From assembly GCA_964016885.1 (NCBI GenBank), contig CAXHJY010001035.1, positions 1 to 28,101 on the forward strand: a stretch of DNA of 28,101 bases. The letters run 5' to 3'. Shown one piece after another: positions 1-28,101 of this stretch. The notes beneath the pieces were generated by a model that saw nothing but the letters and a program-made list of their open reading frames with translations, ran no database searches and was not told the origin of the DNA. How positions within the stretch are numbered: the first letter of the stretch is position 1; each line of letters begins with the position of its first letter. This DNA comes from Eledone cirrhosa (lineage: Eukaryota). The position numbers and the translations under genes were made by a program.

Positions 1-57
<57 letters not shown>

Positions 58-458
58 CACACATATATATACATATATGTACTTATATACATACACACTT
101 TACATATGTGCGGGAAGAGGGGATGGGTCGAGTGTGATAGACAGATGGATGAGATAAGCTGAAAGAAGACAACCTGATAGAATGAGTGGTTTAAAAAAAA
201 ATCGTAAAGAAAGAAAGGAAGAAAGAAGGAAGGAGTGAAGTGAGTGACAGACAGACAGACTAAGTTGTGGAGTGAGAAGGATATATGACGAAATGTGGGG
301 ACGGGGGGAGTGCTGTAGACGCGGGTGGGGACGAGACGGTGCCAATGTCTTGCTAACTATTTCCTTACACAGACATTCTCTCAGAGAGGAAGATTTAAAC
401 ATTGTTTTGAAATAATTCGTCCCGGAGGGAACAAAAAAAAAAAGAAGCTTACTGGGTA

Positions 459-1280
459 TTGTTGTTTGTGAATGTGGTGGTGATAAATAGTTTTGATAGA
501 AGTGGTGATGGCGATGGTGATATTAATGGGTGTGGTGGTGGTGATAATAGTGGCGATGATAATAGTAGTGGTGGTATTGATATAATAGTGATGATGATGT
601 TGGTAGTAGTGGTGTTGATAATAGTGGCGATGGTGGTGGTGATAATAGTGGAGAAGGTGGCAGTGGTGTTGATAATAGTGATGATGGTGGTGGTGGTGCT
701 GTTGGTAGTAGTGGTATTGATAATAGTGCGATGGTGGTGGTGGTGGTGATAATAGTGCGATGGTGGTGGTGGTGGTGATAATAGTGCGATGGTGGTGGTG
801 GTGATAATAGTGGAGAAGGTGGCAGTGGTGTTGATAATAGTGGTTGTAGTGTTGGTAGTAACGATGTTGATAATAGTGATGATGGTGGTGGTGCTGTTGG
901 TAGTAACGATGTTGACAATAGTGATGATGATGATGATGATAGTAGTGGTGGTGGGGGTTGTGGTACTGTTGGTTGTAATGGTTGTGGTGCTGTTGGTTGT
1001 AATGGTGGTGGTGGTGGTGGTTGTGATACTGTTGGTTGTAATGGTGGTGGTGGTGGTTGTGGTACTGTTGGTTGTAATGGTGGTGGTGATGATAATAGTG
1101 GCTGTGGTGCTGTTGGTTGTAGTGGTGTTGGTGATGGTGTTGATGGTGATAATAGTGGTGGTGTTGGTGGTGTTGGTTGTAGTGACGTTGGTGATGAAGG
1201 TGGTTGTGGTACTGTTGGTAATGGTGATGGCTATAGTGCTGTTAGTAGTGATGTTGATAATAGTGACAGCATGGTGGGGG
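459..1280. repeat. Low-complexity GGT/GAT/AGT trinucleotide-derived repeat
   Basis: Recurrent gataatagtg and ggtggtg motifs give poly-Val and poly-Thr pseudo-ORFs. Confidence 0.9.
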
Positions 1281-1858
1281 TGTTTGTGGAGGGTTAGCAA
1301 CTAACTGGCGCTGGTTATATTCGTCAGTTTGATGACACGACACCACTATATACATAACACTCGACCCAACATGACACCACGCGACCTAAGCATGATAGAG
1401 AGAGAGAGAGAAAGAAATAATAAAAGATATAGTGATTGTAATGATGATGTTGGTATTGGAAAGTGATAGTGAAGATGAGAAGCAAGATAGCATGCCGAAA
1501 CAAAAAAAAAACAACAACAAATTATTCATTTAATTTTGGTGTGAGATGGGGTGGGTGTATAACGAAAATGGAAAAACCCGCTTTTAGTTGAAATAATTGC
1601 GATCGAACATATTGCACCGAGAAGCCTTTCATTGGAGTTACCTCCCTTACACCAACCTAAAAACAATCACAGGCGCTGCTAAACAAACATGCATTTTATG
1701 CATATTTATAATAAACGTTAGACCTAATGAAAAACATTAAGTGTTTGTATATAAAACGTGTGTCTATGCGAGGTAAGATCGAGTAATCTTGGTCAGAATC
1801 CACACTTTCTCGTTCAAGCATTACCCACAGAACTAGCAGAGTCATTTTCCTACTTTCT

Positions 1859-1889
<31 letters not shown>

Positions 1890-2119
1890 CACATCCATAA
1901 AGAAGCTACTGTTGAAATATACTACAACAATAAATGTTCACACCAAAAGTGGTAGAACTGAACTGAACTGAACCTGTTCTCTCATGTCGACTGACTGACC
2001 TTGTAGAGGTCTGTCTCTCGTGATAACTCATGATCAACGTTGCCAATCAATTTCAAGGCTCATTAAAATCAAATATCAGTTAAGTATTGAACTTACGTCG
2101 GTTTCGACGAGTGTTTTAG

Positions 2120-2582
2120 TTGTATGATCAACGGAACAGCTTGCTCGTGAAGTTAACGTGAAAGCAACTGAGTGTTATTTATTTTATAGATCACCAACAC
2201 TAGGGTGGTTGGCATGTATTGGTGATCTACATGATAAACACACCCAGTACACTCTGTAAAGTGGTTGGAGTTAAGATGGGCCCCCAGTTAAAAAGGGTCT
2301 GGAGGACTCTTCAGTCGTGTCAAATACATGACAGCCTCTCTATTAAGTATAGCTTTAAGATAATTCTCATGGAAATTTAGCATGATAAAGTAAGTGTGTG
2401 TGACAAGGCTGGTCTTTTGAATTAAAGATACAACTCACCTCCTTCCCTCCCACCACTGAAGCACACTGGAACAATGTAAAATGAAGTGTCTTGCTCAAGG
2501 ACACAACATGCTGTAGGGAATCGAACTAATGACTTTATGATCGTGAGACAAACACCTTACCCACCAAGCTACTTGCCTTCAC
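2120..2582 (-). mobile_element. Diverged tRNA-head SINE(s) with a ccttgagcaagacac body
   Basis: aagtgtcttgctcaaggacacaac...atcgaact...ccaccaagcta..gccttc resembles 7340-7450. The 2120-2440 part resembles 13850-13990. Confidence 0.55.
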
Positions 2583-2779
2583 ATCAGTAAAGTACTCTAT
2601 CATATATATTCCACTATAGTCTTCACACCAAATTTGAGGCTTTGTGTATTCAAAAAAATTATTAAGGTGGATTGGTAGAATGATTAACTCTTCCAAGACC
2701 ATATTTCTAATAGAATATACTCCATTCTAATTAATTAATGAAGAATTTTGAGGGATTTAGTAAAGCTATTATTTCATTA

Positions 2780-3220
2780 TACAGTTATGGTCCTTTATAT
2801 TCTCAGTTCAAATCCCACTGAGGTTAACTTAACTTTTTATCCTTACAGAGTCAATGAAATAAAGTACCAGTGATGTACTAGGGCCGATTTAATCGAGTTT
2901 CCCATCCCCCAAAATTGTTGGCTTTGTTCATTAATCAGAACTTAATATATGGTTCTTATATAAAATTGTGTTGGAAGATTTTAATTTAAACAGGAACCAT
3001 TTAAAATGTGTGGTTTTCTTTCATATAGCCAGAACTAGTTTTTGCCAGATTGATATCCAAATGGTTAAGACCTTACAGTATTGCATTATGGATCTCTACA
3101 TTCTGAGTTCAAACCCTGCTGAGGTCAACATTGAATTTCACCCTTCCTGGGATTGATAAATAAAATATAGCAACATTCCAGCACTGCAGATAGATATAAT
3201 TGATTGTTACCGCCCCATAC
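2780..3220 (+). mobile_element. Two diverged SINE family 2-related copies (~2780-2945 and ~3060-3220)
   Basis: Both carry gttcaaa.ccc.ctgaggt.aac, tcatcc/tcaccc and gataaa-like motifs. Confidence 0.6.
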
Positions 3221-3628
3221 CAATTTCATTAACATATTTGACTTTCATCCTAGAACATGTGGATACAAATGTATGAAAAAAGCAATCAACACATAATGTG
3301 GAAGCTGAGAATATTTGTATTAACAGTTGTATGACTTTGAGGTTTCAAAGCCATATTAAACACATCTAATTGTACCAGATGCTTTTCAAATATATATATA
3401 TATATATAGTAATAAATGTGAAGACTAAAATCTGAAGAGGGCTTGATAAGGATAATATATATAGATATATATAAAGAACCTGTAGAGCAAATATTTATTA
3501 AAATAACTTCTGATAAAATCTGAAAGTTTCAGATCCCGTTAAGGGTGAAAGCAGCAATTCTTTGCTTAAACTTTAATCTTTTATTTTAATATATATGTAT
3601 ATATATATATATATATGAATGTATATAT

Positions 3629-3887
3629 AGTGTATTTGGTAATACACTGTATACTTAATTAAAAGCATTCTGAAGACCTTACGCTATTGTTTCAAAGTAG
3701 TGACTATGTCACTCACTTCTTTTTTCAACAAACAAAGGGAGATAAGCTGACAGATCTCTGTTTCATACTGTTGGTATTCCTCAGAGCTTAGCAAAAGAAG
3801 TAAGTGACACAGTCACTACTTTGAAACAATAGTGTAAGGTCTTCAGAATGCTTTTAATTAAGCATACAGTGTATTACCAAATACACT
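3629..3887. repeat. Foldback element: 95-bp inverted arms (3629-3723 and 3793-3887) around a 69-bp hammerhead-containing spacer, in a (TA)n context; probably Penelope-like derived
   Basis: The arms pair base-for-base (position sum 7516) with 4 transition mismatches at 3653, 3683, 3706 and 3714. Confidence 0.9.
3743..3790 (-). ncRNA. Type I hammerhead ribozyme with intact consensus
   Basis: Minus strand: UAAGCU CUGAGGA AUAC-CAACA-GUAU GAAA CAG-AGAU-CUG UC^AGCUUA. Stem I is 6 bp, the core is CUGANGA/GAAA, stems II and III are 4 bp each, and the cleavage triplet is GUC (cut between 3749 and 3748). Confidence 0.88.
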
Positions 3888-3936
3888 CATATATATACAT
3901 CGCTATTTCAGAGCACCAATTCTAATTTTATATCAT

Positions 3937-4191
3937 AATTTTACGTCCGCTTTACCCTGCTTGCAAGGGTGGGACGGGAACTGATTCTGGCTTGATTTCT
4001 ACAGCTGGATGCCCTTCCTAACACCAACCTCATTTACAGTGAGTGCTGGGTGCTTTTTTGCCGTGGCACCTCCACGACCACTTTGCAGTGGAATGATAAG
4101 GATCCCAGTCCCTATCATCTCATTTCTACAGCTGAGTAAACTGGAGCAATGTGAAATAAAGTGTCTTGCTCAAGGAAACAACACATCACCA
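3937..4191 (-). mobile_element. 5'-truncated copy of the RTE-tailed SINE
   Basis: Near-identical to 7167-7380 (tttacgtccgc...gcttgcaagggtgggacgggaactgattctgg...gtgtcttgctcaaggaaacaacacatcacc). Lacks the tRNA head. Confidence 0.8.
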
Positions 4192-4442
4192 CATTTATAT
4201 ATTTATATATATATATATATATATATATGCTTGAAGAAGAGATGGACACCAGCAAGCCCACTGAAATGCTATGATAGACACACCCAAAAGTTTAAAATGG
4301 CACCACAAAAACTGATTGCACCAGTTATGAGAACTTGATTGATTGATGTATATATATATATATATATATACATATATATACACATGCAAGTTGAAAGAAG
4401 ATTTGATCTAAATAATGTAAGTTAATATTATATACACCTCAC

Positions 4443-4719
4443 CCATTTGGTAGTTTATAAGGAAATACATGGAGTGTGTTTGTAAGAGTTAAACATCTCA
4501 GTTTGTTGGAGATGGAAGTTTGCTCTGTTTTGTTATGTATTTTTGCCACAGGATAGATTTGATGCACTGCAGCAGTGCTAATGACCAACCAACAAATATT
4601 TTCTTTTTTCTTTTTGGCTGGGATGCCAACAACTAGCAATGGCTCAACATTTAAGGTGTTTAGGAAGCCAAGCTTGTTCATAAAGTAACTGCTGATACTG
4701 AGCCTGCAGTCAATATGTT
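4443..4719 (-). other. Candidate exon (277 nt, one frame fully open, internal ATG)
   Basis: Acceptor ttttttacattatttttaaag| and donor GG|gtgagg around non-repetitive sequence. The peptide (MNKLGFLNTLNVEPLL...) is not recognised. Confidence 0.3.
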
Positions 4720-5326
4720 CTTTAAAAATAATGTAAAAAAGGTAGCCAAAAAATGTAGATATATAAATAATATAAAGAGAAGGGGAAAAAGAAGCAGTCA
4801 TTGCTTGGTTGTCTTTTACAATTGCCACTGTTAGTAAAAGTGGGGAAAAATTTGTGCTTTGGAGTGTAAAAAGAGGCAATGTAAATATGCATAATTAGTG
4901 CCGCTTCAGGCAAACATCAAACAGAGAGGCAAGCATCAAAACAGACTCTCAGGTGACAAAAGGAATCAGGTAATCAAGATAACCCCCCGCCCCCGCCTCC
5001 CCCCCCCCCTCATTCCTGCCAAACACACATATATGTATAGGCAAATGAATATGCACATCTGTATTCACTGTGTTCCTATACACACGCAGAAACGCAGATA
5101 CACACAAACACACACAGACATACACTCATGCAGGCATATACACATACACAAACACTCATGCAGGCATATACGCATACACAAACACCCAAACAGGCATACA
5201 TTCATGCACACAAACGCACATATACACACAGTTTATACATAGCCATACATAGATAGCAGAAAGATAGTAAAACAATTACATGTAGAGATATGCAAGTGAA
5301 CACATAGAAATACATTCACAATCACA

Positions 5327-5381
<55 letters not shown>

Positions 5382-5687
5382 CATACACACACATATACAT
5401 ATAGAAATGCATTACCTGGGATAAAATATATACATATACACAGTTCTCAATATGCACAGAAACACTTCCATACATTTGTGAGTATGTGAACAAAGTACAT
5501 ACACAACCACAACCAAATAAATAAATATACAAAATGTGTCACAATAAAGAAAAAGAACATTATTATATTTGTAGGTTTTCCTTATTTCTACCTATTTAAA
5601 AATCCTGGCTCATTAAAAATATATTTTGCACATATCATCAATCCCTATATATATATATACACATATGCATCTTATGTAATATGCGTT

Positions 5688-5754
<67 letters not shown>

Positions 5755-6454
5755 GCATCTTATGTAATATGCGTTGGTATATATATATATATATATATGT
5801 AATGTATGCAAAAAGTAAATGGAACCAACAAATGAAACAACACAGTACAATGAAGAAATATATTAGTTTAACACTTGATATAGTATGAAAAGTGTCTTTA
5901 CGTTTCGGACACGAGTTCTTCATCCAATGATAGAATGAGAAATGAAAAGTGAAATGAAAGGTGGAGAGTAAGATGAAGAAGGAATGGAAAAAAATATTTT
6001 GCAAAAAAGCACGTATGTATTCAGTCAGCCATTTTGATCTATATATATATGAGGGTTATTTTTGGCATTTTTTGCTAAACACACTAAATATTTTCTGAAT
6101 TAAGGACTCAGATACAATATATAGTCAATATAATAATTGTTATTAATGGTGACAGTTTACTTCGAAGTTTAGCTGATGTTAATATTTTGGTAAAGCAATG
6201 ACATTGGCAAAACTTCAATGTAGATAGTCACCATTAATAACAGTTATTTTATATATTATTTTTCTTTTTACAGCTCTCAATCATTAGATCATGTCAGTGC
6301 TGAGGCTCTGCCTTGATTTAATCAATCTTATCGACCCTTTGACTTATTTTATCAAATCTGTTACTTATTTCATTGATTACTTTTTTGTCGATTAAAACAC
6401 AGACGCAGTTTGACACAGCGCTCCACACACACACGCATATATATATATATAAAT

Positions 6455-6605
6455 GACAGGCTTCTGCAGTATCCCTTTACCATATTCCATTAACAAGGTA
6501 TTGGTAAGCCCAAGGCTATAGTAGAAGACACTTGCCCAAGTTAACATACAGTAGGTTTAAACCCAAAGCAATGTGGTTGTTAAGTTAACCCAATTACACA
6601 GCCAT
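6455..6605 (-). mobile_element. Diverged SINE (cccaaggctatagtagaagacacttgcccaa type)
   Basis: The same motif recurs at ~16575-16610 and in degenerate form at ~14050-14085. Confidence 0.55.
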
Positions 6606-6622
6606 ACATACATATGTATCTA

Positions 6623-6673
6623 TCTTGGCTGATGATCCTGCAAGTAAGCAGGTGAAACCCCAGAGTAACAAGA
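6623..6673 (+). ncRNA. Minimal type I hammerhead ribozyme motif, near-intact
   Basis: UCUUGG CUGAUGA U CCUGC-AAGUAA-GCAGG U GAAA C-CCCAGA-G UA^ACAAGA. The core is intact, stem II is 5 bp with a U.U closing pair, stem III is short, and stem I has one mismatch next to the core. Confidence 0.7.
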
Positions 6674-7095
6674 CTAACTACTTAACCATAATAAATGAAT
6701 AGTTAAACTCTGCTTCAGTAATGAGTTCTCTTTTCTCTTGTGTGTCAACTACATAAGGATATGTATATTTATATGTGTGTGTGTGTGTATTTAGTAGTAG
6801 TACAGATTAAAAGTTTAAGCAAAAGATTTCTGCTTTCACTCTAAGAGGGATCATATCAAACTGAATCTTTGTATTTATTATTACTATATATACATATATA
6901 TGCAGGCTGCATGACAGGATTCTATTTGATTGGAAAGGAGGGGGGGGGGGGGGGGGGGGGGGCAATGAATTATAGCCAAATGCCCTTTCAGATGTCAGTC
7001 CTTGTGAGATGCAGATATATGGTGTACCTATTCTGATCTGGATAAAAACAGCTTCACCAACCATATAACTAATTAAACATATCATTTTATGTTAA

Positions 7096-7150
<55 letters not shown>

Positions 7151-7153
<3 letters not shown>

Positions 7154-7447
7154 TCATCATCATCATCATTTTACGTCCGCTTTTCCCTGCTTGCAAGGGT
7201 GGGACGGGAACTGATTCTGGCTTGATTTCTATAGCTGGATGCCCTTCCTAACACCAACCTCATTTACAGTGAGTGCTGGGGATGCTTTTTTGCTGTGGCA
7301 CCTCCACGACCACTTTGCAACTGAGTAAACTGGAGCAATGTGAAATAAAGTGTCTTGCTCAAGGAAACAACACATCACCCGGTCTGAGAATTGAACTCAC
7401 AACCTATCGATTGCAAGGCCAATGCTCTAACCACTAAGTCATGTGCC

Positions 7448-7450
<3 letters not shown>
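7151..7450 (-). mobile_element. Full-length tRNA-derived SINE with an RTE-derived 3' tail
   Basis: Minus-strand head has A-box-like tgacttagtggttagag and B-box-like gagttcaattc, then a ccttgagcaagacacttta body. The tail matches the RTE 3' UTR at ~22315-22465 and ends in (GAT)n. (TA)n on both flanks. Confidence 0.85.
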
Positions 7451-7499
<49 letters not shown>

Positions 7500-8134
7500 A
7501 TTTTGTTTTTATTTTTAAAAAAATCATATTTATATGTACACTACTTTTATAAAAAAAAGTAATTTAATACTTAGAAAACACGTCATCATTTCAGAGATGT
7601 GTGCGCGAGTGTGTATAGCTAAGGAAGAATGACGAGTGTGTATAGCTAAGAAAAAGAAGAATGACAACAACAACAACAACAAAGAATGAAAATATATATA
7701 AATGAATGAATGAATGAATGAATGGATGAATGAATGAATGAAATATAGATCCAGAAACAACAGCTCCACCCACAGCTTCCTCTCACACAAGTGGTTCCTG
7801 ATTACTGCAGAAGCATTTCCTCTCTCTCACTCATTCTCTCGCTCATTCACTCACTCTCCCTCCTCTCTCCCTTCTCTTAATAACATGCCAAGCTTCTAAT
7901 GATTAACTTTCCTCCAGATTTTAAAGTATTGGTTCCAAGGCATTGCATGAAGGCGACGACAGCAACAACAAGAACAGCAATAATAATGATTTCTTTTATT
8001 TGCCACACGGGTATCAGATGGAGAAGGCATTATAAAGATGAGTTACAACATTAAGGTGTGGAATTACATAGAAATGTAGAGAAGAAACAAAAAACAGGTG
8101 ACATGTATACAAGTTGGGTATACATAGTAGACAT

Positions 8135-8314
8135 AATTGTTTTTACTATTGGCACAAGGCCAGCAATTATCCCAGTGCATTACTGGTACTTTATTTTATC
8201 GACCCCGTAAGGAGGAAAGGCAAAGTTAAGCTCAGCGGAATTTGAATTCAGACCATAAGGGGGCGTAACTCTATGCTAGAAAGCATGGCGCCTGACCCTC
8301 TACTGGTACTGCAA
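8135..8314 (-). mobile_element. SINE family 2 copy
   Basis: The reverse complement aligns with 18086-18262. Confidence 0.8.
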
Positions 8315-8359
8315 TATGAGGTATTCAGTCCTTCATTGATAGAGAGCTGAATACCTAAG

Positions 8360-9676
8360 GCTAATTGAGGAACAGACCAGATCCACAATTGCCTTGACCA
8401 TCAGAGACGAGTGTTCTCCTACATCCCAGTTCAAAAGGGATAGCCCTTGACAGTTCTAGCTACTGCAGCAGTGGTTATAGAGTCAAGACATACAGAAGAG
8501 GCTACAGAGGACATCCCTGATGAACCAAGCACTCAATAAGAAAGAGCTCTGAGAGGAGGCCGTTTATTCTACCACTGAGAATGTGCCGTTGCTGTGCATT
8601 GCCGGTATCCAACCCCTGAAAACACAAGCACTCAATAAGAAAGAGCTCTGAGAGGTGGCCATTTATTTTACCACTGAGAATGTGCCGTTGCTGTGCATTG
8701 CCGCGATCCAACCCCTGTAAACACAAGCACTCAATAAGAAAGAGCTCTGAGAGGTGGCCATTTATTTTACCACTGAGAATGTGCCGTTGCTGTGCATTGC
8801 CGCGATCCAACCCCTGTAAACACAAGCACTCAATAAGAAAAAGCTCTGAGAGGTGGCCATTTATTTTACCACTGAGAATGTGCCGTTGCTGTGCATTGCC
8901 GCGATCCAACCCCTGAAAACACAAGCACTCAATAAGAAAGAGCTCTGAGAGGTGGCCATTTATTTTACCACTGAGAATGTGCCGTTGCTGTGCATTGCCG
9001 CGATCCAACCCCTGTAAACACAAGCACTCAATAAGAAAGAGCTCTGAGAGGTGGCCATTTATTTTACCACTGAGAATGTGCCGTTGCTGTGCATTGCCGC
9101 GATCCAACCCCTGTAAACACAAGCACTCAATAAGAAAGAGCTCTGAGAGGTGGCCATTTATTTTACCACTGAGAATGTGCCGTTGCTGTGCATTGCCGCG
9201 ATCCAACCCCTGAAAACACAAGCACTCAATAAGAAAGAGCTCTGAGAGGTGGCCATTTATTTTACCACTGAGAATGTGCCGTTGCTGTGCATTGCCGCGA
9301 TCCAACCCCTGTAAACACAAGCACTCAATAAGAAAGAGCTCTGAGAGGTGGTCATTTATTTTACCACTGAGAATGTGCCGTTGCTGTGCATTGCCGCGAT
9401 CCAACCCCTGTAAACACAAGCACTCAATAAGAAAGAGCTCTGAGAGGTGGCCATTTATTTTACCACTGAGAATGTGCCGTTGCTGTGCATTGCCGCGATC
9501 CAACCCCTGAAAACAATGCCAAAACTGGCTGCTCTAAAGACAGCCCCCAGGTAGCGATGGTCACCCCTATCAAAAGCATTTCGATGATTCAAGTTGATCA
9601 AAGTCCAATCAAAGCCAGGTTTACTCCCTACCCTCTCTATGATGTATCACATCTGTTTGGAATTGCGCATGAAGAT
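8360..9676 (-). pseudogene. Degenerate Tx1/L1-clade reverse transcriptase fragment, expanded internally by a tandem array
   Basis: Minus translation across frameshifts gives YIIERVGSKPG..LINLNHRNAFDRGDHRYLGAVFRAASFGIVFRGWIAAMHS...INGHLSELFLIECLVHQGCPL*PLLYVLTL*PLL. This fits the L1/Tx1 pattern LD.EKAFDRV.H.YL...GF...W...NG..S..F...VRQGCPLSPLLY.L..EPL. Confidence 0.85.
8526..9515. repeat. Tandem array of exactly 10 x 99 bp with a 3-unit (297 bp) higher-order period
   Basis: Units start caagcactcaataag at 8526+99n. The diagnostic base in cccctg[A/T]aaaca runs A,T,T,A,T,T,A,T,T,A (8619 to 9510). Confidence 0.97.
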
Positions 9677-9679
9677 AAT

Positions 9680-9838
9680 GTTAATAATAATGGTTTTTGA
9701 TTTTGGTTACAAGGCCAACAATTTTGGAGAGAGGGGAAGGTGGATTAAATTGACTCCAGTATGTTACTGGTACTTTACATTATCGACCCTGTAAGGATGA
9801 AAGGTAAAGCTAAACTCAGCAGGTTTTGAACTTAGAAT
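9680..9838 (-). mobile_element. Older SINE family 2-related copy
   Basis: ctggtactttacattatcgaccctgtaaggatgaaaggtaaagctaaactcagcaggttttgaac. Confidence 0.7.
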
Positions 9839-9849
9839 ATAACACACCA

Positions 9850-9886
<37 letters not shown>

Positions 9887-10494
9887 GCAAAGTCACACAG
9901 TTTTACAATATATGAATGTATGTGTGAATGACTGTATTAGTGTATTTCATAAGTCTATCAATTTCTTTTCCTTTTTTTTGAGTGGGAGGCTTATAATTAT
10001 TCATATAAAAAGTTGTCTAAATGCTTCCTTACCAATCAGACTTTGTATGTATGTTTGTGTGTGTATGTATGCATGTATGTGTGTATGTATGCATGCATGT
10101 GTGTACGTATGTATGTATGTGTGCATGTGATTATGTATGTATGTGTGTATGTATGTGTGTATGCATGTGTGTATGCATGTGTGTATGTATGTATGTGTAT
10201 GTAATGTATATGCCTGTATGCAGTATATATATATATATATATACTCATGCATACATGCGCAAAATCAGCAATATATTAAACAAAAATATAAAACACAGAC
10301 AACTGCATGTGTAAGAAAAAAACTCGACAGATACATAAATACAAATAATAATGCTAAAAAGAGGTAGAAAATGTGTAAATACATTGAAGGTTTCTTGCTT
10401 GGTTGGCTTGTAATGGCTGACTATTGAGTAAAAAAAAGATCAATATACCTGACACATATACACAGATACACTTTGTACATTACACATTTTCACA

Positions 10495-10543
<49 letters not shown>

Positions 10544-10732
10544 GTGTGCGTGTGTGTGTGTGTGTTTAGATATATAGTAAGAGAGAGGGAGAGAGAGAGA
10601 GAAAGAGGGTTGCCATAGAGATAATAGCAGGATGTATGTAAATGAAAACATACACACATACATACATATACAAATCTTCATCATTGCTTGTATGGGTCAG
10701 ATGCAAATATATATATATGTGTGTGTGTGTGC

Positions 10733-10770
<38 letters not shown>

Positions 10771-10833
10771 ATATATCTATATATATCTATATCTATATAT
10801 ATATATGTATGTATATATAACAATATATATATA

Positions 10834-11935
10834 CTAGCAGTGGTACCCGCGCTGCACGGGATAAGGTATTTTGGAACGCGGGCCGCCAACAGACCTAATC
10901 GTGGAAAACTGCATGCCTGGACAATATGTAAAGAAAATAAACCGAATACTCTGATGGCTGGATTATCTAAGATTTTCCTTGATGAAGCAGGAAAAAGGCA
11001 GGTTTTAACCTAATGCGGGCCCTAGGGGATCAAGAAAATGAATATTTTTATGTGCATAATATGCCTTGAAATTTCAGGAAAATCGGTTAGCCGTAACACC
11101 TCAAAAACGCCCTAAAAAGCTGAAAAAAATGAAGTTTTTCACCTAATGTGGGCCCCAGGCCATAAAAAAGTTGGATTTTCTTTGCTCACGGTATGAAGAA
11201 GAGACTGACTAATACATAGTTACAATTTCAAGGAAATCAGTCTGACGTAACGCCTAAAAAAACCTCTAAAGGCTGAAAAAAAACGCAGTTTTCACCTAAT
11301 GCAGGCCCTAGGGGATCAAAAAGTTGAATTTTTTTATGTGCATAACACTCCCTGAAATATAAGTAATACACATGTAAAGTTTGAAAAAGATCGGTTGGGT
11401 ACTTCTCGGGTTTCACACACACACACACACACACATGCATCCTTCCTCAGTTTTATATATATATTAAAATAACAGATTAAAGTGGAAGCAAAGAATCGTT
11501 GCTTTCACCCTTAACAGGATCTTCTGAAACTAAAACATCAATCTGTGAACGCACAAGTAAGTATTTCGAAAAACGTTGCAGCCGAAGGAAAACAGGAAGA
11601 CGATACTTTGATTCGTTAAGACGTTCCCTTGCAATGAAAAGAAAATAGCGAACATAATACGTCATTAATGTTTGTCAGAATGTCGTAATGTAGACAGCCA
11701 GGCATACAGACAGATATTATATGAGCGCGACGAAGATCGATAACCGGCGCCTAGTACTCCTTTAACAACAGAAAATTGAAAAATAAAAGCTGCAGTAAAT
11801 ATCTTTAGACCGCAAGGAATATATAAATGCAAGTTTAACGTCAATCGGAGTAGAAATGTGGATTTGTATAGACTTTGCAAAAATGAGGACACACACACAC
11901 ACACAGACAACATCAGTTTTATATATATATATAGA
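10834..11935 (-). mobile_element. Non-autonomous Helitron, possibly composite
   Basis: The minus strand begins A|TCTATATATATATATAAAACTGATG..(GT)n at 11935. It ends with the GC hairpin CCCGTGCAGCGCGGG (10846-10860), 8 nt, then CTAG|T at 10834. No TSD. Three internal diverged ~135-150 bp repeats start near 11003, 11136 and 11289. Confidence 0.75.
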
Positions 11936-11964
11936 TATTTATATAGATATATAGATATATATCA

Positions 11965-11997
<33 letters not shown>

Positions 11998-12118
11998 CAT
12001 ATTCATTTATATATATATATATGTATGCTTATATATATTTATTAGTAAAAAGTAAAAGAAAATGCTGATAAATTTTTCCCAGTGAAAAATAGTTTAATTA
12101 GGAATAAGTATAAATTAG

Positions 12119-12298
12119 TAATTGTTTCTACTTTAGGCACAAGGCAAGCAATTACCCAGTGCATTACTGGTACTTTATTTTATCGACCCCGTAAGGATGG
12201 AAGGCAAAGTCAACCTCGGCGGGATTTGAACTCAGATCGTAAAGGGACGTAACTATGCTGGAAAGCATGGCGTCCGACCCTCTACCGATACTGCCAAT
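12119..12298 (-). mobile_element. SINE family 2 copy
   Basis: The reverse complement aligns with 18086-18262. Confidence 0.85.
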
Positions 12299-12409
12299 CC
12301 ATAGTAATAAGTATTAGTTAGTATTCAGTTTTAGTTTTAAGTTTTTATGCTTTTCAAAAATAATTTTGAGATAGAGTGCTCATGATTTTTTCTCTAATAT
12401 ATATATATA

Positions 12410-12468
<59 letters not shown>

Positions 12469-12503
12469 TAAAATAACAGATTAAAGTTATTATTATTACT
12501 ATA

Positions 12504-13074
12504 TCATCATCATCATCATCATCATCATCATCGTTTAACGTCCGTGTTCCATGCTTGCATGGGTTTGGACGGGAGTTTACCCACTTGAAGCAAGAGTGGT
12601 TGTCTTGCTCGCATAGGACTGTCTGGCGGGTTTTCTACAGTTGGATGCCCTTCCTAACACCAACCACATTTACAGTGTGGGGCTGGGAGGTTTTTACCGT
12701 GTTGCCTACACGGCCACATTACAGCGTGGACTGTCTGGCAGGTTTTCTACAGCTGGATGCCCTTCCTAACACCAACCACATTTACAGTGTGGGGCTGGGA
12801 GGTTTTTACCGTGTTGCCTACACGGTCACATTACAGCGTGGACTGTGTGTTTTTTTTTCGTGACACCTACACGATCTCATTTGTTTCGGCCTGGATTTTG
12901 TGGCACCAACATAACTTTACATAGAAGGGGGCGGTGTGGATGGGGTGGGGGTGGTGGGACGGGGGTGTATTTTGTTAGAGATGCCTACTGACTGTAGTGG
13001 GTTTTACTTTGTATTTAGGTAACGCGGGTCTTCTCTGTTACTGAGTACCGCCAAAGGTCTCGGTCCAGTGACAT
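12504..13074 (-). mobile_element. RTE LINE 3' fragment (related subfamily) with a 112-bp tandem duplication in its 3' UTR
   Basis: The minus strand reads MSLDRDLWRYSVTEKTRVT* (compare MTHDRDFWRHAVIQGTR in the long copy). It shares the UTR motif ggatgcccttcctaacaccaacc and has a (GAT)n tail at 12504-12532. Units start at 12616, 12728 and 12840. Confidence 0.85.
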
Positions 13075-13429
13075 TATCAATATAATATCACATATATATA
13101 TTTACATAAAGGAAGTAAGAAAGAAATAATAATGAAAGGAATTAAATAATAATGAAATTGCAATTTTTCCTTTTCAGGAATGGACTGATCCAGCACGGTT
13201 TACTGGACTACCACTGAGGAGACTTCATCAAAGTTATTTGTATTATTTATTTCTTGAGCTATTCATATATATCTAGACAAGGAGAAGAATAGCAGACATG
13301 TATCCACATACATTCATTCATACATGAATGCATGCATTCATATAAGCATGCATTCTTCAATACATATATGCATACCTGCATGTACACCTATATTCACAGA
13401 CATATATATAGGCATACAAGCATACTTAC

Positions 13430-13790
<361 letters not shown>

Positions 13791-14179
13791 ACTTTTTCTA
13801 AAAATGAAAATTGATCCCCTTGGTTATAACATTGTGTCTTTCAGTTGTTTAATCAACGGAAATAGCTACTCATTGAGTTTTAGTGGTACATGGCTGAGTA
13901 TTCCACAGACACTTGTACTCTTAACCTAAATCCCTAATTAGTGTGTGACAAACATGAGCAGTCTTTCTGAAGTACAGGCACAATCCATCCAATAGATTTA
14001 CACACTCTTTCCATCTACTTACATGGTTTCTGTCACAAAACATGTGTCAACCTGAGATTATGGTTAGAAAATACTTGTCCAAAGTACCACACAGTAGGAT
14101 TGAACCCTGAGCTTCACGATTGTGAAGGGAACTTCTTAATTAACTGGCTAATCTCGTGTCCTACATACAAACATGTATA

Positions 14180-14378
14180 TGATGGTCAACTGAACAGTTC
14201 ATAGGCTGACTATGAAGGGGTGATTGCTAGAGCTGTGAAATCTTGCATGCATTAATTTCAACTCTTTTTATTAATAATGGCATTGTTTCTTTCCAGTGAC
14301 TATGTTGAAAAATAAACCTCATTTGGTCATTCCATGAGAGTATCTTGGTCAGCTTATGAACTTTTCAGCCGACCCTTA
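14180..14378 (+). mobile_element. Internally deleted mariner element (MITE)
   Basis: TA flanks and ~30-bp imperfect TIRs (tgatggtcaactgaacagttcataggctgac / gtcagcttatgaacttttcagccgaccctta). It retains gactatgttgaaaaataa = DYVEK*, a typical mariner transposase C-terminus. Confidence 0.8.
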
Positions 14379-14454
14379 TACAATTATGTATGCATTACCA
14401 CAGGAAGTGAGGCAAACTCAGACTTAGCTATCTTCAACAAAAGAATTGATGCTG

Positions 14455-14795
14455 TGATGGATTAAATGACTTGCAGTATTTACTTCTGTCTTTTTTGCAT
14501 TCTGAGTTCAAATCTTATTGGAGTCAGCTTTTCTTTACATCTATGTGAAATAGGGCAGAAGGAGTTGGGATGGAGGATTGATAAAATAAATACTGCCAAT
14601 TACTATAGTAAATTCAATTTACTATATCCTTTCCCTACCAAATCTCTGGCTTTCTGCCAAAGTTGGAAATCATTATTGATTTCTGATGTTGGCATGAGGC
14701 CACAGACTTTGGAGAAAGGCGCAGTCAATTAAATCAACCTCAGTATTTCACTGGTAATTATTTTATCAACCTCCACCAGAGGGATGAAAAGCAAA
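14455..14795. mobile_element. Two diverged SINE family 2-related copies, tail-to-tail
   Basis: Plus copy ctgagttcaaatct...ttggaaatc and minus copy gatttctgatgttggcatgaggcc...gggatgaaaagcaaa meet at attatt (~14673-14678). Confidence 0.55.
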
Positions 14796-14939
14796 AATTT
14801 GATTTAAAAAAAAAAAGGCTATTTATCCACTGCATTAAGTGACATAACACAGAAAAAGGCTATCTACCACTACATAAAGGGACATAACCAAATACAGGTA
14901 TACCTCACCCAATGTCATTAATTTGAAGTCAAAATTTAA

Positions 14940-15146
14940 CCCTTTAGCATTTACATTACTCTATATTTACTATTGTATTTTCATGTTAAAGGCTTTTATC
15001 TCACATAATATCGAATCTATGAGATTTTGATACTATTTATTTTGAGAACAATACCTTAATATCAATGAGTGGCCAGTTATGGCCAGTTTGAACAGAAAGA
15101 GGTGAGAGTTCTGGGGCTGAATATGGCCAGTTTAGATGCTAAAGGG
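14940..15146. mobile_element. piggyBac-type MITE (207 bp)
   Basis: TTAA|CCCTTTAGCAT ... ATGCTAAAGGG|TTAA: TTAA target duplication and an 11-bp perfect TIR. A second copy lies at 21043. Confidence 0.85.
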
Positions 15147-16514
15147 TTAAGTCGAAAGGCGACAGATGTAGAATTAACTCCCTATAAACCACTAACAGGC
15201 ATCCACCAGTGCTGTATTTAAAGAACATACAGTATGCAGTACACTACACTATTATTATGTGATTTTTATGTTTTATATTGTTTTTTAGTGTTTTTATGGT
15301 TTAATATTTTAGCAGACCGATGAAAAGTTGACTATCAACATAACACAAGGTTTATTTTTGCCATATAACATAAGAAAAACTGCCATAAAGTTGATGAAAC
15401 ACAAAATGATGTAATCCAAGGTATACTTGAATTGGAAAGGTAGTTATTTCCAATCGTTATACTAATTCAACCATCCATCACACTAAAACTTGAAATTTGA
15501 ACTATTGGTAAGCGTAATAGTAGGCACGTGGAGTGGTAGACACAACAGAGTATTAGTTAGACTATAAATGTCTAGAAGTATCTAATCTTGTCACTCTCTA
15601 TGCTACCGATTTTTAATTCCTGCCTAGTCTGATCTTGTCTTCTTTCATCTTTCCAGGGTCGATAAAATAAACACTAGCTATTGTTGAGGTCAACATTAAT
15701 TGCTGATGTCTCTCTGCCCAACCAGTGTCTGGACAACAACAACAGCAACAACAAGACTCTTACAACAATAACAAAACCATAACTCAGTCACCCAGCTTGC
15801 TAGAAATAACAATCAATCCTCCCCCTTAAACACACCTTTCTTTATTTCCATTTCATACCATACTGCATATCAGCCTGAAATTGTTAACACCTTGCTTAAC
15901 CCTTCTCCATTTCTGGAGAATGTGACTGTCATAGGGGTCACTCATGACCTGTCATCACAACACAACATAACTGATTGAGAGAGAGAGAGAGAGAGAGAGG
16001 AATCAACCCCCAGTACTTGATTGCTACTTGATTTATCAACCCTAGAAGAATTGATGTAAATTCAGTTAATGGATTTCAGCCTGTTACAGACATTCAATAC
16101 AGGTCTTTGGTTTGAGGATAGCTTCCTCACCCCTGCCGCCAGTCTTGGAGTCTCCCAAAAAGGAGTAATAGTAGGCATGTGGAGTGAATAGTAAATAAAA
16201 AATAACAACAAAAAAATAGCAACAGCAGCAGTAATAACAATCACAATCACAACAGCAACAATCATCACAGTTCCAACAACAACAACAACCATTACAACAA
16301 TAACTGTAAAACAAATAACCCTACAATAATCACAACTACATTAACTCCATAAATAAGAATAAAATAAGTCAACATGAGAACTAATCCCATGACCCGCAAG
16401 AAATAGCAATCAAATCTCACCCTAGCATCTTAGAAAGGAGATGGGAGAAAGCACTTTGGTTAATGTAGACTTGGATAACCCTAAAAAAAACATGCTTTCT
16501 CTCATGCATACATG

Positions 16515-16680
16515 CGTATGACAAGCTTACTTTGAGTTTCCATCTACCAAAATCACTCACACTGCAATCGGTCAACCCAAGGCTATAGTAGAAGGCACTT
16601 GCCCAATGTGCCTTGCAGTGAGTGGTATAGGACCCCTGACCATATAGTTGCAAAGTAAACCTCTTAACGACACAACCATA
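16515..16680 (-). mobile_element. Diverged SINE, same type as 6455-6605
   Basis: caacccaaggctatagtagaaggcacttgcccaa...ctcttaacgacacaaccata. Confidence 0.55.
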
Positions 16681-16993
16681 TCAACAACAACAACAAAACC
16701 CAATCACAGCCAGCATCACCATCATCACTAACATCAAGCATCATTGATAAGAGAAACAAGATTAATTGATCATTCAGCCACCTGACAGCTTGATTCCACA
16801 GCTTCTTTGGGATTACTGATTTATTTTTGTTTTGTATTTTTATAATTATTTTTCTTTTGTTGTTTTTTTTACCTCTGTTTTCATCTTTCTTTTAATATTC
16901 ATTCATTCATTCTTTCTTTGTTTTACTAAAAAAAATTTTTATTTTTTATTATGTTACTTATTCTTAATTCTTTTCTACCTTCTACCTTAGTCG

Positions 16994-17039
16994 GTTACCA
17001 TAGAGATACAGTGAGGTACTAATGTTGCTCTATGACAAC
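16994..17039. promoter_or_regulatory. Pair of RFX X-box-like motifs
   Basis: GTTACCATAGAGAT (reverse complement ATCTCTATGGTAAC) fits RTHNYYWTRRNRAC. GTTGCTCTATGACAAC lies 16 bp away. Confidence 0.35.
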
Positions 17040-17197
17040 ATGTTTGACTGATTAACTTTGCAAAGCAACATGTCTATTATTGACAATGAAACACTAGAAA
17101 GTTGCTGCTATTTGCAACTGTTAACTATTGCTGTCATTACTCCACTTATCTATATACATACATATATATATATATGTATATATATATACACACACAC

Positions 17198-17237
<40 letters not shown>

Positions 17238-17240
17238 TGT

Positions 17241-17975
17241 ATCATCATCATCATTTTACATCTGCTAATCTATACTTGCATGGGTTGGACAGGTCCTTCT
17301 CAGTACAGCCTCTTTCAACTGTCACATGCATTTGTCATCACTTCCATGAACCTTAGTGATCTGAGATCAGCTCTCACCACTTCCATCGAGGTCTTCCTCT
17401 ACTTCTGACTCCCTCCACAGGAGGGTCCTGTCAGAAGCAAATTGACCTGGCTATTATCTAACTATCTTGTTCGGGAACTATATCTGAATCTCTTGCCAGC
17501 TGGTTTTGCCCATAAAATCTGTCCAGCGGTTCTTTCCTGAGACATTCTAACCATGTGTCCATAGTACTGGAGCTGTGATCTCTCAATTTTGAGTAGTAAT
17601 GGCTCTACTTGAAGTTATTCTCTTATTTCCAAGCTAAGCACTTTATTGAGTGATGTTACTCCAAAACCCTTCAAAGGAACCCGATTTTGGCTACTTGTAT
17701 TCATGGTCATATTCTTTTGGTTATTAATTGAGTGCCATGACCATGGGTTGGGTAAGGGTAGGCATGAACTCCGAATTGAAGATAGTGGGTTCGGCTTTTA
17801 CACCTACCTCCCTTCTTCCAATGACCAAGTTCACTTAATTCAGCCTCCTGCACTCCATCATTCATGACAACAGCCTTGATATACTTGAACTTCTTCACTT
17901 GCTTCAGTGGAACTCCACTCATATTTAGAGTGCACTGTGCAGGCTTTCTTGAGAACACTGATTTACATTCCTGCC
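17241..17975 (-). mobile_element. Degenerate RTE-type LINE 3' fragment
   Basis: Minus-strand remnants GVPLKQVKKFKYI..V.MNDG and KIERSQLQYYGHMVRM. The terminal motif ccaacccatgcaagta...gatgtaaaatgatgatgat lies next to a TA-rich tract. Confidence 0.75.
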
Positions 17976-18085
17976 ATATAGCACTCCATTGGAAATCTAT
18001 GAATTGTATGTAGGGAATCACTTTCCAACAAGTTAAGTTTTCATATATATATATATCCTAACTCATGTGCTTTCTCTCCACATTA

Positions 18086-18274
18086 TTGGCAGTATCAGTA
18101 GAGAGTCGGACGCCATGCTTTCCAGCATAGTTACGTCCCTTTACGGTCTGAGTTCAAATTCCGCCGAGGTTGACTTTGCCTTTCATCCTTACGGGGTTGA
18201 TAAAATAAAGTACCAGTATTGTACTGGGTAATTGCTGGCCTTGTGCCAAAAGTAGAAACAATTATTATTATTAT

Positions 18275-18278
<4 letters not shown>
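18086..18278 (+). mobile_element. tRNA-derived SINE, family 2, full length
   Basis: B-box-like gagttcaaattc, central gttgactttgcctttcatccttacgggg..gataaaataaagtaccag and an (ATT)n tail. Many copies in the window. Confidence 0.85.
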
Positions 18279-18322
<44 letters not shown>

Positions 18323-19312
18323 TGTTACTATTTTATTCATGCAATATTATACAGTTATAGTATTAGTTACAATACTAACTATAATATACACGAGTATATA
18401 TGGTGGGGTGATATCTTATTACAGTTAAAGGGAAAAATTCAAATTATTGTATATCAATTTAAAATCTAATTCCATGAGTGTGTGTAATATCTTCAATAAC
18501 ATCACCTGTATTCAGTATATTCAGTAAAATGGCCAGTTAATTAATGTTTAAAGATAATATCAATTATGCTGAGAGGCTAAACCCCTTAGGGGAATTATAA
18601 AACAAATAGCTAATATTTAATGTCTCGTGAAAGAGTTTACTATATGTAATTTTCTGGCTATAGTTCATGCTAGTAATATGTAATCTAATTTTCATCACAT
18701 TCCTGTATCATTACTAACACTATTGAATGCCAGTAAAACTTCAATACAATATTCAGTCTGTTAATAAAAAATATGTCACATAGCTAAAGATATAAAAACA
18801 TAAATGTAATAGTAATATATATTTTAAAAAGAAGTGTTAAAATTTGATATTATATATCTGTAGAAATCTAGTTCAATGTTTATCTATGTGTATGTGGTGA
18901 GAGTTTATATCCTGTGAAGTAATGCATTATATAGTATATGTAATTTATCAAACATTCTAAAAAAAAAATGTATAATTATCCATCTATTATATTTTAGAAA
19001 TATAACAAAATGTACCAACTTGGTACAACCCACTTAAAATTTAATAACAAAGTCTAAAAACTGTAAAAATGAACCATTGCGTGCTTATACAAAAAGTTTA
19101 GCTTGATTATTTATGCATTGAGAATCCAAAATGTAAACATTAAAATAATAATGTAGCATTTGTTGAAACCAAGTTATTGAAGAATTGTGTATGTTGTTGG
19201 TAACAGATTTTAAATCTAGTGTCAGTTAAGCCATAGGGTCCTATGTCTTACAGCAAGATATTTAGAAGCAAGCACCAGTAATGCACTGGAGTAATTGCTG
19301 GTCTTGTGCCGA

Positions 19313-19416
19313 AAGAAGAAGAAGAAGAAGAAGAAGGAAAAGAAAGAAGGAAAATAAAGAAGAACAAGAAGAAGAAGAAGAAGAAGAAGAAGAAGAAGAA
19401 GAAGAAGAAGAAGAAG
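19313..19416 (+). repeat. (GAA)n microsatellite at the 3' end of a SINE remnant (~19225-19313)
   Basis: gtaattgctggtcttgtgccgaaa runs directly into (GAA)n. Confidence 0.85.
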
Positions 19417-19777
19417 GCAAACACTACAAAAAAAAAATGAAAAAAAAAATGAAGTGTAAACAAGTTTCCTTAACAACAATAGTAACAATAGCAACAGCAT
19501 TAACAGCATCAAGAATGCTACAGCAACCATATAATATTTCTAATTAATGAACAGAAAGAGCAGCTGAAAATAAAATAATATAAATATCCTGATATCCTAC
19601 ATGATGTGTATTGCTGCTACATACATAAAAATATAGTAAACATATACTAAGTAATATGATTGCCATGTTAAAAAACATCATTCTAGTATGTTCAATATTT
19701 ATCTTTCTACCATGTAATACTATCATCTATATATGTATGTTATCTTCTTTATGTTACAATGTATCTCATATATCTGA

Positions 19778-19848
<71 letters not shown>

Positions 19849-20332
19849 TGTATGTATGTATGTATGTATGTATGTATGTATGTATGTACGTATGTATGTA
19901 TGCATGTATGTATGCATGTGAAAGGTAAACAGAAATAACAACACAATCGGTACAATATATTAGTTTCACACTTGAAATAGCAGGAAGAGGGTCTTAACGT
20001 TTTGGATGCTAATCCTTCATCAATGAGAAATTAGATAGATTGACGGGATGTCATGTTGCCATCTTAAATATAATATATATATATATATATATAAACTTAA
20101 GAAAATTAACAAAGAAAGGACAAGACGACGAATGGAAACAAAACAAAATGAAAAACAATTTTTTAAGGAGAAACCTTAACAAATTATTTAAAAAAAATAA
20201 ATATACAAACAAAGGATACAGAACTCCAAGGTCATTGGCTGTTGAGATGGACTTGGGCAGTTTTGACCCCTACCAACGGTACTGCTGGTTCATCCAGGGT
20301 CACAGCATCTGACATAAGCCAAATGCAGTCCA

Positions 20333-20394
<62 letters not shown>

Positions 20395-20770
20395 ATGATA
20401 ATGATGTGTGTATGGGTATACATATATATACACATATATTCAAAGGTTGACTCTTACAGGACAAGTATTGTTTCTTTCAGTGAAAAATTCATATTGAATA
20501 CCTGATTGTAGTTCTTTTCTATTTTAACCAGAATTCCTTTCTACAACTATATACATCACCATGTACATATGTGTGTCTGTATACCCACACACATGATATA
20601 TATATATATATATATATATACATGGATGTTATATAGTGGATAAATATGCACATGCTAATCATGTTTATCAGATAATAGCTGAATATACAACATGTGTTGC
20701 CTCTGTTATCATATACTATACATGGAGCAGTGATTTCAATATATAATGTATAAATATGCAATACAAACAT

Positions 20771-20880
20771 ATAATTGTTTCTACTTTTGGCACAAGGCCA
20801 GCAATTATACCAGTGTATTACTGGTACTTTATTTTATCGACCCCGTAAGGATGAAAGGCAAAGTTAACCTCGCCGGGATT
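20771..20880 (-). mobile_element. SINE family 2, 5'-truncated
   Basis: aattgtttctacttttggcacaaggccagc...tcgaccccgtaaggatgaaaggcaaagttaacctc. Confidence 0.8.
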
Positions 20881-21042
20881 GCATTATAATGAATGGATAG
20901 ATGCATAGACAGAAATACAGACAGACATGTGCAGTTACTACATACACATAAACACACTCACACATAGACACACACACACAGAGGCATACGGCTGTGTTCC
21001 AATCTAAATTAAAAACTGTTCAACATATATGTTAACCTTTAA

Positions 21043-21361
21043 CCCTTTAGCATTCACATTACTCTATATATACTATTATATTTTCATGGTAAACACTTTA
21101 ACATTCACATTACTCTATATATACTATTATATTTTCATGGTAAACACTTTAGCATTCACATTACTCTATATATACTATTATATTTTCATGGTAAAGGCTT
21201 TACCTCACATAATATTTCTCAATATCGAATCTATGAGATTTTGAAAGTATTTATTTTGAGAACAATACCTTAACATCAGTTTGAGTGACCAGTTACAGCC
21301 AGTTTCAACAGAAAGGGGTAGAGAATTCTGACCGGTTTTGGCCGGTTTGAACATTAAAGGG
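21043..21361. mobile_element. piggyBac-type MITE of the same family, with a triplicated 51-bp left end
   Basis: TTAA|CCCTTTAGCAT ... ATTAAAGGG|TTAA. The body aligns with 14940-15146. ctttagcattcacattactc...catggtaaaca occurs three times. Confidence 0.85.
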
Positions 21362-21674
21362 TTAATGTTGCAAATACCATCTTAATGAAATAATTAATAA
21401 TTTTAGTAAATCCCTCGAAATTCTTCATTAATATGGTCCAATGAGCTTTTGATTCCAAAGTCGGGCCAAATCGATACAGATCGAACCTTGAGCTGATCAA
21501 TAGCGAAATGCATGTCACCAATCAATAAACGTAATGAAGGCTTAACAAATCGTCCTTGTATTATTATAATTAAATATATATAACTTTGAGTGATCAGCAG
21601 CCTTTAGACTCCCCTGATCAATGAAACAATTGTTGATACTGTAAATAAAACCCTTTTGGTACAGCTGACCATGT

Positions 21675-21963
21675 TATTCTTTCACTCTTTCTGAGTTGCT
21701 GAAGCATGGAACAAACTAACTGCATCTGTTGTTAGCTGTCGAAACACTGCATCCTTTAAAACCTCCATGTTTCCTGAGATTCGCCAACACTACACCTAAT
21801 ATTCCACCCTCCACACACATACACACATGTATATCATGACTCATACACTATTCACTTCCCTGACATTTGTATATTATTCTATGTACTATACATACACCTT
21901 TGACGAGTTGTAGTGCACCTGAGCACTTTACACAATAATTTCATTATTATTATTATTATTATC
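21675..21963 (+). mobile_element. CR1-like LINE 3' end
   Basis: Reads VAEAWNKLTASVVSCRNTASFKTSM...* (CR1-type RV...WN.LP..VV......FK), followed by a UTR and an (ATT)n tail. Confidence 0.7.
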
Positions 21964-22000
<37 letters not shown>

Positions 22001-22022
22001 TAGAGAGAGAAAGAGAGAAATA

Positions 22023-22107
22023 CAGGGTGTCCCCCCAAAAATGTATACACACTTTGATTACAATACTGTTGAAATGTATATATATTTCGGGGGGGGGGGG
22101 GACCCTG
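22023..22107. mobile_element. Tiny Tc1/mariner-type MITE (85 bp), almost entirely TIR
   Basis: TA|CAGGGTGTCCCCCCAAAAATGTATACACA ... TGTATATATATTTCGGGGGGGGGGGGGACCCTG|TA. Confidence 0.7.
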
Positions 22108-22202
22108 TATGTATATATAATTTTGATAGGTTTCGGCCAGTATTGGCCCAAGCCATGTCTAACTTAATAGCACCGCCATATATACATATATATATATATA
22201 TA

Positions 22203-24854
22203 TCATCATCATCATCATCACCGTTTTACGTCCGTTCTTCCACGCTAGCATGGGTTAGACGGGTTGTCCTGTTGTGGGCAGTGTCTGGTCGGCTGACCAT
22301 GCCTTGCTCATACAGGAACTGATCTGGCTTGATTTCTACAGCTGGATGCCCTTCCTAACACCAACCTCATTTACAGTGAGTGCTGGGTGCTTTTTCGTGG
22401 CGCCTACACGTCCACTTTACAGTGTGGGCTGGGTGCTTTTTTGCCGTGGCACCTCCACGACCACCTTGCGGTGGGGGGGGGGGCATATTGTTTATATGCT
22501 TCAGCATGTACCCATGGGAGGTCGGGTACCCTGTATTACTGCGTGACGCCAGAAGTCACGGTCGTGTGTCATTGACTTTGAGAGGTGTAGTTGGGTAAGG
22601 TCGGCTTTTATCACCTCATCCCAAGTCATCTTGGGTCTCCCCACTCCGCGGTTTCCATCAACTTCTAGTGCTCTGCACCTTTTTATGCAGCTGTCATCCT
22701 TCATACGCATCACATGTCCATACCAGCGTAACCGCCTCTCCTGCACGCAGCATTTGATTCCTCTTATGCTCAGTCTCTCTCTCAATTCATTTATGCTTTG
22801 TCGTTCACGTATATTACTGTTACACATCCATCGGAGCATGCAGGCTTCGTTTCTCTCTAATCTACGTAGGTCTTCCACCTTCAGCGCCCAGGTCTCACTA
22901 CCATGCAACATCGCTGTTCGGATACACGCATCATACAGTCTGCCTTTCATTCTGAGGGAGAAGCCTTTTGCAGCTAGCAGTGGTAGTAGTTCCCTAAACT
23001 TCTTCCATCCCGTTCTTACCCTAGTTATTGTACTTTCTGAGCACCCACCTCCGTTGCTAATTCGGTCACCTAGGTAGCAGAAGCTGTCTACTGTTTCTAC
23101 AGGGCCCTCCCAGAGATTGGTGGTACTTGTTTCCTGTGGCTGTTTGCTTGCTGTTTCAGCACAGCTGCTGCATGTGAATCCTACATTCTTAATTAAGCTT
23201 CCTGAGATCCCGCTACATCTCTTGTGTCCCATTGTTTGCATTTGGGGCAAAGAATGGAGTTCCTACCTACACCTTTCCTACATACTGAGCAAGGCCATTT
23301 CCCTGAGGGGATCTGGGTTCTGTTTTCTCGTCTACTTATAAGGACCTTAGTCTTTGTCATGTTGACTTTGAGGCCCTTTCTCTCTAGTCCCTGCTTCCAG
23401 GTTTGGAATTTATTCTCTAGTTCTACCATAGATTCAGCTATGAGTGCGAGGTCATCAGCATACAGGAGTTCCCATGGGCATCCGGTCTTAAACTCCTCCG
23501 TTATTGCCTGCAGGACTATGATGAACAGGAGAGGGCTAAGAACAGAGCCCTGGTGGACCCCAACCTGTACGCTAAATTCCTCGTTATACTCATTGCCAAT
23601 CCTAACTTTGCTGACTGCTCCCCTATACATGGCTTGTACCGCTTTCACAAGCCATTCATCTACTCCTAGTTTTCTAAGAGCCCACCAGATTACTGCACGT
23701 GGAACTCTGTCAAAGGCTTTCTCAAGGTCGACAAATGCCAAGTAGAGTGGCTTACTTTTAGCTAGGTACTTTTCCTGTAATTGCCTCACAAGGAAGAGCG
23801 CATCAGTGGTGCCTTTCCCTGGAACAAACCCAAATTGCATCTCGTCTATATTCACCCGGTCCCTAATCAGCTGTGCTATAACTCTTTCTGTTACTTTCAT
23901 GACCTGGTCCATCAACTTTATACCTCTATAGTTTCCTCTATCTAGTGCATCGCCTTTACCTTTGTAGCAGTTGACAATGATGCTACTGCACCAATCTTTT
24001 GGTATGGCCCCCTCTAGTATTACCTGGTTAACGATACGTGTGGTTATAGTGTGACCTACAGACCCAGATGCCTTCAGCATCTCGGCAGCTATACCCGATG
24101 GACCGGTTGCCTTCCCTATCTTCATATCTCTGATTGCCTTACTTACTACGCTGCCGCTGACTTGTACTGCTGGTCCCTCTATAGGGTCTACGTGGGGTAG
24201 GGTCTCTTCTTCCCATGCATTCTCCTCATTTAGTAATCTATCATAATGACTCTTCCATGCATCTTTCTTCTCAGCACTTGTGAGGGCAAGCTCACCTTTA
24301 TCATTCCGGATACACTTCTCTCCAATGACATCACAACTATCTCTGACACACTGCCTCGCAATCTTGAATACCTCCTGTTTCTGGTCCTCACGTTGTAAAA
24401 CATGCTTGAATTTTCTATCCTCTGCTTCCCTCCTAGCTAAGTATACTTGTCGCCTAGCTTCCCTCTTGGTCTCTATGTAATGTACCCTGCTCCCCCCGTT
24501 CTTCCATTCTTTCCATGCCTGTCTCTTGGCCTTGACTGCTTCATCTACCTTATTGTTCCACCACCAAGTCACTCTCCTCCTGCTTGAGGTCTTACTCCAG
24601 CCACAAACCTCATCCGTCGCCTCTAGTAAGTTATTTTTTAGGAACTCCCAGTTCTCTTCTACGTTAAATGTCTCTATCTGTTCTTCTTTACTGTCGTAGG
24701 CGTTGAGTAAAATATCTTTAAATCTGTTACTGGTTGAGGGGACTTTCAGCTTCCAGATCTTTCTTCTCCAGGTTGGCCTCTGTTTCAGGGCTCGTCTAGT
24801 TCTGACCGTGAGGTCGCTGACAACTAAGCTATGTTGGGATGTACATTCCTCACT
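22203..24854 (-). mobile_element. RTE-clade non-LTR retrotransposon (LINE), 5'-truncated, young copy
   Basis: The minus frame is open from 24854 (SEECTSQHSLVVSDL, end of the APE endonuclease) through RT motifs (NYRGIKL, QFGF.PG, FVDLEKAFD, GVHQGSVLSPLLF, LLYADD) to the RTE C-terminus (RRLRWYGHVMR, GRPK.TW, DR..WR) and a stop at 22501. The 3' UTR ends in a (GAT)n tail at ~22203. (TA)n flanks both sides. Confidence 0.95.
22501..24854 (-). pseudogene. RTE ORF (endonuclease tail, reverse transcriptase, PHD-like finger, C-terminal domain) with one 1-bp frameshift near 23227/23228
   Basis: ORFs 23193..24572 and 22501..23250 join as ...CPKCKQW[x]HKRCSG... if one base is restored after TGG G. I saw no internal stops. 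Confidence 0.9.
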
Positions 24855-24917
24855 AATATATATATATATATTTCGTTTCTGAATTTGTTTAGCAAGATTC
24901 TTCGTGTGTTGAAACCG

Positions 24918-25217
24918 ATATTGTTATACTTTGGGAGGGTCATGTTGCCAATAAGAAACACACGCACCAGTTGCTTTCACTTCAATTTATTATAATAAAT
25001 TTATAATAAATTTATAAATTTCTGGTTGGTTGGTTGGTTCCTCAACCAGATAGTTGTTTATATATTGTCATATATAAACAACTATCTGGTTGAGGAACCA
25101 ACCAACCAACCAGAAATTTATAAATTTATTATAAATTTATTATAATAAATTGAAGTGAAAGCAACTGGTGCGTGTGTTTCTTATTGGCAACATGACCCTC
25201 CCAAAGTATAACAATAT
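24918..25217. repeat. Perfect 300-bp palindrome (148-bp arms, 4-nt spacer TGTC at 25066-25069)
   Basis: Arms 24918-25065 and 25070-25217 are reverse complements. The left arm extends ~45 bp further to a (TA)n tract, and the right arm runs into (TA)n. Confidence 0.95.
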
Positions 25218-25591
25218 ATATATATATATATATATTTGTATATGTCCTTAGAAACATTGGATGTAAAGGGTTAATAATAACTGGTGATTGTTTTATTGTT
25301 ATTTCACAATATTCAAGAAAAAGTTCTGCACCCATATGACTTAGATAGTAGAACAACTGTAAAGAGTTTCCTTTGTTGGTTAGCATGGTTGTTGTTGTTG
25401 CTGTTGTTGCCTAGCACTAGATCAATCCACATTGAGTAGACATACCGTACGATTAAAGGTGTTGAAGCTATGATCACCGAATCTTTTTTTAAAAGTTTGT
25501 GTTCCATCCTTATCTAAGATGGTAGGATGTAATTTGTGAGAGATTTGGTTGCTATTTCTAACAGGTGAATTGACCAATGACAAATAGATAG

Positions 25592-25623
<32 letters not shown>

Positions 25624-25725
25624 ATTGATAGACAGATATATTGATAGATAGATGAAATGAAAAGAAAGGGGAGACACATGAGGCTGATGAGAAAGTCATG
25701 TCGGAAATATTCGGTAATGACTTAC

Positions 25726-25814
25726 CCAACTGAGGCAGCTAAGCTAAGCTAGCTAACAGGCTAGCTATGCGTCACCAAGTAACCTGTCACTCAGGTGCAA
25801 TGGAAGAATGCACT
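25726..25814 (-). other. Candidate 89-nt non-coding exon (5' UTR or lncRNA)
   Basis: Minus-strand acceptor ttgtctttctttactcag| and donor GG|gtaagt, with stops in all three frames. Confidence 0.4.
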
Positions 25815-25854
25815 CTGAGTAAAGAAAGACAACCCTTTGACACTGGTGATTAAC

Positions 25855-26294
25855 CTGTGGTGGTGGTGAAGCTGGTGGAGATAGTAGTGGTGGTGGATGT
25901 GGTGGAGGTGGTGGTGGTGGTGGAGGAGGCTGTGGTAATAGTGATGATGATAACAATTGTTGTGGTGGTTTAGTGGTTGTAATTGTGAGAGGATCATTGT
26001 TGTTTGTGGATGTGATGGTGGTGGATGTGATGGTGATGGAATGTGTTTGTGGTGGTGGTGGTGGTTTATATGATGGTGGTGGTTTATATGATGGTGGTAA
26101 TAGAAGTGGTTGTGCTATTAGTACTGGTACAGTAGCAATGATGGTCATGGATTAAAGGGTAGCCATAGGGGTAATCATTGTTGGGGGTGACTTTATGGGA
26201 GAATGAGATGGTTATTGTGGGAGGGGTGGTAGTGGTGATAGGGGTTTGATGACAGGTAATGACAGTATGGCTGATGGAATGTTTCCTGATGATG

Positions 26295-26372
<78 letters not shown>

Positions 26373-26465
26373 ATGGTGATGCTGGTAAAGGCAGTGGTGA
26401 TGGTGAAGGTGATAATGGTGTTTGTGGCAATGATAGAGATGTGAGTCATAGTGGTGTTGGTGGGT
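25855..26465. repeat. Low-complexity GGT/GAT region including a pure (AGT)n run at ~26305-26371
   Basis: Direct inspection. Confidence 0.9.
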
Positions 26466-27169
26466 AAAACTCTCCCTCTCCTCCCCAAACAGAATGCCAG
26501 GTAAAATGTTTGTAACTGGAAAATACACAGAGACATAAGACATAGAGAGGGAGAGAGAGAGAGGGGGGGAGTGAGGGGGGAGAAAGACAGGGGTGAGTGA
26601 ATGAGACAGGTAGTGTAAGAAAGGGCATAACACATACTGCAAAGTGTGTTTTTGTGTGTATGAAAGCCTCAGATTATGTGAGTGTGATGGTGTGTAACTA
26701 TGTTATGGTTCTCTATCTGAAGTAACCGGAACATTCACATCTGCTTTAGTAGCCTTCCTCCACTCCCTTCCTGATCTAAGTGCCATTCACCACCTTCCAC
26801 CTAGGTGTCTTTGCTCAAAACTACCCCCAACCCTTCTTTCCATGTCCTCCATTCCCCACTCACTAACCTGTCAAACCCCAACTTCACTCACTTCCCAATG
26901 ACAGTACACTAGAAGCAGGTGAGTCTGTGCGGTGTGGAAGGGTGGAGAGCAACAGCCTCTCTTCAAATATTGGTATTGCTGTCATCATCATCATCATCAT
27001 CATCATTGCTGTTTTCTATCATCAGTGGTATCATTACTATTTTCACCTCCATCATCATCATCACCATCATTATCATTATCACCATGACCACCACCACCAC
27101 CATCATCATTGTAATCATTATCTTAATTAACCTTTAATTAACACTGCAATCACTTCATGATTCCTATTT

Positions 27170-28045
27170 CTACTATCACTATCACCACCACTACTATCAC
27201 CACCACTATCACCACCACTACTATCACCACCACTACTATCACTATCACCACCACTACTATCACTTTCACCACCACTACTATCACTATCACCACCACTACT
27301 ATCACTTTCACCATCACTACTATCACCACCACTACTATCACTTTCACCACCACTACTATCACTATCACCACCACTACTATCACTATCACCACCACTACTA
27401 TCACTTTCACCACCACTACTATCACTATCACCACCACTACTATCACTTTCACCATCACTACTATCACCACCACTACTATCACTTTCACCACCACTACTAT
27501 CACTATCACCACCACTACTATCACTATCACCACCACTACTATCACTTTCACCACCACTACTATCACTATCACCACCACTACTATCACTTTCACCATCACT
27601 ACTATCACCACCACTACTATCACTTTCACCACCACTACTATCACTATCACCACCACTACTATCACTATCACCACCACTACTATCACTTTCACCACCACTA
27701 CTATCACTATCACCACCACTACTATCACTTTCACCATCACTACTATCACCACCACTACTATCACTTTCACCACCACTACTATCACTATCACCACCCCATT
27801 ACTATCACTATCACCACCACTACTATCACTTTCACCACCACTACTATCACTATTCACATCACCACACTACTATCACTATCACCACCACTACTATCACTTT
27901 CACCACCACTACTATCACTTTCACCTATCACTACTATCACCACACTATCACTATCACCACCACTACTATCACTATCACCACACTACTATCACCACCACTA
28001 CTATCATTTTCACCACCACTACTATCACCACTATTACTATTACTA
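27170..28045. repeat. ACC/ACT/ATC minisatellite of 21-bp subunits with a 141-bp higher-order repeat
   Basis: The marker actttcaccatcact occurs at 27304, 27445, 27586 and 27727 (141-bp spacing). Confidence 0.92.
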
Positions 28046-28101
28046 GGCCTACCTTCTTTCATCATCATCATCACAACTACCAACACCAGTAGCCCTCCTA
28101 C

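Follow-up and report, generated by a model that had tools for sequence, protein, structure and literature searches.

Is a hammerhead ribozyme in the loop of a long RNA foldback a mobile or selected unit in its own right, or does it reflect the way in which a larger family inserts into DNA? The question is raised by positions 3629-3887 of a 28,101-nt stretch of Eledone cirrhosa DNA (assembly GCA_964016885.1, contig CAXHJY010001035.1, positions 1 to 28,101 of the forward strand), the whole of which is called the window here. A recount reproduced the inverted repeat described in an earlier note on this DNA: two 95-bp arms (3629-3723 and 3793-3887) differ at 4 positions and enclose a 69-nt spacer. 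All four mismatches are transitions, three of which would pair as G.U on the minus strand and one on the plus strand.

The type I hammerhead that the note placed on the minus strand of the spacer was also recovered. Its stem I (6 bp) pairs 3790-3785 with 3748-3743, the core strands CUGAGGA and GAAA occupy 3784-3778 and 3764-3761, and stems II and III (4 bp each) are closed by the loops CAACA and AGAU; the predicted cut follows the GUC triplet, between 3749 and 3748. The motif has the CUGANGA and GAAA strands, the A15.1-U16.1 pair, the NUH triplet, the three helices and the open helix I of the type I class. Across both strands of the window the hammerhead descriptor matches only once, at 3743-3790, against a chance expectation of 0.01 (loose) and 0 (strict) matches per window in 100 third-order Markov simulations. 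The curated Rfam hammerhead models, with which the earlier note had proposed to scan the region, gave no match in the whole window (E <= 1) or in 3700-3820 (E <= 10). The Rfam matches obtained were miRNA-like hairpins and microsatellites only, none of them at gathering score. The class assignment therefore rests on the descriptor together with covariation.

The motif belongs to an abundant family. Within the 3.0-Gb assembly, the 48-nt hammerhead sequence has 98 exact matches, the core pattern with stem II left free has 1,291, and a 38-mer from the arm has 856 (exact); the reversed control gave 0 in each case. The unit of this family is 317 nt long, which is the spacing between two cleavage sites in locus L017. 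Unit positions are counted from the cleavage site, and copies were mapped to a natural 488-nt stretch of the same locus (L017:1229-1716; GC 34%, longest ATG ORF 28 aa). The unit falls within the definition of non-LTR retrozymes, which are non-coding, ~170-400 nt long, below 45% in GC and equipped with a type I hammerhead. Sister subfamilies, ~80-93% identical, share its layout, and a period of ~313-318 nt is kept by several of them; two consecutive hammerheads 313-318 nt apart were found at 3 loci with the strict pattern. Head-to-tail arrangement is evident in the arm-ascertained sample described below, in which 43 of 126 arms read across the unit junction into the preceding unit, and in L017, L112 and L257, where extension of the arm upstream enters another copy of the unit. 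Most copies comprise 1-1.5 units, and long tandem arrays were not seen; the window copy has less than one unit per arm. Directly upstream of one family copy, at L129:1461-2800, lie ~35 copies of a 38-nt unit that resembles unit positions 113-142.

The putative helices of the family hammerhead are supported by covariation. In an alignment of 26 copies, hand-picked for diversity, 92.8% of the cells in stem II and the stem I extension are paired, with compensatory changes in both and two-sided changes in 10 of 28 pairs. The covariation score is 0.286, compared with 0.164 after shuffling (0 of 500 shuffles as high) and 0.08-0.11 for slid partners, in copies that are related to one another; taken by itself, the number of pairs with two-sided changes does not reach significance (44 of 500 shuffles). 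In 12 of the 26 copies, stem II lacks its first pair. The core, which belonged to the pattern used for selection, is invariant in all of them.

Mapping of the window onto the unit showed that the insertion is larger than the ~260 bp of the earlier note. It spans 3611-3929 and consists of two 5'-truncated unit copies placed back to back, with the following features.

3743-3790, minus strand: type I hammerhead core with stems I-III (descriptor search, 98 exact genomic copies, covariation across subfamilies)
3611-3793, minus strand: 5'-truncated copy, unit positions 273-317 and then 1-138, with a "short" 3' end in (TA)n (BLAST to L017:1229-1716)
3793-3929, plus strand: inverted 5'-truncated copy without a hammerhead, unit positions 26 to ~171, with a "long" 3' end (BLAST to L017:1229-1716)
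3793, no strand: inversion junction, a 1-nt overlap of the two copies, confined to one locus
3722-3741, minus strand: 3' strand of an extended stem I, the 5' partner of which was removed by the inversion (native fold, alignment and window fold)
3897-3929, plus strand: one-sided "tail" of ~33 nt that separates the short 3' end from the long one and is not part of the inverted repeat (bimodal 3' ends)
3589-3629, no strand: (TA)n microsatellite on the left side, shared in part with the TA-like terminus of the minus copy ((TA)n is common near family ends)

The (TA)n at 3589-3629 is probably the target site, and the earlier description of a Penelope- or retrozyme-type type I hammerhead in a (TA)n context is upheld. 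A target-site duplication was not readable in the (TA)n flank, and the exact base of the short end is blurred because this end sits in a TA-like stretch.

Two samples were used to examine insertions across the family. The first (hammerhead-ascertained) comprises all 89 loci that carry the 98 exact hammerheads, and the second (arm-ascertained) comprises 83 insertions, all from contig C1, in which the first 100 of the 856 arm matches lie; with 7 loci shared between the samples and one duplicate removed, the pool contains 163 insertions. About 72% of them (118 of 163) are inverted, and in 115 of these 118 both 3' ends point outward. The outer ends fall into 123 short ones (unit ~138), 115 long ones (168-171) and 40 others, the short and long ends being ~33 nt apart. 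Long and short ends are paired in 68 of the 78 classifiable inverted copies (binomial test against 0.5, P ~ 1e-11), that is, in 35 of 42 in the hammerhead-ascertained sample and in 33 of 38 in the arm-ascertained sample, which has 7 loci in common with the first. The window insertion, with a short end on its minus copy and a long end on its plus copy, is typical of the family. As a raw count, taken without comparison to the genome background, 179 of the 278 outer 3' ends have (TA)n at a distance of 20 nt or less. At five loci (L293, L282, L106, L097 and L108), an insertion contains a piece that extends barely beyond a 33-45-nt tail, which is inverted in the first three; such tail-only pieces are expected if one cDNA began at the long start site and went no further than the short one.

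These end statistics bear on the possibility that the foldback formed after insertion, through replication snap-back or repair, or that it is a DNA-transposon MITE or foldback element. The unit does contain an intrinsic hairpin, the extended stem I, and the two window arms have in common two private variants, at which 109 of 111 and 112 of 113 family arms carry the other base; both facts would suit such an origin. A snap-back, however, would not yield two different fixed 3' ends that are paired long with short in 68 of 78 copies, and the family copies have neither the fixed terminal repeats nor the fixed interior that a MITE requires. The end statistics already largely refute this explanation, and we regard it as extremely improbable. 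Sharing of rare variants between arms extends beyond the window: 22 of 341 are common to both arms within loci (11 of 50 loci), compared with 277 of 31,014 between loci. Both arms seem to derive from one source, and gene conversion could be an alternative cause of the shared variants.

The inner junctions speak to the proposal of the earlier note, in which the ~260-bp arm-ribozyme-arm hairpin was itself a mobile or selected unit, yielding a nicked but tethered dsRNA. Several observations agree with it: the core is intact with three fully paired stems, hammerhead-in-loop layouts recur as a class, and a few junctions recur at independent loci (175/14, for example, at four). Yet there are 111 distinct inner junctions among the 118 inverted insertions, and the few recurrent ones that were inspected sit on microhomologies. 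A genome-wide search for the 30-mer that spans the window junction, allowing up to 1 mismatch, gave a single match, and hence there is no fixed hairpin unit. The note had itself named randomly placed inversion points, together with a lack of transcription, as a refutation in advance, and on the first of these two counts the variability across the genomic copies goes against the hairpin. Many genomic matches seem to share a boundary at query position 95, but this reflects the junction of the query itself and is not a boundary of the family. A junction hot spot at the ribozyme, suggested by 13 of 22 hammerhead-free arms that start at unit 6-26 in the hammerhead-ascertained sample, was also rejected, given that the stops of the arm-ascertained sample reach only ~1.5-fold the level of their neighbours there (16 of 106).

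The strand bias of the mismatches, for which the note itself allowed that chance might suffice, is compatible with chance. Three G.U wobbles among four transitions give a two-sided P of 0.63, and across 30 inverted copies with a hammerhead on one arm only, the window included, the arm mismatches on the ribozyme strand are G.U in 39 cases and A.C in 37. This near parity indicates that there is no selection on the duplex strand.

In addition, the inversion is predicted to make the hammerhead fold less favourable, which further argues against self-processing. Because the inversion junction of the window lies at unit 273, the 18-bp stem I extension of the family lacks its 5' strand, so that "intact" is a fitting description of the 48-nt core but not of this extension. 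In the window fold (ViennaRNA), the freed 3' strand of the extension captures the cleavage-site strand. The hammerhead fold is predicted to lie 5.8 kcal/mol above the minimum in the window, compared with 0.7 in the native context, and the predicted pairing probability of stem I is 0.00 compared with 0.67. When the 98 exact copies are folded in their own contexts, the window copy ranks 91st, and 80 copies are within 2 kcal/mol. These figures come from secondary-structure prediction, which takes no account of Mg2+, tertiary contacts or help from proteins, and they suggest that the hammerhead fold is favourable in most other copies and unfavourable in the window copy. The latter is predicted to cut poorly and, to judge from these folds, is most likely a dead-end product.

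The earlier note also envisaged an intron scenario with a candidate exon upstream. The segment 4442-4579 has no homologue among longer proteins in a weak search, which leaves the exon without support, and a Pfam scan of 82 of the 174 window ORFs found no host gene, so that the intron scenario is likewise unsupported. The matches in that scan were a LINE-type RT at 23196-24923 and, at 8505-9533, two doubtful ones driven by repeats. With the single junction, the absence of strand bias, the predicted loss of stem I pairing and the missing host gene all against it, the arm-ribozyme-arm hairpin is a very unlikely explanation of the locus.

We consider it highly probable that the window instead holds one insertion, likely made by a Penelope-like RT with a GIY-YIG endonuclease, in which two 5'-truncated copies of the 317-nt retrozyme stand back to back. 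Direct observation of the family covers the length and abundance of the unit, the fixed positions of its two 3' ends, the variability of the inner junction and the flanking (TA)n; the remaining steps may be pictured as follows. A tandem or circular unit RNA would be bound by a Penelope-like protein; a tandem or circular template is proposed because, in the arm-ascertained sample, 43 of 126 arms continue past the unit junction and, of the 106 arms that reach stem I, 90 pass the cleavage site. As these 90 arms run through the cleavage site, the templates would be mostly uncut or religated. Both target strands would then be nicked in a TA-rich site, and cDNA synthesis would be primed by each nicked strand at one of two start sites inside the RNA, which lie ~33 nt apart. 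Both cDNAs would halt at variable points and be joined with little or no microhomology, giving a foldback whose 3' ends face outward and which has a tail at only one end. In such a scheme, the hammerhead would lie in the loop only because one cDNA crossed the ribozyme and the other halted 26 nt short of the cut site. The ribozyme itself may be conserved for the RNA life cycle of the family, likely for monomer release and circularisation.

The cDNA stops at unit 156-182, about one unit upstream of the long start, number 16 of 59 at risk, corresponding to a rate of 0.010 per nt against ~0.002-0.004 in most neighbouring bins. Only the region 156-182 is claimed, because a one-base difference in the reference partly collapses stops onto 175. 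The excess fits a full turn on a circle or a collision with the second priming site, and it is not proof of either. We tentatively hypothesize, at somewhat less than an even chance, that the family is a genomic record of a protein-free ribozyme circle written into DNA, in which a dimeric Penelope-like protein uses two start sites on a 317-nt circular or tandem RNA when priming from both target strands. Such a dimer with two starts would explain the pairing of long with short ends, the shared arm variants, the read-through of the cleavage site and the stop excess one unit upstream.

This scheme draws on what has been described for Penelope-like elements. Their insertions, as illustrated by Craig et al. 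2021 (PMC8557442, Fig. 2), include partial tandems and an adjacent inverted 5'-truncated copy, carry a 30-40-bp tail that is often at one end only, and are biased toward microsatellites. The purified Penelope-like protein studied in vitro by Frangieh et al. 2024 (PMC11167929) nicks AT-rich DNA and extends both target strands, and its RT starts at two adjacent internal RNA sites whose spacing equals the tail; the same report describes a predicted dimer and insertion that is independent of hammerhead cleavage. The family resembles the insertion units of endonuclease-positive elements, as these two papers present them, in its 5' truncation, partial tandems, inverted 5'-truncated neighbour copy, 30-40-bp tail on one end, TA-rich or microsatellite targets and hammerhead near the end. 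Unlike those elements, its unit is 317 nt long and without RT or GIY-YIG coding. With the minimal hammerheads of Penelope elements, in the account of Cervera and de la Pena 2014 (PMC4209133), it has in common the type I topology, large covarying families per genome and motif pairs 100-700 bp apart on opposite strands. In contrast to minimal hammerheads, however, the unit's motif is of the canonical type, combining a long stem I with a stem III of 4 bp, and its stable helix III is such that it could fold as a monomer.

On the retrozyme side, non-LTR retrozymes are hammerhead repeats of ~170-400 nt that are reported to be expressed as circles in animals, including a mussel (Cervera and de la Pena 2020, PMC7229834). 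A recent preprint (bioRxiv 10.64898/2026.07.22.740005) argues from co-occurrence and pLTR similarity that retrozymes are non-autonomous Penelope derivatives and records cleavage in only 1 of 9 dimers tested. By the descriptions in both sources, the family is like metazoan non-LTR retrozymes in its low-GC non-coding unit of ~300 nt, canonical type I hammerhead, head-to-tail repeats, many dispersed copies and co-occurring Penelope-like elements. It differs from the retrozymes described there, for which long tandem arrays are typical, in consisting mostly of 1-1.5 units, and from metazoan non-LTR retrozymes in that ~72% of its insertions are inverted with Penelope-type tails. Where these sources treat the retrozyme-Penelope link, they base it on co-occurrence and sequence similarity and not on insertion ends. 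We infer that the 317-nt family is a new member of the non-LTR retrozymes, mobilised by Penelope-like elements. What is particular to it is a coding-free 317-nt unit with the full Penelope-type insertion signature. In the literature consulted, which was mostly open-access, we found no report of a cephalopod retrozyme or of counts of long and short end pairing.

A different reading of the same anatomy would make the unit part of an autonomous Penelope-like element still to be found, namely its pLTR or 3' end, with the copies as its ordinary truncated tail ends. The insertion anatomy is the same as that of autonomous elements in the figures of PMC8557442, other retrozymes, from Xenopus, are reported to match pLTRs (bioRxiv 10.64898/2026.07.22.740005), and our comparison covered only 16 long-ORF loci. 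These points are set against the arms that extend upstream into another copy of the unit (43 of 126; L017, L112, L257) and the period of ~313-318 nt kept across several subfamilies. For the search itself, 150 of 10,596 candidate GIY-YIG matches were scored and 40 loci examined; five long ORFs that were examined combine RT motifs with a CxxxxCxxC linker and GIY-YIG. Among 17 terminal segments taken from 16 long-ORF loci, no pLTR of an autonomous element matched the unit, the scores being no better than those of shuffles. None of the Penelope-protein matches in 5 family loci is contiguous with the unit, and no RT plus GIY-YIG ORF lies within or contiguous with it. The unit is not an autonomous Penelope-like element. 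The autonomous elements seen in the E. cirrhosa assembly carry different hammerheads, of the minimal and U3-A8 forms, and we judge the pLTR reading to be unlikely. Two candidate partners were rejected: L140, where a GIY-YIG match adjoins a sister-subfamily copy, and L274, where a copy adjoins a long-ORF element, both proved to be separate TA-flanked insertions.

The single window copy is of little importance, and it is the family that provides a clean test set. It bears on retrozyme mobility, which is still argued from co-occurrence and sequence similarity, and on the origin of the inverted, one-tailed insertions of Penelope-like elements. With more than 1,000 short copies, two fixed 3' ends and strong pairing, both the two-primer model and mobilisation in trans become directly testable in vitro. 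If the dimer with two start sites is true, the family would provide insertion-level evidence that Penelope-like elements mobilise animal retrozymes in trans, as well as a minimal cargo RNA.

Minimal hammerhead-like motifs were observed in the terminal regions of several GIY-YIG loci, among them L159:7431 (minus), L165:2576 (minus), L178:6030 (plus) and L150:2213 (plus). In several Penelope-like families these motifs have a U3-A8 core variant and a palindromic ACCGGU helix III, and in one family also A13C; the U3-A8 variant is reported from schistosome elements (PMC4209133). Unit positions 20-60 (window 3793-3830, plus strand) contain UUGAAAA, a perfect hairpin and (G/A)AAAC, spaced as in the U3-A8 minimal hammerheads, and this motif is possibly a relic of a parent pLTR.

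A single difference separates window 3719-3793, hammerhead included, from a contig of a second organism, which hints that another species has the family too. The family is also present in three contig sets of unrecorded kind, which are uninformative for expression and in which no listed contig bridges the window junction.

The window contains other repeats. Directly left of the insertion, 3420-3596 is a second short dispersed repeat that is matched in 50 sampled loci; its copies have short and long 3' ends in (TA)n and form inverted pairs, and it is probably another Penelope-type family that uses the same targets. Adjoining the long end, 3932-4190 is an abundant SINE-like repeat that is matched in 67 sampled loci and has further copies at 7162-7379, 12622-12836 and 22312-22424. 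Ten 99-bp tandem units (98% identity, open frame on the minus strand) make up 8526-9515, and the two Pfam matches of this array look repeat-driven. Beside the LINE-type RT ORF (23196-24923), a perfect 148-bp inverted repeat with a 4-nt spacer occupies 24918-25217 and is possibly another inverted retro-insertion or an assembly fold-back.
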